From Caldisericia bacterium (GTDB taxonomy: Bacteria > Caldisericota > Caldisericia > JAAYUI01), in NCBI GenBank assembly GCA_963674785.1, contig OY771555.1, positions 1,472,001 through 1,536,000 of the forward strand: 64,000 nt of DNA. The letters are read 5' to 3'. Positions 1-64,000 of this stretch are shown here, one piece after another. The position numbers were made by a program, and so were the translations under genes. The notes under the pieces are model-generated. The model was not told the origin of the DNA, searched no databases, and was given only the letters and a program-made list of their open reading frames with translations. Position 1 is the first letter of the stretch; every line of letters starts with the position of its first letter.

Positions 1-1
1 G

Positions 2-295
2 CACAAAGGCTCATACAATCTTCTTGATCCATTCATAGAAATTGGCACTGGTTCGACATACTTTTGCATGACAACAAATAAAGCACAAGAAGACGTCAGT
101 TTTGATGATGGAGTTGTGAGGATTGGGCATGTAGCAAAGGCTGGTGCAGATTACTTGAATACTTTGTTTACTAAAGATGAAGCAGGCTCAGCACAACCGT
201 GGACATTTTCTGCATCGATTTTAAATGGAATACTTGCTAAATACAATATTCTTGGCGAAATGATAATGAGATGGTTTGAAGTAAACAATGACTAA
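2..295 (+). CDS. 3' end of a probable third, more divergent paralog of the downstream lipoproteins (truncated by window edge)
   Basis: Frame open from base 2: ...LLDPFIEIGTGSTYFCMTTNK...VVRIGHVA resembles LSSEFMEVGTAAMTYSLLTRD...IQVGDIGWA in 430..1593. Confidence 0.6.
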   Translation, partial: HKGSYNLLDPFIEIGTGSTYFCMTTNKAQEDVSFDDGVVRIGHVAKAGADYLNTLFTKDEAGSAQPWTFSASILNGILAKYNILGEMIMRWFEVNND

Positions 296-376
296 ACTAT
301 CGATAGCGAGCCATAAAAACTGTTTCTAGAAACTTCTTTTTTGTTAATATGCAATAATGATTGAATAAAACCATCA

Positions 377-406
377 TCCCCCAAGGAGGAATAGCTCCTT
401 GGGGGA
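377..406. other. Perfect 12-bp GC-rich hairpin in the leader of the lipoprotein gene
   Basis: TCCCCCAAGGAG-gaatag-CTCCTTGGGGGA; no U-tract, just upstream of the SD AAGGGAG. Confidence 0.65.
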
Positions 407-429
407 GAAAGATATAAAGGGAGTAAGAA

Positions 430-1593
430 ATGAAAAACAAAAAAACATTTATTTTACCAGTAATTCTTCTGGTTTTAGTTTTTGTCGTATCCTGTGCAAC
501 AAAGGAAACCTTAGTGCTTGAAAACATAACAATATCAACTGATTCACATCCAGAATTTGTTCTAAAGAACACAGACAATCTTTCAGAAGAGCAACTCAAA
601 AAGGATGAAAAAATAGCATCTGCCCTCAACAAAGCCCTTACAGACTACCCAGAACTCTCAACCATGCTTGAAGCAGATATGATAGATGGAGGAAGCAACA
701 GTTACATCTATGAAGGTTCAGAACCATTCTTCAAAACATTGAATGAATTTACAAATGAAAACTACAAAAAAGCTAAATCAATGTTCCCAGACATAACCTG
801 TGAAGAATTCTACTACTCGGTAGCGATTGGGTATGGGATTGCAAAATCAACCATGATTGAAGAAACAACTATAGAGAATATTTTTGAGTATGAGACTTCT
901 GATGGATCGAAAAGTCCTGAGACTCTAACCATTAAACCATCATTTGATGACGTAATGGTGCATGCCTTCTGGGCATCATATTTTGGTGAAAGGTTTGAAA
1001 CAAACCTGAGTTTTGACCAAACTGACCCTACTGTTTATGATGAAATCATAAAAAACAATCCTGATCCAGATGTTTATGGTCAGTTGATTCTCGATACTCC
1101 TGCGAATCTTGAGATGATGATTAAAAGTCAGATCATGTTTATCCCAATAGCTCATGAATATGAGAAGTGGTGTGCTGAAAAAAAATTAGAAACCAGAACC
1201 AGGAATATAGTTTCTGTAGGGATAAGATATGGTGGTAATGATGTTCTTACCAGACCTCTAAGAGAAACTCTAAACTCATTCGGACTCTCTGACAAGCCAC
1301 ATGATTTGAGTAGTGAGTTTATGGAAGTTGGGACTGCTGCTATGACATATTCATTATTGACAAGAGACAACTCGAGTAAGAGCGGTGGTGGAATACAGGT
1401 AGGGGATATAGGTTGGGCAACCGTTAGGTACGCTGATTATTATGGTGCATCTGGTTTCAGAACCGGTTATAAACTTATAACTGCCAACGCATTAGTTCAG
1501 TTTGCATCTTTATGCAAAATAAACTTAGGCGGAAACATCGTTCAATGGGCATATACAAATGAGATTACTGGATCTGGGAGACTGGCTAAATAA
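430..1593 (+). CDS. Uncharacterised lipoprotein, paralog A
   Basis: 387 aa, SD upstream, basic N-terminus plus hydrophobic stretch plus VVSC lipobox; colinear with next ORF. Confidence 0.85.
   Translation: MKNKKTFILPVILLVLVFVVSCATKETLVLENITISTDSHPEFVLKNTDNLSEEQLKKDEKIASALNKALTDYPELSTMLEADMIDGGSNSYIYEGSEPFFKTLNEFTNENYKKAKSMFPDITCEEFYYSVAIGYGIAKSTMIEETTIENIFEYETSDGSKSPETLTIKPSFDDVMVHAFWASYFGERFETNLSFDQTDPTVYDEIIKNNPDPDVYGQLILDTPANLEMMIKSQIMFIPIAHEYEKWCAEKKLETRTRNIVSVGIRYGGNDVLTRPLRETLNSFGLSDKPHDLSSEFMEVGTAAMTYSLLTRDNSSKSGGGIQVGDIGWATVRYADYYGASGFRTGYKLITANALVQFASLCKINLGGNIVQWAYTNEITGSGRLAK
952..1171 (+). repeat. 220-bp direct repeat, copy 1 (identical to 2213..2432)
   Basis: Base-by-base identity from GTAATGGTGCATGCC to GAGAAGTGGT, offset 1261. 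Confidence 0.9.
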
Positions 1594-1681
1594 GTGAGTC
1601 TATTTACAAACCATACCAATGTTTGCATCTTTTTATATCTTTAATGAGGAAAATAATCAACGGAGGGTATTGAAGAATAAC

Positions 1682-2860
1682 ATGAAAAGATCAACATCAA
1701 TAGCATTATCTGTATTGCTGATCATAACATCATTTACCATGTTCATCTCATGTGGTAATGGTGAAACAGTGGATAATAATGAAACCTGTTCATTAGATGG
1801 TATCTCCATATCAACAAATGAAGGTGGGGGAACACTGTTCATCTTAGATGAAAAAGGCTTATCTGATGAAATACTTAAACAAAAGAAGAACATCACAGCA
1901 TCTTTAAATGAAGCAATATCCAAGTATCCAAACCTAAGTGAAGTACTCAGTGATGACGAGAAGAATCAATCATCTTTCCTTAAAACAATGCCGTCCTTTT
2001 CTGATGAAAACTTCAAAAAAGCACAATTAATGTTCCCAGACATCACTGAAGAACAGTTCTATTATCACTCGGCTATTGGATATGGGATTGCAAACAAAGC
2101 AGTAATCGAAGAAATAACAATCGGCAATGTCTTTGATTACATAACCAATGCAGGAACAGAGAATGAAGAAAAGAGTCCGACAACCATTACTTTAAACACA
2201 TCATTTGATGATGTAATGGTGCATGCCTTCTGGGCATCATATTTTGGTGAAAGGTTTGAAACAAACCTGAGTTTTGACCAAACTGACCCTACTGTTTATG
2301 ATGAAATCATAAAAAACAATCCTGATCCAGATGTTTATGGTCAGTTGATTCTCGATACTCCTGCGAATCTTGAGATGATGATTAAAAGTCAGATCATGTT
2401 TATCCCAATAGCTCATGAATATGAGAAGTGGTACAAAGAAGAAGATATAACCAAAAAAGAAAGAGATGAGTTTTCAACAGGCATCAAATATGGTGGCAAC
2501 AATGTTCTTACAAAACCTCTCAGAGAAACACTAAACTCATATGGACTTTCAGATAAACCTCGTGACCTTAGTGATGAGTTTATGGAGATCGGAACAACTG
2601 CAATGACATATTTGCTACTAACACAAGATAATGCAAGCAAGAGTGGCAATGGCACCCAAGTAGGTGATATGGGTTGGGCAAGTGCAAGGTTTATTGCATT
2701 CTATGATCGATCAGCTGGGTATGATTTATTAGTTGGGGAGATGTCTTTTGAATTTGCTTTAGATAAAGAATTCGTTTCTGGCGGAAACCTTCTTGATTGG
2801 GCATGGTCAGATGAGAAAAATCTTGGTGGAACAGGTATGCTCGAAAATAAACCTAAATAG
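1682..2860 (+). CDS. Uncharacterised lipoprotein, paralog B (start at MKRSTS preferred over 1619)
   Basis: MKRSTSIALSVLLIITSFTMFISC signal/lipobox; strong similarity to 430..1593. Confidence 0.85.
   Translation: MKRSTSIALSVLLIITSFTMFISCGNGETVDNNETCSLDGISISTNEGGGTLFILDEKGLSDEILKQKKNITASLNEAISKYPNLSEVLSDDEKNQSSFLKTMPSFSDENFKKAQLMFPDITEEQFYYHSAIGYGIANKAVIEEITIGNVFDYITNAGTENEEKSPTTITLNTSFDDVMVHAFWASYFGERFETNLSFDQTDPTVYDEIIKNNPDPDVYGQLILDTPANLEMMIKSQIMFIPIAHEYEKWYKEEDITKKERDEFSTGIKYGGNNVLTKPLRETLNSYGLSDKPRDLSDEFMEIGTTAMTYLLLTQDNASKSGNGTQVGDMGWASARFIAFYDRSAGYDLLVGEMSFEFALDKEFVSGGNLLDWAWSDEKNLGGTGMLENKPK
2213..2432 (+). repeat. 220-bp direct repeat, copy 2
   Basis: Identical to 952..1171. Confidence 0.9.
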
Positions 2861-2949
2861 AGATAAGACCAAAAGATATATATCACACATCATAAATTGC
2901 TCTTTTTTCTTCCTTATATATTTATATTTCGATTTTCTTGTCGAGTTGC

Positions 2950-2977
2950 TTGACTTATCAAAATTAGTTCATATTCT
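2950..2977 (+). promoter_or_regulatory. Putative sigma70-type promoter of MATE gene
   Basis: TTGACT-N16-TATTCT. Confidence 0.5.
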
Positions 2978-3014
2978 AACCATATCTAGCCAAATAAACT
3001 AATTAGGTGAATTC

Positions 3015-4424
3015 ATGAACAAGCGAAAAAATATCAATGATCCAGAAATAATGGGAAAAGAATCTATTGGGAGACTTCTTTTTAGGTTTTCAATGCCAGC
3101 AATTATAGCGATGATGGTGCAAGCGGTCTATAATGTTGTGGATAGAGCGTTTATTGGGCATTATGCGGGGTTGAATGCCTATAACGGGATTTATGTAGCA
3201 TTTCCAATTATGATGGGTTTGATGGCGATAGCTCTCCTTTTTGGCATCGGTGGTTCCAGTCTTTTTTCAATCAGACTTGGTGAGGGCGACAGAACTGGAG
3301 CGATGAAACTCCTTGGAAATACGACTATGATGCTCATCCTTTCATCAATATTGGTTACAATACTCGGGTGGGCTTTTGCAGAACCACTTCTAAAACTTTT
3401 TGGGGCATCTGAAGAGACAATGCCTTATGCGATCCAGTATATCAGGATAATTTTCTCTGGAAATATTTTTATGATGCTTGGGATGGGATTAAACAACTTC
3501 TTAAGGGCTGAGGGAAAAGCAACAATTGCTATGACAACAATGCTTATTGGAGCGGTTACAAATATGATTTTTGATTATCTCCTCATTGTTGTTCTTGGAT
3601 GGGGAACGGCGGGGGCTGCTTGGGGAACCGTTTTTGCGAGAATTCTAGTCTGTTGTTGGATCTTTTATTATTACTTCTCTGGACGAGTTGCGGTGCCTTT
3701 TAAGGTTTCGATGATGAAACTGGAATCAAAAATCATTAGTTCTGTGATGGGACTTGGAGTCTCGGCTTTTTTCCAGCAGATAAGCATGGTTATAATGACC
3801 GCAGTTTTAAATAACGTTCTCCTCAGACTTGGTGGAGATGTTGCAATAGCCGTTATGGCAACTGTTTTTTCTGTGATGGTAATGATATATCTTCCAACAA
3901 TGGGTATCGCTCAAGGAGCTCAACCAATATTTGGGTTCAATTTTGGTGCTAAGAAGTATGCAAGACTAAAAAAATCGTTGATAATATCTGCTGTTGTTGC
4001 GTTTTCCTTTGGTTTTGTTGGGTTCCTAGTTGTAAAACTTTTTTCTGCTCAATTAACTCAGATATTTGTCTCGAGCAGTTTGCCCAATGGTGCTGAGGTA
4101 ATCTCGATGACAGCAAAGGTCATGCCGATATTTTTGATGGTGCTCCCATTGACTTCTTTACAGGTTATTGGTGCGGGTTATTTCAGGTCGATTGGGAAGG
4201 TGTGGCATGCGATGGGACTTGGGCTTCTCAGGCAGTTCATCTTCTTTATTCCGATACTGTTTATCCTGGCAAGCAGATTTGGGCTTGATGGTGTTTGGTA
4301 CACTGGCCCTCTTGCTGATGTTTTGGCGTTTGTTGTGACAGGAATGTTTATGATCATAGAGATAAGAAAACTCAACAAAAACATTGACGAAAAAATCTCA
4401 AATCTAAAAGAAGAAGTGCTTTAG
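3015..4424 (+). CDS. MATE family efflux transporter (MepA-like)
   Basis: 469 aa, many TM segments; FSMPAIIAMMVQAVYNVVDRAFIG, NMIFDYLLI, QGAQPIFGFNFGAK motifs. Confidence 0.93.
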   Translation: MNKRKNINDPEIMGKESIGRLLFRFSMPAIIAMMVQAVYNVVDRAFIGHYAGLNAYNGIYVAFPIMMGLMAIALLFGIGGSSLFSIRLGEGDRTGAMKLLGNTTMMLILSSILVTILGWAFAEPLLKLFGASEETMPYAIQYIRIIFSGNIFMMLGMGLNNFLRAEGKATIAMTTMLIGAVTNMIFDYLLIVVLGWGTAGAAWGTVFARILVCCWIFYYYFSGRVAVPFKVSMMKLESKIISSVMGLGVSAFFQQISMVIMTAVLNNVLLRLGGDVAIAVMATVFSVMVMIYLPTMGIAQGAQPIFGFNFGAKKYARLKKSLIISAVVAFSFGFVGFLVVKLFSAQLTQIFVSSSLPNGAEVISMTAKVMPIFLMVLPLTSLQVIGAGYFRSIGKVWHAMGLGLLRQFIFFIPILFILASRFGLDGVWYTGPLADVLAFVVTGMFMIIEIRKLNKNIDEKISNLKEEVL

Positions 4425-5164
4425 TTAGGAAACTTTGCGACAACTACTGTTACGTTGTCGCTTCCACCTTTTGACAAAGCAGCACTAACAAGTTTTTCTG
4501 CGGATGTCTTAGGGTTTTTATACTTCTTTATAGTTTTTTCTATTTGTTTATCAAGAACATGTTCAGTAAGACCGTCTGTGCAGAAGAGCATGTATTTTGT
4601 GTCTTCAAAAGGAATACAGAAATAGTCAGGATTAATTTTTTCTGATATACCTATTGCCCTTGTTATTCTGTGTCTGCTTGGATGATTTTTAACCTCATTT
4701 TCCTCAATTTTTCCTACAGAGAGCATTTCATGAATCCAGGTGTGGTCAGTCGTTATTTGTTTAAACTCATCTTTTTTGTTGATCAGATATGCTCTGCTAT
4801 CCCCGACAGAAAAAACATGAATATAGTCTCCCAAGATTATGCCCATTACAATCGTCGTGCACATGCCAAATAGTTCTGGTCTTTCGATACTTGAGTTGTA
4901 AATATTGTTGTTTGCTTTTTCGATTGCGCTTATGGCAGTAGTTTTTATGTTCTCGGTTGTAAGGATTTTTGATTTAATCTCTTCGGCGATTATTCTTATC
5001 GCGAGGAAAGATGCCATTTCACCAGCAGCCCTTCCACCGACACCGTCGGTGACCATGACGATGTATGGCCGACCGTGATGATCAGGACGAATTATCGAAA
5101 AATGATCTTCGTTCGCTTCCTTTACTTTTCCTTTGTGTGAATGACCGTCTAGCACTATCGACAT
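4421..5164 (-). CDS. PP2C/PPM family Ser/Thr protein phosphatase (Stp1/PrpC-like)
   Basis: NED, DGVGG..GEMAS, GDSRAY, T.DH, ITRAIG, CTDGL, DNVTVVV motifs all present. Confidence 0.95.
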   Translation of the reverse strand: MSIVLDGHSHKGKVKEANEDHFSIIRPDHHGRPYIVMVTDGVGGRAAGEMASFLAIRIIAEEIKSKILTTENIKTTAISAIEKANNNIYNSSIERPELFGMCTTIVMGIILGDYIHVFSVGDSRAYLINKKDEFKQITTDHTWIHEMLSVGKIEENEVKNHPSRHRITRAIGISEKINPDYFCIPFEDTKYMLFCTDGLTEHVLDKQIEKTIKKYKNPKTSAEKLVSAALSKGGSDNVTVVVAKFPN

Positions 5165-5245
5165 ATTGTCATCTCATTATGAGGACTCTTTCTTATTTAT
5201 GCAACCCCACTTTCATTTTTTATATATGTTTGTATAATGTGTCGT

Positions 5246-8200
5246 GTGACACATAGAATAATCGGTGATAGGTTTGAACTTAAAAAAAGTTTGAATGAAA
5301 ACCAAACTCTTTGGGAATCGATTGATATTGAGTCTGGAGAAACTGTTCTTATTAGGTTGCTTGATATTTCAAAAAACAGTTCTAGGGGATGGGTTAGACT
5401 CGAATCGAATCTTGAGGAGATAAAAAAGATTGACAGTCAATATGTTGTAAAGACCATCGAATGGGGGGACTGTTCAGAGGGGAAGTACATCGCCATGGAG
5501 TGGTTTGATGGACAGACCTTATCCGAAACAAAACTAGATTTAGCCGATTCGGTCGAGGTTTTGCTGGCTGTTGCGAAGGGATTAAAAGACCTTACCGATA
5601 ATGATGTGATTCATCCCTCCATTTCTGCAAACAAGGTTCTCGTCTCAAGCGATGCAGTTAAAATCTCTGGTTACGATACTCTGATTTCAAATAGAACAAA
5701 AATAAAAAGGATTCGACCTAACGAAATAATCGACACACTTCAGTGGGTGGCTCCTGAGATTCTTACAAAAAGAAAACACAATGTTTTGTCGAACATCTAC
5801 AGTTTCGGCTTATTGGCATATTTTATACTGACTGGAGAGCTACCCTTTAAAGATACAAATCCAAATAGTCTTGTTTGGTCGATCAAGAATTCAACTCCAG
5901 TCCCAGTTTCAAACCTTAATCCTGCAGTTCCGATAACGCTTGAAAACTTGATTCGAAGATTGCTTCACAAAGAGCCGTCATCAAGAATTCAGTCATTTGA
6001 AGAGATAATAAAAAGGCTCGAAAAAAGTTTGACAGAACTTGGAAATAAGTCTTCGATAAGTATTGCAACTGGACTGATGATAAACCGAGGAAGACTGATT
6101 GGTAAACACAAAGAACTTTCTTCGGTTGGAGATGAAATAAGGAATCCATCTGGTAATGTGATTTTGCTTTCAGGCGAGAAAGGGTCTGGGAAAACAAGAT
6201 TTCTACAGGATATAATTAACAATGCGAGAGAGCTTGATATCGATATACTTAGTCTGAATTGTGTTCCATCTATGAAATCAAAATCCTGGTCAGGCTTGGG
6301 GCAAATCATTGAAGAGATAATTGAGGACAATGGAGTTGGTGTAATCGGTAGATCTAAATACAAGGATATTTTCTCGATTATTTATTCCGAGTTCAGCTCG
6401 AGATCAATTCTGATATCCTGCGAGAGTAACTTTGATAAACAGTCTTGGCCAAAACAGCTTGAGATTGCTTTTCCACATTTATTGAAGGAAATTTATAAGG
6501 ATAAAAGAGTGCTTCTTGTTGTTGATGGAATTGAGAATTGTGACAGGGAGACGATTGACTTAATTGGTAAATCTTTAGTTAGCAAAAAACAAGAAAAAGT
6601 AACATCAATTCTTGCTTGTGATGAGGAATTTGTTTTAGAACTTCAAAACAGAATGGGTGTGAAAATAGACTGCAAAATGGTCGAACTTAGACCTCTTTCC
6701 CCTAGCCAGTCTCATGAGATGATTTTAAGCAGTTTGGGTAATTCTGAGATACCCCATTATGTAATTGACACCTTACATACAAAATCGAAAGGGAATCCAT
6801 TAAAACTGCTCCAACTAACAGTTGACCTTGTTTCGAACAAGAAAAACATCATTACTGGGGAAATGCTAGATTCATCGCTTATACCCTCAAGTTTTGAAGA
6901 GATAGCAAAGTTAAGGATTGATGGACTGGCTCTAAAACAGAAGGAAATTCTTTCCGAGGCGGCGGTTATTGGTGAGTCTTTTTCTGAGGGTTTCCTCATT
7001 GAAATCTCTTCAAGTCCCAGGTCGCTTGTTGAGGAAGCTCTTGATTTGGCAGTTATGGCAATGATTTTGACAATGGTTAAAACTGCAAATGGGTTTAAAT
7101 ATCAGTTTGTTTTTTCTGAGCTGCGAGACTATTTGCTTTCATTGATTAACAATGAGCTAGGTAAGCAATTACATGACCGGGCTCACAAAGTAATCAAACG
7201 GGTTTGTGGGGGTAATCTGGATTACAATCTGGAAGAATACGTTTGCCATGTCATGCAGGGAAGCGACCAATCAATGGCGATTCCTCATCTAATGAAGTTA
7301 TCTGTAAAGCTATTGAATGATTCGAGACTTTCAAAAGGTATTGAATATGCAAAGCTAGCAAAAGACCTTGCTGTAAAATCTGGGATAATATCATTCATCA
7401 TAGATTCAGCGATCAACTATTCAAATCTGATGATACTTGAAGGAGATATTGAATCCTCTAAAACGATTCTTTACGGTACACATCGGGCAATGACTCAGGC
7501 TGGTGCGGATGTTTTTAGCGAGGTGAAGCTACTTATTGCAATTGCCAATTTCGAGACAAGATTTGGGGCGATATCAGCATCCGAAAATCAGATAAGAAGA
7601 GCGTACTATAAGCTGGGTAGAAATATTGACAATTCTACTCTTATAAAGCTCCATATCCTTGAGAGTATGAATAATTTTCATATCAATATGGAGACTTCAA
7701 TCTCCCATGCTGATCGAGCTTATGCTATTGCTAAGAAAAATCCCACCTCGGTTCTGAGATGTGGAGCTTTAAGAAATAAAATGACCATATCAACTTTTCT
7801 TGGAGATTTTTCTGATTCAAAAGAGTTGCTAGACGAGATCAGAAGGTACCCAAGAATAGGTGATGGACAGGTTGAGTGTGATTTAGGAACTTCGATCCGA
7901 GAAATAGAGCTTGCTATTGAGTCGGGAGAATATGAGCTTGCTGAGGAACTTATTAACAAGTATCGAGATTATGCAAGAAAGATAGGATCAAGAGTACACA
8001 TAGCTTATAGCCTGTATCTGAAATCGTTAAATCTTTCGCACAAGGGGAGATTGAATCTATCACTTAATTACTCTTTCGATGCATTAGAATTGGCAAGGAA
8101 AATTGGTTACAATAGACTGATCGGAAAAATATTGGTGAATATTGGCTGGGTTTACGTTCATCAAGACAAAATTCTAAAAACTCGTAATGTTATTGAAGAA

Positions 8201-8893
8201 TGCAGAGATTTTGACCGAAAAACAGACGAGATATATAAAACTGAGGGATTGAAAAACTTAGATGGTTGGTGTTCCCTTTTTGATGGTAATCATAAAAGGG
8301 TAATAGAGATGATCAATAAGGTTAACGAACCTGGAGCAAACTTCAAAAGAACCGATATTTTTGATTCAAGAGTTTTGAAGGCAGTCCTTCTGATGAGAAA
8401 TAATGAGTTTAAGGACTCTCTTAAGGAAATCCAAGAAATCAAAAAAGATTTTGAGGACATTATCCACTATCCGACATATTCATGTGAAATCAAACTCCTT
8501 GAAGCAGATCTTGGCTTATCAATGCTTGATGATTCTTTCAAAAAAATGAAATCAAGAAGAAACACAAAATCATTTTTTTCTAGGATTGGCTTGAGTAATG
8601 TTGATCAAAAGAAGGTCACTGAGACCATTATTGACCAAGCATATATTGAGGCCATTTCATCAGGTCTAGAACTTTATTCAGTGTTAGCTCTGATGGCCAG
8701 AGTAAGATTTCATCTAATCATGTTTGACTATGAAGAAAAGGATAAAAAACAGCATCTTGATAAAATTAAGGAGCTTATAGACATCATCTCTGAGCTTTCA
8801 AGTCAGATGTTCAATCCAAAGCTAACTCAGCAGATGGGGGAATTGGTTGCTGAGTACAATTTAAGAGAAAACCTCTTAAAAGGCTTGGTGTGA
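5246..8893 (+). CDS. Pseudokinase - AAA/STAND NTPase - TPR-like protein (GTG 5246 preferred; ATG 5237 overlaps the -10 box)
   Basis: Kinase fold remnants (IAMEW, APE, IYSFG, LTGELPF) but no Gly loop, VLIR, HPS for HRD, no DFG; Walker A GEKGSGKT; GNP motif; helical repeat C-terminus. Confidence 0.85.
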   Translation: MTHRIIGDRFELKKSLNENQTLWESIDIESGETVLIRLLDISKNSSRGWVRLESNLEEIKKIDSQYVVKTIEWGDCSEGKYIAMEWFDGQTLSETKLDLADSVEVLLAVAKGLKDLTDNDVIHPSISANKVLVSSDAVKISGYDTLISNRTKIKRIRPNEIIDTLQWVAPEILTKRKHNVLSNIYSFGLLAYFILTGELPFKDTNPNSLVWSIKNSTPVPVSNLNPAVPITLENLIRRLLHKEPSSRIQSFEEIIKRLEKSLTELGNKSSISIATGLMINRGRLIGKHKELSSVGDEIRNPSGNVILLSGEKGSGKTRFLQDIINNARELDIDILSLNCVPSMKSKSWSGLGQIIEEIIEDNGVGVIGRSKYKDIFSIIYSEFSSRSILISCESNFDKQSWPKQLEIAFPHLLKEIYKDKRVLLVVDGIENCDRETIDLIGKSLVSKKQEKVTSILACDEEFVLELQNRMGVKIDCKMVELRPLSPSQSHEMILSSLGNSEIPHYVIDTLHTKSKGNPLKLLQLTVDLVSNKKNIITGEMLDSSLIPSSFEEIAKLRIDGLALKQKEILSEAAVIGESFSEGFLIEISSSPRSLVEEALDLAVMAMILTMVKTANGFKYQFVFSELRDYLLSLINNELGKQLHDRAHKVIKRVCGGNLDYNLEEYVCHVMQGSDQSMAIPHLMKLSVKLLNDSRLSKGIEYAKLAKDLAVKSGIISFIIDSAINYSNLMILEGDIESSKTILYGTHRAMTQAGADVFSEVKLLIAIANFETRFGAISASENQIRRAYYKLGRNIDNSTLIKLHILESMNNFHINMETSISHADRAYAIAKKNPTSVLRCGALRNKMTISTFLGDFSDSKELLDEIRRYPRIGDGQVECDLGTSIREIELAIESGEYELAEELINKYRDYARKIGSRVHIAYSLYLKSLNLSHKGRLNLSLNYSFDALELARKIGYNRLIGKILVNIGWVYVHQDKILKTRNVIEECRDFDRKTDEIYKTEGLKNLDGWCSLFDGNHKRVIEMINKVNEPGANFKRTDIFDSRVLKAVLLMRNNEFKDSLKEIQEIKKDFEDIIHYPTYSCEIKLLEADLGLSMLDDSFKKMKSRRNTKSFFSRIGLSNVDQKKVTETIIDQAYIEAISSGLELYSVLALMARVRFHLIMFDYEEKDKKQHLDKIKELIDIISELSSQMFNPKLTQQMGELVAEYNLRENLLKGLV

Positions 8894-11800
8894 AGAATTT
8901 AGGGAACTACGAGGTTTTATCAAAAATTGGTGTTGGTGGTGCTGGAGTTGTATACAAAGGAAAACATTTTGAAACGGGAGAGATTGTTGCGATAAAAACT
9001 TTTTCACCTCCAGAAGGTCTGAAACGAGAATCTCTGGAAAAGCTCGCTCACAGGTTCACGCAGGAAATTGACCTCTTAAAATCGTTTGACCACAAAAATA
9101 TTGTAAGATTTATTGATGCAATTAATACTGGTGATGAAAAGTTTTTTGTTATGGAGTATATTGATAATATCTCTCCTAAGATCGGTGAAAAGTGGCCGGT
9201 TGATCTTGTTGTTGATGTTATTATTCAGATTTCTCGAGCTTTAGAGTATGCTCACAATAAAGGTATTATCCACAGAGATATTAAGCCTGAAAATATTTTG
9301 GTTGGCGGATCGTTCGAAAACCCCGAATCCAAATTGACTGATTTTGGAATTGCATTTAAAACCCAAGATGTTTCGAGAATGACTGTTACTGGAGAGATTA
9401 TCGGAACATTCTTTTACATGTCTCCTGAGCAGATTGAATCCAGAGGATGCACACAAAGAACAGACATATATGCTCTCGGTCTTGTTGCTTATGAGTTTTT
9501 GACTGGAAAACGTGTGCATGATGGGAATACTCCTGCAAAGGTGATAGGTCAGATAATGCTTTCTTCTCCGCCACCACCTTCCTTCTTTAGACCTGAGATT
9601 CCCGACTGCTTGGATAAATTGATATTACGTTGTATTAGAAAAGATGAGGATGCAAGATTCCAGAGCGCAAAAGAGCTTTTGTATGAATTAGAGAGCCTCA
9701 GGGCAATTGGTTTTGATGGTTCGCAGACAAGACAGATAACCTTCACAACTCAGTTTTCACCGCTTGTTGGCAGAGATAAAGAATTATTAGAGCTAACTCA
9801 TCTTCTTGCGGAAGTAAAAGAGAAATCATCAAAATATGTCTATCTTGTTGGACCAACTGGAATCGGCAAAACAAGATTGGCCGGTGAGTTGAGCTCTGTT
9901 GCAAGGTCATGGGGTGCAAGCTATATTCCTGTTTCGGTTACAAGAACCGAATCAAAAAATCCATTCGGTGTTATTGCAAAAATTGCTGAGAATTTGATTG
10001 CAGAAAAGATTCCTGAAGAGAAATGGGTTAGAGTTGGGTTAGCATCACTTTCAACATCTCTTGCAAAAAAACTTGGAACCGACCCACCGAACCTCAACTC
10101 AAAGGAACTATTCCATTTGATTGAGGATGCGATTATCTGGCTACTAAGAGACAGATGTAAAAAATCAACTGTGCTTGTGACTGTCGATGATTCTCAATGG
10201 TCTGATTCTGGTTCAGCAGCTATTGCTGAAAAAATAATTAACTATGTAGATGATATTTCATTGTGTGTAGTTTTTACGATCAATACAGATATGACTTCAC
10301 CGAGATCGCTTGTGTATAAGATGGTAGAAAAAACAAGACCGAGATGCAAAGTGATTAGACTTCAGCAACTTAGCAATCTTGATGTTAAGCAATACATTCA
10401 AAATACACTTGCCGTAAGTACTATACCTGAAGAATTATTGGATTTTATCTGCAAGGAAGCTGGGGGAAACCCACTTTATATCGCTGAATTGTTAAGATCG
10501 GTTATAAAAAATGGTAGCGTAAAAAGAGATAATGGGATACTATCTGTTGACAAGGAAAGACTTATTGTTCCTGACAAACTACTTAAATATCAGAATTTAG
10601 CGTTTTCAAATCTTGATGAGAGAACTGGTAATCTCATAACTGTTGCGGCTGTAATTGGTCCAACTTTTTCTGCAAAACTACTTTCTGAGGTTTCTGGATA
10701 CAAGATATTTGATGTTCACTCTCATCTTGACCATGCCCTAACAAATCAGGTGCTTCGTGTCATGATGACTCCAAATGGAAACGTCTACAGTTTTTCACAT
10801 GAACAGATGAGAATAAATCTTGTAAATTCAACAAGTTTGCATTTTAGGCAAGGAGTTTCTCAAAGAACCGCACAAGCAATAGAAAACCTATATTCGGGAC
10901 AGATCGAAAACCATATTGAGAGGCTTATTTATCATTATCTACACGGTCTTACACCGACAAGTGCTATCCCATACCTCCTTAAGGCTGGCAGATTCTCAGC
11001 TGACCGATTCTATCATAAGGAAGCATCAATTCATGTAAACAGAGCCCTTCGCCTGGCTGAAGAAAATGGATTGAATAAGTTTGTTGTTTTATCTATGGAA
11101 TTGCTCGCTGATATAAACCAAAACCTTGGAAAATCAAAGGATGCTCTTGAAAAGATTGAAAAAGCTCTTGAATATTCAAAACTTGTAGAAGATATAAAAG
11201 TGGACTACAAAGCTAGACTTTTTAGGAAGTATGCCAATTATAGAAAAACTGCGACAGGAGAAATTTCCGAGAGCATAGGTATGATAGAAAAGGCACTTGA
11301 TTTGTTATCCAATTCTGAGAATTTGGATGAAATTGCAAGATCAGAATTGGCTTATGCGAGCCTTATAAGAGATCCGAATGAAGCACTTAAACATATAGAT
11401 AAGGCTCTAAAAATCTTCGAACAACTTGAAAACAATAGCATGCTTGTGAATGGGTATGGCACAAAAGCGAATTTGCTTAGGAAGATGAATAGAATCGATG
11501 AGACTGTAGAGGTTTTAGAAGAAGCCCGATCGATCGGTGAAAAGAATGGTTTAGAGGCGTCACTCGAAGGCATCTATGCGACACTTGCAAGTGTCATGTT
11601 TAATAAAATCAGTGATGTTGCCAAGGGTAAGATGTATGCAATGAAGGCAAGGAAGCTTGCCAGAAGAACTGAAAACCTTGGTCTTGTCGGATTCATGAAT
11701 TATGTTGAGGCATTCCAGCTTTATCAATTTGGAATACTTGATGAGTCAGAAAAACTACTCCTTGAATCGCTTGAGATCTGGGAAAAACTTGGACAAAAAC

Positions 11801-12543
11801 CAAGACTTTTCAGTACGATGGCACTTTTGGCATGGGTTTATCTTGAACTTGGAAACTTAAAAAAAGGTTTTGAGTATCTCAATAAATCAAAGGAGCTTCA
11901 TGACAGTTCAAATCCAGGCGATGTTGATATCGACCTTGTATGTCTTGAAATCGATCTACTCAAAGAGAGCGACCAAAAGAAGGAAGCTATAGCTTTAGCA
12001 CAGCAGAACTTGAAAAATCTGGATGACCAGACTGTTGTCAGCAAAATAAACTTTTATTATGCCTTGGCTTCTTTATATATTGATAGTGATGACATCAAGA
12101 ATGCATGGAAATATCTGAAAACCTCTCGAGATCTATTAGGTGATCAGAAGTCTTTATATATGGATTTTATTACTCTTATCTCATATGCAAAGATTTTGAC
12201 GCAGATAATGCAAAGATGCGAAAATGTCAATTACTTGTCGAAGATGCTTATGCTAGCGGGGACTGGATTGATAGGAAAAGATTTGTTATCACTTACGCAG
12301 TCAGTTTATGAGGATGCTTTCTTGTCAGCGCTCAATGGTGGAAACAAGCTACATGTTGTTAGATATTATCTTGAACATAGCAGATTTTTAAGAGAGAGTC
12401 TCAAGTATAAAGATAAAGAAAGCAATGGCACAGACCCCCTTATTGCTTCGGAATTGACGATTGCTGAGGAATTGGTGAAGGAGCTTTACCATCCAAAGAT
12501 CGAATCTCAAATACATGTCGAGATCAACAAAATATATAAATAG
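8890..12543 (+). CDS. Ser/Thr protein kinase - AAA/STAND NTPase - TPR protein
   Basis: GVGGAGVV, VAIK, HRDIKPEN, DFG, SPE; LVGRDKEL, Walker A GPTGIGKT, Walker B VTVDDSQWSD, GGNPLY, FSH; TPR-like repeats; GTGA overlap with upstream stop. Confidence 0.93.
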   Translation: MKNLGNYEVLSKIGVGGAGVVYKGKHFETGEIVAIKTFSPPEGLKRESLEKLAHRFTQEIDLLKSFDHKNIVRFIDAINTGDEKFFVMEYIDNISPKIGEKWPVDLVVDVIIQISRALEYAHNKGIIHRDIKPENILVGGSFENPESKLTDFGIAFKTQDVSRMTVTGEIIGTFFYMSPEQIESRGCTQRTDIYALGLVAYEFLTGKRVHDGNTPAKVIGQIMLSSPPPPSFFRPEIPDCLDKLILRCIRKDEDARFQSAKELLYELESLRAIGFDGSQTRQITFTTQFSPLVGRDKELLELTHLLAEVKEKSSKYVYLVGPTGIGKTRLAGELSSVARSWGASYIPVSVTRTESKNPFGVIAKIAENLIAEKIPEEKWVRVGLASLSTSLAKKLGTDPPNLNSKELFHLIEDAIIWLLRDRCKKSTVLVTVDDSQWSDSGSAAIAEKIINYVDDISLCVVFTINTDMTSPRSLVYKMVEKTRPRCKVIRLQQLSNLDVKQYIQNTLAVSTIPEELLDFICKEAGGNPLYIAELLRSVIKNGSVKRDNGILSVDKERLIVPDKLLKYQNLAFSNLDERTGNLITVAAVIGPTFSAKLLSEVSGYKIFDVHSHLDHALTNQVLRVMMTPNGNVYSFSHEQMRINLVNSTSLHFRQGVSQRTAQAIENLYSGQIENHIERLIYHYLHGLTPTSAIPYLLKAGRFSADRFYHKEASIHVNRALRLAEENGLNKFVVLSMELLADINQNLGKSKDALEKIEKALEYSKLVEDIKVDYKARLFRKYANYRKTATGEISESIGMIEKALDLLSNSENLDEIARSELAYASLIRDPNEALKHIDKALKIFEQLENNSMLVNGYGTKANLLRKMNRIDETVEVLEEARSIGEKNGLEASLEGIYATLASVMFNKISDVAKGKMYAMKARKLARRTENLGLVGFMNYVEAFQLYQFGILDESEKLLLESLEIWEKLGQKPRLFSTMALLAWVYLELGNLKKGFEYLNKSKELHDSSNPGDVDIDLVCLEIDLLKESDQKKEAIALAQQNLKNLDDQTVVSKINFYYALASLYIDSDDIKNAWKYLKTSRDLLGDQKSLYMDFITLISYAKILTQIMQRCENVNYLSKMLMLAGTGLIGKDLLSLTQSVYEDAFLSALNGGNKLHVVRYYLEHSRFLRESLKYKDKESNGTDPLIASELTIAEELVKELYHPKIESQIHVEINKIYK

Positions 12544-12564
12544 TAAGTTTCAGGTGGTTTACAA

Positions 12565-13740
12565 ATGAAAAAACTCATTTTGGTTTGTTTGATGTTGTTC
12601 GTTGCTGTTTTTCCTAACCCTAGACACTTATCTGCTGTTGATTCAAATGAGTCTTCAGTGAACATAGATTTTGTCTCAGATTCAAATAAATATTTTGTGG
12701 AAGGCAAAGAATTTGAAATGGATTCTGAATGTGTCAATAGAAATTCAAGAACATTTATTGTTGCAAGGTATCTAATAGAAGCTCTGGATGGAGAGATTTC
12801 CTGGGATGATGAATTAAAAACTGTTGGGATAACCTGCAGGAGACACAAAATCTCTCTTCAAATTGATAATCCTGTTGCAAAGGTAGATGGGATTGATTTA
12901 AAAATCGATACTGATGAGATTATCACCCCATTCATATACAAAGACCGAACACTTGTACCGATCAGGTTTATTTCTGAATCTTTGGGTGGGGATGTCTCAT
13001 GGATAGCTGAGACAAAAAGAGTTCGATTGAATTTTACAAAAAAGGAACTTAAAAATATTTGTTTTCTTCATCATTCCTGTGGCTCAAATTGGATTCGTGA
13101 AGGCAAAATCAGGGAAGGACTGACAGAGCTTGGCTTTGATTTTTATGATCATGGATACAATAGCCAGGGATTGACACTTACTGACGGGAAAAAAGCTGGT
13201 TATTCCTACGATGTTCCGGGTGACAATACTAACCCAGATGGATTTGCTACAATCTTTTCTCAGGAAAAAACCGATCCACCAGATAACACATTATCACATC
13301 TGCTACAATATGATGTGATCGCCTTTAAGTCTTGTTACCCCGTTTCAAATATCCGTGACTCAAATCAGCTCGAGAAATATAAAGGTTACTACAGAGAAAT
13401 AGCAAAAAATACAAGCAAATATCCAGATAAGCTTTTTATCATTGTTACACAACCTCCACTCGTCAAAAGTGGGGATTCAAGTACCCAGAGGGCAGCGTTA
13501 GCAAGAGAGTTTGCCGATTGGCTAAAATCAGATGAGCTGCTGCTTGGGCATCCAAACCTTATCACTTTTGATTGGTTTGGTCTTCTTGCTGAAGACGACC
13601 CCGATTCTGATAATTTCAACAATCTGAAAGAAGAGTATTCAAAAGGTGGCGGGGACAACCACCCGAATAAACTTGCAAATGAGTTGACCGCCCCAGAGTT
13701 TATCAAGTTTATTTCAGAGAATGCGGTTTTGTTTGATTAG
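12565..13740 (+). CDS. Secreted stalk-domain (copper amine oxidase N-terminal) protein with SGNH-like hydrolase domain
   Basis: Signal peptide; RTLVPIRFISESLGGDVSW stalk motif; C-terminal FLHHSCG ... DNHPN resembles SGNH Ser and DxH motifs. Confidence 0.7.
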   Translation: MKKLILVCLMLFVAVFPNPRHLSAVDSNESSVNIDFVSDSNKYFVEGKEFEMDSECVNRNSRTFIVARYLIEALDGEISWDDELKTVGITCRRHKISLQIDNPVAKVDGIDLKIDTDEIITPFIYKDRTLVPIRFISESLGGDVSWIAETKRVRLNFTKKELKNICFLHHSCGSNWIREGKIREGLTELGFDFYDHGYNSQGLTLTDGKKAGYSYDVPGDNTNPDGFATIFSQEKTDPPDNTLSHLLQYDVIAFKSCYPVSNIRDSNQLEKYKGYYREIAKNTSKYPDKLFIIVTQPPLVKSGDSSTQRAALAREFADWLKSDELLLGHPNLITFDWFGLLAEDDPDSDNFNNLKEEYSKGGGDNHPNKLANELTAPEFIKFISENAVLFD

Positions 13741-15446
13741 TCTCCAATTTCAAATGGTTCACCAAAAGCAACATTAATAGATTCAGAGTTATCACCCCAC
13801 TCGATTACCAATGGTTTTAGCTTATACTTTTCTCTGATTTCATTGTTGTACCAATCATACTCCTCATTTATTGGGGTTGTTTTTGTCAAAAGATTTTGAG
13901 TAACAGTAACAAACCTAGTTTCATCAGGTAAAAGAGTAAAGTTGCTCTCAGAAACATTGTACTTTTCATCCTCTGTGAAAAGGTTGAACTCTACCTCTTC
14001 ATCAGTGTTGTTGATTATTGAAAATGTGTCCTCTGATTCGTAATCCCAGAATTCAGCCATTGAAAAAGGCATATCCGATAACCATGGAAATATAACATTT
14101 TTGTCGGGGATAATAACTACTTTACATGAGTCCTTTTTAACAAAACAAACACTATTCCCTATCAACAGGAAATCATCTGAAATGTATGTATCCAGAATAT
14201 CAGTTTTGCCCCGATGATAGAATTCACATCCAATATTATTTATCACACCTGTTTGTTGATCAATCGATTGTAGTATCGCTGTATCATTCTCTACATATCT
14301 CATGGAGATTAATGTAGTATCGAGCACCTTAAATGAGGAAAATTCTAACCCGGAGGTTTCCCAAATCTTTTTTCCGTCAATCAGGTTTATGCAGGCAATC
14401 TCTCGATTACTATTTCTTAAAAATAATTTATCATCCTTCAAAACTACTTGTGCGTATCCATTAGAACCTAAAAAATCATTGTAATCCCAAATCTGGTTGC
14501 CCTTTCTGTCGATATATTGAAGGTAATTACCAGATAATTTTAGTTTATTGTTCCCAATAGCACATTCTGGGTTTCTAGAATTAACTATTGTTTGATATGA
14601 AATTGGGTACACTTCTTTGTATTCGTCTTGATTATAATAATTGATGATGAGTTTATTGTTATTATGTAAAACATCATGGATTTGATATTTGTCATAAGTT
14701 AGATAGTAATCCCAAAGAACTTTGTATTCGGATAGCTTTATTGCGACAATACCATTTCCCCCAAGAAGTATCGCTTCATCATCTTTTTCCGAGATATATA
14801 TAATAAAACTGGCATAAAGTTTTGTTTCATCTCGGTTATCTAGATACATGTAATCCTCAGAACTTCCAGGAATATGTTGAAAAAAGAGTCCCTTGTTGAT
14901 GTAGTAAAGTGTTGAGTTTTGAAGCTCAAATTCTCTTAAGTTTCTGTTTTTTGAGTTTGTAAATGAGATTGGGTTAGACTCTTTTACATCTAAGTATTCT
15001 CCAGATTTCATATTAATTTCATATGGTCTTTTTTCAAAAAATCCTGGGCCAATCGATATATCTTTGGTAACAAGTAATCTTCCATTTTTTGTGAAGTAAT
15101 TATTTGAAAAATCCGAATACATGTTACCGCTAATCCACAAAAGTACATACTCATCTTCTAGATCTTTTGGAAAATCTGTTAAGAATACTTCTTGTTTTGG
15201 TGGAGGGACTTCTTGAAAAACGATTTCCGGGATCTGTGTTTCATCAATGGATGAATAACTTAAATTCCCCATAAGATTATTCTTATCAGAAGCATCAATA
15301 TCCTGATCGTTTTTTTCATCTGGTGTTTCATCCTGAGTCAAGTTGATTTCATCTCTCGTTTTTGGATCTATTTCTAATGTCGAATTACATCCAATAATCC
15401 CAAGAACTAAAACTAAAGCCAAGAATGATTTGATAAATCTACCCAC
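13737..15446 (-). CDS. Lipoprotein with PQQ-like beta-propeller repeats
   Basis: SD AGGAGG + GTG; IIGC lipobox; IACINLIDGKKIWE-type repeats. Confidence 0.75.
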   Translation of the reverse strand: MGRFIKSFLALVLVLGIIGCNSTLEIDPKTRDEINLTQDETPDEKNDQDIDASDKNNLMGNLSYSSIDETQIPEIVFQEVPPPKQEVFLTDFPKDLEDEYVLLWISGNMYSDFSNNYFTKNGRLLVTKDISIGPGFFEKRPYEINMKSGEYLDVKESNPISFTNSKNRNLREFELQNSTLYYINKGLFFQHIPGSSEDYMYLDNRDETKLYASFIIYISEKDDEAILLGGNGIVAIKLSEYKVLWDYYLTYDKYQIHDVLHNNNKLIINYYNQDEYKEVYPISYQTIVNSRNPECAIGNNKLKLSGNYLQYIDRKGNQIWDYNDFLGSNGYAQVVLKDDKLFLRNSNREIACINLIDGKKIWETSGLEFSSFKVLDTTLISMRYVENDTAILQSIDQQTGVINNIGCEFYHRGKTDILDTYISDDFLLIGNSVCFVKKDSCKVVIIPDKNVIFPWLSDMPFSMAEFWDYESEDTFSIINNTDEEVEFNLFTEDEKYNVSESNFTLLPDETRFVTVTQNLLTKTTPINEEYDWYNNEIREKYKLKPLVIEWGDNSESINVAFGEPFEIGD

Positions 15447-15487
15447 ACGTTCCTCCTGCTTTTCTATGCTAGATAAAAAATTGTTTG

Positions 15488-16210
15488 TTATTTTTTATCC
15501 GACAAAAATCCCAAATCCACTTTCTTTTTTGAGTCAGTCTTTTTTGTTTTTCTGACAGATCTCTTTGTTTTTGGTTTATCTACTTCTTTTTTTGATGCCT
15601 CAGCTTTTATGCTTTTCGACTCAGTTTTCTTCTTGGTTTGAGACGATTTCGTCTTTTCTTTCAGTTTTACAGAAATAGATTCCATGAATTTTTTATCGAT
15701 GACAGTTACTTCATCAACGGTTGAACGCAAGTCGTCATGTGGAGTTTTTCCGCAGAAAAGATGAACAACTACACCTTCACTTTTTATCACATGTAACGCA
15801 GGGATAAAATCAGAATCCCCTGCAAGGATTGAAGCGTGAGTGATAAGCCCTTTTGTTGCAAGCATTACAAGGTCAACGCCAAACATCAGATCAACCCGCT
15901 TTTGCTCATATATTGGGTGACCTTTTTGGTCTTTTCCTCGATACTGAAGTTGACCTAGCCTGTTTTCAAATCGTGGGACGGTTTCTAGTTTTTTGAAAAA
16001 CTCTGTTTTTTCTTCGTAAAGCTCTTTTTGCCAGTCGGTTGGTTCATCAACAATATATGGCGGACAGTGGTAATAGTATGACCTCAAAAGATCATATCCA
16101 TTACTCATTTTGTCTGTTAAAAGCTTGTAGTCTACCTCAAACCCATCCCATTCATTTTTAAGAAGGGCATCAAGATAGCCCCCATCAATAAAATTTGCTA
16201 CTCTATTCAT
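15488..16210 (-). CDS. NYN domain (LabA/DUF88, PIN-like fold) protein with Lys-rich tail
   Basis: FIDGGY, EQKRVD, GDSDFIPAL, DLRSTVDE motifs; start at MNRVANF preferred over 16219. Confidence 0.88.
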   Translation of the reverse strand: MNRVANFIDGGYLDALLKNEWDGFEVDYKLLTDKMSNGYDLLRSYYYHCPPYIVDEPTDWQKELYEEKTEFFKKLETVPRFENRLGQLQYRGKDQKGHPIYEQKRVDLMFGVDLVMLATKGLITHASILAGDSDFIPALHVIKSEGVVVHLFCGKTPHDDLRSTVDEVTVIDKKFMESISVKLKEKTKSSQTKKKTESKSIKAEASKKEVDKPKTKRSVRKTKKTDSKKKVDLGFLSDKK

Positions 16211-16256
16211 ATCCTTCATGATAGTTTGTTTTTTTTATATAGCAAATTTTTGATGA

Positions 16257-17264
16257 CTAACAGAAGTTTTTTTCAACCCACTTGATTGCATTTACCCATT
16301 CTGGGTTTGAGTCTACAGCAAAATCTTCTGCAACCTTTTGGAGTTTTGGAATATCTTTGTAGCTATCTAGTGAAATCTCTCCATGAAGCATTGGATTGAG
16401 TCGCAGGTAAGAATCCCCAAGAATCTGGTTGCATTCGAATGTGTCTTTTTCAGAAGTTGCACCATCAAAAAGCATTCCAAGAATTGGTAACGAAGGCACA
16501 CCGTTCCCACCTTTAAGCCAGAAGAGGTATCCACAGTTATAAGGGCTTTTAACAGATGTTTCAGGGATTCTGGCACTGGCGTATCCTGTGCCTATTGAAA
16601 GAACCGTTACATCGTCTCTGTGAACATCGTCATTTGCCTGAAGCGCTTTTGCCAAGGCAAACATGCAGGGGTTGTTAGCGAAAGTTCCGCCATCGGTAAG
16701 ATATCCAAGAGTTTTGATGTAATGAGGGGGGAAATATGTTGGCGCAGCACTTGTTGATAGTGCCGCATCAAGATTCAAAACATTCGAAGTGTTATCAAGG
16801 CTCGATAGAGAGATTGGTCTCCAGCCATCAATATCTGTACTGTCGAGTTGGAATGTTGTTACAAGGACATGTCTATCTAAATCAGATAATGGCTTTGGTT
16901 GTCCAAGAACATCAATCAATCTTTCTTTCAATCCTTCATCAGTGTATTTGACATGTAAGATTTGACCAAAGTTGAATTGGAAAAGTTGTTTCAAGAAATA
17001 AAGAAGTCTATCAATAAGGCTAGTTGGGTGGTATCTTTTGAAAATCTTTTTGCAACTTTCAGGGTCATCATAAATCTGCACAACCTCATCAATCGGTGCT
17101 CCAGATGCAAGGGCGATAGATATGATACCCCCTGTTGATGTACCCGAAAAAAGGTCAACATGCTTCAAGAAACCTGTTTTATCATCAAGTTTTTTAATAA
17201 GGATTGACGTGATTAGTCCTCTTATACCACCACCATCTAGTGATAAAATCTTGTAGTTACTCAT
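16257..17264 (-). CDS. Patatin-like phospholipase
   Basis: LSLDGGGIRG, GTSTG nucleophile, SAAPTYF, DGG..ANNP, LSIGTG. Confidence 0.93.
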   Translation of the reverse strand: MSNYKILSLDGGGIRGLITSILIKKLDDKTGFLKHVDLFSGTSTGGIISIALASGAPIDEVVQIYDDPESCKKIFKRYHPTSLIDRLLYFLKQLFQFNFGQILHVKYTDEGLKERLIDVLGQPKPLSDLDRHVLVTTFQLDSTDIDGWRPISLSSLDNTSNVLNLDAALSTSAAPTYFPPHYIKTLGYLTDGGTFANNPCMFALAKALQANDDVHRDDVTVLSIGTGYASARIPETSVKSPYNCGYLFWLKGGNGVPSLPILGMLFDGATSEKDTFECNQILGDSYLRLNPMLHGEISLDSYKDIPKLQKVAEDFAVDSNPEWVNAIKWVEKNFC

Positions 17265-17274
17265 AGGCAAAAGC

Positions 17275-17898
17275 TTACTCCCCTCGTAGTAGTTTCACCT
17301 CACCTATACCACCTTTTACATGAATAGTCAATATGTTTGATGATTCTTGATTATTTTTGCTTATGTATTTTCCTTCATCTCTGTCAAGTCCATTAACGAT
17401 GGTTGAGCCGAGTCCTGTTGAGACATCAGCAACGACTTTCATTGATTCTGGAAGTTTTATTTTTGATGCTCCAACACCCCCAGAAATCCACGCCTCAATA
17501 TCGTGATCCCAGTTTCCTCTTAGGTCAACCTTCATTTCTCCCGCACCATATTTGAGTCTCAATGTCCTTATGTTCAGTTCTGAAAGTCTCAACAACACAT
17601 CTCCTGCTCCACAAGTAAGAGTCATATCAATTGGGACATTATTATTGAATTTAAGATTCCAATTAGTTCTGCCTCCGGGAATGTTGATCAGACTCTCCTG
17701 CTTAACAGACAAGGCACCTCTTGTATTGTTGAATTTGTATGTTACCTCGGGCAGACATGAACCGCTGCAGTCAATATACTCCGCCTCCATTAGTTCAGAT
17801 GCTCCACCTTCAACATGAAGTTTGCCTGCTCCCAGCGAAATCTTAACTTCTACCTCCTGCACGTCTTGCAGTTTGACTTTTTGTGTCTTTCTCTCCAT
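17275..17898 (-). CDS. Toast-rack/DUF2154-like beta-helix protein
   Basis: Repeated GAG-x-h motifs (LGAGKL, CGAGDV, YGAGEM, GGVGAS, GGIGEV). Confidence 0.7.
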   Translation of the reverse strand: MERKTQKVKLQDVQEVEVKISLGAGKLHVEGGASELMEAEYIDCSGSCLPEVTYKFNNTRGALSVKQESLINIPGGRTNWNLKFNNNVPIDMTLTCGAGDVLLRLSELNIRTLRLKYGAGEMKVDLRGNWDHDIEAWISGGVGASKIKLPESMKVVADVSTGLGSTIVNGLDRDEGKYISKNNQESSNILTIHVKGGIGEVKLLRGE

Positions 17899-18045
17899 GG
17901 ATTTTTCTCCTTAAGGTTTATGATTCTTTTGACACTCGAAGTATGAGTTTGATTTTTTAGGTATTGACACTGCTAGTCTAAGCTTGCTTGATTTGAACTG
18001 TAGTCTTCATAGAATCACGATAAAATTGCAACAAGGAGATGAAAT

Positions 18046-19404
18046 ATGAAGAGTTTTGATATGGTAGTAATTGGTGGTGGTCCATCAGGCCAGATCGTGG
18101 CAACGACAGCAAAGAGACTTCACCCCGAAAAAAGTGTTGCAATAATAACTGAGAAAAAAGATGGTTTGGTTCCATGCGGTATACCATATATTTTTCATGA
18201 TCTTGGTTCATGTGAGAACAATCATACAGATGCAACTGGTATCATAGCTCTCAAAGGTGAATTAATCATTGATAATGTGTCAAAAGTTGATACTGAATCA
18301 AAGTCTTTGGAACTTTCAAAAGGAGAAAAGATTTCATACAATAAACTTGTCTTTGCAACCGGTTCAAAACCAATATATCCAACTTTTGTTCCAGGTCACG
18401 AGCTAGACGGAGTTGATGTTGTTGCGAAAGATTATGAATCTATGGATGCTCTCAAGGTAAAAATTGATAAAGCTAAAAATGTTGTTGTAGTTGGAGCTGG
18501 TTTTATTGGTTGTGAAGTTTCAGAGCAGATTTCAAAAGCTGGGAAAAAAGTGACTTTGATTGAGGCACTCCCAAATATCCTTAGTAAATCCTTTTCCCCA
18601 AAGGTAAGCGAGAGTGCAGAAAAAGTACTTGCTGACATTGGTGTGACCCTCAAGCTTGGGCTGAAAGTGGTTGAAATAAAAGGCGAAAATGGGTCAGTTT
18701 GTTCGGTTGTCCTTGAAAATGGTGATGAAATACCTGCTGACAACGTGATTTTCTCCGTTGGTTATAGACCAAATGCAACTGTGGCAAAAGATGCAGGCAT
18801 CGTTCTTGATGATTATGGTTTTATTAAGGTTGATAGTTATATGAGGACAAGCATCAATGATATTTATGCAGTTGGCGATTGTTCATCAACAGTAGGATTT
18901 ATAACGGGTAAATTGGATAATATTATGCTTGCATCAACAGGAACTGCGGAGGCAAGAATCCTTGGGCATAATATATACAATATCAATCTCTTAAGAAGCT
19001 TCAGAGGGACACTTGGGATTTTTTCAACAAAGATTGGTGGAGTAACATATACCTGTGCTGGTGCAAATGAAAAAACAGCCGAGGATGCTGGAATTGACTA
19101 TGTTGTAGGCGAGTTTACAGGAATTGATAGGCATCCAGGCAAGTTTTCAGATACGGGTAAGGTTCACATAAAGCTCGTAGCATCTCCATCTTCTGGCCAG
19201 GTTATTGGTGCAGAAATTTGGGGAAGTTCATCTGCAGGTGAAATCATAAACATTGTTGGGATGGCAATTCAAAATGAAGTCACGATCTATGATCTTTTGA
19301 CATATCAGATTGGTACACATCCTCTTCTTACAGGACCACCAACAGGATATGCCATCATCAAAGCAGCAGATGATGTATTCAAAAAAATAAACTCACGAAA
19401 ATAG
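18046..19404 (+). CDS. FAD-dependent pyridine nucleotide-disulfide oxidoreductase (NADH oxidase/CoA-disulfide reductase family)
   Basis: GGGPSG, PCGIPY single-Cys centre, ATGS, GAGFIG, YAVGDC, C-terminal THP. Confidence 0.92.
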   Translation: MKSFDMVVIGGGPSGQIVATTAKRLHPEKSVAIITEKKDGLVPCGIPYIFHDLGSCENNHTDATGIIALKGELIIDNVSKVDTESKSLELSKGEKISYNKLVFATGSKPIYPTFVPGHELDGVDVVAKDYESMDALKVKIDKAKNVVVVGAGFIGCEVSEQISKAGKKVTLIEALPNILSKSFSPKVSESAEKVLADIGVTLKLGLKVVEIKGENGSVCSVVLENGDEIPADNVIFSVGYRPNATVAKDAGIVLDDYGFIKVDSYMRTSINDIYAVGDCSSTVGFITGKLDNIMLASTGTAEARILGHNIYNINLLRSFRGTLGIFSTKIGGVTYTCAGANEKTAEDAGIDYVVGEFTGIDRHPGKFSDTGKVHIKLVASPSSGQVIGAEIWGSSSAGEIINIVGMAIQNEVTIYDLLTYQIGTHPLLTGPPTGYAIIKAADDVFKKINSRK

Positions 19405-19415
19405 TGATTGGTTTA

Positions 19416-19443
19416 TTGACAATACCTAACTTGTGGATAAATT
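19416..19443 (+). promoter_or_regulatory. Putative promoter of tRNA-Ser
   Basis: TTGACA-N16-TAAATT. Confidence 0.55.
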
Positions 19444-19458
19444 AATATCCTCAGGTAT

Positions 19459-19552
19459 GGAGAGGTGGGCCGAGTGGTCGAAGGCGCCCGCCTGCTAAGC
19501 GAGTAACTGGTGAACAACTGGTTCATGGGTTCGAATCCCATCCTCTCCGCCA
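19459..19552 (+). tRNA. tRNA-Ser(GCT)
   Basis: GGAGAGG/CCTCTCC acceptor stem, GCT anticodon, long variable arm, TTCGAAT T-loop, encoded CCA; extra G before D-stem and a C-A mismatch in anticodon stem. Confidence 0.92.
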
Positions 19553-19711
19553 CTTCGAGTCTTCCCCAATATACATCCGGATATGTATATTCGCAAGCTG
19601 CGATACATAGGCAGTTCGTACGGTTTATCACCACCGTTTGTTTTCACTCAAAACCCACAATCTGTCTAGACCTGCAAGCTGGTGATGACATAGTCCATGG
19701 TTCAATCCCCA

Positions 19712-20257
19712 TTATCTCTGCTGTTCCTGTATACTCTTTTTCGCCAACGCAAAGATTTCGGCTATCAACTCAGATTTCCCCTCAGTGTATTTTTCTCGAT
19801 CATTTTTATATTTTTTCATGAGAAAAAGCTTTAGTTCATCATATTTTTTTGCCCATTGTGGATTTGAACGTAAAAAATCTCTGAATAGAAGATGTCTATT
19901 CCAGTCTTTCCCTTGATATATTACAGCATGGAGATGATGTGTTCGGTAACCATTTGATTCTTTTCGGAAATATCTTCTCCAATCGCAGCCAGGTTCTGGT
20001 CTATAAGAAAAGCCAAGTAGATGAAGTTTTTCAAGAGGTTCTGGTTGAATAATTTCATCAAGAGTTTTTAATCCAACTTGAAGGTCAATAATAGGTTTTG
20101 CATGAATACCTTTGATTGATGTACTTCCAATATGGCATATATCAATTGCCATATCACCAAGTTTTTCCTTCAGTTCAGAAATTGTATTTTGGGCAATTTG
20201 TCTCCAATCTTCCTGATGAAAAACCAAATCGACCGTTCCCTTTTTGAGACCAATCAT
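19712..20257 (-). CDS. GrpB family (UPF0157) nucleotidyltransferase-fold protein
   Basis: HIGSTSI.G..AKPIID, HHLH, FRDFLR, Y..LK, YTEGK motifs. Confidence 0.9.
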   Translation of the reverse strand: MIGLKKGTVDLVFHQEDWRQIAQNTISELKEKLGDMAIDICHIGSTSIKGIHAKPIIDLQVGLKTLDEIIQPEPLEKLHLLGFSYRPEPGCDWRRYFRKESNGYRTHHLHAVIYQGKDWNRHLLFRDFLRSNPQWAKKYDELKLFLMKKYKNDREKYTEGKSELIAEIFALAKKSIQEQQR

Positions 20258-20495
20258 AGAGTTAATTTACCAGAAAATCCGTTTTTATCAATTTTTCTCG
20301 AGTAGGTATTATTCAGTATGTTGATGGTTCAGGCTTGAAAAAAAGTACTTTTTTTCTAAAAAGTCCCTCCATCTTTCTCTGGTTTTTTCAGTGAAAAATC
20401 AACTTTTGATTTTCTTTTAATAATTGATCAACATAGTCCAATCAAATGCAGTCTGGAAAAGCATTTATTTGGTGTTGCTAACCCAAAAATACATG

Positions 20496-20523
20496 TTGAC
20501 ACTGTAACAATTAAAATTATACT
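20496..20523 (+). promoter_or_regulatory. Putative promoter of two small ORFs
   Basis: TTGACA-N16-TATACT. Confidence 0.6.
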
Positions 20524-20552
20524 CCATTCAACTTTATCAGAGGGGGTAGGAA

Positions 20553-20735
20553 ATGAAGTGGAGACGTTATAAAGACAGTGATGTCTGGCACTATAACGAG
20601 AATTGCCCTGAGTGGCCAACTTCTGACTACGTTGAATCGAATAAGGAACCTCGTGACGGCTACATTTGTGACATGTGCGAGGATTATGACGGAATTGATG
20701 AAGATTTCGGATTTGAGGAGGAAGAATGGCAGTAA
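20553..20735 (+). CDS. 60-aa small protein with possible metal-binding His/Cys motif and acidic tail
   Basis: SD GAGGGGG; WH-x4-C-x2-WP ... CxxC; D/E-rich C-terminus. Confidence 0.7.
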   Translation: MKWRRYKDSDVWHYNENCPEWPTSDYVESNKEPRDGYICDMCEDYDGIDEDFGFEEEEWQ

Positions 20736-20803
20736 AAAAAGCTAAACCAGCAGCCAAAAAGACAACAACAGCCAAAAAGACACAAAGCAAAAAAAAGAAG
20801 TAG
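20726..20803 (+). CDS. 25-aa Lys/Ala/Thr-rich basic peptide MAVKKAKPAAKKTTTAKKTQSKKKK (not in ORF track)
   Basis: SD GAGGAGG at 20715-20721, ATG 20726, TAG 20801-20803, followed by terminator. Confidence 0.6.
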   Translation: MAVKKAKPAAKKTTTAKKTQSKKKK

Positions 20804-20818
20804 CTTGGGTCAGTTTGT

Positions 20819-20852
20819 TTGGGGGATTATCGGATCCCCCAATTTATTTTTT
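20819..20852 (+). terminator. Rho-independent terminator
   Basis: TTGGGGGAT-tatcgg-ATCCCCCAA followed by TTTATTTTTT. Confidence 0.8.
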
Positions 20853-20999
20853 CAATTAAGCTAGTCCTTTGTTTGGTTTTTCTTGTGTCTCCGCAAAAAG
20901 TTTTCACTAAGTTTCCAATCTTACAGCTGAATTGTCCTTTTAACCGAAATTATATTATTAAAAAATCATATCTTGCAAAGAATAAGTTATAATCTTTGT

Positions 21000-23229
21000 G
21001 TGAGAAAAGTATTTTCGATGATAATTGTTTTTCTAGTTTGTGTAATTTGCATTGATATTCCACATGTAGATTGTGATGAGAACACAAATGACTGGGTTTG
21101 TTTCAAGGGAGATTTAGCAAGGACTGGAGCTGTAAAATCAGGTTGTGATATTGATATTGATTCACTCGCATTGAAATGGAATGTCAGAACAATGGGAGGA
21201 GTTGAATCATCTCCAGTCTATAAGGATGGTAAAGTTGTTGTTGGGTCGTACGATCACCATGTGTATTGTGTTGATGTGGAAACAGGGGAGCTGGAATGGA
21301 AATATCAAACTGGTGGACAGATCAAATCATCCCCATGTATTTCTGATGGGTATGTTTTTATTGGCTCCTTTGATGGGGCTTTGTATTGTTTGGATTTTGA
21401 AACTGGAGAAAAGGCTTGGGCAACTGGACTTGCAGCAGAAGGAATTTCTTCTTCACCACTATGTAACGAGGAATTTATATATGTTGGTTCAGATGATGGT
21501 GGTATAAATTGTGTCGATAAAAAGACTGGAAACCTCTTATGGAAAGCATTTACCCAAGACAAAGTGCAAAGTTCTCCTGCGATAGCCAATAATAAGCTAT
21601 ATATCGGATCGTCAGATAACTTCCTCTATTGCGTCGATTTGGATGGTGGTTTGGTTGAATGGTTCTACAAAACTTATGGCTCTGTTACGTCCACACCTTG
21701 CATTTCTAATAACAAAATCTTTTTTGGTTCATGGGATAAACATCTCTACTGTCTCGAAGAAAGTACTGGAAAGCTTCTTTGGAGATATAGAACGGATGAA
21801 TGGATTGAATCTTCACCATCTGTTTCTGGTGGAAAGGTCTATTTCGGTTCTGCTGATTATAATCTTTATTGTTTAAATATTTCAACCGGTGATTTGATTT
21901 GGAAAACATCTGCAGAGGATTCAAAGATCGTTTCATCACCAACCATATTTGATGATAAACTTTTGGTTGGCACCTGAGATAAGCACATCTACTGCCTGTC
22001 AGGCAGTACTGGTGAGATTCTTTGGAAGTATCAAACAGGATCAGTTGTGAGGTCGTCTCCTGCTGTCTGGGATGGACATTTTTGTGTTGGATCGTATGAC
22101 ACAAAAATCTATTGTTTTGCGGATAAATCTGCAAAAAAAGAATTTGAAGAAGATATAGATACCGTTCTCGATAGAGTAATCAACAAACCTGAAAAAGTTC
22201 TGTGGAGTAAACTTTTTATCCCATCTATAAGTGAATTCAAATTCTTTGATGATTTCACGCTTATACAGATTCAATCGAATACGTTTTGGAATTTGTATCA
22301 ATGTTTGTCAAATAAGACAGGTGAAGTGATTTGGATGAAAACACTCAGAAATGATCGATCAGAATGGAATAAATTGTATTGGGAGAATAGTTTTTTTATC
22401 ACAAGATATGACGGAGATGGTTCTAAAATTGTAGTTTCTATTGATATTGAAACAGGGAAAGAAAAATGGAGGTGTAAATTATCGGATTACTCCTATGAAT
22501 CCTACAGGGTTTATCTTTTAGATAATCGATTGTTTTTAAGGGTTGATGGAGAAGTTGTAGTTTTAAATCCAGAAAACGGCAATGAAGATGAGGATATTTT
22601 TACATTACCTGAGTTGCTTCCTTATTATTTGGATGAAAACGTGATTTTGTATTTTTTAGATCAAAGTTTCTATGGTTATGATAGAGATTCAGGCGAAGAG
22701 TTATTCAGATTTAAACCAGCTTGGAATCCTGAATATCTTGCTCTTGCAAAAAGCCTAAAGCAAAAACCTAACTTTGTAAAATTGCATGAGCGAAAACTTG
22801 TTGTGATTTCTACTGGAAGATACAGTGCAAAAATGGTTGCGGTGTTTGATATCGATACGGGGAAAATAGCATATTATGGTGAAAATATTATTTGTTTTAT
22901 GAATAATGGTGATGAAATCGTGTTTCTAGCGGATATAGGCGATAAACTGACTAGCGTTCAATTGCTTGAGCTTGATGGTTCTGGTGTGAAATGGTTTTAT
23001 TGAAAGGAGTGCAAAAGACCCTATGGTACCAGCCTATATTTCTAATTCAGAACTTGTTCTTTGCGATAAGGAGCAACTCTACTCGTTTGATAAGGCATCA
23101 GGTATTCAAAGATGGGTCTCAGCTCTGCCGAAAAAACCTCTTTACTTGTCGGATGGTATTGGATTAAAGCTTAACAGTAACGATCAGTTTATCTTGATTT
23201 CCAGTCAGCACTTAATGCTTTTGGATTGA
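21000..23229 (+). pseudogene. Secreted PQQ-like/BamB beta-propeller protein interrupted by in-frame TGA (21975-21977) and a frameshift near 22995-22998 (pseudogene or sequence error)
   Basis: Repeat continues across stop: LLVGT*DKHIYCL vs IFFGSWDKHLYCL; removing one T from TGGTTTTATTGAA joins the frame of 23023..23229. Confidence 0.75.
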
Positions 23230-23281
23230 AAACCATCTTATAGTTGCTTATATTCTTTCCAGATAAAAAAGGAGATTTTTC

Positions 23282-24023
23282 GTGATAGAGAATATTGACA
23301 GAGTTCCAAAATATAGAGGTTTGATTACGAATTTTGTTTTCATGTTCATTGGTATCTTGATGATAATCATTCCAATTACCGTTCCAATTGAGTCTGATTT
23401 TAAATATGCGATTTTAATGGTTGGGATTCTTATTGGCCCTCACAGCATTGATTTTAATTCCTTTTTTTCTTGGAAGAAAAAACAGATATGAAAAGCTCCT
23501 ACTCGGTGGAGAAAACATCGTCTCCTGGAAGATGGATGATGACTTTTTTGTTGGTGCTGCACAAAGAAAAAAAGATAATCAGCTCACAAGAAATAAAGCA
23601 TTAATTGCTATTATGGGTTTCTTTTTTGTGTTGATTGGGTTGGGTTTTCTTATTTTTGCATGGGGTGATGGCGGACTTGAAACCTTTATTATTTGTATGG
23701 GCATTTTTGCACTTGTTGCTCTCTGTGGCTTTTCATTTCCGTTTATTAGTTACTACACATCTCTCCGCAAAAGCAAGTATGTCTTTGTTGGTGAGGATTG
23801 TGCATTAATCGGTACAGAGTTCCATGTATTTGTAGGGGACACTGTGAAGTTTACATCCGCGGAATTCTCTGAAAAAGATAAAGCAATATTCATCAACTAC
23901 AAAGTTCTGACACGAACCTTGTATACACCATACACTGCTGAAATCCCTGTCCCAGATTCACAAAAGGAAAAAGCAGAGAAAATAGTTGACATCATCAACC
24001 AAAAGCACTCAAAGAAAAAATAA
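23282..24023 (+). pseudogene. Membrane protein split by one frameshift near 23423-23425 (pseudogene or sequence error)
   Basis: SD AGGAG + GTG 23282; deleting one G of GGG gives ...ILMVGFLLALTAL..., fusing the two ORFs into a multi-TM protein. Confidence 0.7.
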
Positions 24024-24545
24024 CTATTCCTGCGTAACTTCTGAGATAAAGTCGAATATCTTCCATCCAACGGCTGATTTGGTCATTATGAATCTGCCGT
24101 TGGATGAGTATTCATTGTCGACTCCAATGGTTTTTATATCGATTGAAAAAATGATCTCAATGTCTCTTTTCCCATCGGCTTCTTTGTCGATATAAACTCC
24201 TTTTATTATTGGCGGGTTGTATTCGAAAAGCTTGAAGCTTTCCTCCCAGATTTCAGTGAATTTATTGAGACTTTCTTTGTTTTCCATGAAAGGTGAGTCA
24301 GGTTCTATGTATCCCCATGCCTTCTCGTAGTCTTTTTCATAACATGCATTGTAATATTCAAGAATCGCAGTGGAGGCGGGATGGGTTTCGGGGCCGATGT
24401 CATATATTGCCTGGTCGATCCTTGAGTTGAATTCTCCATCATCAACCATTTTGTATATGTTCTCCCAGGTAAGGGGTTCAGCTTTTGGTGAGCATCCACC
24501 AAAGATTAGAATCACGACTACAAGGAGGGGTAAAATTTTTCTCAT
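24024..24545 (-). CDS. Uncharacterised lipoprotein (possible NTF2-like fold)
   Basis: IFGGC lipobox; YYNACYEKDYEKAW and terminal GWKI pattern. Confidence 0.75.
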   Translation of the reverse strand: MRKILPLLVVVILIFGGCSPKAEPLTWENIYKMVDDGEFNSRIDQAIYDIGPETHPASTAILEYYNACYEKDYEKAWGYIEPDSPFMENKESLNKFTEIWEESFKLFEYNPPIIKGVYIDKEADGKRDIEIIFSIDIKTIGVDNEYSSNGRFIMTKSAVGWKIFDFISEVTQE

Positions 24546-24623
24546 ATCTTGAATATATTTGCAAAGGGAGAAAGTTCAATAATCACAAGTTGACCGATGA
24601 CCATTTGACATTAGAATTTGGAT

Positions 24624-25535
24624 ATGCGTAATAGAACTTTTTGTGTGATAACCTTCTGCTTTGTGCTTATTTCAATGTGTTTCCTTGGCTGCTCAAAAAC
24701 AGTTTTTGATGATGGTTTCATAAAAATAAATATTCCAAGTGGATGGGGTGTTGGTCAGATTAACACCAGCAAGTCGTATGTTTTTGCATCAACGGTTCCG
24801 AAAACCTTCGGTGAAACCCTTCAATCCTTGATTAATCCAATGGAATCGAATCTTGAGGATCCATCTTTCAGTTTCTTTGAAGAAGGAATTATTGTTTCAG
24901 GTAAACCGAAAGAAACACTTGCTGACGCAAGATTTATTCTTGGGGATATAATAATTAGCAAAAGGGATGTAGATATTGAGGCAAAAAGAATAGGAATGAT
25001 AAATTCAACCATTCAGCCCGATCAGATATACAACAATGCAGAAATAAATGTTATTCAAAATGCATATTTTATGCTCGGTGCAAAGACGTCAGATGTCGTT
25101 ATTTCAGATACGGATGTTTTAGCCGAAATGGAAAGATCTTTTGATGAAGTTGTATCAGCAGGAGGTTCAAAAGAAGGCTTCTTGACGGGGTGGGGGATAA
25201 CTGAAAATGAATTCAGGAAACTCATATCTGAAAAACTCGTTTATGCAGAAATGATTGAGATGGTTGATAACACCTTCCCAGATTTAAACGAAGCAGAATC
25301 CGCATCGGAATTCTTAGTAAAAATGTCTGAAATCTATGAGTTAAAAGAAGTTACTTCTCAGGCGATTTCCTTAAGCTCAACAGTTATCGAAAGAGACAAT
25401 GGCTTTTTGATAATTTCAGGTGTTCTATATGATGAAAAAGACGAGAACAATCTAAACAGGTTAACAAAAGAATTACTGAATTCCTTTGAGTCTATATCAC
25501 CTTCTTCAGTTTACATCTTCTCTTCTGAAGGTTAG
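24624..25535 (+). CDS. Uncharacterised lipoprotein with a SurA-N-like helical segment
   Basis: CFLGC lipobox; GGSKEGFLTGWGITENEFRKLI resembles SurA/PrsA N-domain; ATG 24624 preferred. Confidence 0.65.
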   Translation: MRNRTFCVITFCFVLISMCFLGCSKTVFDDGFIKINIPSGWGVGQINTSKSYVFASTVPKTFGETLQSLINPMESNLEDPSFSFFEEGIIVSGKPKETLADARFILGDIIISKRDVDIEAKRIGMINSTIQPDQIYNNAEINVIQNAYFMLGAKTSDVVISDTDVLAEMERSFDEVVSAGGSKEGFLTGWGITENEFRKLISEKLVYAEMIEMVDNTFPDLNEAESASEFLVKMSEIYELKEVTSQAISLSSTVIERDNGFLIISGVLYDEKDENNLNRLTKELLNSFESISPSSVYIFSSEG

Positions 25536-25555
25536 AGCTGTTTAATGTCTTGGTG

Positions 25556-25584
25556 TTGACACCGACAATCAGATACCATAGAAT
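25556..25584 (+). promoter_or_regulatory. Promoter of tRNA-fMet/tRNA-Thr
   Basis: TTGACA-N17-TAGAAT about 12 nt before the tRNA. Confidence 0.75.
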
Positions 25585-25596
25585 GTTTCGAGTCTT

Positions 25597-25673
25597 TGCG
25601 GGATAGAGCAGTCTGGTAGCTCGTCGGGCCCATAACCCGGAGGTCGTTGGTTCAAATCCAACTCCCGCAACCA
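25597..25673 (+). tRNA. tRNA-Met(CAT), initiator type
   Basis: CAT anticodon, GGG/CCC anticodon stem, A11-U24, encoded CCA; atypical U1-A72 pair and C33. Confidence 0.92.
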
Positions 25674-25691
25674 TTTCTTTTTCTCACCTAT

Positions 25692-25767
<76 letters not shown>

Positions 25768-25832
25768 CTGAAATCGGTTTTTGCTTACTCAAATCAAATT
25801 CCCTCTTAATCAAGAAACATGTTGTTTTACAG

Positions 25833-25862
25833 TTGACATTGGGAAGAAAAATAGTATATATT
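25833..25862 (+). promoter_or_regulatory. Putative tuf promoter
   Basis: TTGACA followed after 16-18 nt by TATATATT. Confidence 0.55.
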
Positions 25863-25997
25863 ACCGTCAGACACGAGTGAGAAACTTGAGCATCGTTGGT
25901 CGGCATAGGTATGCCCGCAAGGGGTCTTTTCTGCAGGGTTTTTTGGTTTTGGCGATGTGTGGTGCTCTCGATTAGTCGTGCGTGAAGGAGCAGGAAT

Positions 25998-27203
25998 ATG
26001 GCCAAAGAAAAATTTGAACGAACGAAACCACACGTCAATGTGGGAACAATTGGACACATTGACCACGGAAAAACAACTCTTACAGCAGCAATCACCCAGG
26101 TGCTTGCATCACTTGGGACAACTGAAGCAAAAAAGTTTGATGAAATTGATAACGCACCAGAAGAAAAAGCTCGTGGTGTAACAATCAACATCCATCACAC
26201 AGAGTATGAAACAGAAAACAGACACTATGCACATATCGACTGCCCAGGTCACGCTGACTACATCAAAAACATGATCACCGGTGCAGCTCAGATGGATGGT
26301 GCAATTCTCGTAGTCGCAGCAACAGATGGTCCAATGCCACAGACAAGAGAACATCTCCTCCTCGCAAGACAGGTTAACGTTCCAAAAATCATCGTTTTCC
26401 TTAACAAATGCGACATGGTAGAAGATGAAGAGCTCATCGAACTCGTAGAGGTAGAAGTAAGAGACCTTCTCTCATCATACGAATTCCCAGGTGACGATCT
26501 TCCAGTAGTCAGAGGATCAGCCCTCAAAGCTCTCGAAGCAGAAGGTGATCTCGGAAAAGGTAACCCAGACACACAGTGCATTTGGGAACTCGCAGAACAG
26601 CTTGACACATACATCCCAGAGCCAGAAAGACCAACAGACAAACCATTCCTTATGCCAATTGAAGACGTATTCTCAATCACAGGTAGAGGAACCGTTGTCA
26701 CAGGTAGAGTCGAAAGAGGAATCTGTAAAGTCGGTGAAAAGATGGAAATCGTTGGTGTCAAAGAAGAAAGAACAAAAACAGTTATCACCGGTGTCGAGAT
26801 GTTCAGAAAACTCCTCGACGAAGGTAGAGCAGGTGACAACGTAGGTCTCCTCATCCGTGGAGTCGACTACAAAGAAGTAGAACGTGGACAGGTAGTAGCA
26901 GTCCCAGGTTCAATCAACCCACACAAGAAATTCAGCTCAGAAGTCTACATCCTCAGTAAAGAAGAGGGCGGAAGACATAAAGCATTCTTCACAGGTTACA
27001 GACCACAGTTCTTCTTCAGAACAACAGACGTAACAGGTTCAATCAAACTTCCAGAAGGTATCGAAATGGCAATGCCAGGTGATAACGTAAAAATGGAAGT
27101 CGAACTTATCGTACCAATCGCAATGGAACCAGGCCTCAGATTTGCTATCCGTGAAGGCGGCAGAACAATTGGTGCTGGTGTTGTAACAGATATACAGGAG
27201 TAG
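25998..27203 (+). CDS. tuf: Elongation factor Tu
   Basis: [52 protein letters not shown]. Confidence 0.99.
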
Positions 27204-27207
27204 TTTA

Positions 27208-27357
27208 ATGAGAGTTAGAGTGACACTTGCTTGTACAGAATGCAAAGAGCGAAATTATACTACAAACAAAAACAAGCAGAACAATCCAGATAGAATTGAA
27301 ATGAAGAAGTATTGCAACAGATGCAAAAAGCATACATTGCATAAGGAAACTAGATAA
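27208..27357 (+). CDS. rpmG: 50S ribosomal protein L33, zinc-ribbon form (not in ORF track)
   Basis: [49 protein letters not shown]; SD AGGAG. Confidence 0.96.
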
Positions 27358-27388
27358 GAACGGATTCCGCTTAATTTAAGAATCAATT

Positions 27389-27421
27389 GCCCCCATCACA
27401 TTTTGGTGGGGGCTTTTTTTA
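27389..27421 (+). terminator. Rho-independent terminator after rpmG
   Basis: GCCCCCATCA-cattt-TGGTGGGGGC followed by T-run. Confidence 0.85.
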
Positions 27422-27439
27422 TGGGAAGGATGAGAACAG

Positions 27440-27898
27440 ATGAACGTTGATGATGCAAAAAATATCTTGAAGTGGACTCGAGAGAGATTGCATAAAACCT
27501 TTGAATTGATCCCCGATGAATTCCTCGATTTCAAACCAGATTGTGTTATCCCTGATGGTGAGAAATTTAGTAAAACTCGAGGAATTCTGAATCATATTGG
27601 ATGGGTTGAGAATTATTGGATTCATGAAAAAATGGCAAAAAACCCTCTTGATAAAGAATATTGGAATTTCAGAAAATTGGGTGTTTCTGAGATTGTGAAA
27701 AAACTTGACATCATACGAGAAAAGACAAATGAATGGCTTGACTCTCTTGAAGATTCGAATCTTGATAGACCATACTCAAATCGTGCCAAGAAGCATATCT
27801 CATGGATAGTTTATCATCTTGCTGAACACGAAGCACATCATCTTGGACAGATTTGTTTACTCACAACATTTGCAGGAGTAAAGATTATTTGGTCTTAG
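27440..27898 (+). CDS. DinB/YfiT family protein
   Basis: ILNHIGWVENYW and YHLAEHEAHHLGQI His motifs. Confidence 0.85.
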   Translation: MNVDDAKNILKWTRERLHKTFELIPDEFLDFKPDCVIPDGEKFSKTRGILNHIGWVENYWIHEKMAKNPLDKEYWNFRKLGVSEIVKKLDIIREKTNEWLDSLEDSNLDRPYSNRAKKHISWIVYHLAEHEAHHLGQICLLTTFAGVKIIWS

Positions 27899-29811
27899 GG
27901 ACTACATCTCAACCCGCAATAAACAATCTCAGATTTATCAAACGGTGTCTCGTCAGTCCATGTAATATGTGGGTGGAACTTGTCATCTAACGCAATTGAT
28001 GGAGAGTGTGAATACCCTGAATTGTTGCTGATATTGACTGGGCCAATAATACCTTTCCCACCACCAAGGAAAACGTAATAATAAATCTCTCCATTTACCT
28101 CAAATACCGAGTGAAAACAAAAGTAATAACATCTCGATACAACAACTGAGATACTCTTGCAGTCGGGAAATTTTGGTGTCTTTAGGTTTCCATAGAGCAG
28201 CCCTTCTTTTATTGTTGTATAGTATGTTTTACAAGGCATATTTCCTGCTTGCCCAAATTGAGAAATTGATATTTCAGTATTACCTGAGAATTCGGGATCG
28301 TCCTTTTTTTCTGTATAGAGATTGCCCCAAGTATTATCGGTTGAATCGTAATATCTTTTAAGAATAATTGGACGTCCGTTTTTGATGATACCAATTGCCA
28401 AATAAATAACTGAATCGAAAGCAAATCTTACAGTATCTACCGAAGGTTTTGAATATTCATAGTTTGCATCTGTTACGACAATTGCATTGCAATCATCATT
28501 TTCAGAGTAAACATATGGTGCAGGTAACCCAGAATCATTTCGATGAATTGTTTTCCATCCACCATCAAAATATATCCAATAAATGCTGCTTTTATTGATG
28601 TGTGTAAACTTTGTTCTTGAAAACTTGACATAAGCCTGCCAGGCAATATGTGGTCTTCCCTCTGGATCAACAGAAATTGTTGGGTGCCAAGTATCGGATT
28701 CGATATTTTGGCTGATGTTTGCGAAACACTTTAAAACACCATTTTTTGTTTTTGGTGGAATATATTTAAGTTGTTCGTTTTCGCCATTCAGTGTATAGAA
28801 GTTGCATGGGTCATCGTTATTGACAACAATACAGAATAACACGTGATCATCCTTGTGTTCAGTTTCAAATGGATCATCCCCATTGTTTATTTCAACATTC
28901 ACGATAATAAAAGCCTTATCATATTTTGATCCGATAACAACATTCTCTACTTGTATGTCTTCGTTTTTAAAACCTGTAACATTTATTGGAATTGACCACC
29001 TGTTACAGTTGTTTGCTGGTAAGTCTGCGTATGAATAATATACATTTCTGATATCAACTTCACTTTTTTCAATCCATACAGAATGCATTCTGTTGCCTCC
29101 GACAGCCAATGACTCACCATATGGTGATGCATATGATTCCAGTCTTTCAGAATAGCTGATATTTCCATCTCTCGGAATGTAGTTTGTTGAATACTCTGCC
29201 TTTGAAAGTGTAGACCAGTATGAGCTACCGTGATCTATTGTACATTCCTGGCATTCCAGATATTCACTTTCCTGCTTACACAGAATTGAGAATTCAATTC
29301 GATTTTCCTGTGTAAGTAATTCCCCCTCTTGATCTACTTGATATGCTGCAAAAACCACTGTATGCAGACTATTTTTATAACATGAGGACTGCTTAATAGT
29401 TGTCTTAATGTTTAGTCTTTCAGATATCGAAAATCCTGGGACAAATATTGGTTGTTCGATGCTTTCCCAATTTGTATCGAAGATGGCAAAACTTCCATCC
29501 CTGTTTGCGAATTCTCGGAAAGATACATATATGTCTTCTTTGCTATTATTTGCGATTGAAAGGTTTCTGAGCTCGAGAATGCTTTCATGATAAATCATTT
29601 GTGTGGCTTTAATATTCTGATAGCTCAGAATGCTTTCCTCGCATCTTGTCATGATTTTTCTACCATCGATATATTGGTCGAGGTCTCCTATTATTTGAAA
29701 CTGTGGGTAATCAGACAAATGGCTAGAGACTGCAACAGTAGGGTTTGTAAGAAAAATCGATAATACGAAAACAAAAGTAATCCTAAAAAATACTCTAGAT
29801 ATTTTCCCCAT
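27895..29811 (-). CDS. Secreted protein with beta-propeller-like repeats
   Basis: Signal peptide; VDPEGRPHIAW, LDDKFHPHITW, PVNISNNSGYS motifs also seen in the S8 protease C-terminal region. Confidence 0.7.
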   Translation of the reverse strand: MGKISRVFFRITFVFVLSIFLTNPTVAVSSHLSDYPQFQIIGDLDQYIDGRKIMTRCEESILSYQNIKATQMIYHESILELRNLSIANNSKEDIYVSFREFANRDGSFAIFDTNWESIEQPIFVPGFSISERLNIKTTIKQSSCYKNSLHTVVFAAYQVDQEGELLTQENRIEFSILCKQESEYLECQECTIDHGSSYWSTLSKAEYSTNYIPRDGNISYSERLESYASPYGESLAVGGNRMHSVWIEKSEVDIRNVYYSYADLPANNCNRWSIPINVTGFKNEDIQVENVVIGSKYDKAFIIVNVEINNGDDPFETEHKDDHVLFCIVVNNDDPCNFYTLNGENEQLKYIPPKTKNGVLKCFANISQNIESDTWHPTISVDPEGRPHIAWQAYVKFSRTKFTHINKSSIYWIYFDGGWKTIHRNDSGLPAPYVYSENDDCNAIVVTDANYEYSKPSVDTVRFAFDSVIYLAIGIIKNGRPIILKRYYDSTDNTWGNLYTEKKDDPEFSGNTEISISQFGQAGNMPCKTYYTTIKEGLLYGNLKTPKFPDCKSISVVVSRCYYFCFHSVFEVNGEIYYYVFLGGGKGIIGPVNISNNSGYSHSPSIALDDKFHPHITWTDETPFDKSEIVYCGLRCSP

Positions 29812-29874
29812 ATCAATAGCTTAAATGAGTTATATTTGTAATCCAGTAGAAAAAGAAAAAATTAGAATTAAAAA

Positions 29875-30321
29875 CTATTCAAACTCAATAAAAGAAGGAC
29901 CTTGTGGAGTTGGGTTTCCCCTTAATAGTCCTGGAAATTTTGAAATCAGAATTTCGGCTGTGACTCCAACGATGTTTCCGTCATCAGCAAGATGCCCTGC
30001 GACTACATTTTTGTTTTCATGAACAAGAACAGCATGGACATGAGTTTTCCAGCCCCCGCCGATTTTGGGCTGTACGTTGCCACTCAAAACAACCATTTCG
30101 AGGGCACCACTGTAAGTTTTTACTTCATCATAAGTAAATCCATCTACTGTGGAAATAATTGCAGTGACGTTTGCAAAATTCAATGCTCCGATACATGAGA
30201 CAATGAATCCAGAACCAAAATCAGAATCAATACAAGCCTGGATTATCGATTTGTTCAAATCATCCCCAGGCTTGCAGATTATAGCTAAAGTTTCTTTGTT
30301 AGGAGAAAGCTTCCAGTCCAT
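29875..30321 (-). CDS. PPC/DUF296 domain protein
   Basis: SCIGAL, LEMVVLSGNV, HVHAVL, AGHL motifs; start MDWKLS just after rplY stop. Confidence 0.85.
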   Translation of the reverse strand: MDWKLSPNKETLAIICKPGDDLNKSIIQACIDSDFGSGFIVSCIGALNFANVTAIISTVDGFTYDEVKTYSGALEMVVLSGNVQPKIGGGWKTHVHAVLVHENKNVVAGHLADDGNIVGVTAEILISKFPGLLRGNPTPQGPSFIEFE

Positions 30322-30325
30322 AGAA

Positions 30326-30958
30326 CTATTCGGCTGATGCCTCGGCTGTTTCTCCTTCGGCTCCTTCTTCACCCTCTTCGCCTTCAACTTCTTCTTCTCT
30401 GGCTTTTCTCGGAGCTCTGACAACAAATATTGTTACCTGTTCTGGTGTAACAAACTTGATTCCGGGTCTTTCATCGAGTTCAGCAACGTGAATGAGGTCA
30501 CCAATGTCTGCTGCTGTAACGTCGATTGTAATCTCATCTGGAATGTTTTCGGCGAGACCTTTAACATCGATGCGATAGAGTCTCTGTTCGAGTCTTCCAC
30601 CTTCTTTTGTTCCCTTTGCGATTCCTTCGAGACGAACTGGCAAGTTTACCTCAACTTCTTTGCTGATGTCGATTGAATAGAAATCAACATGCAGAAGTCT
30701 TCTTGTGATTACGTCAACCTGAAAATCTCTAACGAGAGCTGTGTGATGCTCTCCACCAAACTCAAGGTCAAACAGGAGATGTTTCAATCCCTTGCGTGAA
30801 AGCTTAACTATTTCCTTCTCATTGAGCTTAATTGCTTTTGATCCTTCAACATCGTGTCCATAAAGAATTGCAGGGATCAAACCCGATGCACGAAGCTGGG
30901 AATTGCGACCCTTGGTTGAGGTATCTCTTTTTTCAGCTTTAAATGTAACTCTTTCCAT
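30326..30958 (-). CDS. rplY: 50S ribosomal protein L25/Ctc
   Basis: LRASGLIPAILYG, HVDF, GxxxGGxL, IPDEITIDV, acidic tail; follows prs. Confidence 0.95.
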   Translation of the reverse strand: MERVTFKAEKRDTSTKGRNSQLRASGLIPAILYGHDVEGSKAIKLNEKEIVKLSRKGLKHLLFDLEFGGEHHTALVRDFQVDVITRRLLHVDFYSIDISKEVEVNLPVRLEGIAKGTKEGGRLEQRLYRIDVKGLAENIPDEITIDVTAADIGDLIHVAELDERPGIKFVTPEQVTIFVVRAPRKAREEEVEGEEGEEGAEGETAEASAE

Positions 30959-30987
30959 CGTTACTTACTCCTTCTCAATACTCTATA

Positions 30988-31926
30988 TTATGCAGGAACT
31001 GATCCAAACAGTTCCGAAATAGACCGATGGTCTCTTATACGGATAATTGCCTCTCCAATCAAGGGTGCAACTGAAATTAATTTAATCTTTTTGCATTTTT
31101 TGATTTCTTCCGGGATGTTGATTGTGTCGGTTGTTACCACTTCTATTATTGGAGATTTTTCAATTTTTTCAATTGCATTCCCACCAAAAAAACCATGTGT
31201 TGCACAGGCAAAGATTCTTTTTGCTCCCTTTTTGTGAGCCTCTTCTGCAGCAGTCACCATTGTTCCACCAGTTTGGATGATGTCATCAACGAAGATCACG
31301 TCTTTGCCTTCTACGTCACCAATGAAGTACATTGATTCTACAACATCTGGTCTTGGTCTATTTTTGGCAAGGATGGCGACTGTACCATTCATTCCGTTTG
31401 CGAACAAATTGGCTCTTTTTACTCCACCAATATCAGAAACCGCAACGGGATTTTTGATTCCAAGCTTTGTGTAATAGTCTCTAAAGAGCAACATGGCTGT
31501 GAGATTATCAAATGGAATGTTGAAAAATCCCTGAATCTGGTTGGCATGAAGATCGATCGTTAACGCTCTTGTTGCTCCGACAGCTGTTAAAATGTCTGCG
31601 ACAACTTTTGACGTGATGGGTTCTCTTGACTGTGATTTTCTGTCTTGCCTTGAATAACCGTAGTACGGCATGATTATGTTTACTGATTTTGCAGATGCCC
31701 TCTTGAGTGCGTCAATCATGATGAGGACTTCCATGATATTATCTGATGGTGCGTTTGTGGGTTGAATGATATAACAATCCATTCCTCGGACATTTTCGCC
31801 TGGCCACATTTTTATTTCACCGTCGGAAAATCTCATGTTGTTCATTACGTTAAGTGGTTGATGGAGGTACTCACAAACATTCATTGCGAGCTGTGGGTGT
31901 GCTGTTCCTGTAAAAATCTTTACCAT
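30988..31926 (-). CDS. prs: Ribose-phosphate pyrophosphokinase
   Basis: FSDGE, PYYGYSRQDRK, DLHANQIQGFF, VDDIIQTGGT; start MVKIFTG. Confidence 0.97.
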   Translation of the reverse strand: MVKIFTGTAHPQLAMNVCEYLHQPLNVMNNMRFSDGEIKMWPGENVRGMDCYIIQPTNAPSDNIMEVLIMIDALKRASAKSVNIIMPYYGYSRQDRKSQSREPITSKVVADILTAVGATRALTIDLHANQIQGFFNIPFDNLTAMLLFRDYYTKLGIKNPVAVSDIGGVKRANLFANGMNGTVAILAKNRPRPDVVESMYFIGDVEGKDVIFVDDIIQTGGTMVTAAEEAHKKGAKRIFACATHGFFGGNAIEKIEKSPIIEVVTTDTINIPEEIKKCKKIKLISVAPLIGEAIIRIRDHRSISELFGSVPA

Positions 31927-31927
31927 A

Positions 31928-33277
31928 CTAGCTTTCCTTTCCAGTTGAATCACTGTTTTTCCTCTTCCCCCAACCCTTGATAACTCGAACTTTTGTTCTT
32001 TCGATTGCGAGATCACCACTTTCAACGTTACCACTGATTACCGAGCCAGCACCAGTGTAGGAATCGTCACCAAGTTCGATTGGAGCAATAAGCATTGTAT
32101 CTGAACCTGTGAAAACCCTGTTTCCAATTTTTGTTTTGAATTTATTTTTTCCATCATAGTTACAGGTTATCGTGCCTGCACCAATATTGACATCCTCACC
32201 CATTTCTGTGTCACCAATGTAGGAAAGGTGTGGGACTTTCGAGCGTTTTCCAATTTTACTTTTCTTCAGATCGATGAAACAACCGATTTTTGCATCATCA
32301 AGTATTTCTGCAGGCGGTCTGATTCTGACAAATGGTCCAACTTTTACATTGTTTGCAATCTGAATTCCCTTATTGTCCCCGATAAGGTGAACGAATGGAC
32401 CAATCTCGCAGTCATCACCAATCGTAATTGAACCTGTAAGTATTGTGTTTGGGTGAATAACTGTATCTTGACCTATTGTCACATCTGCTTCAATGTATGT
32501 GGATTTTGGGTCAAGGATAGTAACACCGTCTAGGCAGAGATTTTTCAGTCTGAGTTCAAGTAGGTCAGACGAAATCTCGGCAAGTTGCCATTTGTTGTTT
32601 ATTCCCCGGTATTCCTCAAGGTTATGAGATTTTACAGCGAGGGTTATTTTTTGTTGTTCATGTAAGATGGAAACAACATCGGTGAGATAATACTCTTTCT
32701 GGTCGTTGTCTGGTGAAATTTTTTCGAGCGCCTGCCAGAGATCGTCAATCTTGAAAAGATACACCCCGGTGTTGACCTCGTTGATCATTTTTTCTTCAGA
32801 AGAGCAGTCTCTTTCTTCAACAATTTCTTCAATGTTGTTCCAGTTGTCTCTTATGATTCTGCCGTAGCCTTGAGGATCGGGAACTTTTGCAGTCAACATG
32901 ACACACGATGGATTCTCTTTTTCCGCAAGCTCGATCATCCTTGCGATTGTGGTTTTTTGAAGGAGTGGAGTGTCACCACAGAGGACAAGAAGATATCCTG
33001 GAACTTTTTCAAAGGTGGTTCTGGATTTGATAACTGCATCACCTGTGCCGAGTTGACTCGGTTGTGGGATGTATTTGTATGAGTCACCAAGAGCTTCCAT
33101 AACCTCGTTTGCACCATGACCCACTACAATACCAATCCTATCAATATCAAGAGCGTGTACAGTGTCAAGAACGTATGATATTATTGGTCTACCAAGGATT
33201 TCATGCATCACCTTTGGCTTCTTCGATTTCATTCGAGTGCCGCTTCCTGCGGCTAGTATCAACGCAGATACTTCCAT
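31928..33277 (-). CDS. glmU: Bifunctional UDP-GlcNAc pyrophosphorylase/glucosamine-1-P acetyltransferase
   Basis: LAAGSGTRMKS..PK, QLGTG, EYYLTD, HLSYIGD, NYDG, hexapeptide repeats. Confidence 0.97.
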   Translation of the reverse strand: MEVSALILAAGSGTRMKSKKPKVMHEILGRPIISYVLDTVHALDIDRIGIVVGHGANEVMEALGDSYKYIPQPSQLGTGDAVIKSRTTFEKVPGYLLVLCGDTPLLQKTTIARMIELAEKENPSCVMLTAKVPDPQGYGRIIRDNWNNIEEIVEERDCSSEEKMINEVNTGVYLFKIDDLWQALEKISPDNDQKEYYLTDVVSILHEQQKITLAVKSHNLEEYRGINNKWQLAEISSDLLELRLKNLCLDGVTILDPKSTYIEADVTIGQDTVIHPNTILTGSITIGDDCEIGPFVHLIGDNKGIQIANNVKVGPFVRIRPPAEILDDAKIGCFIDLKKSKIGKRSKVPHLSYIGDTEMGEDVNIGAGTITCNYDGKNKFKTKIGNRVFTGSDTMLIAPIELGDDSYTGAGSVISGNVESGDLAIERTKVRVIKGWGKRKNSDSTGKES

Positions 33278-33290
33278 TATTCTCCTTGAT

Positions 33291-33364
33291 TGGCTGGGGA
33301 GGAAGGATTCGAACCTTCGGTCACGGCTCCAAAGGCCGTTGCCTTACCGCTTGGCCACTCCCCA
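33291..33364 (-). tRNA. tRNA-Gln(TTG)
   Basis: Reverse strand TGGGGAGTGGCCAAGCGGTAAGGC...CTTTGGA...GGTTCGAATCC...CTCCCCAGCCA. Confidence 0.95.
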
Positions 33365-33482
33365 CAGCTCTAGATTACGTTACCTCAAACAAATTCATGT
33401 TTCAATCAAAAAAATCTTCATATGAAAAATTACCACTATTTAAACCATAAGATTGAGTTATATGTATTATGGGCAGGTGGTC

Positions 33483-36197
33483 ATGAGAAAAATAATCGCA
33501 ATTATACTTGTTATATTGGTTTCTGTGTTTGGTCTTCAGTTTTATAATGCGAAAGCTGAGCTGTATGAATGGGCTCAACTCGGTGGAAACTCAATGAGAG
33601 AAGGCCGAGTTGAAGTTATGCCAGATTACGCAGAGCTAGAAGTTGTTTGGGAAAATGACATAAGGTGGGCTGAAGATGATTCTCCTTTGATGATTAAAGG
33701 TTCTCCGGTTTTTGATGGGGAGACGGTCTATATACCATCAGGGAGCATTTCGAAAAATAGGGGATTGATTGTAAAAGTTAACAAAGAAACTGGCAACGTG
33801 TCAACCTTTTTAAGCTCTGAGGCTCCATTTTTGAGTACTCCCCTGATTCACAATAACCATCTTTTAGCTACTTCGGGGTCATACATCTATGATCAAGAAT
33901 TAGATGGAAAAACGAACAGATCCATACTTCTAGCTCCTGATAAGGTTGGTTTGGCAACTGAATCCGCAGCACTTTTTAATGGAACTTATGCATATTTTGC
34001 CTGCTCGAGTTCCGACAAAAATCTTATCTGTGTTGAAGAATCAAATGGTTCAAGAATCTGGCAGGCTGATATTGTTGCGAATATAAACTCGGATATTTGC
34101 TCTGCATTGGGTTTTATCTTTGCCCCAGCTGAGGATGAAAAGCTCTATGCGGTTGATGAATACACCGGTGAAGTTAAGTGGGTAAAGGAAGTTTCTGGTG
34201 GATTCTCAGCCTCACCAATCGTTTTAAGTTCCGAACTTATCGTCCCTGTGAGTGGATATGGGATCAGAGTCTTTGGTTCCGATGAAGGTGAGGTCTTATG
34301 GCAAAAACAGATGGAAAATGTTTCTGTGATCCCTTCAACAGATGGAAGACTGATTTTTCTCGGTTGCCAGGATGGTTCGTTCCACGCAATCAATTCAGAT
34401 ACCAGAGATTTTGAGTGGTCGATTCAAACTGAATCGAAAATAACGTGCGCTCCTGTTTATGGTGCGGGTGTCGTTTGTTTTGGTAATGAGAATGGAGAGT
34501 TTCTATTTGTTGATTCAGATACTGGAGAGATTCTTAGAAAGTTTGAATTTTCAGCCATTCCAACTGCACAACCCCTTGTTCTAAATGAGAGAGTTATTAT
34601 TCCTTTCAGCAGTGGACATATCGTCTGTTTGGGTTATGATCTGGAAGATGTGATACCTGACCCCGAACCAGAACCCGAGCCTGAACCAGAACCTGAGATA
34701 AGTCCATCGACACTTAAGATAATTGCCACCGATACTGTAACACTTGATACAGAAATAGAAATTGCAATTGATGTTGTAGACGCTGAGTCTCTTTATGCAA
34801 GTGAATTCTATTTTGAATACGATTCCAGAAAAATTGATTATGTTTCCGCTAGATCTGGAAGCTTTTTTTCGTCTGTAAATGATGAACCAATAATCGAAGT
34901 GAATCCAAGTAATGGTGAAGTAAAAGTTCTCATTCAAAAACAAAATCAAATCAATTGTCCTTCAGGAAATGGAAGATTGCTTTCATTTCATTTTGTCCCT
35001 AGGGAGATCGGAAATTTTAATTTCACAATTCTGGATGCAGTGCACACAAGATGTGATGGAAAAACATATGAGCCATATATAAAGACCGCATCAATAGAGG
35101 TTATCGATCCCTTTGTGCCTGAAGTTGAGTTTATATTGACACCAAAGTCAATTGAGCTTGGTGAAATCTCAAAGCCAGTTTCAGAGTGGATAACCTTGAC
35201 TCAAAAAAATGGCGATATCGAAGAATATGTGATAAGAAGTTCCGATGAAAGATTCTTTGATGAGTATGAAGAAAACAAGATTGTTGGTAGTATTGCTGGG
35301 AATGATTATATTGAGGTTGAGGTAATAACTGATCCATCTAAATTTGAACCAGGAAGAAGATTTCATGTCGTTATTTCGGTCAATGTAGCTGGGAAAACCC
35401 TCAATTGCGATATTTTCTTTTCTACACCTCCAGTGGAAGAACCTGAACCAGAGCCTGAGCCCGAACCAGAACCTGAGCCGGAAGAGCCACCACCTTGTAT
35501 CAATGTTGAACCGGGGAATCTTGATTTTGGATTTGTACCTCGAGGCCGAGAGATTTCAATTGATTTTGAACTAAATTTTGAAACCGATGGTGAAATCTCA
35601 GGAGTTATAACAACTGATAAAAATTGGCTGAGAGTCACTCCTGCAACATTTAAAACAAGAAGCAACAAAGTCAGCGGAATTGTAACAATTTCGGCTTCAG
35701 AACTTCCTGGTGGAAGCAACTTCGTTGGACATCTTGTGATTTCTTCTAATGATAATGTTTGCCAGCAGGTAACTGTTGAGGCAAAGGTTGAGACACAACC
35801 GTCGATTATTCTTGAGATGGACATTGGAATCCCAAAAGCGACTATTGGATCTTTATCAGTTGGGTTGGATCAACCTCCAATTATAAGAAATGACAGAACG
35901 CTTGTCCCGATAAGGTTTGTCTCGGAGTCTTTTGGTTCAAGAGTGCAATGGGAAGCCTCAACAAAAAAGATAACAATCACAAGATTTGCTGATACAATTG
36001 TTCTCTGGGTTGGCAAAAAAACCGCGATAATAAATGGAAATCGAGTTACACTTGATGTCGAACCATCAATTGAAAACGGAAGCACAATTGTTCCGATTAG
36101 ATTTATTTCAGAATCATTTGGAGCAGAGGTTGAATGGTTTCACGAGACTAAGCATATCAAAATAACCTATGTCCCGCCTGCTGACTTCAAGCCTTAG
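33483..36197 (+). CDS. Secreted modular protein: PQQ-like propeller, cohesin-like domain, Ig/BACON-like domains, C-terminal stalk domain
   Basis: Signal peptide; propeller repeats; FYFEYD...SGNGRLLSFHF cohesin-like; WLRVTP; two PIRFxSESFG stalk motifs. Confidence 0.8.
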   Translation: MRKIIAIILVILVSVFGLQFYNAKAELYEWAQLGGNSMREGRVEVMPDYAELEVVWENDIRWAEDDSPLMIKGSPVFDGETVYIPSGSISKNRGLIVKVNKETGNVSTFLSSEAPFLSTPLIHNNHLLATSGSYIYDQELDGKTNRSILLAPDKVGLATESAALFNGTYAYFACSSSDKNLICVEESNGSRIWQADIVANINSDICSALGFIFAPAEDEKLYAVDEYTGEVKWVKEVSGGFSASPIVLSSELIVPVSGYGIRVFGSDEGEVLWQKQMENVSVIPSTDGRLIFLGCQDGSFHAINSDTRDFEWSIQTESKITCAPVYGAGVVCFGNENGEFLFVDSDTGEILRKFEFSAIPTAQPLVLNERVIIPFSSGHIVCLGYDLEDVIPDPEPEPEPEPEPEISPSTLKIIATDTVTLDTEIEIAIDVVDAESLYASEFYFEYDSRKIDYVSARSGSFFSSVNDEPIIEVNPSNGEVKVLIQKQNQINCPSGNGRLLSFHFVPREIGNFNFTILDAVHTRCDGKTYEPYIKTASIEVIDPFVPEVEFILTPKSIELGEISKPVSEWITLTQKNGDIEEYVIRSSDERFFDEYEENKIVGSIAGNDYIEVEVITDPSKFEPGRRFHVVISVNVAGKTLNCDIFFSTPPVEEPEPEPEPEPEPEPEEPPPCINVEPGNLDFGFVPRGREISIDFELNFETDGEISGVITTDKNWLRVTPATFKTRSNKVSGIVTISASELPGGSNFVGHLVISSNDNVCQQVTVEAKVETQPSIILEMDIGIPKATIGSLSVGLDQPPIIRNDRTLVPIRFVSESFGSRVQWEASTKKITITRFADTIVLWVGKKTAIINGNRVTLDVEPSIENGSTIVPIRFISESFGAEVEWFHETKHIKITYVPPADFKP
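34656..34698 (+). repeat. Pro-Glu linker repeat 1
   Basis: PDPEPEPEPEPEPE with varied synonymous codons. Confidence 0.8.
35439..35483 (+). repeat. Pro-Glu linker repeat 2
   Basis: EPEPEPEPEPEPEPE. Confidence 0.8.
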
Positions 36198-36199
36198 TT

Positions 36200-36613
36200 T
36201 TAGGCTTGCTTCTTTTTGTATTTTAGTCTCTCAAAAAGACTTATTGATAATCTCTCATTGTAGTTGGCGACAGTTGCTTTAAATGTCATAAGGTCATATG
36301 TTGATCGTACCAGATTTGGCATCAGCAACAGGAAACTTAGCGAACTTAATATCAGACTGACTCCGAGATAATTTTTGAGAAAAAAGAATCCGCCAACCGC
36401 TAGAATAAATAGCGTGAGATAAACAAATGAGCAGTTGTCTTTCATGTAGAATCTCTGACCACAAAAAACTCCAAGTAGAAGTATAAAAACAAAGTTTACG
36501 TATGGATTTCTTCTGTTCTTGTAGAATTCTTTTAGAAATGAGTACTTCTTATCCGCACTCCATGTTCTTGTGCATTCATTGATAAGTTCGGTTTCTGTTT
36601 TATATCTGCCCAT
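36200..36613 (-). CDS. Hypothetical membrane protein
   Basis: 137 aa, about 3 hydrophobic segments; starts 2 nt after upstream stop. Confidence 0.65.
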   Translation of the reverse strand: MGRYKTETELINECTRTWSADKKYSFLKEFYKNRRNPYVNFVFILLLGVFCGQRFYMKDNCSFVYLTLFILAVGGFFFLKNYLGVSLILSSLSFLLLMPNLVRSTYDLMTFKATVANYNERLSISLFERLKYKKKQA

Positions 36614-36615
36614 TT

Positions 36616-37758
36616 TTACTCTTGAATTGTTTCGTCAGGTTCAAAACAATATAATGAGCCATCATTTGAGCCGATTACAACATATTTTCCAAATCCAGCA
36701 GCAGATGACCAAATCCTATCATTTGTTTTGTAGTTCCAAAGTTTCTCACCCGTTTTTAAATCAACACAGTAAACAAATCCATCTGTGGCACCAAAGAAAA
36801 CAAGAGAGTTGGTTATTAGTGGAGAGTTATTTATGGGTTGCCATAACCCTGTATCAAAAACCCATTTCTCCTCGCCTGTCTGCTGGCTTAGGCAGTAGAG
36901 GTATCCATCATTTGCTGGGATGATTGCGTATTTTGGTGAAAGACCGGCTGATGATTGAATCTCTGCTCCAGTCATATATTTCCATATTAGCTTACCTTTT
37001 TCTGCATCTATGCAGTAAAAGTGTTTATCGTATGATCCAAAATATATCTTGTTGTCCTTTATTGCCGGTGTTGAAACAATCGCGCCTTCAGTTTTAAATT
37101 TCCAGATCAACTCTCCGCTGTCTTTGTCGAGGCAGTACAGATTTGAGTCGTTGCTTCCAAAGTACACTCTTTCACCAAAAACAGACACACATGAATTGAC
37201 TGATGCATCTGTTTTATATCTCCATAATTCGGCACCACTGTCTATATCGAAACAATACACATATTTATTTCTACATCCTACATAGACGCTGTTTTCAAAT
37301 ATTGTTGGTGCAGTAAGTGTTGTATTTATTGCCACCGCCCAGATTGATTTTCCCGTGTCGACATCAATACAGTTTAGGACTCCTGGCTCAACCGGTGCTA
37401 TCAGTCTCTTGGATTTTGGGTCAATTGCTGCAGATTTGATTATATCTTCTGTTTCAAATAGCCATTTGATGTTGCCGCTTTCGATGTTTATTGCATGGAG
37501 AACTCTCCCAAATGACCCAAAATAAACGAGTGTTTCTTTTCCGTCATTTCTGATTATTGGTGAGCTTTCCCCCGCAGCACCTGTTGTTGTCTTCCATTTC
37601 AGTTTCAGGTTTGAAGTTATTTCGCTTCCATCGATATAGCGTTGGTGCATTTCGTTGAAACCGAACATATCCCAGTTTTCAGGAGTTGGCTGCTTTCCAG
37701 CTTGACATCCAACCAAAAGAGCGATGATTATTCCTGAAACAATTATTATTCTCTTCAT
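36616..37758 (-). CDS. PQQ-like/BamB beta-propeller lipoprotein
   Basis: LLVGC lipobox; repeated FGSxDxxLYCxDxxxGxxxWx(F/Y)xT. Confidence 0.88.
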   Translation of the reverse strand: MKRIIIVSGIIIALLVGCQAGKQPTPENWDMFGFNEMHQRYIDGSEITSNLKLKWKTTTGAAGESSPIIRNDGKETLVYFGSFGRVLHAINIESGNIKWLFETEDIIKSAAIDPKSKRLIAPVEPGVLNCIDVDTGKSIWAVAINTTLTAPTIFENSVYVGCRNKYVYCFDIDSGAELWRYKTDASVNSCVSVFGERVYFGSNDSNLYCLDKDSGELIWKFKTEGAIVSTPAIKDNKIYFGSYDKHFYCIDAEKGKLIWKYMTGAEIQSSAGLSPKYAIIPANDGYLYCLSQQTGEEKWVFDTGLWQPINNSPLITNSLVFFGATDGFVYCVDLKTGEKLWNYKTNDRIWSSAAGFGKYVVIGSNDGSLYCFEPDETIQE

Positions 37759-37804
37759 ATTAAGTCTTATAGTATTGAACTTTTGAAAAATCTTCAAGAG
37801 AAAT

Positions 37805-37833
37805 AAAAAAAGGCTGGCTCAATTGAGCCAGCC
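37805..37833 (-). terminator. Rho-independent terminator of the Cys-rich protein gene
   Basis: GGCTGGCTC-aatt-GAGCCAGCC with T-run on minus strand. Confidence 0.85.
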
Positions 37834-37853
37834 AAAATGGTAGGAAGCAGAAA

Positions 37854-40800
37854 TTAATTACACGGTGTTACTTTAACGATCTCAACCTCTTTGATGATGC
37901 CTGTTGTATATATCATTCCTCTGAAAGTAAGACAATCGCCAGCATTAACTGATGAACAATCAAAATATGGTGGATAGTAGAATTTGTAATGTGTTGGGCC
38001 GTATGTTACTTCCATATATCCCTCATCACAATATGTATTGACAACCGTGCATCCAAGTAAACTCAATTGTCCGCAATCTCTTTTTTCAACATTTGCAGCT
38101 CTTATGTTTCTTCCATTCAATGTCCCCTTGACCTTGATACATTGATAAATGTAAAAAATCTCTGGGTTACAGTCGAAACCTTCTGGAAGATAGACGTTAT
38201 AGAGATAACCTCTGTATGTTGCTACAAAATATGGCATTCTTGTATCACAGTGTCTCTCATAAATGATCATGTCAAATTCTTTGGAGTCTTCATTTCCTCC
38301 ACCACAAGGACAACCCACTTTTTCCATTGAGGCGACTTTGAAGCCCGTTGCGCCAGTCGTTTCATCAAAAAACCAGCTTCCATGAACTTCCCAGCATTCT
38401 CCTTGCATCATTGTTTCGCATTCGTAAGAATCATCGAAGTAAAGCACAATACTTTCATCATTTGGTCTTCTTGCGTAAACCCTTGGCATATCACCATGGC
38501 ACGCAGGGTCTTCGACAGTAACGCAAAGTGTGATTTCTTCGCTAAGACATGGGCAATCAACTCTTTCGATATAGGTAATTTTTATTCCCTCGATACCGTC
38601 GACACCCACGGCGGGTTCACCACAAATTGTCCAACAAGAGCCTTCCTCAAGTTTTTCACAGTCAATATCAGCATTATCGGTGTAAACTACCCATTTTCGA
38701 CCCTTTTCACCTCTTACATAAACGAAAGGTGTTTTTGAATCACAATTAGCCTTGATTACTGTTGCACAGATACAGATTTCCTTTTCTGGGTCGTTATCTC
38801 CACAAGGGCAATCTACTTGATCTATATATTCAACTCTTAACCCCTTATACTCTGCTTCTTCGTCTTCGGTTGTGTAACCACAGACATACCAGCATGTGCC
38901 ACTGGTCATCTTTTCGCAGATACCATCGTGATTTTTATCCAGAAGGATCAGCCAGCTATTTCCGTTTGAATCCTTTACGTAAACTTTGCCGATGTCTCCC
39001 TCACAGTTTGATTTGACAACCTCAACACAAACACAATGCTTTCTAGAATTGCATTCTGCTGGATCAATTTTCTTCATCCATAAAATTGTATTCTCTCCAT
39101 TTTCGCCTTTTACTATGCAGGCCAGAACACAATCACCAATTTCAAATCCGTTACATACTCTTGCATTATCAGATAAAAACTCGACCTCGTCTCCAAGAAC
39201 TTCAAGAATTATCTTGTCATCTTCCTTGCAACCTAGGTATTTTATAACTCCTTTTAAGTGCACATCGCATTCACCCTCACCACATGGACACTCTACCTGT
39301 TCACCCCATGTGACTTTGATAACTTTATTGTTACCAACAAAACCTGCTGCGTTTCCACAAACACTCCAGCATGTACCGATTTTCATCGCTCCACACATGT
39401 TGTCGTTTTCGGGGTAAAGAACCCACATCATCCCATTTTCATCTTTTCCATAAACCATTGGCACATCGCCATCACATGCAGTTCTTACTATCTCTACGCA
39501 TGTGCATATCTCGTTTTCTGGAACACATGGGCAATCAACTGGTTCAGCGTTAATATCTCTAAGAACTCTGAAGTTTCCCTGTGAGTTTCCATAATGATTT
39601 CCACAGAGCTGCCAACAAGTTCCAATTTCCATCTCTTTGCATACATCGGGGTCATCTAAAACAAGCACCCACTTGTTACCATTTTCATCGCTTCCGTAAA
39701 CCATTGGTTGATCGGAGTCACATGCAGTTCTTTCAACTGTGAAGCACATGCAGACTTCTTTGATGGCTGGTCCACCGCAGGGGCATTCAACCTTTTCCAT
39801 GGTTGCTACATCTAACCTTCTAAGGTTGGTTGCAGCAGTTGCTGTAGGTGCAATCACTGTTCCGCAAACCTTCCAGCAATCACCGACTTCCATGTTTGTA
39901 AGGTCAATATCTGCGGATGATGTTGTGAGTGTCCATGCTCCTCCAGTTGCGTCTACACCCGTTACGCCGTTTGGAGTTACTTCTTTGATCGTCAAACATA
40001 TACAGAAAAGACGTGCCTTACATGGGCATTCAGCTTCAGCGATCTTTTCAACCTCCATCTTTTTTGTGAGCGAATCGTTTGTTGAGGTCGGTGGAATAAT
40101 TTCTCCACAAACATTCCAGCATCCACCTTCACTCATTTTGGTCAGATGGTCTGGATCTTTAAATGTTAATACCCACATGTTTCCATCAGCGTCTTCTGCA
40201 TAAATACTATCGTTAGTTGGGTCTACAACCTCAACACAGATACATGGCATTGGCTCTGCTACTCCGCCACATGGGCATTCTACAGGTCTGAGCTCAATAT
40301 CTTCAACGTTTATTGTTGATGTATCTGTTCTGGATATTTTTCCACAAACTTCCCAGCATGTTCCAATACCACCAGCCTCAGAAATCTTGGCACAGATATA
40401 GTATGGGACAGGGATTGTCACAATCATTCCGTTGTTACCCAACTTTGCAAGAATAAATGGTTGATCAACATCACAATTGATTCTTATTATCTCGATACAG
40501 ATGCAATCTTTTTCTGTTTCTTCCCCACAACAATCATCCATATCTGGGTGTGGTTCCCAATACTGAATAATTCCATTCAAGACACATATCATCGCACAAC
40601 CTTCATACTCTGAAAGATTGTAGTTTCTGTATGTTAGATCTGATTCGGCGTGGTATGTTTCATATGTTTCATCGCACTTTTTGAATTTGACTTCCCATTT
40701 CTCTGTCATTGTATCGAAGATTGTGTACATAATCTCGCCTTCCATCTCGATACATTTTGGCTCGATTACCTCATCACAACATGGTTCCTCTGCAACTTTC

Positions 40801-41840
40801 CATTTCTGGATTATTCCCTCTGAAATACAAACCTCTACACAAAGCCCTATTGCATCAGAGATATAATACTTACCTGTTTCATCTGGGTTGTCTCCCCTTG
40901 CGTAGAAGATGTGCAGGTTGCCACCGCAATCCTCAATTTCAACCTCATAGTGTGGAAGTGTTGCATGAGTTAGTTCAGTTGAACCTTCATTATAGATTGA
41001 ATTTATAATTTTTCCTCTAACCCATTCACATTCGTCACATTCAGGGTCATCAAACCTGAGTTCAACGATTTTTGTATCTCCATACCATTTAATATCGTTT
41101 GGACCCGTTGCACCAAGGTTTTCTGCAACAAATCTCATTGGACAAAGTGTTCTGCCTTCAGATATAAAGGGGACTACCTCTGGGTTATTTGGGTCAATCT
41201 GTATGACCTGACCATTCACCTTTGCATCTTTATTTCCAATCTGCAATTCAATCGTTGTTCCGTCAGCTGTTTTTACAATAACCGTTTTTGTTGCTGCATC
41301 CCAGTCAATTGTTGTTCCTGGGATTTCTTGTGTAACGTATCTCACAACAAGGAAAAGTCTTGCATTAACGTTGACAGGAGGTGTATCCATTGGACCTTTT
41401 TCAACATCGTTGACCCAATACTGCACATTATCCTGTTGATATTTGAGAACTAATTTACAGTCATCATCATCATAACATCTCGGAGTTGCACATCCTTCGA
41501 TTGTTGTTGCAAACTCCTCAGCATCACTGTTTACAGCTTTTACAAAGTAGCAGTAGAGTGTGCCGTTCTCAATGTTAATGGTATCTTTAAACTCAGTCTC
41601 AGATATTGGGAAATCTGTCAGGGGTGTTGAAAACTCCTGGCCAGGACCATATCCTCTGTAAATCCAATAATGGGCTGCACCGGGGATGGCATCCCATTCT
41701 AACATGTTGTAACCACAACCTGGGGTTACTGTGAGGTTGTATGCCCCACCTGCATTTGCGTAGTTTACGATTGGGGCTACACTAACAATCATAAACGCAA
41801 TCAATACCAACGATAAAATCTTTGATGTAAATCTTCTCAT
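37854..41840 (-). CDS. Large secreted protein: FN3-like domain, stalk domain, then about 13 Cys-rich OB-fold-like repeats
   Basis: Signal peptide; LEWDAIPGA..YWIYRG...YCYFVKAVN; GRTLCPMRFVAENLG; repeats CxC...GxCWxxCG...CPC. Confidence 0.85.
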   Translation of the reverse strand: MRRFTSKILSLVLIAFMIVSVAPIVNYANAGGAYNLTVTPGCGYNMLEWDAIPGAAHYWIYRGYGPGQEFSTPLTDFPISETEFKDTINIENGTLYCYFVKAVNSDAEEFATTIEGCATPRCYDDDDCKLVLKYQQDNVQYWVNDVEKGPMDTPPVNVNARLFLVVRYVTQEIPGTTIDWDAATKTVIVKTADGTTIELQIGNKDAKVNGQVIQIDPNNPEVVPFISEGRTLCPMRFVAENLGATGPNDIKWYGDTKIVELRFDDPECDECEWVRGKIINSIYNEGSTELTHATLPHYEVEIEDCGGNLHIFYARGDNPDETGKYYISDAIGLCVEVCISEGIIQKWKVAEEPCCDEVIEPKCIEMEGEIMYTIFDTMTEKWEVKFKKCDETYETYHAESDLTYRNYNLSEYEGCAMICVLNGIIQYWEPHPDMDDCCGEETEKDCICIEIIRINCDVDQPFILAKLGNNGMIVTIPVPYYICAKISEAGGIGTCWEVCGKISRTDTSTINVEDIELRPVECPCGGVAEPMPCICVEVVDPTNDSIYAEDADGNMWVLTFKDPDHLTKMSEGGCWNVCGEIIPPTSTNDSLTKKMEVEKIAEAECPCKARLFCICLTIKEVTPNGVTGVDATGGAWTLTTSSADIDLTNMEVGDCWKVCGTVIAPTATAATNLRRLDVATMEKVECPCGGPAIKEVCMCFTVERTACDSDQPMVYGSDENGNKWVLVLDDPDVCKEMEIGTCWQLCGNHYGNSQGNFRVLRDINAEPVDCPCVPENEICTCVEIVRTACDGDVPMVYGKDENGMMWVLYPENDNMCGAMKIGTCWSVCGNAAGFVGNNKVIKVTWGEQVECPCGEGECDVHLKGVIKYLGCKEDDKIILEVLGDEVEFLSDNARVCNGFEIGDCVLACIVKGENGENTILWMKKIDPAECNSRKHCVCVEVVKSNCEGDIGKVYVKDSNGNSWLILLDKNHDGICEKMTSGTCWYVCGYTTEDEEAEYKGLRVEYIDQVDCPCGDNDPEKEICICATVIKANCDSKTPFVYVRGEKGRKWVVYTDNADIDCEKLEEGSCWTICGEPAVGVDGIEGIKITYIERVDCPCLSEEITLCVTVEDPACHGDMPRVYARRPNDESIVLYFDDSYECETMMQGECWEVHGSWFFDETTGATGFKVASMEKVGCPCGGGNEDSKEFDMIIYERHCDTRMPYFVATYRGYLYNVYLPEGFDCNPEIFYIYQCIKVKGTLNGRNIRAANVEKRDCGQLSLLGCTVVNTYCDEGYMEVTYGPTHYKFYYPPYFDCSSVNAGDCLTFRGMIYTTGIIKEVEIVKVTPCN

Positions 41841-42016
41841 ACTTCTCAAAACTCCTTTCGGGGTGTTCTTTGATAATACTATATCACAAAGTCAATAGAA
41901 ATGTGACCTGACTAGTTGATAAGTTTGAAACATTTTGCTATTATTTAATAATCAAAGTTTGGAAGGGGGTGTAGATGTAAAAATATCGAAAGCTAATTTC
42001 AGTTAACAAATGGATG

Positions 42017-42049
42017 TTGACAAAAAAAACCCAATAACTATAATTATTG
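42017..42049 (+). promoter_or_regulatory. Promoter of stress cluster with inverted repeat over the -10 box (possible PerR/Fur-family site)
   Basis: TTGACA-N16-TATAAT; CAATAA-ctataa-TTATTG at 42032-42049. Confidence 0.65.
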
Positions 42050-42080
42050 CAACTGAATCCGAATAAGGAGAAAGAGAAAA

Positions 42081-42659
42081 ATGAGTAAAAGTATTAAAGG
42101 AACACAAACTGAGAAGAATATTTTAAAGGCATTTGCTGGTGAATCACAGGCAAGAAACCGATACACTTATTTTGCCTCAAAAGCAAAAAAAGAAGGGTAT
42201 GTTCAAATATCACACTTCTTTGAGGAAACAGCTGACCAAGAGAAAGAACATGCAAAGAGACTTTTCAAGCTTCTTGAAGGTGGAATGGTAACTATATCAG
42301 ATGAGTATCCTGCAGGAATGATTGGGACAACCGTTGAAAACCTTAAAGCTGCTGCAGATGGTGAAAATCATGAACATTCCTCCATGTATCCAGAATTTGC
42401 AAAAATCGCTGACGATGAAGGACTTTGTGAAATTGCAGCAATTTTTAGATCGATTGCTGTTGCTGAAAAGCAGCATGAAAAGAGATTCAGGGATGTCCTT
42501 GAAAATATCGAAAAAGACAGAGTTTTTAAAAGAGATGAGAAAGTAACATGGAGATGCAGAAATTGCGGATATCTTCATGTTGGAACATGTGCACCGACAA
42601 AATGTCCTGCTTGCGATCATCCACAGGCTCATTTTGAGCTTCTCGGTGAGAATTGGTGA
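42081..42659 (+). CDS. rbr: Rubrerythrin
   Basis: AFAGESQARNRY, EKEHA, EKQHE, WRCRNCGY...CPACDHP. Confidence 0.97.
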   Translation: MSKSIKGTQTEKNILKAFAGESQARNRYTYFASKAKKEGYVQISHFFEETADQEKEHAKRLFKLLEGGMVTISDEYPAGMIGTTVENLKAAADGENHEHSSMYPEFAKIADDEGLCEIAAIFRSIAVAEKQHEKRFRDVLENIEKDRVFKRDEKVTWRCRNCGYLHVGTCAPTKCPACDHPQAHFELLGENW

Positions 42660-42693
42660 TAATCAATTCAAAATAATGAAAGGGGTTTAAAAA

Positions 42694-43083
42694 ATGGCAA
42701 AAAGGTTTGAGATATATAAGTGTGAAATGTGTGGTAACGTTGTCGAGGTTTTACATGGTGGGATGGGTCAACTCGTGTGTTGTGGAAAAGCGATGCATCT
42801 TGAGGCAGAAAACACAGTTGATGCTGCCAAAGAAAAGCATGTTCCAGTCGTTTCCAAAACAGATGCTGGGGTGGTTGTAAATGTTGGTAGTGTTGCTCAT
42901 CCGATGACTGAAGAGCATCAAATCGAGTGGATTCAACTTGTTGATAATGATGGGGTTCATTACCCAAGACATTTTTTGAAACCAGGTGACAAACCAGAGG
43001 CTATTTTTGGAGTGAAAAACAAAGATGGTTGGAAGGTCAGATCGTATTGCAACCTTCACGGTCTTTGGACAGTGGAGATATAA
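42694..43083 (+). CDS. dfx: Desulfoferrodoxin (2Fe superoxide reductase)
   Basis: YKCEMCGN..VCCG, EKHVP, HPM..EH.IEW, YCNLHGLW. Confidence 0.96.
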   Translation: MAKRFEIYKCEMCGNVVEVLHGGMGQLVCCGKAMHLEAENTVDAAKEKHVPVVSKTDAGVVVNVGSVAHPMTEEHQIEWIQLVDNDGVHYPRHFLKPGDKPEAIFGVKNKDGWKVRSYCNLHGLWTVEI

Positions 43084-43089
43084 GAAATC

Positions 43090-43623
43090 ATGAACAAAAG
43101 AGTACTTGATGAACTAAACACACAGATCAAGCATGAAATGGAATCTTATTACATCTACCTTTCCATGGCAGCTTGGTTGGAATCAAACAGTTATGATGGA
43201 ATGGCTCATTGGATGAGGATTCAAGCTCATGAAGAGATGGAACATGCAATGAGGTTTTTCAATCACATCATCGAAAGAGGGGAGAAAGTTACCCTTCTTG
43301 ATCTCAAACAGCTCAAAACTGACTGGAGTTCAGTAAAAGAGATTTTTGATGATGCTTATGAACATGAGAAATTCATTACAAGTCGAATCAACACATGTAT
43401 GACTGCCGTAAGAGAAGAGAAGGAATACGCTTCAGAGGGCATACTTAACTGGTTTGTTGAAGAGCAGATTGAGGAAGAGGCGAATACCTCAAAAATTGTT
43501 GACCAGTTGAACATGATCGGAAATGAGGGCAAAGGCATCTACATGCTCGATAAAGAGCTTGGTGCGAGAGTTTGGCCAGCAATTTCGCCAATGAACCCAA
43601 TGGTTGGTCAGGCAGCAGAATAA
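43090..43623 (+). CDS. ftn: Non-heme ferritin
   Basis: EMESYYIY, EEMEHA, EHE, WFVEEQIEEE. Confidence 0.95.
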   Translation: MNKRVLDELNTQIKHEMESYYIYLSMAAWLESNSYDGMAHWMRIQAHEEMEHAMRFFNHIIERGEKVTLLDLKQLKTDWSSVKEIFDDAYEHEKFITSRINTCMTAVREEKEYASEGILNWFVEEQIEEEANTSKIVDQLNMIGNEGKGIYMLDKELGARVWPAISPMNPMVGQAAE

Positions 43624-43647
43624 GGATAACTGAACAATATTTACAAT

Positions 43648-43678
43648 AAAAGCCTGGGTCAGGTTGACCAGGCTTTTA
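43648..43678 (+). terminator. Terminator after ferritin
   Basis: AAAAGCCTGG(G)TCA..TGACCAGGCTTTT. Confidence 0.75.
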
Positions 43679-43703
43679 TTTTTATATAGAATTGTTTCTG
43701 GAA

Positions 43704-44045
43704 ATGGGTGTTCTAAAAGAATTTCTCAAAAATCGAGAGGAACTCAACGGTGTTGTTTCGAGATATGCAGGAAACAGCATGAAGAAGTTCTTTGGTTTGG
43801 ATATCGAAACATACAAGCCTGGTGCAATTGACCGCAGAACAAAGGAGATGTTGGGGCTTGTTTCATCTCTCGTCTTGAGATGTGACGATTGTATTTTTTA
43901 CCACCTTGATCAACTCAGACGATTGAAAGTAAGCACTGAAGAAATTGAGGAAGTATTGATGATAGGAATGATTGTTGAAGGGTCAATAACCATTCCACAT
44001 ATTAGACGTGCATTTGCTGCTTGGGAAAGCGAAATGGAGGGATAA
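43704..44045 (+). CDS. Carboxymuconolactone decarboxylase/AhpD family protein
   Basis: TKEMLGL...RCDDCIFYH motif. Confidence 0.88.
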   Translation: MGVLKEFLKNREELNGVVSRYAGNSMKKFFGLDIETYKPGAIDRRTKEMLGLVSSLVLRCDDCIFYHLDQLRRLKVSTEEIEEVLMIGMIVEGSITIPHIRRAFAAWESEMEG

Positions 44046-44047
44046 TA

Positions 44048-44506
44048 ATGGAAAAAGATGAGCTTTTTGAAACCCTTACTCCAATAATTAGAGAGATCAT
44101 AGATGATAGCAATAGCCTGGTACCCAAAATGCAGAAGATTTGTGAAGTGCTTTCGGAGAAAGTTGAGTACTATGATTGGCTTGGGTTTTATATAATGGAA
44201 GAGGGTATGCTCCATCTTGGTCCATACGTTGGCGAGGAGACTGAGCATAGCGTTATTGAAATCGGGAGGGGAATTTGTGGTCAGGCTGCAAACCTGAAAG
44301 CAACCTTCATCTCCAAAGATGTCTCAAAAGAGGAGAACTATTTATCTTGCAGTTTTAAGGTGAAATCAGAAATTGTGGTTCCGATTATCAATGGTTCAAA
44401 AGTTTTTGGTGTGATTGATGTCGATTCTCACACGATGGATGCATTTTCTGAGGATGACAAGGTTTTTCTTGAGTGGGTTGCAAAAGCAATTTCATCAATA
44501 TTGTAA
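44048..44506 (+). CDS. GAF domain protein, free methionine-(R)-sulfoxide reductase-like
   Basis: WLGFY, LGPYVG, GRGICG, YLSC, SEIVVP, IDVDS; SD GGAGG before ATG 44048. Confidence 0.85.
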   Translation: MEKDELFETLTPIIREIIDDSNSLVPKMQKICEVLSEKVEYYDWLGFYIMEEGMLHLGPYVGEETEHSVIEIGRGICGQAANLKATFISKDVSKEENYLSCSFKVKSEIVVPIINGSKVFGVIDVDSHTMDAFSEDDKVFLEWVAKAISSIL

Positions 44507-44524
44507 TATTTAGAAGGAGAAAAT

Positions 44525-45742
44525 ATGTTAGGTCCATACAAAGCAACAAAAGTTACTGATTCAGTTTGGTGGGTTGGTGCAATCGATAGAACAATCAGAG
44601 ATTTCCATGGATACGGAACCCCAAGTGGAACAACTTACAACGCATATCTTGTAATGGGTGAGAAAGTTACCCTCATTGATACAGTAAAAGATCAATTTAA
44701 AGGTGAGCTTTTATCACGAATCAGTTCAGTGATTGATCCTTCAAGAATCGATTACATTGTCAGTAACCATGCTGAAATGGATCATACTGGTTCGTTGCCG
44801 TTCATGATTGATAGGATTCAGCCAGAAAAAGTTTTTGCAACAGCAAAAGGCAAAGAAGCTTTGAACGCTCAGCTTTCCATCCCTCTTGATATTGAAGTTG
44901 TAAAAACTGGCGACAAACTAAGTCTTGGCAACAAAGAACTTTCATTTATCGAAACAAGAATGCTTCATTGGCCGGATTCAATGTTTTCTTATCTTCCAGA
45001 TGAAGGGGTTCTCTTCTCTCAAGATGCTTTTGGAATGCATCTTGCGTCATATGAAAGATTTGATGATCAATTACCAACCGATGTTCTTGAATGGGAAGCA
45101 GCAAAATACTTTGGCAATATCTTGATGCCATTTTCACCACTTGTGTTGAAGCTCCTTGAAAATGTTGGCTCAATGAATCTGGATATTAAGGTTGTCGCTC
45201 CTGATCATGGTCCGATATGGAGAAGTAAAATACCTTGGATTCTTGATCTATATCATCAGTTTGCAAAACAAGACCCAACAAACCGTGCAGTTGTATTGTT
45301 TGATTCAATGTGGGGAAGTACCACAAAAATGGCCAGAGCAATCGGTGAAGGGATATATGCAAATGGTGGGACTCCGAGATTGATCCCAATGAGCACATCA
45401 GATAGATCGGTTGTAGCAACAGAGGTTTTGAAATCTGGTGCCTTGATTGTTGGCTCTCCAACGATGAACAGAGAGATTTTTCCATCACTTGCAGATGTCA
45501 TGGTTTATTTGAAAGGTCTTAAGCCAACAAATCTTATTGGGGCATCTTTTGGTTCGTACGGATGGAGTGGTGAGGGACATAAAAACCTAGACACAATGCT
45601 TAAAGAGATGAAGGTGAATGTTATCTCAGAACCCCTTTCAATTAAGTGGGTTCCATGTAATGAGACTCTAAAAAAATGCTTTGATTTTGGTGCTGAGATT
45701 GCAAAGAGACTTTGTAAGGAGTGCAATATAAATGGAGATTGA
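44525..45742 (+). CDS. fprA: Flavodiiron protein (FprA)
   Basis: GTTYNAY, NHAEMDH, HWPDSM, DAFG, PDHG, flavodoxin domain SMWGST and GSYGW. Confidence 0.96.
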
Positions 45743-46421
45743 TAGAAAGGCTTTTAGAAGCATTAGCTATGGCTTATATATTATAACCACAAGGGCTGGT
45801 GACAAAAAGAATGGTCAACTTGCAAATACTGTTTTCCAAGTGACATCAGACCCACCAAAAATAGTGGTTTGTCTGAATAAGGAAAACTATACTTGCGAGT
45901 TATTAAAGGACTCTAATCATTTTGGTGTGAGTGTTTTGTCAACTGATGCAGACCACAAATTCATTGGACCGTGGGGGTTCAGATCAGGAAGAGACTTTGA
46001 CAAATTTGAGGGAATTGAGTTTAAGGAGGGCGAAACCGTTCCACTTGTGACACAGAATTCACTTTCATGTTTTGAACTAAAGGTTACAGATACTATTGAT
46101 GTTGGAACACATATGATGTTTATTGGAGAGGTAACCTCTGCCGAGGTAGTAGGTAGCGGAGAGGCTCTGACATATGCTATTTATCATTCCCGAAAGGGAA
46201 GAGAACCCAAAACAGCACCCACATATATTCCTGAAGAAAAGGAAGAAAAGAGGAGTAAGAATATGAAATATGTTTGCAATATTTGCGGTTATGTTTATGA
46301 TCCAGCAGTTGGAGATCCTGACAACGATGTTGATCCAGGAACAAAATTTGAAGATGTTTCCGAAGATTGGGTGTGCCCACTTTGCGGTGCCCCGAAAGAT
46401 GATTTTTCACCACAGGAATAA
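45732..46421 (+). CDS. Flavin reductase-rubredoxin fusion (high-molecular-weight rubredoxin-like)
   Basis: YGLYIIT, FGVSVL, GFRSGRD.DKF, GTH; C-terminal [10 protein letters not shown]...WVCPLCG. Confidence 0.92.
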
Positions 46422-47237
46422 ATCAAGTCTATCAATCTACAGATTTTAAAAACTGAGCTTGAAAAGCTCTATGTCAGGCTGAATCGGAAAGAGTACATTC
46501 AGCCTGACCCTCTTCAATTTTTATTCAGTTATCCAGATATTAAGGATCGTGAGATTGTTGGATTTATTGCGTCTGCTCTTGCTTACGGAAATGTAAAGCA
46601 GATTGTAAAAAGTGTTTCAGTCATTCTCGATAGTATTCCTGGTAGTCCATATGATTTTTTGATTTCAACAGACATCAAAGATTGGACACATATCTTTTCC
46701 GGATTCAAGCACCGATTCGCTCGAGATTCTGATATTGTAAACCTGTTTTCCGCAATAAAATTTACAATTTTGGAATACTCATCTCTTGAAAATCTTCTGC
46801 TTTCAAAAATTGATACTTCCGATGAGAACGTATTGTCAGCTCTTTGTTTTATGGTTTCTGAAATGGAAAAGAATTCGGTTTCAAGGTTTGGTCATTTGGT
46901 TCCATCCCCTGAAAAAGGAAGTGCGTGCAAAAGATTGCTTCTATATCTCAAATGGATGATAAGAAAAGATGATGTTGACCCAGGTGGATGGAATCTTGAC
47001 CCATCAAAACTTGTGGTACCCCTGGATACACATATGTATTATATCACAAGTAAACTTGGCTTCACAAATCGAAAATCAGCTGATTTAAAAACTGCTCTTG
47101 AAGTTACCGATGTTTTCAAAAAGATTTCACCAAACGACCCGACAAAGTATGATTTTGCTTTGACAAGGCTTGGTATAAAAAACGAACTTGATCGAGATGA
47201 ATTTATTAATCATATCGATGGGTTGACTGGCAAGTGA
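46422..47237 (+). CDS. TIGR02757-like (HhH-GPD-related) protein; start codon unclear
   Basis: Frame open from 46422 with DPLQF, DREIVG..ASALAYG, SACKR...LKWMIRKD.VD.G.W, PLDTH, DPTKYDFAL. Confidence 0.82.
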   Translation: MKSINLQILKTELEKLYVRLNRKEYIQPDPLQFLFSYPDIKDREIVGFIASALAYGNVKQIVKSVSVILDSIPGSPYDFLISTDIKDWTHIFSGFKHRFARDSDIVNLFSAIKFTILEYSSLENLLLSKIDTSDENVLSALCFMVSEMEKNSVSRFGHLVPSPEKGSACKRLLLYLKWMIRKDDVDPGGWNLDPSKLVVPLDTHMYYITSKLGFTNRKSADLKTALEVTDVFKKISPNDPTKYDFALTRLGIKNELDRDEFINHIDGLTGK

Positions 47238-47308
47238 AAAAGTACTATTAAAGGGTTGTTGTTTTAAAATAATAAATCAAAGCTAATGAGATTTGCAGGT
47301 GGTATTTT

Positions 47309-48700
47309 ATGGAAACATTGGATACATCAATCAAAGATACCTTTTTAACCTGTCTTGAGATAGGGGACACAGATAAAATTAAGGCTGTTGCAGAGGATTA
47401 CTCCCCTGTAGATATTGCAGAACAGATTGAAGAGTTGCCGATTGAAACAATTTGGCAAATCCTTCAGGCGATGGAAATAAAAACAGCTGGTGAGGTAATG
47501 GGTTATTTCCATATCGACCTTGAGGTTCAACTTGCAGAAAACACCCCAAAGGAAACACTTGCCCCTCTAATATCAAGTATGCTCAGTGATGAGGGTGCAG
47601 ATTTGTTATCAGAACTATCTGTTCCTCTTCAAAATAGTTTGATTCCGCTGCTTGCAAAAGCCAAAAGGGAGCAGCTTTTGCATCTGAGTTCTTATGATAC
47701 TGGCACTTGTGGAGCTTTGATGACAGCAGATTATGTTGCTGTCCCCCCAAATATAACAGCAAAAAATGCACTCAAACGAATACAGGTTGAAGCTTCTAAA
47801 AGAGAGTTTATTTATTATGTTTATATTGTTGACGATTCACATCGAATAATTGGTGTCACGTCTATCAAATATCTTGTGCTTGCTCATCCAATGAAGATGA
47901 TAAATGAATTGATGTTTAGGGAAGTTGTTTCTGTAAAAGCTGAAGATGACCAGGAAGAAGCTATTGAGCATATCGAAAACTATGACCTTATGGCGATCCC
48001 CGTTCTTGGTGTTGACGATAAGATGGTTGGAATCATCACTCATGATGATATTTTTGATGCCTTAAGACAGGAGCAGACCGAAGATATAGAAAAAATCATG
48101 GGTATCTCTGGTGAACACGAATCCGAGATGTATCTGAAGAATTCTCCATGGGAACACTTTAGGAAAAGGATTCCGTGGGTAGCATCTCTTTCTGTGTTTC
48201 AGATTTTGACAGGAACGGTGATTAGTTTCTTCCAAGGAACGCTAAATAGCCTTATTATTTTGATTGTCTATATGCCGCAAATGGCTGCAACCGGAGGAAA
48301 CGCTGGTAGTCAATCTTCAACCGTTATAATTAGAGCTCTTTCAACACAGGAATTAACACCAGGTGTTTTTTTCAAAGCAATCATAAAAGAGTTTTGGACA
48401 TCACTTCTGATGGGAGTTTCACTTGCTGGAATTGCTTTTATAAAAGTTTGGATATTGTCAGGTGCTGCCGGATCATCGCTGCCAACAGGTATAACCCTTA
48501 TGGATATTGCATTACTTGTAGCTCTTGCTTTAGGGATTCAAGTTGTAACCGCTATGACTATGGGTGCGATTCTTCCTATTGTTGCTGTAAAGTTCAAACT
48601 TGACCCAGCAGTAGTAGCCAGTCCTGCTCTAACGACGCTTGTCGATGTTTCAGGAATGCTGATATATTTCGGGCTTGCAAAACTGATGATTGGCATATGA
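47309..48700 (+). CDS. mgtE: Magnesium transporter MgtE
   Basis: MgtE-N helices, CBS pair, GGNAGSQS, DPAV..P..TT..D. Confidence 0.95.
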   Translation: METLDTSIKDTFLTCLEIGDTDKIKAVAEDYSPVDIAEQIEELPIETIWQILQAMEIKTAGEVMGYFHIDLEVQLAENTPKETLAPLISSMLSDEGADLLSELSVPLQNSLIPLLAKAKREQLLHLSSYDTGTCGALMTADYVAVPPNITAKNALKRIQVEASKREFIYYVYIVDDSHRIIGVTSIKYLVLAHPMKMINELMFREVVSVKAEDDQEEAIEHIENYDLMAIPVLGVDDKMVGIITHDDIFDALRQEQTEDIEKIMGISGEHESEMYLKNSPWEHFRKRIPWVASLSVFQILTGTVISFFQGTLNSLIILIVYMPQMAATGGNAGSQSSTVIIRALSTQELTPGVFFKAIIKEFWTSLLMGVSLAGIAFIKVWILSGAAGSSLPTGITLMDIALLVALALGIQVVTAMTMGAILPIVAVKFKLDPAVVASPALTTLVDVSGMLIYFGLAKLMIGI

Positions 48701-48854
48701 TGATTTAACTTTATTTCAAAAAAAAGATAATAACCGCTCTTTTGAAAATTTCCTTGTTTCCAAATTCTTGTCATATATTTAATACAAAAATGCCCATGAA
48801 TTGAGCATTTTTCTTGATTTGATAAAATAATATTATCTGAAATTGCGTTTTCGA

Positions 48855-48882
48855 TTGACAGTTGAGTAAATATGACTACAAT
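48855..48882 (+). promoter_or_regulatory. Promoter of chemosensory operon
   Basis: TTGACA-N16-TACAAT. Confidence 0.7.
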
Positions 48883-48892
48883 GTAATTGAAT

Positions 48893-49270
48893 ATGAGTGA
48901 GAAGTTTTTTAATCTTTTGAGTTTGGAAATTGAGTCAGAAACTGTTTTTGTTGATACAAGACATGTAGATGAGGTGTGTGAAATTTCATATGTTAAATCC
49001 CTTCCTTTACAAAAAAATAAAATCAAAGGTTTAACATTAATAAATAATAATATCCTCCCAGTAATCTCGTATTCAGATGAACTCAAGATGCCTGTAAAAG
49101 GAATTGTTGTAAAGAAAGTTAGCCCCCTATTTTTTATAGCTGTTGATGGTATTGGAAGCATTGTAGAAAAGGAAATTGGTGAACTAAGGAAGACAGATTG
49201 GGAATTCATATATGAATCATCTGATATAAAAATATTAGACGTTGACGAAGTCGAAAGGCATATTGCTTGA
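48893..49270 (+). CDS. Divergent CheW-like protein
   Basis: VDEV...LP....IKGL..INNNILPVI, IAVDGI, ILDVD pattern. Confidence 0.7.
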   Translation: MSEKFFNLLSLEIESETVFVDTRHVDEVCEISYVKSLPLQKNKIKGLTLINNNILPVISYSDELKMPVKGIVVKKVSPLFFIAVDGIGSIVEKEIGELRKTDWEFIYESSDIKILDVDEVERHIA

Positions 49271-50259
49271 AAATAATAGCGAAAGATTATGTCAATAGAG
49301 GAGATTTGCTTTCAGGTGTTGTAGACCTTACGAGCAAGAATTCTGAAAGCTTACAGTTGAACATAATCGGTGTTGCTAGTCTTAGGAGTCCGGTTGATCT
49401 GAGAAAAATATCATTCAGGCTTTTGCCTAAGGGAATGTCTTTGGATATCCCAGAGGCTGATGTTGTTGAAATTGAGAAGATTTTTTGGTGGGAGCATGTT
49501 GAGATTCAGATTGATTCCGAAGCCTTAGAGAGTGTTACCAAATGGCTTTCCTATGATTCATTTAGAAAGATTGCCGAGAAATGGGCAATGAAAGAACAGC
49601 TGCTTTTAGAGAATGGTGTAAATTCTGATGATGTGTTGTATACAAAATCTATCTCTAATCACGGTTCTTACTCGATATCTCGAGAGGATTTGGTGATTTT
49701 GCTTGGGATGAATGGGAAGATGACTGTCAGAGAATCTATACTTAGTTTTGAGCTTCCAGAGGACTTGGTGTTGGATAGAATTCTAAAAGCTTTAAAACAC
49801 CATTTGCTCTCTAAAAGCCCCTATATGAAGAAGATAAGCTATCCCGAAACAATCAAGGCCATGGGTATGAGAATTAATATGTTTTACTCGAATCTCAAAA
49901 GCTGGTTTGGAAGTTCTTCGTTTCCACAACATAGCTATTTTGCCAGAGAACTTGAGCTGTTGTCTACGGAATATCCCGATGCTGAATGTCTTGCTGTAAG
50001 CCCTGATGGTATAGATGTTAGTGAAAGCGTAATCTCCTTATCATTTTCGAAAGACCCAGAGTTTGTCTGTTCTGTTGGTTCGAGGATACTGAAACCTTTA
50101 AATATGTTGTTTTGCAATATGGTAATAGGTGCAGCTTACGAACACTCTTTTGATAGCATATTGAAAGTTTTGAATATCACTGACAAAGGCTTGAAAGATG
50201 CATATAGGAAGCTAGGTAATGATGAGTTGCCGCCTTTTTTAAGGAGTACTGATGAATAA
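49267..50259 (+). CDS. Hypothetical protein, possible PatA-N/DUF4388-related
   Basis: ILLGMNGKMTVRE...LVLDRILKAL winged-helix-like segment; lies directly before PilG-like REC. Confidence 0.5.
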   Translation: MKIIAKDYVNRGDLLSGVVDLTSKNSESLQLNIIGVASLRSPVDLRKISFRLLPKGMSLDIPEADVVEIEKIFWWEHVEIQIDSEALESVTKWLSYDSFRKIAEKWAMKEQLLLENGVNSDDVLYTKSISNHGSYSISREDLVILLGMNGKMTVRESILSFELPEDLVLDRILKALKHHLLSKSPYMKKISYPETIKAMGMRINMFYSNLKSWFGSSSFPQHSYFARELELLSTEYPDAECLAVSPDGIDVSESVISLSFSKDPEFVCSVGSRILKPLNMLFCNMVIGAAYEHSFDSILKVLNITDKGLKDAYRKLGNDELPPFLRSTDE

Positions 50260-50656
50260 CGAGGTTGTACCGAAAAAACTCAGAGAAAAACCTTTAGTTC
50301 TTGTTGTCGATGATTCTCCAACTATTAGGCGAGTTATTGATATGGCCTTCTCCGACACTAATTGTGAGGTGGTCTCGGCTAAAGATGGGCTTGAGGCTCT
50401 TAAAAAAACGAAGGAATATGACCCTGATATAATCATTTTGGATGTTATGTTGCCACTCTATAATGGCTATCAGGTGTGTTCATTACTTAAGAAAAATCCA
50501 AAATTTAAGCATATACCGATAATAATGCTTACCGCGAAATCTGGCACGATTGATAGAATTAGGGGAAGGTTTGCTCATGCCGATATGTACCTTGCAAAGC
50601 CTTTTTCTAAAGAAGAGTTGATCGATGCCTATAATAAATTCATTCAGGAGGAATAA
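50252..50656 (+). CDS. Response regulator, PilG/PatA-REC-like
   Basis: VVDDSPTIR, LDVMLP..NGYQVC.LLKKN..FKHIPIIMLT, DRIRGR, KPF. Confidence 0.88.
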   Translation: MNNEVVPKKLREKPLVLVVDDSPTIRRVIDMAFSDTNCEVVSAKDGLEALKKTKEYDPDIIILDVMLPLYNGYQVCSLLKKNPKFKHIPIIMLTAKSGTIDRIRGRFAHADMYLAKPFSKEELIDAYNKFIQEE

Positions 50657-50658
50657 GG

Positions 50659-51018
50659 ATGGCAAAGATTTTAGTCGTTGATGATGTTCAGGTTGATCTT
50701 GATAGACTCTCTGATATTGCTAGATCACTTGGTCATAATGTTATTACCGCAATGGACGGTGAGGAAGCCCTAAATAAGATTGTCTCGGAAAGGCCTGATT
50801 TGGTGTTGTTGGATGTTGTAATGCCTAAGAAAAATGGATTTCAAGTCTGCAGAGAGATGCGTGGTATGCCAGATGTTGGCGATACCAAAGTTATCATGAT
50901 AACAAGCAAGGCCTCAGAATCAGATAAATTCTATGGTTTAAAGCAGGGTGCAAATGAGTATCTTGGTAAACCTTTTGATGATGAGAAGCTTGCAAAACTA
51001 ATTAAGAAATTCGTGTAA
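50659..51018 (+). CDS. Response regulator, PilH/CheY-like
   Basis: LDVVMPKKNGFQVCR, ITSK..ESDKFYG.KQGA..YL.KPF. Confidence 0.9.
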   Translation: MAKILVVDDVQVDLDRLSDIARSLGHNVITAMDGEEALNKIVSERPDLVLLDVVMPKKNGFQVCREMRGMPDVGDTKVIMITSKASESDKFYGLKQGANEYLGKPFDDEKLAKLIKKFV

Positions 51019-51450
51019 ATGGCTGAAAGATACCTCTCTTTTATAATCTCTGGTCAAGAGTGTGCTCTTGATTCAGATAGAATTATAGAAGTTTTAGATG
51101 ATATCCTTATTACGAAGATTCCACTTGCACCAGAATATGTTATTGGTGTTGCAAATTTCAGAGGCGATCTTGTGGCGATTGTCGACCTCTCTCTTTTTTT
51201 GGGGCAGGGTCAATCCAATTTACCTGAAAAAGCATATCTGATTTGCTCATCAAAGTTGGGTCCAGTCGCTTTAAAGATCGACTCAATAAGGGATATCATT
51301 ATGCCAGAGAAGATTACATTAGCAGAAGAGATTGACGCTGAAATAAACCTTCCACACTTTTTAGGTGTTGTTTCCGGTGAGAAGGGGTTAATAAGGATTT
51401 TGGATATTGATTCGATCCTTTCAGAAATCAATATGAAAAAAGGTGATTAG
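51019..51450 (+). CDS. cheW: CheW/PilI coupling protein
   Basis: ITKIPLAPEYVIGVANFRGDLVAIVDL. Confidence 0.9.
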   Translation: MAERYLSFIISGQECALDSDRIIEVLDDILITKIPLAPEYVIGVANFRGDLVAIVDLSLFLGQGQSNLPEKAYLICSSKLGPVALKIDSIRDIIMPEKITLAEEIDAEINLPHFLGVVSGEKGLIRILDIDSILSEINMKKGD

Positions 51451-51511
51451 AATTGGATTACTTATATAGCTAACCTTTGGGTTTGCTATTTGAATATAAG
51501 GAGGAGTTGCC

Positions 51512-54118
51512 ATGGCTGAAAGACCAGGACTATTGTCTAGAGTACTCAACTTTAGAAGATGGAGAGTCTCATCTAAAATAGCATTTGGAGTTGTTTCTCT
51601 AACTTTGGTTGTATTTATGATCGTTTTCTCGATTTTTGGAGTTTTCTCATCCAGAAATATTGAAGCCCAAATGCAAGAAAACCTTTTATTTCAAACCCAG
51701 ACTGTTGCAACAGAAATCGATAGGAATCTTTTGGAAAGACAGTCGAATCTCCTGGAGTTGGTTCAGCGTGGAAACGCTCCAAAAATCGCGAATCTTATCA
51801 ATTCGTTTTCAAAGGATGAAAGAAGAACCCTGTACAACCAGTCTGCAAATGGTAAAACACTCAATTTGAGTTCAGCATCATACGATATGACTCAATTGAT
51901 GCAGTGGGAAAACACGATGAGAACGATTTCTGAGTTGTACGGGTATTCCAAGGCTGTGCTTACGGCAAGTAATGGAGATATTGTAATTTCATCCGAGCCG
52001 ATTATTGATTATCCATTGCAGAGATTTGAAGAAGAGATAAAACATGGTGGTAAAACTAGTAATGAAAAGCTACCAGAGCCTGGAATGATAAAAGCACTGT
52101 CGACTGATGTTTTAGACAATGTTTCTGATACTGAATGGTTTATGAGAGCACGGAAAAGAACAACAGAATATTCAAAAAGCAAAAATTATGAGGATAAAAT
52201 CTCGATGACTGTTGTCAAAAATGATCCCAATGGTCAAACATGGTCTGTTGTTGTATCTGCTCCAATTGTTGGAGATGTGAATAATTCTGGATTTGTTTCG
52301 TTCTGGTTTCCTGTATCTTCTCTTGGAAAACCAATTGATTTGGTCAACAAAGAAAATCCGGCTATTAATGGTGCTGTTGTTTATATACCGTATGAACCAA
52401 ATGAGTATGAAGTAGACGGGGAAAAAGAGTTAAGATATGAAGCATTGCTTCTTCATCACTCAATTGGTGGTATTGTTGGATGGAGTATAGGATCAATCTA
52501 TTATCTGAGACCTGATGAATATGATGAAGAGGGTAAAATTAGATTGCAGAGTGAGTTTGACAAGGACAAGTATGAACACCCAGACATTCCTTGGACAATC
52601 TATCATTATGAGTTTACCAAGAAGTATGTCTACGACTATCTTGAAGAAGTTCATCATATTAGAGAACAGGAAGGAAAAACAGAAGAAGAAGTCTTGGCAG
52701 ATATTCAAGCAAAAATAAAGGAAACAGCATTAACCTATGATGTTTCAGGTCGAGGTATTCCTCAGCTCTATGTTAACTATGATATTACTCACACAGGTAA
52801 CCAAGTTCTTGCGAATCAGGGAATCGAGATGTTTGCTTATCTTAGAATCACCAGAAGTTCTTATAGAGCACCAATTAACCAGATTATTATCCTTTCAATT
52901 ATTACAACTTTGTTTGCAATGATTCTTTTGGTTTTACTCTTCATTCTTATTATACAAAGACTTATGAATCCACTTCTTGTTCTTAGAGGGGGTATCCAGG
53001 AGGTTTCATTTGGTAACTACGACATTGAGGTTCCTGTTGAAACAGAAGATGAGATCGGTGACCTTGCGAAAACCTTTAACCAAATGATTCAAGATATCAG
53101 GGGTTACGTCCAAACAGAGGCTGACCGAGAGCAACAGGACAATACTATTGCTCAGCTTCTTGATACTATGTCATCAGCATCAGGTGGTGACTTGACTGTT
53201 CAGGCTGAGGTCACAGCTGACATCCTTGGTGGTGTGTCTGACTCCCTTAACTATCTTGTTGCACAGCTTAAAGAGGTTATTTCTGGTGTTATCAACGTCT
53301 CCACGAGTATCGGTGAAAACTCACAGGAGACTCTTCAGTCAACCGAAAAGCTTTCAAATGAATCACAGAAGCAGCTTGAGCTTATTACAGATACATCAAG
53401 TGCTGTAAGTATTATTGCTCAATCAACAGAGGACGCATCATCTCTTGCAGGTAATGCAGCTGATTCCGCTAGACACTCAGCTGAAATAGCTGAGACCGGT
53501 GGAAAGACTGTTGCTGAGGCTGTAGAGGGAATGAACCAGATTAGAGGTTCTGTTGCAGAAATCTCTAAGAGAATCAAAAAACTCGGTGAATCTTCACAGG
53601 AAATCGGAGAAATTGTCGACGTTATTTCTGATATTGCTGAACAGACAAATATGCTTGCTCTTAACGCCGCAATTGAGGCTGCCAGAGCTGGTGAACAGGG
53701 AAAAGGTTTCAGTGTCGTTGCCGATGCTGTTAGGCAGCTTGCTGAAAGGTCTGCAAAAGCCACAAAAGACATTGCTCTACTTATCAGAGGTATTCAGGCA
53801 GAGACTGCTGAAACTGTTGAGGTTATGGAAGAATCAACAAGGCTTGTTGTTGAGGGTTCAAGGTCAGCAGAAACTGCAAGACAAACTCTTGAGCAGATCG
53901 TTGAAAGTTCAAGGATTCTTGCTGAAACAATTTCTGGTGTATCTGAATCATCCAAACAGCAGTCTGAGGCTACTCAGGATATCAACAGATCGATGGGTGA
54001 GATTTCAACAATCACACAAGATACCACTGATGGTGTCTTGAATGTGGCAGAAGCTCTTGCACAAATTGCTGTTCTTGCTGGTGAACTTCAGGAGCTTGTA
54101 TCAAGATTTAGAATCTAG
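51512..54118 (+). CDS. Methyl-accepting chemotaxis protein, PilJ-like
   Basis: Two TMs around a large extracytoplasmic region, HAMP ([14 protein letters not shown]), [37 protein letters not shown]. Confidence 0.95.
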
Positions 54119-54141
54119 TTTTTAAGGCAAAATCTGTTTTT

Positions 54142-54165
54142 GGGAGCAGACGAATGTTTGCTCCC
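54142..54165 (+). other. Intercistronic stem-loop between MCP and CheA
   Basis: GGGAGCAGAC-gaat-GTTTGCTCCC, no U-tract. Confidence 0.6.
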
Positions 54166-54210
54166 TATGCATATAGATCATCTAGGATTTTTAGTAGTAA
54201 GGAGTTGATA

Positions 54211-56952
54211 GTGGAAGATGAAAAGGTAAACAAATATCTCCCCTCCTTCATTTTTGAGTGTAAGCAACTTTTGGCAAGTATGACTGTCACACTGGAGAAG
54301 ATATCTTCTGGTGATACATCAAACGAAACTTTGTTTGAATTGTATAGGCTTGCGCACTCAATTGGGAGCTCTGCTCTAACCGTTAATTTGGTGAGTGTTT
54401 CAAATATTGCCAGATTGATGGAAGCCGCTCTTGAGCAGTACGGAGAGGAATTCCCTCCAGCGTGGGACACAAATCTTGAAACACTCTTATCTTTCACGAT
54501 TGATAGGCTTGTTGAGGTTATTGCTGAAATAGAAGCTACTGAAAAAAAGGATTTCGAAGCCGATTTTGAAGAAATGAAAGCTTTGTGGGAAGAAGTAAAG
54601 AATATTTTTGAATTTGAGCAAGATGATGCCATAGATGAAGTTGAAGAGGAACCAGTAGAGCCGACAACAAAAGAAGAAAAATCAAGGGAACTTGATAGCG
54701 TTGTAGCTGATTTTTTCAAGATAGAGGCAGAAGAGCACCTCAAAAATCTTCAGGATGGTTTTTTGGGTCTTGAAAAAGATCCAAAAAATGAGCAGCTTAT
54801 TGAAGAAGTTTTTAGAGCTGCTCATACACTTAAGGGGGCTGCATCCACAGTTGGATTTAGATCAACTGAAGTTGCCTCCCATGCAATTGAGGATGTCCTC
54901 GAGCCAATCAGAGATGGTCAGATTGGTTTAACTCCGAACACTGTTGATGTCTTGCTTGGGTCGCTTGATGCTCTAGTTGAGGTGTTTAGGCTCGAATGTG
55001 ATGATGATCCTAAGTCTGCACAGGCAGCCGGCGAGGTTGTGAAGATTCTCGGTAAGCTTTCAGGCAAAGAGGTTGATAAGATTCCTGCTGAAACACAAGT
55101 TTTTTTTGCTGAGAAAAGAGAATCTGGTCAAAAGGACGAGTCTGTTACGGTCAGACTTTCAAAACTCGATTCCCTCATGAATCTATCAGGTGAATTACTT
55201 GTTCAACAATCAAAGCTTGTTGAAACAAGGGAAAAGTTTTCCACTATTGCAGAGTCGGTAAGGTTGTCTTTGAGAAGGCTCGCATCACTGAACACAGATT
55301 TATCCCAGCAACAGCTTATGACAAGGGCTACTCAAGCGATGAAAGTCAGGATTGCTCCTTCTGCTGATGAAGACTCAAAGTTTGCAGATGAGTTTGATGA
55401 GCTTGAGTTGGATAGATATAACGAGCTAGACCGAATTGTGAAAAATGAAACTGAGGTTCATGCAGATTTGACCGAAGCTCTCTTTGATTTGGAAAATGAG
55501 ATTTCTGAGCTTATAGTGAACTCAGATTCATTGATGCAAAGTGTTTCTACGATCCAGGGTTCTGTTATTTCAACAAGACTTATTCCGATTAATCATATTT
55601 TGAATCGATTCCCAAGAATGGTTCGTGATCTTGCAAAATCAGAAAAAAAATTGATTGATCTTCGAATGTACGGAGAAGATGTTGAAGTAGATATTACTGT
55701 TTTAAGAAATATCTTTGACCCACTTTTGCATCTTGTTCGAAACGCAGTACATCATGGGATTGAGACTCCAGAGGTAAGAGATTCTCTTGGAAAATCAAAA
55801 CAAGGTGCAATTACGATTGATGCACGATATGTAGGTAACCAGGTTCTCGTAAATGTTTCAAATGATGGTACGCCACTTGACACCTCAAAGATCTCCGATG
55901 AGGCTGAAAGAATTGGTCTGGCAACAAGAGAAGAACTTGAAAAGATGTCAGATGAGGAAATCAATAACTTTATCTTTTTGAGTGGTTTTTCAACAAGCGA
56001 AGAAACTGGACTTGTTGCTGGAAGAGGTGTGGGGCTTGATGTTGTGAAAAACACTGTTGAGGCAATTGGTGGTTCAATTTCTGTTGAAACATCTGACGCT
56101 TCGACTTCATTTTTGATGACTCTTCCGATCTCTCTCGTTATTTCACAGGGAATTGTCGTTAATGCCTCTGATCAGAAATTTATCTTCCCACTTGGATCAA
56201 TTCAGGAAGTTGCAAAAATCAATAAATCAGATATTGAGATGATAGGCTCAGGACCAGTTGTGAAATATCGAGATGAACTCTTACCCATAAGGTATCTCGA
56301 CGAAATACTGCTTATGGATCCTAAGATTTCTAAGATGTCTGAATTCCCAGTATTAATTGTGTCAAAAGGAGCTTCTTTATCTATGATCGCTGTTTCCTCG
56401 ATTGAGGGAAGACAGGACATAATGATCAAAAAACTCCCGACATGCCTTGAACACATAAATATCTTTTCAGGTGTTTCAATTTTTGGATCGGGATATGCCT
56501 ATCCTGTTTTGAACACATCCGCGATTTTAACAAAAGAGTACACGTTGAAAAAACAAGAACCTCTTGATGTTTTGAAAGAAACTCAAGTTTTGAATATTCT
56601 TGTTGTTGAGGATTCCCTTTCAATGAGAAAGATTTTGAAAATGGATTTAGAATCTGCAGGGTTCAATATATACACAGCATCTTCAGGACTTGAGGCTCTC
56701 GACATTATTGAGAGCAAACCTATTGATGGAATCATTCTTGATATTGAAATGCCTGAAATGGATGGTTTTGAATTTATGTCGATTCTCAGAGACGAGAAGA
56801 CGCTATCGACAATCCCAAAGATGATTATCACATCAAGAGCAGGACAGAAACACCGTGATAAGGCATTTGGATTGGGAGCTGATGCCTATCTAATCAAGCC
56901 TTATGATAAACAGATCGTCCTCTCAACCTTAACAAACCTTGTTTCAGGATAA
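54211..56952 (+). CDS. cheA: CheA/ChpA-like hybrid histidine kinase (2 Hpt, dimerisation, HATPase, CheW, REC)
   Basis: AHSIGSSA and AHTLKGAA Hpt motifs, HLVRNAVHHG, GFST..GRGVGLDVV, C-terminal REC; SD AAGGAG + GTG 54211. Confidence 0.95.
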   Translation: MEDEKVNKYLPSFIFECKQLLASMTVTLEKISSGDTSNETLFELYRLAHSIGSSALTVNLVSVSNIARLMEAALEQYGEEFPPAWDTNLETLLSFTIDRLVEVIAEIEATEKKDFEADFEEMKALWEEVKNIFEFEQDDAIDEVEEEPVEPTTKEEKSRELDSVVADFFKIEAEEHLKNLQDGFLGLEKDPKNEQLIEEVFRAAHTLKGAASTVGFRSTEVASHAIEDVLEPIRDGQIGLTPNTVDVLLGSLDALVEVFRLECDDDPKSAQAAGEVVKILGKLSGKEVDKIPAETQVFFAEKRESGQKDESVTVRLSKLDSLMNLSGELLVQQSKLVETREKFSTIAESVRLSLRRLASLNTDLSQQQLMTRATQAMKVRIAPSADEDSKFADEFDELELDRYNELDRIVKNETEVHADLTEALFDLENEISELIVNSDSLMQSVSTIQGSVISTRLIPINHILNRFPRMVRDLAKSEKKLIDLRMYGEDVEVDITVLRNIFDPLLHLVRNAVHHGIETPEVRDSLGKSKQGAITIDARYVGNQVLVNVSNDGTPLDTSKISDEAERIGLATREELEKMSDEEINNFIFLSGFSTSEETGLVAGRGVGLDVVKNTVEAIGGSISVETSDASTSFLMTLPISLVISQGIVVNASDQKFIFPLGSIQEVAKINKSDIEMIGSGPVVKYRDELLPIRYLDEILLMDPKISKMSEFPVLIVSKGASLSMIAVSSIEGRQDIMIKKLPTCLEHINIFSGVSIFGSGYAYPVLNTSAILTKEYTLKKQEPLDVLKETQVLNILVVEDSLSMRKILKMDLESAGFNIYTASSGLEALDIIESKPIDGIILDIEMPEMDGFEFMSILRDEKTLSTIPKMIITSRAGQKHRDKAFGLGADAYLIKPYDKQIVLSTLTNLVSG

Positions 56953-56965
56953 TGAGATCAACAAC

Positions 56966-57400
56966 ATGACTGAAGATAATGATAGATACTTTTTGATAAC
57001 TGTGAACTGTAGAGATGCTCTAATTCTTCTACCTTCAGGTATTCGGATTTTGCAGGAATATGAATATCGATCTGTGCCAGGGGAATTTGTAAAGGCTCTT
57101 CACTTGGGTACACCTCTTGTTGATTTGGGTCTTGTTTTAGGTGGTGAGGAATCGAAAAAAGCCTTCGGTTTTCATGTTAATGGGTATCCTGGGATACTTG
57201 TCGATAACATATCTGAGTTTCCTGAAATCATTTCTGAATTTTTTTTGACTGATTCATTAGCGAATACCAAAGGTATCTTGATTGAAAAGTGTGCTAAAAC
57301 CAATCGAGGATTACTCCCAGTTTTGTCACTTGAGAAGGTTTTTTCTGTTGAGTTTACAGTTGCGATTGATGAAGAGTTATCACGTAGAGAGTGGATATGA
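56966..57400 (+). CDS. Highly divergent CheW-like protein
   Basis: TPLVDLGLVLG, GILVD, LLPVLSLEK; operon context. Confidence 0.55.
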   Translation: MTEDNDRYFLITVNCRDALILLPSGIRILQEYEYRSVPGEFVKALHLGTPLVDLGLVLGGEESKKAFGFHVNGYPGILVDNISEFPEIISEFFLTDSLANTKGILIEKCAKTNRGLLPVLSLEKVFSVEFTVAIDEELSRREWI

Positions 57401-57828
57401 TTGATACAAAAAATCCAAAGATTTATCTAACGGTTATAATTGGTGGTATAAACTATGCTATTCCTGCATTGGATGTTTTTCTCATAGATGATAAAAGTGA
57501 ATCTGTTTGGATTCCAGTTTTTGGTTCAAGCAATCGATCTGGTGTACTGGTTGGTGATACAGTGATGCCTCATGTGGATATCTATGACCTTTTCGGGATT
57601 GAAATTAAAAACCCAAAAAAGACCTTGCAAATAAAAACTGAAGCTGATGAGTTTGCTATCTCAGTTGACGCTGTGGGTGAAATTATAAATGTTGAAGACA
57701 GTAGCATCAAAAGAATCCCGTCTGTTTTTGAATCAATGGAGCTCTCTCAGATTATCAATAAAGCGATTTTGCGAGAGGGTCAAATCGTTCCAATTATTTC
57801 AGTTGCAAACCTTGTGTCAAGCCTCTGA
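57397..57828 (+). CDS. CheW-like protein (ChpC-like position)
   Basis: YAIP..DV, FAISVDAVGEII, IVPIISV; ATGA overlap. Confidence 0.7.
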   Translation: MIDTKNPKIYLTVIIGGINYAIPALDVFLIDDKSESVWIPVFGSSNRSGVLVGDTVMPHVDIYDLFGIEIKNPKKTLQIKTEADEFAISVDAVGEIINVEDSSIKRIPSVFESMELSQIINKAILREGQIVPIISVANLVSSL

Positions 57829-57837
57829 AGTAGTCTT

Positions 57838-59499
57838 TTAATAATCCTTCTTTTTCTCAATTATATCGATGATAACATCCTCAAGACCGTGTTTTGATTT
57901 TGTGCCTGTTGCTTCAACCCACTCTCCAACAGAGTAGTTGTCAATATTGTACCATTCTGGATTAACTTTAATAATCATTTCTATATTTACGATATTTTTA
58001 ATAGTCATTTGTTGATTGTACGAATCAATGGATATTATCTCACCTTTTGTTTGGTTCAGTTGCTTGAAGGTTGCATTTTCTATTTTCAAATATTCATCTT
58101 CTGAGAGGTCTCCCGTTATCTGGTATATATCACCTCTTCTAAAAAAGCTTTTTCCACCCTTTGTTGGCTCAACAAGCCAAACGGTTTTTGTGAACAAATC
58201 TGAAACCATTGTGTCTGAACCTTTTTTGCTATTTGATGCAATCTTGGCAAGTATTTTGACTTTTGATTTTTCAAGCGTTTCCGCCTTGATTATTTTTGAA
58301 TTATAGCTTTGAATCGAGCCATCGACTCTTACCCAGTCACCCATCTCAAAGGCTTTGCAATTGAAGTCATCAGGAGTCAGTATATTCCATCTTCGCTTGC
58401 CAGTACTAACTGTTATTATCTTGTCTTTCTCGCAAGATTCGCATTCATAGATTTCTCCAGAAAATGAAACAGGCTGAATTATATCCTCATCAATTGGAAA
58501 GATTTCACAAAACTGAAGTGGCAGGTCAGGTATTGTTTCAATCTGGTAGCCAGTTATTCTCACACTTTGGTCGACTTCAATATTTTTTAGCTCTGATTCG
58601 GGTGCTTCCAGAAATGCCTTGTGAACAGTGTTTTGTGTGTCAACAATTGAAACAATTGAATGACTTGGAAGAACCTCGATTACCTTTCCTGCAATATTCC
58701 TTTTACTCAAAATGTCAAGCAAAACACATTCATGAAGGGTTTGTTCGAGTGTAAAGTCTTTTACGCCTTTTACAGCAAACTCCATGTAGCTCTTCAGATG
58801 TTCATTTGGCTGCTCATCTAGGAAATTTACCTGCCAGTATTCGTTGTTAGTTCTTATCCTGAAAAGTCCATCATGCCATCCACCTGACGAGATGATGCAT
58901 GACTTTAATAACCTTTTGTTCTCCTCATCCTCAACAATTTTATAGTTTGCAGATGTAATTAAAAACGGTCGGTTAATTACCGATTTCCCTGTAACCCTCA
59001 AGTTGTCACCAATAGAGAACTCTGTTGTGTCGATGTTCTCATCAAAAACAATCCTGTAGAAACTGAGATTTGACTCGATAACAAATAATCCTTTTTCTCT
59101 GTTGATGGCGTACACAATACCTGTGATTTCTGAGTCAATTTCTTTTTCGCCCACGATGGCGAAATCACAGTTAATATACTTGTAAATAACCTCATCTTCA
59201 GGATTTTTTTCCCTGAAGCATATCGATTCAACGATGTCTCCTGGTTTGAACCATTTTGTTTTTTGATGAGTTGCAAGTTTGATTTTAATAGGTATGTGTT
59301 TTTCCTCATCAACAATCGAGATGTCATTGAAAATCCCATCCAGCACGAAAAGATAATCCTTCCCGTTTGGAATATCAAAGATTGTGAACGTTTTGATCTC
59401 CCGAACCAGTTCCTCCCCGGCTTGAGTATTAACATCTATATTTGTAAAACATGGAGCGACAAGCAAAACAACGCACACGAATACGATCCATTTCTTCAT
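57838..59499 (-). CDS. Secreted protein with about 7 OB-fold-like (DUF5666-like) repeats
   Basis: Signal peptide; repeated G.I.........F..GD.V.V.G pattern. Confidence 0.7.
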   Translation of the reverse strand: MKKWIVFVCVVLLVAPCFTNIDVNTQAGEELVREIKTFTIFDIPNGKDYLFVLDGIFNDISIVDEEKHIPIKIKLATHQKTKWFKPGDIVESICFREKNPEDEVIYKYINCDFAIVGEKEIDSEITGIVYAINREKGLFVIESNLSFYRIVFDENIDTTEFSIGDNLRVTGKSVINRPFLITSANYKIVEDEENKRLLKSCIISSGGWHDGLFRIRTNNEYWQVNFLDEQPNEHLKSYMEFAVKGVKDFTLEQTLHECVLLDILSKRNIAGKVIEVLPSHSIVSIVDTQNTVHKAFLEAPESELKNIEVDQSVRITGYQIETIPDLPLQFCEIFPIDEDIIQPVSFSGEIYECESCEKDKIITVSTGKRRWNILTPDDFNCKAFEMGDWVRVDGSIQSYNSKIIKAETLEKSKVKILAKIASNSKKGSDTMVSDLFTKTVWLVEPTKGGKSFFRRGDIYQITGDLSEDEYLKIENATFKQLNQTKGEIISIDSYNQQMTIKNIVNIEMIIKVNPEWYNIDNYSVGEWVEATGTKSKHGLEDVIIDIIEKKKDY

Positions 59500-59593
59500 C
59501 TGATTACAGCACCTCAAACATAATTACTCTTTTCCCACTCAAAAAGTTCTAACAAATTAACAATATCATACTATTTTAAAAAAGCAATACATG

Positions 59594-59631
59594 AAAAAAG
59601 CCCCTCAAAGACGAGAGTTTGAGGGGCTTTT
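59594..59631 (-). terminator. Terminator of S8 protease gene (possibly bidirectional)
   Basis: AAAAAAGCCCCTCAAA...TTTGAGGGGCTTTT. Confidence 0.85.
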
Positions 59632-59654
59632 GTTAGTTTAGGGTTTTATAAAAG

Positions 59655-62600
59655 CTAGTTTACCTGAACTTTGTATTCGATCAGTTTTGTGACACCATAT
59701 CTGTCTGAAACTTCACATTCAATCTTGTACTCACCTGGTGAGCCATATGAGTGAATGAGAGTCTTTGGAGTTTTCAACTCAGCGTTTCCAGATGTTGAGT
59801 CACCATCGCCCCAGTCTATCTTGAAGCTAAATGGACCGTTTCCGCTCCACACCTGGAGAATAAACTCAGTATCCGAATTTGATTTTGCGTCTCCATTGAC
59901 TTTGAAAGTTGCATCTGGTGCAGGGAATCCAGAGGTGTTTGTAGTTACTATCACTGATGAGTAGTCTTCTGCTTTCACATTGGCATTTGATGCAGTTACT
60001 GCAACCTTATTCTGTACAACTTTTCCATTGAGTCTTTCGTCTGTGATTTTTGCCCAAACTTTCAATGTTACCGATGAGCCGGCTTCAATTTTGTTGATGA
60101 TCCAATAAACACCATTTGTCCTAATTTTTGCCTCAGGTCTACTGCTGATGTATTCCATTCCCTTTGGCATGTAGTCATTAACTGAGACGTCAGTCAGTGC
60201 GATTGAGCCTTCATTTGTGACAACGATTGTGTATTCAATCTTTTCGTTAACTCTGACATTTGATTTGTCGGCTGTTTTTGAGACTCTCAGTTTTGTTTTG
60301 AATGGGTTTGAGGTTGTTGATTTAGTTTTTGTGGTCTCAAAGTTTGTTGCACCGTCAATATAGACACCGCTAATATAGGCATTATTTACGATTGCATTGA
60401 CTCCAGTTGGAATCTCATCGTTGATTTTTGCTTCCCAGATAATTTCGCCAGGGAAGTTAGCGTTTTCATATTCAAGAACTGGATAGGTTACATAAACGTC
60501 ATCATCACCAGTTCTATTATCGACAAACGAGAAGAATGGGGTTCCACTGTTATCGATCTGAGCGTTAGGAAGAATGCTCTCTGAGTCAATATCTGTGATC
60601 GCCTCAGAGCCACCATTATTAAACAGGTCTCTCCATCCGGCGTTGAACCAGCTAAATCTGATGTTTGTTGAATCGCTCTGCTCTTCCCAAATCAGCGCTG
60701 GTCTTCCATCTGGCTGAAGGCAAACATATGGATTGTCCTCAATTAGAGCTGAGTTTGTGATGTTTTCATAACCTGGAGTACCATTGGCAGTAACCCACTG
60801 ACCACCATCAAATCTTGTGTAGATAATGTCACTTGAACCAATCTGTTCATCCATCCATGTGAGATGTGGAATATCGCCTGTCTGCATCTTAAGCTCAGCG
60901 TTTGAATGTGCAACAGCGAACAATCCAATTGTAGGAACCATGTCTTCCCAACCAGGTGTTACGCCATTGAAATGCGTCCAGTTGTTTGTGGCACTGTTCC
61001 ACTTTGAAACAAGAAGGCTGTCGTCGATAATAAACCACCAGAACCATTCTCTTGTTTCGATGCCAGCGTATGTATCACCATTACTGTCAACTGCAAGCGT
61101 CGGGCTTGATGTCCAGTTTCCTGAGTTAAGCTCTTGCTGTGCACCGGGTGTTACACCGTCAAGCTGTGTCCAGATTCCACCGCTTACCTTTGTGAAATAA
61201 AGTCCGTATGCTGGATTGACGTATGTCCACCACATTCCATTCCATACCCATCCACCTGGCATGTAGTATGAGAAGACGACTGAAATGTCACCGTTCTCTC
61301 CCTGTTCAATCCTTGGAGAGTAGTATCTGTAGCTTGAGTTTAGGCCAGTTGTGAGAATGTCTGTTCCTGCTGTTCCGTCAAGTTTTACAAGGCTGCTGCC
61401 ATTCCAATAGCAATGATGTACTGAGAGTTCATCTTCTTTCCAGATAAAGTGAGGATTATCGAGATCATCAATAAACATGTCTGGATTAGCTGAAATTGTG
61501 GCTGCTGTGTTTGAGATGTTCGATATACCTGGGTCACCCTGAAGGTCTACCCATTCATTTCCATTCCATTTGGTATAGAATATCTCGTCATCACTTGGGA
61601 AGCTTCCAAGGATGTGGTTGCTCCATACAACATGAGGATAACCCATGCTGTCAATCTCCATTACCTGTTGGGTTGATGATTCAATATCATCGCTGACATT
61701 GTCGTATCCTGGGATTCCCGTTGAAAGTCTCATCAGATGTCCTGAGCCTGGAATATTGTGAATATCCCATCTCATTCTGTATCCGTAGCCAACACCGTCA
61801 GGGATCCTCTCGTTGATCCATGTGTTTCCGTTATCTGCTGAATAGTGAGTTGGGATTGGGAATGCCTTACCGTTGTAGTATGCGCCCATTGGAATTGCAT
61901 CTTCAACAGTCATTTCAGCGAAGAGATCCATGTCACCGAGGTTATACTGCATGCTGTATCCAAGTTTTTCGCTTGGATAAACCATGACTCCGTTATCACC
62001 ATGAGTGTTTCCAATTCCGCCTTTGCCAACGTCCTTTATGAAATCAAATTTGTAATTTGGACCTGGTCTAACTCTAATGGTGATGATGTCTTCGTGGTAA
62101 AGGTTTCCAGATGTTCCCCTGACAATTATGTAGTATGTGCCGACTGGTAGTTGGTCGCTTGTAGAAAGGGTGAGAATAGATGTTTCAGTATCTATATTCA
62201 GGTAAACTGAATTAGGGTTGAATGACGAGTTGAGTTCTGCTGGGATTAACGAACATGAAAGAGCAACATCACCTGTAAAGCCAGCAATTGGTGTTACGTC
62301 GACTGGGAATGTTCCTGTTCTCCAGTCAGAATCAATGTCTACCAAGTCTGGTGTTACTCTGACATCAAAATCTGGAACGATTGCTTCGTACTCAATCGAA
62401 ACTGCAAACGGCTGAGGTCCCTGTGGTACATTCGCAGCATCAACATAAACCATGTACATTCCAGTTTCAAGTGAGTTATTGATTGTTACACCTTCAACGT
62501 TGTTGGCTGTGTCGGTTGATGTTGCATTAATCTCTGAATCAGATGAGAAACCGATTCCGCCAACGTACTGGTTTCCACGATAAATGTCTCCGCCAGGGGA

Positions 62601-64000
62601 TTCAACAACAAGGTCAAGATCGTTTACAAGATGAGTGAGAGCGCCTGGAATGGATGGATAATCTGACCATACGAGGTTTACTTTGAATGTTCCTGGTCCA
62701 GCCATAATTGGGAAGCCGACCCTCTGTCCTGTTACAACACCAGGTTTGTAGTCAGAGTAGTCTCTTCGTGTTGGTGCTGTTGGGAAAAGGGTGTCATAGA
62801 GATCAACATATCCCCATCCACCGATGTAGCTTGGAGTGAAAAGAGGTGTGCCATCATAGTCTTCTCTGATGTCTCTTGAACCATTGAGGAGTAATGCTTT
62901 TACAAGAGCTGCTGATGGTTCCCCATGAAGCTCAACTTCATCAAGCCACTGCTGGGCAAGCACAGAGCATCCGGCTACGTTTGGACATGACATGGAGGTG
63001 CCAGATGCCTCGGAGTATGTTGTTGTGTATGCCTCAATACCCATGACGTTTGCACCGGGACCTGTGATGTCTGGTTTGATTCTGGTGTCTGGTGTTGGAC
63101 CGCGGGACGAGAATCTTGCTACAACCTCTGCATGAACTTCGTGAACTCTTCTTCCGACTGAGTGGCTATATGTTAGAGGTGCGTCGATTCTGATTCTGTT
63201 TCCGCCTATTCTTGCGGTGTATGTTCTAAATTCGTCTTCGCCTGGGTTGTCTCCCGCGATCATGACCCTGTTACTTCTGCTGGCATTAAGGTTGAAACCG
63301 GCATTACTTGTGACCCAGAGGATAGTATCTCCTGGGTTTGCAATGTTTGTGAGTGATGTCGATGGTCTGTTGTTTCCGCCTGCTGCAACGCTCATGTCAT
63401 TTTTGGCAACGGATGGTGTTCCGAGGGTTGATGTACCTGGTCCGCTGTTTCCTGCAGAGATACAAACAACCATGTCTGGATTATCCCAAACAAATTGGTC
63501 TGTGTACTGACATTCTGCGGTATAGGTATCAATGCTTGAACCCCAGGAGTTACTGTGAACTCTTGCTCCAAGACCGTAGGAATCTGGAAGACCTGGGTTG
63601 AGGTATCCTAAACCTCTCTGTACAACAAGACCTGCCTCTGGTGCTACGCCTGAGTACTGTCCAAGTGGGGAGTTGTATCCATCACCCATTACCTGGCCTG
63701 ATGTGAAGGTACCATGTCCGTTATAGTCACTCCAGTCCTTTGACTGAGTTGGATCTGGCCCAGCTGGTGCAGAGTTATATCCGAAGTGTCCTACAATTCT
63801 TGGTGGGATACCAAAGTCTCTGTTTAATGTTGCAAGGTTTCCTGTGTCGCAACCTGTATCCTGGACACAAGCTACTCTTCCTTGTCCTCTGAGACCATAA
63901 TCCCAGACACCTTCTGATCTTGCTTCAAGGCTTGGTGATGAGTCATCACTTCTTGCCTCAATACCCATGATCTCTCTTGATCTGTCCATGAAAAGTTCTG
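59655..64000 (-). CDS. S8 subtilisin-family serine protease (KP-43-like) with propeller, DUF11-like and PKD-like domains; 5' end outside window
   Basis: Triad DTG, HGT, GTSMSCP; SAGN; NDLDL..NNVE; KTADK...YTIVVTN..V.D.MP.G.EY; IDWGDG...HSY..PGEY. Confidence 0.93.
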   Translation of the reverse strand, partial: ELFMDRSREIMGIEARSDDSSPSLEARSEGVWDYGLRGQGRVACVQDTGCDTGNLATLNRDFGIPPRIVGHFGYNSAPAGPDPTQSKDWSDYNGHGTFTSGQVMGDGYNSPLGQYSGVAPEAGLVVQRGLGYLNPGLPDSYGLGARVHSNSWGSSIDTYTAECQYTDQFVWDNPDMVVCISAGNSGPGTSTLGTPSVAKNDMSVAAGGNNRPSTSLTNIANPGDTILWVTSNAGFNLNASRSNRVMIAGDNPGEDEFRTYTARIGGNRIRIDAPLTYSHSVGRRVHEVHAEVVARFSSRGPTPDTRIKPDITGPGANVMGIEAYTTTYSEASGTSMSCPNVAGCSVLAQQWLDEVELHGEPSAALVKALLLNGSRDIREDYDGTPLFTPSYIGGWGYVDLYDTLFPTAPTRRDYSDYKPGVVTGQRVGFPIMAGPGTFKVNLVWSDYPSIPGALTHLVNDLDLVVESPGGDIYRGNQYVGGIGFSSDSEINATSTDTANNVEGVTINNSLETGMYMVYVDAANVPQGPQPFAVSIEYEAIVPDFDVRVTPDLVDIDSDWRTGTFPVDVTPIAGFTGDVALSCSLIPAELNSSFNPNSVYLNIDTETSILTLSTSDQLPVGTYYIIVRGTSGNLYHEDIITIRVRPGPNYKFDFIKDVGKGGIGNTHGDNGVMVYPSEKLGYSMQYNLGDMDLFAEMTVEDAIPMGAYYNGKAFPIPTHYSADNGNTWINERIPDGVGYGYRMRWDIHNIPGSGHLMRLSTGIPGYDNVSDDIESSTQQVMEIDSMGYPHVVWSNHILGSFPSDDEIFYTKWNGNEWVDLQGDPGISNISNTAATISANPDMFIDDLDNPHFIWKEDELSVHHCYWNGSSLVKLDGTAGTDILTTGLNSSYRYYSPRIEQGENGDISVVFSYYMPGGWVWNGMWWTYVNPAYGLYFTKVSGGIWTQLDGVTPGAQQELNSGNWTSSPTLAVDSNGDTYAGIETREWFWWFIIDDSLLVSKWNSATNNWTHFNGVTPGWEDMVPTIGLFAVAHSNAELKMQTGDIPHLTWMDEQIGSSDIIYTRFDGGQWVTANGTPGYENITNSALIEDNPYVCLQPDGRPALIWEEQSDSTNIRFSWFNAGWRDLFNNGGSEAITDIDSESILPNAQIDNSGTPFFSFVDNRTGDDDVYVTYPVLEYENANFPGEIIWEAKINDEIPTGVNAIVNNAYISGVYIDGATNFETTKTKSTTSNPFKTKLRVSKTADKSNVRVNEKIEYTIVVTNEGSIALTDVSVNDYMPKGMEYISSRPEAKIRTNGVYWIINKIEAGSSVTLKVWAKITDERLNGKVVQNKVAVTASNANVKAEDYSSVIVTTNTSGFPAPDATFKVNGDAKSNSDTEFILQVWSGNGPFSFKIDWGDGDSTSGNAELKTPKTLIHSYGSPGEYKIECEVSDRYGVTKLIEYKVQVN

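Follow-up and report, generated by a model that had tools for sequence, protein, structure and literature searches.

A live kinase and a catalytically dead sister, both with a predicted STAND NTPase and sensor region, encoded beside the only PP2C phosphatase of a Caldisericia bacterium

Bacterial pseudokinases and STAND-type kinases have been catalogued, yet their workings are almost wholly obscure. The 64,000-nucleotide stretch of Caldisericia DNA analysed here (the window) raises the question of what an apparently dead kinase does when it is kept next to an intact sister. Nature has here set up an experiment of its own, since an active kinase and an inactive sister, built on a common NTPase-sensor chassis, are presumably co-expressed beside the only matching phosphatase.

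The two genes lie in tandem. Gene 1 spans positions 5237-8893 of the window on the forward strand and encodes 1218 amino acids counted from an ATG; an in-frame GTG at 5246 is an alternative start, from which the N-terminus would be as long as those of the orthologues. Gene 2 (8890-12543, forward strand, 1217 amino acids) begins with a GTG inside the stop of gene 1, so that the genes share a GTGA overlap (8890-8893; junction ...TTG GTG TGA) indicative of translational coupling. In BLASTP the proteins align collinearly over 1256 columns with 21% identity (E 1e-45), and both follow the order kinase, STAND NTPase, tetratricopeptide repeats (TPR). Pfam finds Pkinase in each (69.0 bits in gene 1 and 167.8 bits in gene 2, cut-off 31.7), as well as P-loop NTPase families and TPR. 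The near-equal lengths, overlap and common layout described in an earlier note on this DNA are thereby borne out.

The gene 2 product is a Hanks-type Ser/Thr kinase by its Pfam match and motifs. Its kinase domain (8890-9744, forward strand, as for all features of this gene) has an intact Gly loop (GVGGAG, 8929-8946), VAIK Lys (8986-8997), HRD in HRDIKPEN (9271-9294), DFG (9340-9348) and APE, and the full Hanks motif set is found in 7/7 full-length members of the gene 2 clade. The STAND NTPase module follows at 9745-10989 (Pfam AAA_16, 58.2 bits against a cut-off of 32.6) with Walker A GPTGIGKT (9850-9873), Walker B LVTVDD (10174-10191) and GNP (10465-10473). The TPR sensor region and stop occupy 10990-12543 (TPR_12, 64.8 bits against 30.1); a TPR_MalT match of 36.7 bits falls under its cut-off of 45. 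At these coordinates gene 2 is as canonical as the note had described it, including GxGxxG and the DD of Walker B. In one relative (G003), a single in-frame TAA interrupts the N-lobe of gene 2, perhaps because the gene has only lately been lost, perhaps through a fault in the assembly.

Gene 1 differs sharply in its kinase domain (5237-6076, residues 1-280, forward strand as for all features of this gene), which is assigned from Pfam, motifs, an AlphaFold2 model and Foldseek. The Gly loop is absent, its equivalent reading SLNENQTLW (5288-5314); the β3 Lys is replaced by Arg in VLIR (5345-5356); the HRD Asp and catalytic Asn are missing from HPSISANK (5612-5635), and the DFG Asp from GYD (5669-5677). 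APE is retained (5750-5758). These losses and retentions, which the note had listed together with the preserved Walker A and GNP motifs of the NTPase, were confirmed by position, and two more come to light: the residue aligned with the αC Glu, and the αF Asp, absent from SNIYSFG (5789-5809). By the definition quoted in the Atlas preprint (10.1101/2025.01.12.632604), a pseudokinase lacks at least one of three residues, the Lys of VAIK and the Asp of HRD and of DFG; gene 1 has lost all three, and its motifs predict a catalytically dead kinase copy. The fold itself is predicted to be kept in a PknB-like form: the AlphaFold2 model has a mean pLDDT of 86.3 and a pTM of 0.85, and its best Foldseek matches are PknB, Stk1 and PknA (TM 0.74-0.81, E 2e-18).

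The rest of the protein has the same build as gene 2. Pfam and motif alignment place a STAND-type NTPase module at 6077-7336 (about residues 281-700), where KAP_NTPase scores 36.2 bits against a cut-off of 20 and AAA_16 27.7 bits, under its cut-off of 32.6. Walker A is GEKGSGKT (6173-6196), Walker B VLLVVDG (6509-6529) and GNP lies at 6791-6799. Walker A fits GxxGxGK[TS] in 17/17 aligned proteins and Walker B fits hhhhDD in 16/17, the exception being the window's gene 1; the other nine of the ten genome-derived members of its clade have DD where it has DG. The C-terminal helical-repeat, TPR-like sensor region with the stop (7337-8893) is assigned by collinearity with the TPR of gene 2, gene 1 alone remaining under the Pfam TPR cut-offs (TPR_12 18.6). 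A profile of the NTPase-TPR part of both clades matches TPR structures, among them the PH0952 sensor and MalT domain III (1hz4).

The dead domain is under strong purifying selection. Its dN/dS is 0.024 between two relatives (G005 and G009) and 0.049-0.052 for the single genes of a second genus, g2. Within the window's own genus dS is saturated, and percentage identity to the orthologues was compared instead: it reaches 63/54/52% in the pseudokinase, drops to 46/39/38% in the NTPase module and is lowest, at 42/28/22%, in the TPR region. The pseudokinase is thus the most conserved part of gene 1, equalling the live kinase domain of gene 2 (60/57/49%). The maintenance of the dead copy proposed in the note is therefore upheld, with no sign of neutral decay.

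Catalytic residues have been lost as a mosaic. Among the 13 gene 1 clade members, which come from 10 genomes and 3 library proteins of one narrow lineage and are related rather than independent observations, the Gly loop is present in 0/13 and the αF Asp in 0/13 (against 7/7 in the gene 2 clade), while the β3 Lys survives in 5/13, the HRD Asp in 7/13 and the DFG Asp in 8/13. The note had named orthologues that keep HRD or DFG as evidence against its reading, and this holds in part, since many do keep one or both Asp; the Gly loop and the αF Asp are gone from every member. In a third genus, g3, Lys, HRD and DFG are all still present in gene 1, although one genome has HRE instead of HRD, and the protein may retain some activity there. 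The four species of the window's genus vary in the HRD region itself (HPSISANK, HFSITANN, HPNLRSKS, HPLISVDN). Two residues of the activation segment, Ser151 and Thr154 (5687-5698 in the window), are invariant in 13/13. This pattern shows that the Gly-rich loop and αF Asp were lost first; decay of the other catalytic residues followed and took a separate course in each lineage, running to completion in the window's genus. The kinase fold, the two activation-segment Ser/Thr and the NTPase motifs were kept throughout by strong purifying selection.

Genes 1 and 2 form sister clades. Their joint branch has SH-aLRT support of 100 in a full-length tree of 42 paralogues, 99 in a tree without the kinase domain (LG+C20 model) and 100 after the addition of 4 further library proteins. 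The trees show a single tandem duplication, before the split of three genera in a family of the Caldisericales. Gene 1 orthologues occur in 9/10 relatives from this family and gene 2 orthologues in 6/10; across the phylum gene 1 is matched in 10/93 genomes, and in 0/82 outside the family. Wherever both genes are present they are adjacent (7/7), which amounts to 7/10 holders of gene 1, with a 4-nt overlap (ATGA or GTGA) in 5/7 and a gap of 1-2 nt in 2/7. Since this junction is kept in all seven pairs although orthologues from different genera share just 25-30% identity, co-expression has probably been selected. The three genomes of genus g2 that hold gene 1 (G006, G008, G010) retain it with PP2C but without a gene 2 orthologue, and in a fourth (G004, 93% complete) neither gene was found. 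Fused kinase-pseudokinase proteins are also present in the class of bacteria to which the window's organism belongs. The trees group by genus, consistent with vertical inheritance in a stable chromosomal context.

On the other side of gene 1 lies the PP2C Ser/Thr phosphatase gene (P0003, 247 amino acids; 4421-5164, reverse strand), divergent from genes 1 and 2 and identified by Pfam (PP2C and PP2C_2) and NCBIfam (Stp1/IreP, 241.6 bits against a cut-off of 230). No second PP2C turned up in the genome: NF033484 and PF13672 have one match each genome-wide, as against 8 kinase-domain matches. Its orthologue adjoins gene 1 in 9/9 relatives that hold gene 1, so that the divergent, adjacent arrangement occurs in 10/10 genomes including the window's. 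The intergenic region (5165-5236) is 72 bp long, 81 bp if gene 1 starts with its GTG (5246), and a promoter scan of it scored no higher than shuffled sequences. By earliest-start ORFs the spacing in relatives is 2-85 bp, and in two the ORFs overlap. Beyond PP2C the genes vary between genera, and flanking genes are conserved within genera. The kinase/pseudokinase arrangement, adjoining PP2C included, is far beyond chance. The synteny that the note proposed to check is thus real for PP2C and gene 1, and for the pair when both members are present, but gene 2 is missing from three of the gene 1 holders.

Downstream, P0004 (391 amino acids; 12565-13740, forward strand) starts 21 nt past gene 2 and is a probable third gene of the operon. 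It has a signal-peptide-like N-terminus and matches Pfam Cu_amine_oxidN1 at 114 bits. Its C-terminal part resembles SGNH-type esterases, the Atlas feature score of 0.97 to SGNH-hydrolase clusters serving as a lead only. A full-length orthologue lies directly 3' of gene 2 in 5/7 pair-holding genomes, and no further copies were found in the family beyond those adjacent to gene 2.

Several known systems resemble parts of this locus. PknK of Mycobacterium tuberculosis, a relative of MalT, is a kinase that is soluble and carries its STAND domain at the C-terminus, and the sections consulted do not mention a partner pseudokinase (PMC4381067; PMC4601284). At the level of architecture, both proteins are like PknK and the Escherichia coli STAND transcription factor MalT in that an output domain at the N-terminus is followed by a P-loop STAND NTPase and, at the C-terminus, a MalT-like or TPR sensor; unlike these, they are encoded as coupled paralogues beside a PP2C, and the kinase of one is dead. 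No PknK model is among their NCBIfam matches. In CP1 proteins the pseudokinase is joined to a COG3899 ATPase (O'Boyle et al., 2025, PMC12599244, section 10), and the family, reported mainly from cyanobacteria and proteobacteria, frequently has GAF/FhlA or PAS domains as well; a live/dead paralogue pair is not described for them in the portions of the two CP1 sources used here (PMC12599244; 10.1101/2025.01.12.632604). As far as these descriptions extend, CP1 shares with this locus a cytosolic Hanks-type (pseudo)kinase fused to a predicted ATPase and a variable, mosaic motif decay within one family. The locus differs in its Caldisericota origin and in that Pfam found no GAF or PAS domain here.

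The closest parallels to the pairing itself come from eukaryotes. In plants and animals, paired NLRs (RGA4/RGA5, RRS1/RPS4, NAIP/NLRC4) are described as forming hetero-complexes. Like them, genes 1 and 2 are adjacent NOD-containing sister paralogues, one predicted to lack the other's output activity; unlike them, they are tandem and translationally coupled rather than head to head, carry a kinase as output domain and can dispense with pairing, one genus having lost gene 2. Kinase-pseudokinase partnerships are also familiar from JAK JH1/JH2, HER2/HER3 and plant tandem kinase proteins. These likewise combine a conserved dead kinase fold with a live paralogue, but here each partner has its own NTPase switch and sensor, and allosteric activation is hypothetical. 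Literature searches found no published live/dead STAND kinase pair, in agreement with the note, and the pairing appears to be undescribed.

The locus is probably, although with modest confidence, a cytoplasmic Ser/Thr-phosphorylation module of the PknK/MalT type with a non-catalytic regulatory paralogue, at work in general cell signalling rather than in defence. In such a module the sole PP2C would be transcribed divergently from an operon for the pseudokinase-STAND-TPR protein, the kinase-STAND-TPR protein and, usually, a secreted esterase-like protein. Both large proteins would be MalT/PknK-type switches, in which a ligand on the TPR arm allows nucleotide exchange and oligomerisation of the NTPase and so brings the N-terminal domains together. 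Gene 2 would provide the catalytic output. Gene 1 would act as a non-catalytic regulatory subunit, either supplying a further sensor arm and a scaffold or accepting phosphate at Ser151/Thr154, and would work on or with gene 2, the neighbouring PP2C or both; PP2C would reset the system. Because the linkage of PP2C to gene 1 (10/10) outlasts that of gene 1 to gene 2 (7/10), gene 1 is not strictly dependent on its sister, and its partners may include the genome's three other STAND-kinase paralogues.

A bolder form of this mechanism, which we regard as rather doubtful, borrows from NAIP/NLRC4 and HER3. The pair would form a hetero-oligomeric STAND signalosome with the pseudokinase as sensor or nucleator; its ligand-bound NTPase would recruit gene 2, the dead domain would allosterically activate the live kinase and PP2C would reset the assembly. 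The earlier note had gone further and proposed an obligate hetero-oligomer. Obligate pairing fails, as gene 1 and PP2C persist under purifying selection in the three g2 genomes, and the 'paired NLR' or hetero-oligomer reading is only partly supported.

The same genomes lend some weight to independent action, a possible but unlikely account in which the duplicates took on separate signals and outputs, gene 1 became a self-sufficient STAND scaffold without catalysis that perhaps regulates PP2C only, and adjacency is operon inertia. Whole-gene dN/dS of gene 1 in the three genomes without gene 2 is 0.07-0.11, and the paralogues are far diverged in sequence. PP2C also adjoins gene 1 more constantly (10/10) than gene 2 does (7/10). 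The tight junction in every pair across diverged genera argues against independence, however, as does the finding that genes 1 and 2 are each other's closest paralogues among the 4-5 per genome.

It is improbable that the pair is an anti-phage or conflict system with the dead copy as sensor or decoy and the live kinase as executor. STAND with TPR is indeed the chassis of Avs-type receptors, the kinase domains match the PADLOC models PD-T4-6, mad6 and MkoA, and PP2C matches the candidate model PDC-M21C (54.7 bits). Genes for a CBASS-effector-like patatin phospholipase and for a NYN protein are found 3-5 kb further downstream in 3/4 genomes of the window's genus, and the TPR region evolves fastest. 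The kinase matches, however, span the kinase domain only, as with any Hanks kinase, whereas the NTPase-TPR part matches 0 PADLOC models in gene 2 and gives two marginal matches in gene 1 (LmuC, E 0.0032; mad8, E 0.0089). TPR dN/dS of 0.04-0.11 indicates purifying rather than diversifying selection, and no patatin/NYN linkage was found outside the window's genus. Presence in 9/10 family relatives, genus-wise trees and a conserved chromosomal setting are unlike a patchy, island-like distribution, and the adjoining phosphatase is the genome's only PP2C. Nothing here points to immunity, which the note had left undecided against general signalling.

That gene 1 retains an atypical catalytic or nucleotide-dependent activity is very unlikely: atypical kinase-fold enzymes such as SidJ and SelO are known, the domain is very strongly conserved and lineages beyond the window's genus keep subsets of the Lys, HRD Asp, Asn and DFG Asp, but every canonical catalytic position is changed in the window's protein and the variable HRD region is unlike a relocated active site.

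Catalytic decay can be followed through intermediate stages in related lineages, one of which no longer has the live partner. If the signalosome exists, prokaryotes would divide labour between sensor and executor in paired NOD proteins that evolved for ordinary signalling and not for immunity, and stages in pseudokinase evolution would be recorded in the mosaic decay. Co-assembly of the two proteins would mean that NOD proteins pair as sensor and executor outside eukaryotic immunity too, and the system, whose proteins are all soluble with no membrane part, would offer a tractable model of allosteric kinase control by a pseudokinase. If they do not co-assemble, the locus would still provide, from a deep-branching phylum that has received little study, a clear example of a kinase fold without catalysis that is maintained by strong selection.

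The window encodes two consecutive proteins of nearly equal length on the forward strand, gene 1 (5237-8893, 1218 aa) and gene 2 (8890-12543, 1217 aa), in a genome assembled as a single contig of 2.23 Mb. Starting gene 1 at its in-frame GTG at 5246 gives an N-terminus equal in length to those of its orthologues. At the junction, TTG GTG TGA, the GTG that starts gene 2 shares four bases with the end of gene 1. The products align collinearly as paralogues (1256 columns, 21% identity, E 1e-45), and both match Pfam protein kinase, P-loop NTPase (STAND/AAA_16 type) and TPR families, gene 1 more weakly. The near-equal lengths, the GTGA overlap and the common kinase-NTPase-TPR layout described in the earlier note are thus borne out. 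A PP2C phosphatase gene (4421-5164, reverse strand) lies 72 bp upstream of gene 1 and diverges from it. A scan for promoters and terminators showed no excess over shuffles: 34 and 7 sites, where 29.8 and 6.1 were expected. Public sequencing runs holding all or part of the stretch amount to five rows of DNA or unknown type from two studies, with no RNA run listed.

Gene 2 carries a canonical set of kinase motifs (GVGGAG, VAIK, HRDIKPEN, DFG and SPE) and NTPase motifs (Walker A GPTGIGKT, Walker B LVTVDD and GNP). In gene 1 the Gly loop is missing, with a two-residue deletion at that place, and the catalytic positions read VLIR, HPSISANK and GYD; APE, Walker A GEKGSGKT and GNP are retained. Further losses, absent from the earlier note, affect the residue aligned with the αC Glu and the αF Asp. 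Walker B reads VVDG in the window's genome only, while the other nine clade members from genomes have DD. The AlphaFold2 model of gene 1 residues 1-280 is confident (pLDDT 86.3, pTM 0.85) and lies closest to PknB, Stk1 and PknA in the PDB (TM 0.74-0.81), from which gene 1 is predicted to have kept the kinase fold while losing the catalytic chemistry. Motifs and predicted fold together uphold the original description of a canonical gene 2 beside a motif-dead but intact gene 1. The NTPase-TPR parts of both genes had no match among PDB sequences by phmmer (0 for each), and a profile search returned generic TPR matches only, plus PH0952 and MalT domain III.

The dead copy is not decaying. Where pairs are close enough to measure, the pseudokinase domain has a dN/dS of 0.024 (genomes G005 and G009) and 0.049-0.052 (the single genes of genus g2, from the same Caldisericales family), below the values for the NTPase and TPR parts of these genes; the neutral decay that would have spoken against a functional gene 1 is not seen. 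dS is saturated in the window's genus (g1), where the comparison is instead amino-acid identity to three orthologues. This identity is 63, 54 and 52% for the gene 1 pseudokinase domain, 46, 39 and 38% for its NTPase module, and 42, 28 and 22% for its TPR region; the live kinase domain of gene 2 gives 60, 57 and 49%.

Catalytic residues have been lost in a mosaic fashion across 13 gene 1 proteins, library additions included. The Gly loop and the αF Asp are absent from all 13 (the latter is present in 7/7 of the gene 2 clade), and the β3 Lys persists in five. The HRD Asp is found in seven, with Glu in two more, and the DFG Asp in eight, with Glu in one more. Activation-segment residues Ser151 and Thr154 are present in 13/13. 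The earlier note had held that orthologues keeping HRD and DFG would count against its reading; since other gene 1 lineages do retain them, this is partly the case, outside the window's genus. The former catalytic loop has four different sequences in the four species of that genus. Such a pattern would follow if the founder of the gene 1 clade no longer needed catalysis and the catalytic residues then drifted in each lineage, with selection still acting on the fold and on a putative phospho-acceptor site. A close gene 1 relative, the 284-aa library fragment P0018, is 89% identical over 111 matched residues (1-111 of the NTPase-TPR query). Where the catalytic loop once was, its 11 residues between HP and D are wholly unlike those of the window, with near-identical flanks. 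This suggests a short compensated frameshift, which would agree with relaxed constraint there.

Family genomes each encode four to five kinase-STAND-TPR proteins of ~1200 aa. In a tree of 42 of these, the gene 1 clade, to which the g2 single genes belong, is sister to the gene 2 clade with 100% SH-aLRT support. The relation holds at 99% without the kinase domain under a site-heterogeneous model, and is unchanged when four library proteins are added (all are quick trees with all rows kept and SH-aLRT as the only support). Sequences cluster by genus inside each clade. Sister clades and genus-wise grouping place one tandem duplication before the split of the three genera, with later loss of gene 2 in g2. 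A third STAND-kinase paralogue clade, represented outside the window at G000:C1:1963399-1967049 (reverse strand), shows partial degeneration of the Gly loop (SETRVASV in the window's genome, S.AGMSSV in relatives) and DYG for DFG in the window's genome. It may be a second kinase heading to inactivity.

Among 40 relatives searched, full-length gene 1 orthologues (E 1e-126 or better) occur in 9/10 other family genomes, across three genera, and matches outside the family end at the kinase domain. A gene 1 clade profile matched 10 of 93 Caldisericota genomes and 0/82 beyond the family. All clade members found by pattern scans of genome and metagenome contigs with the gene 1 alignment lie on Caldisericales or Caldisericia records. 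The records compared are known contigs (L137 matches G002 and L138 matches G006), and the remaining matches are distant kinase-ATPase proteins. A word-index protein search returned only three close relatives, while an exhaustive library search added three full-length members to the gene 1 clade and one to the gene 2 clade.

Gene 2 orthologues are found in 6/10 relatives, comprising every genome of g1 and of g3, another genus of the family, and in 0/4 genomes of g2. Wherever both genes are held (7/7 genomes), gene 2 lies directly 3' of gene 1; the two overlap by ATGA or GTGA in five genomes and stand 1-2 nt apart in two. The tight pairing first proposed is therefore real, but it is not obligate: three g2 genomes hold a single gene of the gene 1 type, and a fourth (93% complete) yielded neither. 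The PP2C gene adjoins gene 1 divergently in all ten genomes that hold gene 1, a closer linkage than that of gene 1 with gene 2 (7/10), so partnership with gene 2 cannot be a fixed requirement. The window's genome has one detected PP2C, against eight kinase-domain matches and two FHA matches. In the G003 orthologue of gene 2, one in-frame TAA (L027:10621-10623) interrupts the N-lobe; the Gly loop and VAIK lie upstream and a 1137-aa ORF follows, otherwise intact, so that gene 2 may have been inactivated recently there, or else the assembly is in error.

These data bear on the proposal that the dead copy acts as sensor, decoy or regulator of the live kinase within an obligate hetero-oligomer. A true hetero-oligomeric sensor/executor complex of the two proteins appears doubtful. 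Complex prediction of the pseudokinase and kinase domains (residues 1-285 of each, own alignments; score 0.08, mark 0.32) weighs neither way. Arg12 and Glu75 are invariant in the gene 1 alignments, made without PknB, and might be the counterparts of the salt bridge in the PknB back-to-back dimer.

Beyond PP2C the neighbours vary, with MatE in g1 and a radical-SAM/SPASM cluster in g2 and g3. In the latter two genera, a conserved block precedes PP2C (L034:2932-4320, forward strand, and neighbours; also L031, L032 and L033). Its products are a RiPP-maturase-like radical-SAM/SPASM enzyme whose N-terminus is PqqD-like, and three further proteins of ~880 aa (belonging to no known family), ~385 aa and ~165 aa. 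In the window, the secreted-looking protein P0004 (12565-13740, forward strand) starts 21 nt after gene 2, with a signal-peptide-like start and a Cu_amine_oxidN1 domain. Its C-terminal half, which has no Pfam match, resembles SGNH-type esterases (Atlas feature score 0.97). A full-length orthologue stands directly 3' of gene 2 in 5/7 pairs and was seen nowhere else in the family. Cu_amine_oxidN1 is greatly expanded in the window's 2.2-Mb genome (60 P0004 matches at E <= 1e-10, many of them within very large secreted proteins), and is probably an envelope-anchoring module of this lineage.

Kinase-STAND proteins such as PknK are already in print (PMC4381067, PMC4601284). The CP1 family is published too: pseudokinases fused to a predicted ATPase that show mosaic motif loss and are described as of unknown function (PMC12599244; 10.1101/2025.01.12.632604). 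A coupled live/dead STAND-kinase pair in bacteria was not found described in the literature searched, which covered few subscription journals. Adjacent kinase-bearing ORFs were found in 5 of 159 loci (flanks <=6 kb), three of them the Caldisericales pair itself, and the other two, L063 and L143, show no live/dead split. L143, a metagenome contig of another lineage, has adjoining kinase-ATPase genes (1255-5787 and 5791-8205, forward strand) that keep HRD and DFG; the β3 Lys is missing from both, which read VAFS for VAIK.

A different arrangement occurs in the sister family f5, where single proteins of ~960-1070 aa (L018 and L020-L024; for example L022:271-3438, reverse strand) carry tandem kinase domains: a canonical one (GRGG.S, VAIK, H[RQ]D, DFG) is followed by one that lacks the Gly loop, with Lys replaced by Gln and DFG by [ST]LG. 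This canonical-then-dead order holds in 6/7 loci examined; both domains are degenerate in L019. They are bacterial 'tandem kinase' fusions from the same class as the window's genome, so kinase-pseudokinase partnering recurs in this class.

That the locus is a defence system is very unlikely: genes for a CBASS-effector-like patatin phospholipase and for a NYN protein do lie downstream of the pair, but only within the window's genus, and vertical inheritance, a conserved chromosomal setting, purifying selection on the sensor repeats and the PADLOC results all stand against it. With full proteins, the PADLOC matches (PD-T4-6, mad6 and MkoA) fall on the kinase domain, as they would for any Hanks kinase; without the kinase domain, gene 2 matched no model and gene 1 gave two marginal matches. 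NCBIfam links the NTPase part only weakly, with scores far below cut-off, to the ATPase portion of kinase/cyclase fusions. The NYN gene (15488-16219, reverse strand) sits beside the patatin-like gene (16257-17270, reverse strand), whose product strongly matches PADLOC 'Effector Phospholipase' models (190.6 bits), and no cyclase is near them. Only G002 and G003 share this downstream placement of both genes, the NYN gene abutting gene 2 in G002. The bold 'bacterial paired NLR' reading is a possibility that gains no support here.

The feature itself is real, conserved and selected, and we lean towards a signalling module in which gene 2 would provide the catalytic output, PP2C would reset gene 2, and gene 1 would serve as a non-catalytic regulatory paralogue. 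This module is modelled on MalT and the soluble kinase PknK, STAND proteins in which ligand binding on the sensor arm permits ADP/ATP exchange and multimerisation (PMC4381067, PMC4601284). Gene 1 could form a joint assembly with gene 2 by way of their homologous NTPase modules, adding a second sensor arm, could be a phosphorylatable scaffold at Ser151/Thr154, or could gate PP2C. The other STAND-kinase paralogues of the genome may be partners of gene 1 as well.
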